A DNA stretch of 9,188 bases from a virus (Duplodnaviria; Heunggongvirae; Uroviricota; Caudoviricetes): the IMG/VR virus record IMGVR_UViG_2711768069_000008; one strand, 5' to 3'. Below, piece after piece: positions 1 to 9,188 of this stretch; position 1 is the first letter of the stretch, and every line of letters begins with the position of its first letter. The position numbers were made by a program, and so were the translations under genes. Below the pieces are notes generated by a model. That model was given only the letters and a program-made list of their open reading frames with translations, was not told the origin of the DNA and ran no database searches.

Positions 1-6482: not shown

Positions 6483-7357
6483 GCGGCAACACCTCCGATA
6501 CGAGAACGGTAGCTGGGCCAGTTAAACGACAACCAGTTGCGCCCGCCATCGGTGATCCTGTCGACAATCCGGGGACTGATGAACGCCCACAATTCTTCCG
6601 GTGAAAGGTTGCTGATCAAGATAGTTGGCAAAATACCCTCATACCGGGCATTGATAATTTCCTGCAAAATGGCCATTTCAGCCGCACTGCCAAACTGAAC
6701 GCCGACTTCGTCGATGATCAGCAAATCCAGTGACGCATAATGCTCAATGACGTCATCCGCTGTTTTTTCACTGTCATTCCGCCAGCAGTTTTTCACAGCA
6801 CGGGTAAGGCGCATCACGTCGGTGATCTCCACACTGGCCAGATAGTTACGGATGATGTGTTTTGCCATTGATACCGCCAGATGATTTTTCCCGGTACCGC
6901 AACTGCCGGTCATAACAAGACTGGTACCGTTCTCCAGCATATCTGGCCAGTTCTCCACATAGCGGCGACAGGCCGCAAGATTTCTGGCTGCGTCAGGATT
7001 AACCTCCAGATAATTATCAAACTCGCAGTCCCGAAAACGCAGAGCAATTCCGGCGTTATCAGTCAGTTCTTCCGCCTTGAGGGACGACAGCTCCATGGTC
7101 AAATCGTTGGCCTCAGCTATCAAGCAGTCAGGGCAGCATGAAATTTTTTCTCTGTCCTCGCCATTACGATCGCTCCACACCAGAATATGTGTGTGGTATT
7201 CGCCATGTTTTTCGCAACACCCGCGCCCTTCACGCATCCAGCAGGAACGATAAGGCCATGGCTTTTCGCCCTTCTGAGCAAATGCAATCTCTGCCCGTAA
7301 CTCATCCATCCGCGCCTGTAGTCTTGTTTGTTGTTCACGCAGGTTAAACGTCATCAT
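6479..7357 (-). CDS. DnaC-like AAA+ helicase loader with N-terminal Cys/His-rich extension
   Basis: Walker A GSCGTGKNHLA (compare E. coli DnaC GTGKNHLA) and Walker B DLLIIDEVGVQ. N-terminal C..CC..H..H..CC..C cluster. Likely start is the ATG at 7357 (GAGG 8 nt upstream); the ORF track's GTG at 7366 is the alternative. Confidence 0.85.
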   Translation of the reverse strand: MMTFNLREQQTRLQARMDELRAEIAFAQKGEKPWPYRSCWMREGRGCCEKHGEYHTHILVWSDRNGEDREKISCCPDCLIAEANDLTMELSSLKAEELTDNAGIALRFRDCEFDNYLEVNPDAARNLAACRRYVENWPDMLENGTSLVMTGSCGTGKNHLAVSMAKHIIRNYLASVEITDVMRLTRAVKNCWRNDSEKTADDVIEHYASLDLLIIDEVGVQFGSAAEMAILQEIINARYEGILPTILISNLSPEELWAFISPRIVDRITDGGRNWLSFNWPSYRSRIGGVAA

Positions 7358-7367
7358 CTCTGTCACC

Positions 7368-8276
7368 TCAGAATGTCAATTTGTCACTGGATTTACCGAA
7401 TTTGTCAGACATGGCTCCCAGGCCAGCCAGGACATCGACCTGTCGCTGTCGCCCACCTCCGGGAGCAGATGGCTGTTGCCATGATTCGTCAAAGTGTCGA
7501 TCGGGGCCAAAGAACGTCGACGCCTGCTTCACGAACTGAGTGCCGGTATTTCCTGAGACACGCACCCAGGCGGCATAGCGTTTCACACCGTTGAGCATGG
7601 TTTCGGGTGTCACACCTTCCCTGATTCGGGCTTTCCAGGCTTTGAAGGCTGCTGACTTGGAATTACCACCAGCACGTTTGGGATATTCCTGCCAGGCCTG
7701 TTCAAATTCCGGTGAATATTCCTGTCGGGCAGAACGTGCTGGTGCAGACGCGTCAGCGGATGCGCCAATAGTGTTTTTACTCTCTGTAGTATTCTCTGAA
7801 GTAATCTCTGTTGTATTCTCTGTAAGATCGAAATTGGTTTTCCCTTCTCCGCGGCGAGGGGTTTCCCGTGTCCGCGGTGAAGGCTTTCCCTCCTCCGCGA
7901 AATTGGGTTTTACAGTTTCCCGAAAACGGGTTTCCCCATTTCGGGAAAACTGATTGTTTTCATTGATAATTTCATTAAGGCGCTCACAATCTATACGGTA
8001 GAACATTTTGTGCTCAAGACGCTTGTTGGTTTCAACCAAAATGCCTCTGGACACAAGATGCTTACGCGCTACAGCCTGTTGTTCAAATGTAAGTCCTGTT
8101 TCGTGTTGTATCTCTTCACGCGTTTTATGTACGCCTTCCGCTGCATGTGCTTTATCCTGCCAGTAAAAAATCTGACCAAAGAAAATAACAGCGTGCGGAC
8201 TTCCCATGTATTTAACGAGCCCAGGGTAATAAGCAACCGGATGTCCAAAATCGAGCAGAAGATCAGACGGACGCAT
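7368..8276 (-). CDS. replication initiator / replisome organiser (lambda O-like role) containing an internal iteron array
   Basis: About 302 aa from the ATG at 8276 (GGAGGTG upstream). Sits immediately upstream of the DnaC-like and DnaB-like genes. The central low-complexity linker (ENTTEITSENTTESKNT...) is encoded by tandem DNA repeats, as in lambda O where ori lies inside the gene. Confidence 0.65.
   Translation of the reverse strand: MRPSDLLLDFGHPVAYYPGLVKYMGSPHAVIFFGQIFYWQDKAHAAEGVHKTREEIQHETGLTFEQQAVARKHLVSRGILVETNKRLEHKMFYRIDCERLNEIINENNQFSRNGETRFRETVKPNFAEEGKPSPRTRETPRRGEGKTNFDLTENTTEITSENTTESKNTIGASADASAPARSARQEYSPEFEQAWQEYPKRAGGNSKSAAFKAWKARIREGVTPETMLNGVKRYAAWVRVSGNTGTQFVKQASTFFGPDRHFDESWQQPSAPGGGRQRQVDVLAGLGAMSDKFGKSSDKLTF
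7778..7980. repeat. putative origin of replication: 4 x 12-bp tandem repeats, 3 x 23-bp phased iterons, an inverted repeat and an AT-rich tract
   Basis: 12-bp units start at 7778, 7790, 7802 and 7814 (TAnTCTCTGnnG). 23-bp iterons have TTTCCC at 7839, 7862 and 7885 (consensus TTTCCC-nnn-TCCGCG-nn-GA-n-GG). Inverted repeat CAGTTTCCCGAAA (7913-7925) / TTTCGGGAAAACTG (7940-7953), then AT-rich 7953-7980. Confidence 0.55.
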
Positions 8277-8496
8277 AGCCACCTCCCAGGCGTTTAAACA
8301 TTTTTCCGGACTGAAACGCCACCAGCGGATAACTCAGGGTATGAGTACGCCCCTGCACCTGGCAGACAACCTTCTGACTTTCTGCATTGACCAGGCAAAC
8401 CCGCAGAACGTGGCCGTTGCTGGTGGTGAACCACTGCCCCACACGGGGGCAACGGTTGTATCGGTGATACAGGGAATTAACGATGTAGCGGATCAT
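8263..8496 (-). CDS. small hypothetical protein (77 aa)
   Basis: Strong RBS GGAGGTG 5 nt before the ATG; ATGA overlap with the upstream ORF stop; overlaps the start of the O-like gene by about 14 nt. Confidence 0.45.
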   Translation of the reverse strand: MIRYIVNSLYHRYNRCPRVGQWFTTSNGHVLRVCLVNAESQKVVCQVQGRTHTLSYPLVAFQSGKMFKRLGGGYASV

Positions 8497-8687
8497 GGAC
8501 GCACCTCCGCCGTAGTTACGTATTTAACTGGGCTACCTTTCATTGAGATGGTTTCACACATCCCTGCCGCTTTCAGTTCCGCCGTTTTTCTGGATTTATA
8601 GCGACGATGCCAGACAGATACATCCGTGCGAACTGATACATCGTTTCTGTATTCCGTAGTGGAGATGATGATTTCGTAACTAATCAT
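8493..8687 (-). CDS. small hypothetical protein (64 aa)
   Basis: Strong RBS AAGGAGGT 6 nt before the ATG; ATGA overlap with the upstream gene stop. N-terminus MISYEII resembles that of the next small ORF (MIRYIVN). Confidence 0.5.
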   Translation of the reverse strand: MISYEIIISTTEYRNDVSVRTDVSVWHRRYKSRKTAELKAAGMCETISMKGSPVKYVTTAEVRP

Positions 8688-8989
8688 GGGTGCACCTCCT
8701 TGTCAGAACCATTCAGCCTGTAATCAACAAGTGCAGCACCAAAAACTGCATCACCTACACGGTCGTACAGTTTGCCAGCCAGCGGAGATTCAACGGCCTT
8801 AAGCATTGGATAAAGCTGGCTTGTCCAGATTTGGTGGATTTCTCGCAAATGCAGGTATACGCCTCTGGCGTTTTGTGCGACAGATGGCATATCAGCCGCA
8901 CCAACTCCTGATAAGCACCTCTCCATCTGGTTAAAGGCATTGATGTATGCTTCTTTGAACCGGGCAGCACGTTTACCCGTGAAACCCAT
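8684..8989 (-). CDS. Rha/antirepressor-like phage regulatory protein, C-terminal portion (gene apparently disrupted upstream)
   Basis: The ATG-initiated ORF gives MGFTGKRAARFKEAYINAFNQME... The same frame continues upstream without a start codon (...SEYTDASGRKLPCYQITRDGFAFLA-MGFTGK...) up to an in-frame TAA at 9107-9109. The TRDGF..L.MGFTGK..A..K.AYI.AFN pattern resembles Rha-family proteins as I recall them. No RBS before the ATG at 8989. Confidence 0.4.
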   Translation of the reverse strand: MGFTGKRAARFKEAYINAFNQMERCLSGVGAADMPSVAQNARGVYLHLREIHQIWTSQLYPMLKAVESPLAGKLYDRVGDAVFGAALVDYRLNGSDKEVHP

Positions 8990-9106
8990 AGCAAGAAACG
9001 CAAAACCGTCGCGGGTGATTTGGTAACAAGGGAGTTTGCGGCCTGATGCGTCGGTGTATTCACTTAACAGTAAGCGTGCAGCAAGAACCGTATTGACGGG
9101 GATGTG

Positions 9107-9188
9107 TTATTCAGTCGGCAGTGCTACGCGCCAGGGGAGCAGTTCGCCGACCCGGTTTATCGGCCAGTCGGCTATGACGTCAAGGACA
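9107..9188 (-). CDS. 3' end of an upstream ORF in the same frame as the Rha-like ORF (partial, runs off the window)
   Basis: Open frame from the window edge (...VLDVIADWPINRVGELLPWRVALPTE) ending at TAA 9107-9109. May be the N-terminal part of the same gene, split by a nonsense codon. Confidence 0.25.
   Translation of the reverse strand, partial: VLDVIADWPINRVGELLPWRVALPTE

Follow-up and report, generated by a model that had tools for sequence, protein, structure and literature searches.

The replication origin of lambdoid phages lies in the middle of gene O and consists of iterons and an AT-rich region (PMC7466680). In ori-lambda, namely, four 18–19-bp dyad-symmetric iterons accompany the AT-rich region; the N-domain of the O protein binds the iterons, and its C-domain binds P. 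Phage P22 has an annotated rep_origin (NC_002371, 32840–32984) at nt 353–497 of gene 18, and its gene 12 encodes a DnaB-like helicase. In the origins of iteron plasmids (RK2 oriV, F, R6K, and pSC101), a winged-helix Rep initiator is combined with ~22-bp iterons and a 13-mer unwinding element, and 13-mer repeats are frequent in unwinding elements (PMC10797057); those of oriC and RK2 oriV are tandem 11–13-bp AT-rich repeats beside the initiator sites. The Eru phages are typed by the pair of genes beside cI, which encode Rha proteins in Eru7. According to the paper that defines Eru7, there is no knowledge of the replication proteins of Eru phages, and no origin or iterons are described in it (PMC8951638); also, no described origin for Eru phages or Aaphi23 was found in the literature we searched. 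Eru7, of which Stx2_14040 is the named representative, is reportedly more widespread in Europe than any other type of Stx phage (PMC8951638), and the output of Shiga toxin depends on the replication of phage DNA (PMC7466680).

We have analyzed a 9,188-nucleotide stretch of phage DNA (hereafter called the window), which has 98% identity to Stx phages of the Eru7 type. Its gene for an O-like replication initiator shows 95–98% identity to the counterparts in 20 Stx1/Stx2 phages, the Eru7 representative among them, and positions 7450–8282 show 97.8% identity to the Eru7 type phage Stx2_14040 (LC567818). The Eru7 phages have the same order of genes: namely, those for the O-like, DnaC-like, DnaB-like, and DUF968 proteins, Q, a methylase, and stx. 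A first-pass annotation of the window placed a probable origin inside the O-like gene, as in lambda, and this proposal gains support from comparative evidence: a conserved repeat grammar, covariation of the iterons with the N-domain, and the order of elements known from lambda and P22. We thus consider positions 7775–7950, in the linker-coding middle of the phage's own initiator gene, to be probably its theta-type origin (with a probability of roughly 0.8). The segment is best read as an origin of the lambda/P22 type, the likeness to lambda being one of architecture only. An origin inside the initiator gene is a well-known arrangement, most likely seen here in a group of phages for which that literature describes no origin. 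The features are collected in Table 1.

Table 1. Coordinates of the features in and around the candidate origin
Feature	Position	Strand	Remarks
DnaB-like replicative helicase	5082–6482	-	Pfam DnaB_C 8.7e-74, DnaB N-terminal domain 1e-5
DnaC-like helicase loader	6479–7366	-	directly downstream of initiator; Pfam IstB_IS21 2.5e-14 and Bac_DnaA
O-like replication initiator gene	7368–8276	-	302 aa from ATG 8276; GTG 8282 is an alternative start; from ORF list and translation
Helical C-domain of O-like protein	aa 185–~260	-
Disordered linker of O-like protein (predicted)	aa 109–184 (7725–7952)	-
N-terminal winged-helix domain of O-like protein (predicted)	aa 1–108 (7953–8276)	-
Four tandem 12-mers, core AGAnTAC	7775–7828	.	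67% AT; coding strand ACAGAGAATACA / ACAGAGATTACT / TCAGAGAATACT / ACAGAGAGTAAA
GATC (Dam site)	7826–7829	.	junction of last iteron and 12-mers
Iteron array, five 23-bp units in exact phase	7829–7950	.	inside initiator CDS, codons ~110–150 of 302
TTCG ending iteron array	7829–7832
Iteron unit	7833–7855		coding strand GCCGCGGAGAAGGGAAAACCAAT
Iteron unit	7856–7878		coding strand ACCGCGGACACGGGAAACCCCTC
Iteron unit	7879–7901		coding strand TTCGCGGAGGAGGGAAAGCCTTC
Iteron unit	7902–7924		coding strand TTCGGGAAACTGTAAAACCCAAT
Iteron unit	7925–7947		coding strand TTCCCGAAATGGGGAAACCCGTT
Inverted repeat	arms 7916–7930 and 7934–7948	.	15-nt arms, 87% complementary
AT-rich tract	7951–7985	.	69% AT; encodes last N-domain helix (…RLNEIINENNQ)

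The initiator gene and its neighbors

The O-like protein matches PHROG families of replication initiation and O-like proteins (E = 1e-65 and 1e-36); these families are defined by clustering and form its sole link to the lambda O family. No match to it was obtained in Pfam at E ≤ 0.01, PF04492 (Phage_rep_O) included, or in NCBIfam, and the alignment of its N-domain with lambda O by hhalign gave a probability of 0.3%, i.e., no relationship. In the AlphaFold2 model, aa 20–100 (pLDDT 76–86) have an H-H-H-beta-hairpin-H layout, in which the hairpin forms a wing at aa 80–95 and is followed by the final helix. The best Foldseek matches of the N-domain in PDB are generic winged-helix proteins, including DnaD-N (2v79) and a plasmid Rep–DNA complex (5kbj), at non-significant E values of 0.04 or worse. 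A pLDDT of ~30 at aa 109–184 points to a disordered linker. All four features of the first-pass annotation were found again at the coordinates given there. As it describes, all of the repeats fall inside this minus-strand reading frame (7368–8276/8282) and encode low-complexity linker, namely aa ~110–170.

The DnaC-like loader also hits the NCBIfam DnaC model (E = 3.6e-37), under the curated cut-off. Which gene comes next downstream varies with the type of the C-domain: it is DnaB after the P22-type C-domain, in 8 of 8 loci, and DnaC after a C-domain of the window's type, in phiP27 and BcepIL02. The window differs from lambda in this half of the system: its C-domain is unrelated to that of lambda O, and the partners are a DnaC-like loader and a phage DnaB-like helicase, whereas lambda P hijacks the host DnaB. 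P22 has the downstream phage DnaB-like helicase in common with the window but no gene for a DnaC-like loader.

Repeats in the linker-coding segment

Both periodicities in the candidate origin are non-random, exceeding all of 500 dinucleotide shuffles. At lag 23, the self-identity is 0.67 over 115 nt from 7836 (shuffle maximum, 0.50), and Tandem Repeats Finder reports a period of 23 at 7839–7899. TTTCCC recurs at 7839, 7862, 7885, and 7931, with a degenerate TTTTAC at 7908, and TTTCCC/GGGAAA is counted six times within 125 bp versus at most three times in 1000 shuffles. The first-pass annotation had listed three iterons phased by 23 bp; the phase is indeed exact, but the units number five. Elsewhere within the 9-kb window, no further iteron cluster was found. 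The sub-motifs TTCSSGRA and GGGAAAnCC are candidate sites for the N-domain; units 1 and 2 have CCGCGG in place of the left sub-motif, and binding of all five units would hence not be required.

An inverted repeat reported at first pass is present as well but is not a separate element, since it consists of two sub-motifs in opposite orientation, TTCCCGAA (7917) and TTCGGGAA (7940), which belong to iteron units 4 and 5 and each occur once within the window. It can be folded as a DNA hairpin (z = -3.1), and a scan for promoters and terminators gave nothing above chance, its “terminator” match being this same inverted repeat. No other part of the array is as widely conserved as the inverted repeat, whose TTCCCGAA/TTCGGGAA pair is kept in phages of Burkholderia, Pasteurellaceae, Acinetobacter, and Klebsiella.

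The four 12-bp tandem repeats of the first-pass annotation were recovered by Tandem Repeats Finder (7781–7824, period 12, 3.7 copies, score 67), a count of TCTCTGTAGTAT with at most two mismatches (copies starting at 7781, 7793, 7805, and 7817), and a lag-12 self-identity of 0.78 at 7775 (maximum of 0.64 in the 500 shuffles). The AT-rich elements are only moderately unstable, ranking in the top ~5% of the window; the 12-mers are among the least stable parts of the initiator gene, and the tract at 7951–7985 is one of its two least stable stretches, although it ranks only in the top ~3–10% of the window. The AT-richness of this tract, correctly noted at first pass, is not conserved, and the equivalent tract has 57–72% GC in Burkholderiales relatives; it is thus less likely to be the unwinding element. 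The 12-mers are AT-rich everywhere and occupy the position of the AT-rich region in lambda, which makes them the better candidate, and we propose 7775–7828 as the DNA-unwinding element.

This layout, iterons and then AT-rich repeats, is that of the annotated lambda and P22 origins. As in lambda, the origin is in the middle of the initiator gene (iterons at gene nt ~330–450 here and at annotated 349–433 in lambda), the iteron spacing is about two helical turns, the AT-rich repeats, purine-rich on the coding strand, come next in the direction of transcription, and the region encodes the interdomain linker; iteron specificity would likewise belong to the N-domain and partner specificity to the C-domain. 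The iterons nonetheless differ from those of lambda in sequence and in number; there are five, the phase of 23 bp is exact, and most of them are direct, not dyad-symmetric. P22 has iterons and then tandem 13-mers (ACAAAAGACAATA, two copies) inside its initiator gene, but its iterons (TCGGTAAAA) and N-domain are unlike those of the window, and a G/C palindrome after the P22 13-mers is absent from the window. Pasteurellaceae members of the window's N-domain family combine a P22-type C-domain with an origin whose right half, ATACAAATACCCCC..GGGG, resembles that of P22. With iteron plasmids, the window shares an iteron spacing of ~22–23 bp and tandem 12–13-mers in an adjacent AT-rich element (PMC10797057); going by weak fold matches, a winged-helix initiator may be a further likeness. 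The plasmid iterons are, however, intergenic, the plasmid Rep has two winged-helix domains, and the window differs in having no DnaA boxes at the candidate origin; none was found near it, and their total count is at chance level. The 12-mers also fit the unwinding elements of oriC and RK2 oriV, conservation at the DNA level included.

Conservation among relatives and competing explanations

Homologues of the N-domain (43–85% amino-acid identity) were compared at 35 loci, i.e., 30 genome loci and five phages, from Enterobacterales, Burkholderiales, Pasteurellales, Neisseriales, and Acinetobacter hosts. A full-length search and tblastn against phages were more useful for this purpose than a word-indexed protein search with the N-domain only, which gave mostly truncated proteins. 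A lag of 23 gives the best period in 30 of the 35 loci, and the locus-wide lag maximum is directly after the N-domain (gene nt 255–350) in 31. The 23-bp units of the relatives align in one register with the common sub-motifs TTCSSGRA and GnnAAAnnC. After the last iteron, 34 loci carry 12/13-mers with the core AGAnTAC, in two to four copies spaced by 12–13 bp; nearly every AGAnTAC of each locus falls in this element. The conserved grammar is 23-bp units (TTCSSGRA…GGGAAAnCC) and then AGAnTAC 12/13-mers; the comparison with related phages suggested at first pass returned the same 23-bp grammar behind a homologous N-domain in about 30 of 35 loci. The junction TTCGATCyTACAGAG is kept in Enterobacterales relatives, even in genes with other iterons, and becomes TTCGTTAAT in Pasteurellaceae and GTCGTTA in Burkholderiales.

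The repeats might be a by-product of a low-complexity linker made of T-E-x-T and G-K/R-E-T peptides, with no function as DNA. Indeed, the linker encoded by the segment is disordered by prediction, the period of 12 bp is divisible by three and gives TENT/TEIT/SENT/TESK, and D..TE.T.E.T.E does not vary among the aligned proteins, whatever their type of N-domain. The 23-bp period, however, puts successive iterons in three reading frames (EGKT / RETP / EGKP), as expected of DNA elements and not of peptide repeats, and the TTCCCGAA-N-TTCGGGAA pair is translated as F-S-R-N in the window but, in another frame, as I-P-E-R in Acinetobacter phage WCHABP12. In Pasteurellaceae and Neisseriales, furthermore, the 12/13-mers have a 13-bp period, so that successive copies are in different frames and encode different peptides (TLDY versus TRLH). 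In Burkholderiales, the element is an island of 38–50% GC in loci of 58–67% GC, and its Thr codons end in A/T in 37 of 38 cases versus 17 of 103 in the rest of these genes (Fisher 1e-19, with loci partly related). Frame and codon usage thus indicate a constraint on the 12/13-mers at the DNA level; peptide repeats as the sole explanation are rejected on this evidence, and a mere by-product is extremely improbable.

As judged from the sequences, the iterons track the N-domain, and where the N-domain of a gene differs, so do its iterons. For example, phiP27 has a C-domain with 91% nucleotide identity but another N-domain and other repeats (TTCAGAWTCTGAA), mEp460 and a BL21 prophage have 23-bp iterons of different sequence (TCAAAATG), and a third type of O-like genes has AACGGAACA repeats. 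Such iterons could instead be sites at which the O-like protein exerts control (autoregulation, copy-number control or handcuffing, or exclusion of related phages), with the true origin elsewhere in the phage. These roles are known for plasmid iterons (PMC5397158), no DnaA box is nearby, and the window, to which the origin reading applies, shows 9 kb of a phage of ~46–49 kb, so that a second origin may lie outside it. On the other hand, the layout matches lambda and P22, whose origin is placed in the initiator gene (PMC7466680), pure control needs no adjacent conserved AT-rich repeat element, and the iteron cluster is the only one within the window; we hence regard a pure control function as very unlikely. 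The reading as an origin is preferred because the 23-bp grammar is kept as DNA sequence wherever distant bacteria have homologous N-domains in about 30 of 35 loci, because the iterons change with the N-domain, and because iterons precede AT-rich repeats in the same order as in lambda and P22.

Another possibility concerns the 12-mers, which might mainly be a conserved joint for the exchange of N-domain/iteron and C-domain/helicase modules, with unwinding at 7951–7985. The 12-mers are where similarity to other phages begins or ends: only 7368–7770 is shared with phiP27, only 7790–7829 with mEp460, and 7700–7824 with an E. coli prophage. Mapping of SNPs against the 95–98% identical Stx phages showed the N-domain and the origin to be almost invariant, and 41 of 43 differences from Stx1_14040 are in the C-domain part of the gene, below 7770; the close relatives are too similar here and their differences reflect mosaicism, so that constraint is not measurable from them. 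One N-domain superfamily is paired with at least eight C-domain clusters, and the least stable stretch of the gene at a 30-nt window size is 7947–7977. Nevertheless, the 12-mers persist in Burkholderia, Snodgrassella, and Acinetobacter; although diverged in sequence, they have kept their core, tandem structure, and position, which recent recombination alone can hardly explain in such distant hosts, and they are AT-rich against the genomic GC content, unlike the upstream tract. A role mainly as a joint is therefore rather unlikely; the 12-mers do mark a boundary between mosaic modules, and this role is compatible with unwinding.

Proposed initiation and occurrence of the repeats

In the mechanism that we propose for the origin, derepression would lead to rightward early transcription and hence to the O-like protein. 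Its winged-helix N-domain, as suggested by fold, covariation, and analogy, would bind the five phased iterons to form an O-some-like nucleoprotein complex, and the resulting strain would open the adjacent AT-rich 12-mers, which transcription reaches after the iterons, as it does the AT-rich region in lambda. The C-terminal domain might then bring the DnaC-like loader and the DnaB-like helicase, both encoded by the phage itself, to the opened DNA, in keeping with the gene order and the covariation of the C-domain with the downstream gene.

The AGAnTAC 12/13-mer is common to a very large superfamily of putative origins in phages and prophages of beta- and gamma-proteobacteria, with many iteron specificities and at least eight types of C-domain/helicase partner. 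Tentatively, and with more doubt than confidence, it could be a sequence-specific signal for origin opening or helicase loading, beyond AT-rich DNA or a recombination joint; its readers may be the initiator, by binding single-stranded DNA, or a conserved host factor. If so, it would be a phage counterpart of the oriC 13-mers or DnaA-trios.

For specialists, the lambda paradigm appears once again with little surprise. The Eru7 group nonetheless gains a concrete replication module (an O-like initiator, a DnaC-like loader, and a DnaB-like helicase) and a candidate origin of ~175 bp with defined iterons and a candidate unwinding element. Also, the family-wide grammar, with 23-bp units starting with TTCSSGRA and then AGAnTAC 12/13-mers, offers a simple rule by which origins can be annotated in many prophages and may account for breaks of short-read assemblies inside these genes. 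A 40-nt island at 7790–7829 has 97.5% identity among otherwise dissimilar O-like genes; with 7700–8060 as a 361-bp query, matches were found in 1632 of 5426 complete E. coli genomes, mostly partial and confined to this island, and the 12-mer pair is found in at least 120 IMG/VR contigs.

Repeats in the O-like gene are conserved as DNA

The repeats in the O-like gene are non-random: self-identity at lag 12 was 0.78 (maximum of 0.64 in 500 dinucleotide shuffles) and at lag 23 was 0.67 (maximum of 0.50), TTTCCC/GGGAAA occurs six times in 125 bp (at most three in 1000 shuffles), and GGTTTCCC with up to one mismatch was found 18 times against 7.8 expected. The four 12-bp repeats of the first-pass annotation were present with starts at 7781, 7793, 7805, and 7817, and its 23-bp iterons, given as three, are indeed repeats (7839-7899 in a repeat scan) but amount to five units in register. 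The inverted repeat that it described also exists (arms, 7916-7930 and 7934-7948) but in fact consists of the sub-motifs TTCCCGAA (7917) and TTCGGGAA (7940) of units 5 and 4. On the coding strand, the unit reads TTCSSGRA-nnn-GGGAAAnCC-nnn, and the terminal TTCG of the array overlaps a GATC, which is followed by the 12-mers (see the table).

A 23-bp period makes the use of three reading frames obligatory, and the GGGAAA core in successive copies encodes E-G-K, R-E-T, and G-K. Homologues of the N-terminal 109 residues were collected by tblastn against phages (77 records, 26-100% identity) and by scanning 185,579 species genomes for a pattern (30 loci); among the genera represented are Yersinia, Morganella, Proteus, Serratia, Burkholderia, Paraburkholderia, Caballeronia, several Pasteurellaceae, Snodgrassella, Vitreoscilla, Acinetobacter, and Suttonella. 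Lag 23 gave the best autocorrelation over the 140 nt that follow the N-domain in 30 of the 35 loci (the 30 genome loci and five phages), and the locus-wide lag-23 identity peaked at gene nt 255-350 in 31. Anchoring on the terminal TTCG brings the units of every locus, two to seven in number, into one register with both sub-motifs. The most conserved part of the array, TTCCCGAA-N-TTCGGGAA, encodes F-S-R-N in the window, whereas WCHABP12, an Acinetobacter phage, reads it as I-P-E-R; it is the DNA and not the protein that is conserved. An explanation by peptide repeats alone can effectively be discarded.

The 12-mer element

Two to four tandem 12- or 13-mers with the core AGAnTAC directly follow the last iteron in 34 of the 35 relatives, and nearly all copies of this heptamer in each 3-kb locus fall in the element. 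These repeats have a period of 12 in Enterobacterales and Burkholderiales and of 13 in Pasteurellaceae and Neisseriales (ACACTAGATTACA twice), the two copies of the latter encoding TLDY and TRLH. In Burkholderiales, where the loci are 58-67% GC with a gene GC3 of 0.66-0.83, the element has 38-50% GC and a GC3 near 0.22, and A/T-ending Thr codons make up 37 of 38 inside the element versus 17 of 103 elsewhere (Fisher 1e-19, a generous value because the loci are partly related). The AT-rich tract proposed earlier is 69% AT at 7951-7985 in the window but 57-72% GC in Burkholderiales relatives, and it encodes the last helix of the N-domain.

A 40-nt island in the element recurs with 97.5% identity in O-like genes that are otherwise dissimilar, one of them in a Qin-like prophage of BL21. 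A 361-bp query (7700-8060) matched 1632 of 5426 complete E. coli genomes, with at least 80% of the query present in only 101 of them; among the matches listed, most cover the island only. The 12-mer pair ACAGAGAnTACnnCAGAGAnTAC was found in at least 120 IMG/VR contigs, and, among the matches listed, lag 23 was the best period just upstream in 96 of 118 scorable contigs. The element is paired with two multi-member N-domain clusters (among the matches listed) and at least eight multi-member C-domain clusters; the N-domain types of the window, mEp460, and protein P0059 form one superfamily (35% single linkage). A mosaic boundary also coincides with the 12-mers; this may be an additional role of these repeats and not a competing one.

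Many copies of the window initiator in databases are "partial" proteins of 114-161 residues, so that short-read contigs appear to be broken in the repeat region. Also, in Enterobacterales a GATC marks the exact junction of the last iteron with the 12-mers, even where the iterons are unrelated; Burkholderiales and Pasteurellaceae have none there. The site may be, as at oriC, a control point for Dam/SeqA.

Initiator and architecture of the proposed origin

In an AlphaFold2 model (24-sequence alignment), the N-domain (residues ~20-108, pLDDT 76-86) comprises helices, a beta-hairpin wing (80-95), and a final helix, and the C-domain (189-255) is helical. Residues 109-184 are disordered (pLDDT ~30) and are exactly the part encoded by the proposed origin, in agreement with the earlier proposal that the repeats encode a linker. 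Foldseek matched winged-helix proteins, DnaD-N and a plasmid Rep-DNA complex among them, but none significantly. PHROGs places the initiator in "replication initiation protein / O-like" families, and no sequence link to lambda O was found.

A different N-domain is accompanied by different repeats at the same place in the gene. L17 of phiP27 matches the window gene in its C-terminal half only (91% nucleotide identity over 7368-7770) and carries TTCAGAWTCTGAA palindromes and two CTTGCGGATCATGTTTTRAA copies; in mEp460 and the Qin-like prophage, the 23-bp units have TCAAAATG as their core, and a third type of O-like gene has AACGGAACA repeats. The iterons travel with the N-domain, which is the classical lambdoid pattern. 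The C-domain type, furthermore, covaries with the next gene: the P22 type is followed by a DnaB-like gene (8/8 loci) and the window type by a DnaC-like gene (window, phiP27, and BcepIL02), which fits recruitment of the helicase or its loader by this domain.

The lambda record annotates four iterons at O gene nt 349-433, followed by ACACAAAAGACACTATTACAAAAGAAAAAAGAAAAGATTATTCG, and the P22 record a rep_origin at gene-18 nt 353-497 composed of TCGGTAAAA iterons, ACAAAAGACAATA twice, and a G/C palindrome. With iterons at gene nt 327-448 and 12-mers at 449-502, the window has the same position and order, iterons and then a repeat region within the initiator gene, and the suggested likeness to lambda, with its origin inside O, holds. 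Pasteurellaceae members of the family have in common with P22 the right end of its origin, ATACAAATACCCCC(TTACCCCC)nAAGGGG, with a variable number of CCCCCCTTA repeats (four in the Aggregatibacter locus L034 and two in Aaphi23). Lambdoid origins lie in mid-O and combine iterons with an AT-rich region, while DNA that is single-stranded and AT-rich is a ligand of O proteins (PMC7466680); short tandem repeats occur in the unwinding elements of oriC, lambda, and plasmids, and the initiator binds some of them in single-stranded form (PMC10797057).

A lambda/P22-type origin is the best-supported reading, with a probability of roughly 0.8, and its architecture is textbook. The N-domain would bind the iterons, the 12-mers would, somewhat more probably than otherwise, serve as an unwinding or helicase-entry element, and the C-domain would recruit the DnaC-like/DnaB-like pair. 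Alternatively, the iterons may have a role in control only, or a second origin may lie elsewhere, the sequence covered being 9 kb. To judge by the searchable literature, the new points are the putative identification of such an origin in Eru7 Stx phages, the iteron grammar of this initiator family, and the wide distribution of the AGAnTAC element and its conservation as DNA.

The phiP27 record (NC_003356, 3001-3927) encodes an HTH initiator with repeats quite unlike lambda-type iterons, and its DnaC-like and DnaB-like genes are 91-95% identical to those of the window, whereas "P27" of Kozlowska et al. 2020 combines a lambda-like O protein with six lambda-type iterons; either the name is used for two phages or the isolate differs. 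In proteins P0023 (277 residues) and P0025 (267 residues), natural variants of the initiator, in-frame deletions remove iteron units 4-5 and the N-domain end; both could represent defective prophages or assembly collapse of the repeats.

Gene neighbourhood and phage group

The early-right operon occupies the minus strand. Twenty Stx1/Stx2-converting phages, among them Stx2_14040, the type phage for class Eru7 of replication regions, have "replication protein O" genes 95-98% identical to the O-like gene. According to the papers defining the Eru types, nothing is known of the replication proteins of Eru phages, and no origin or iterons are described in them.

Features in the window and in related loci
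Feature	Position	Strand	Remark
Rha-like fragments, then small ORFs	before O-like gene	-	
O-like gene	7368-8276	-	
DnaC-like gene	6479-7366	-	
DnaB-like gene	5082-6482	-	
DUF968 gene, Q, methylase	after DnaB-like gene	-	in this order
ORF, 313 aa	1995-2936	+	DUF6731 (E 1.8e-10); against operon
ORF, 147 aa	2940-3383	+	against operon
40-nt island	7790-7829		also L011 2501-2540 and L003 2501-2540 (related loci)
Junction GATC	7826-7829		equivalents in loci L014-L022, L003, L005, L011
P22-like right end	L034 gene nt ~430-470; L164 (P22) gene-18 nt 470-497		

Only C-terminal fragments of Rha/antirepressor-type domains (Phage_pRha and P22_AR_C) were found at the right end of the window (8684-9188); such genes define Eru7 in the Eru scheme but probably do not encode replication proteins. 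An AT-rich insertion of ~1.5 kb, with stretches of 80-90% AT, separates the methylase and Q genes at 1900-3400. Both plus-strand ORFs of the table lie in it, and the 147-aa one had no match in Pfam or PADLOC. Stx2_EH2201 lacks the insertion at this place, its methylase and Q genes being 565 bp apart versus 2045 bp in the window; the segment resembles a moron or accessory island.
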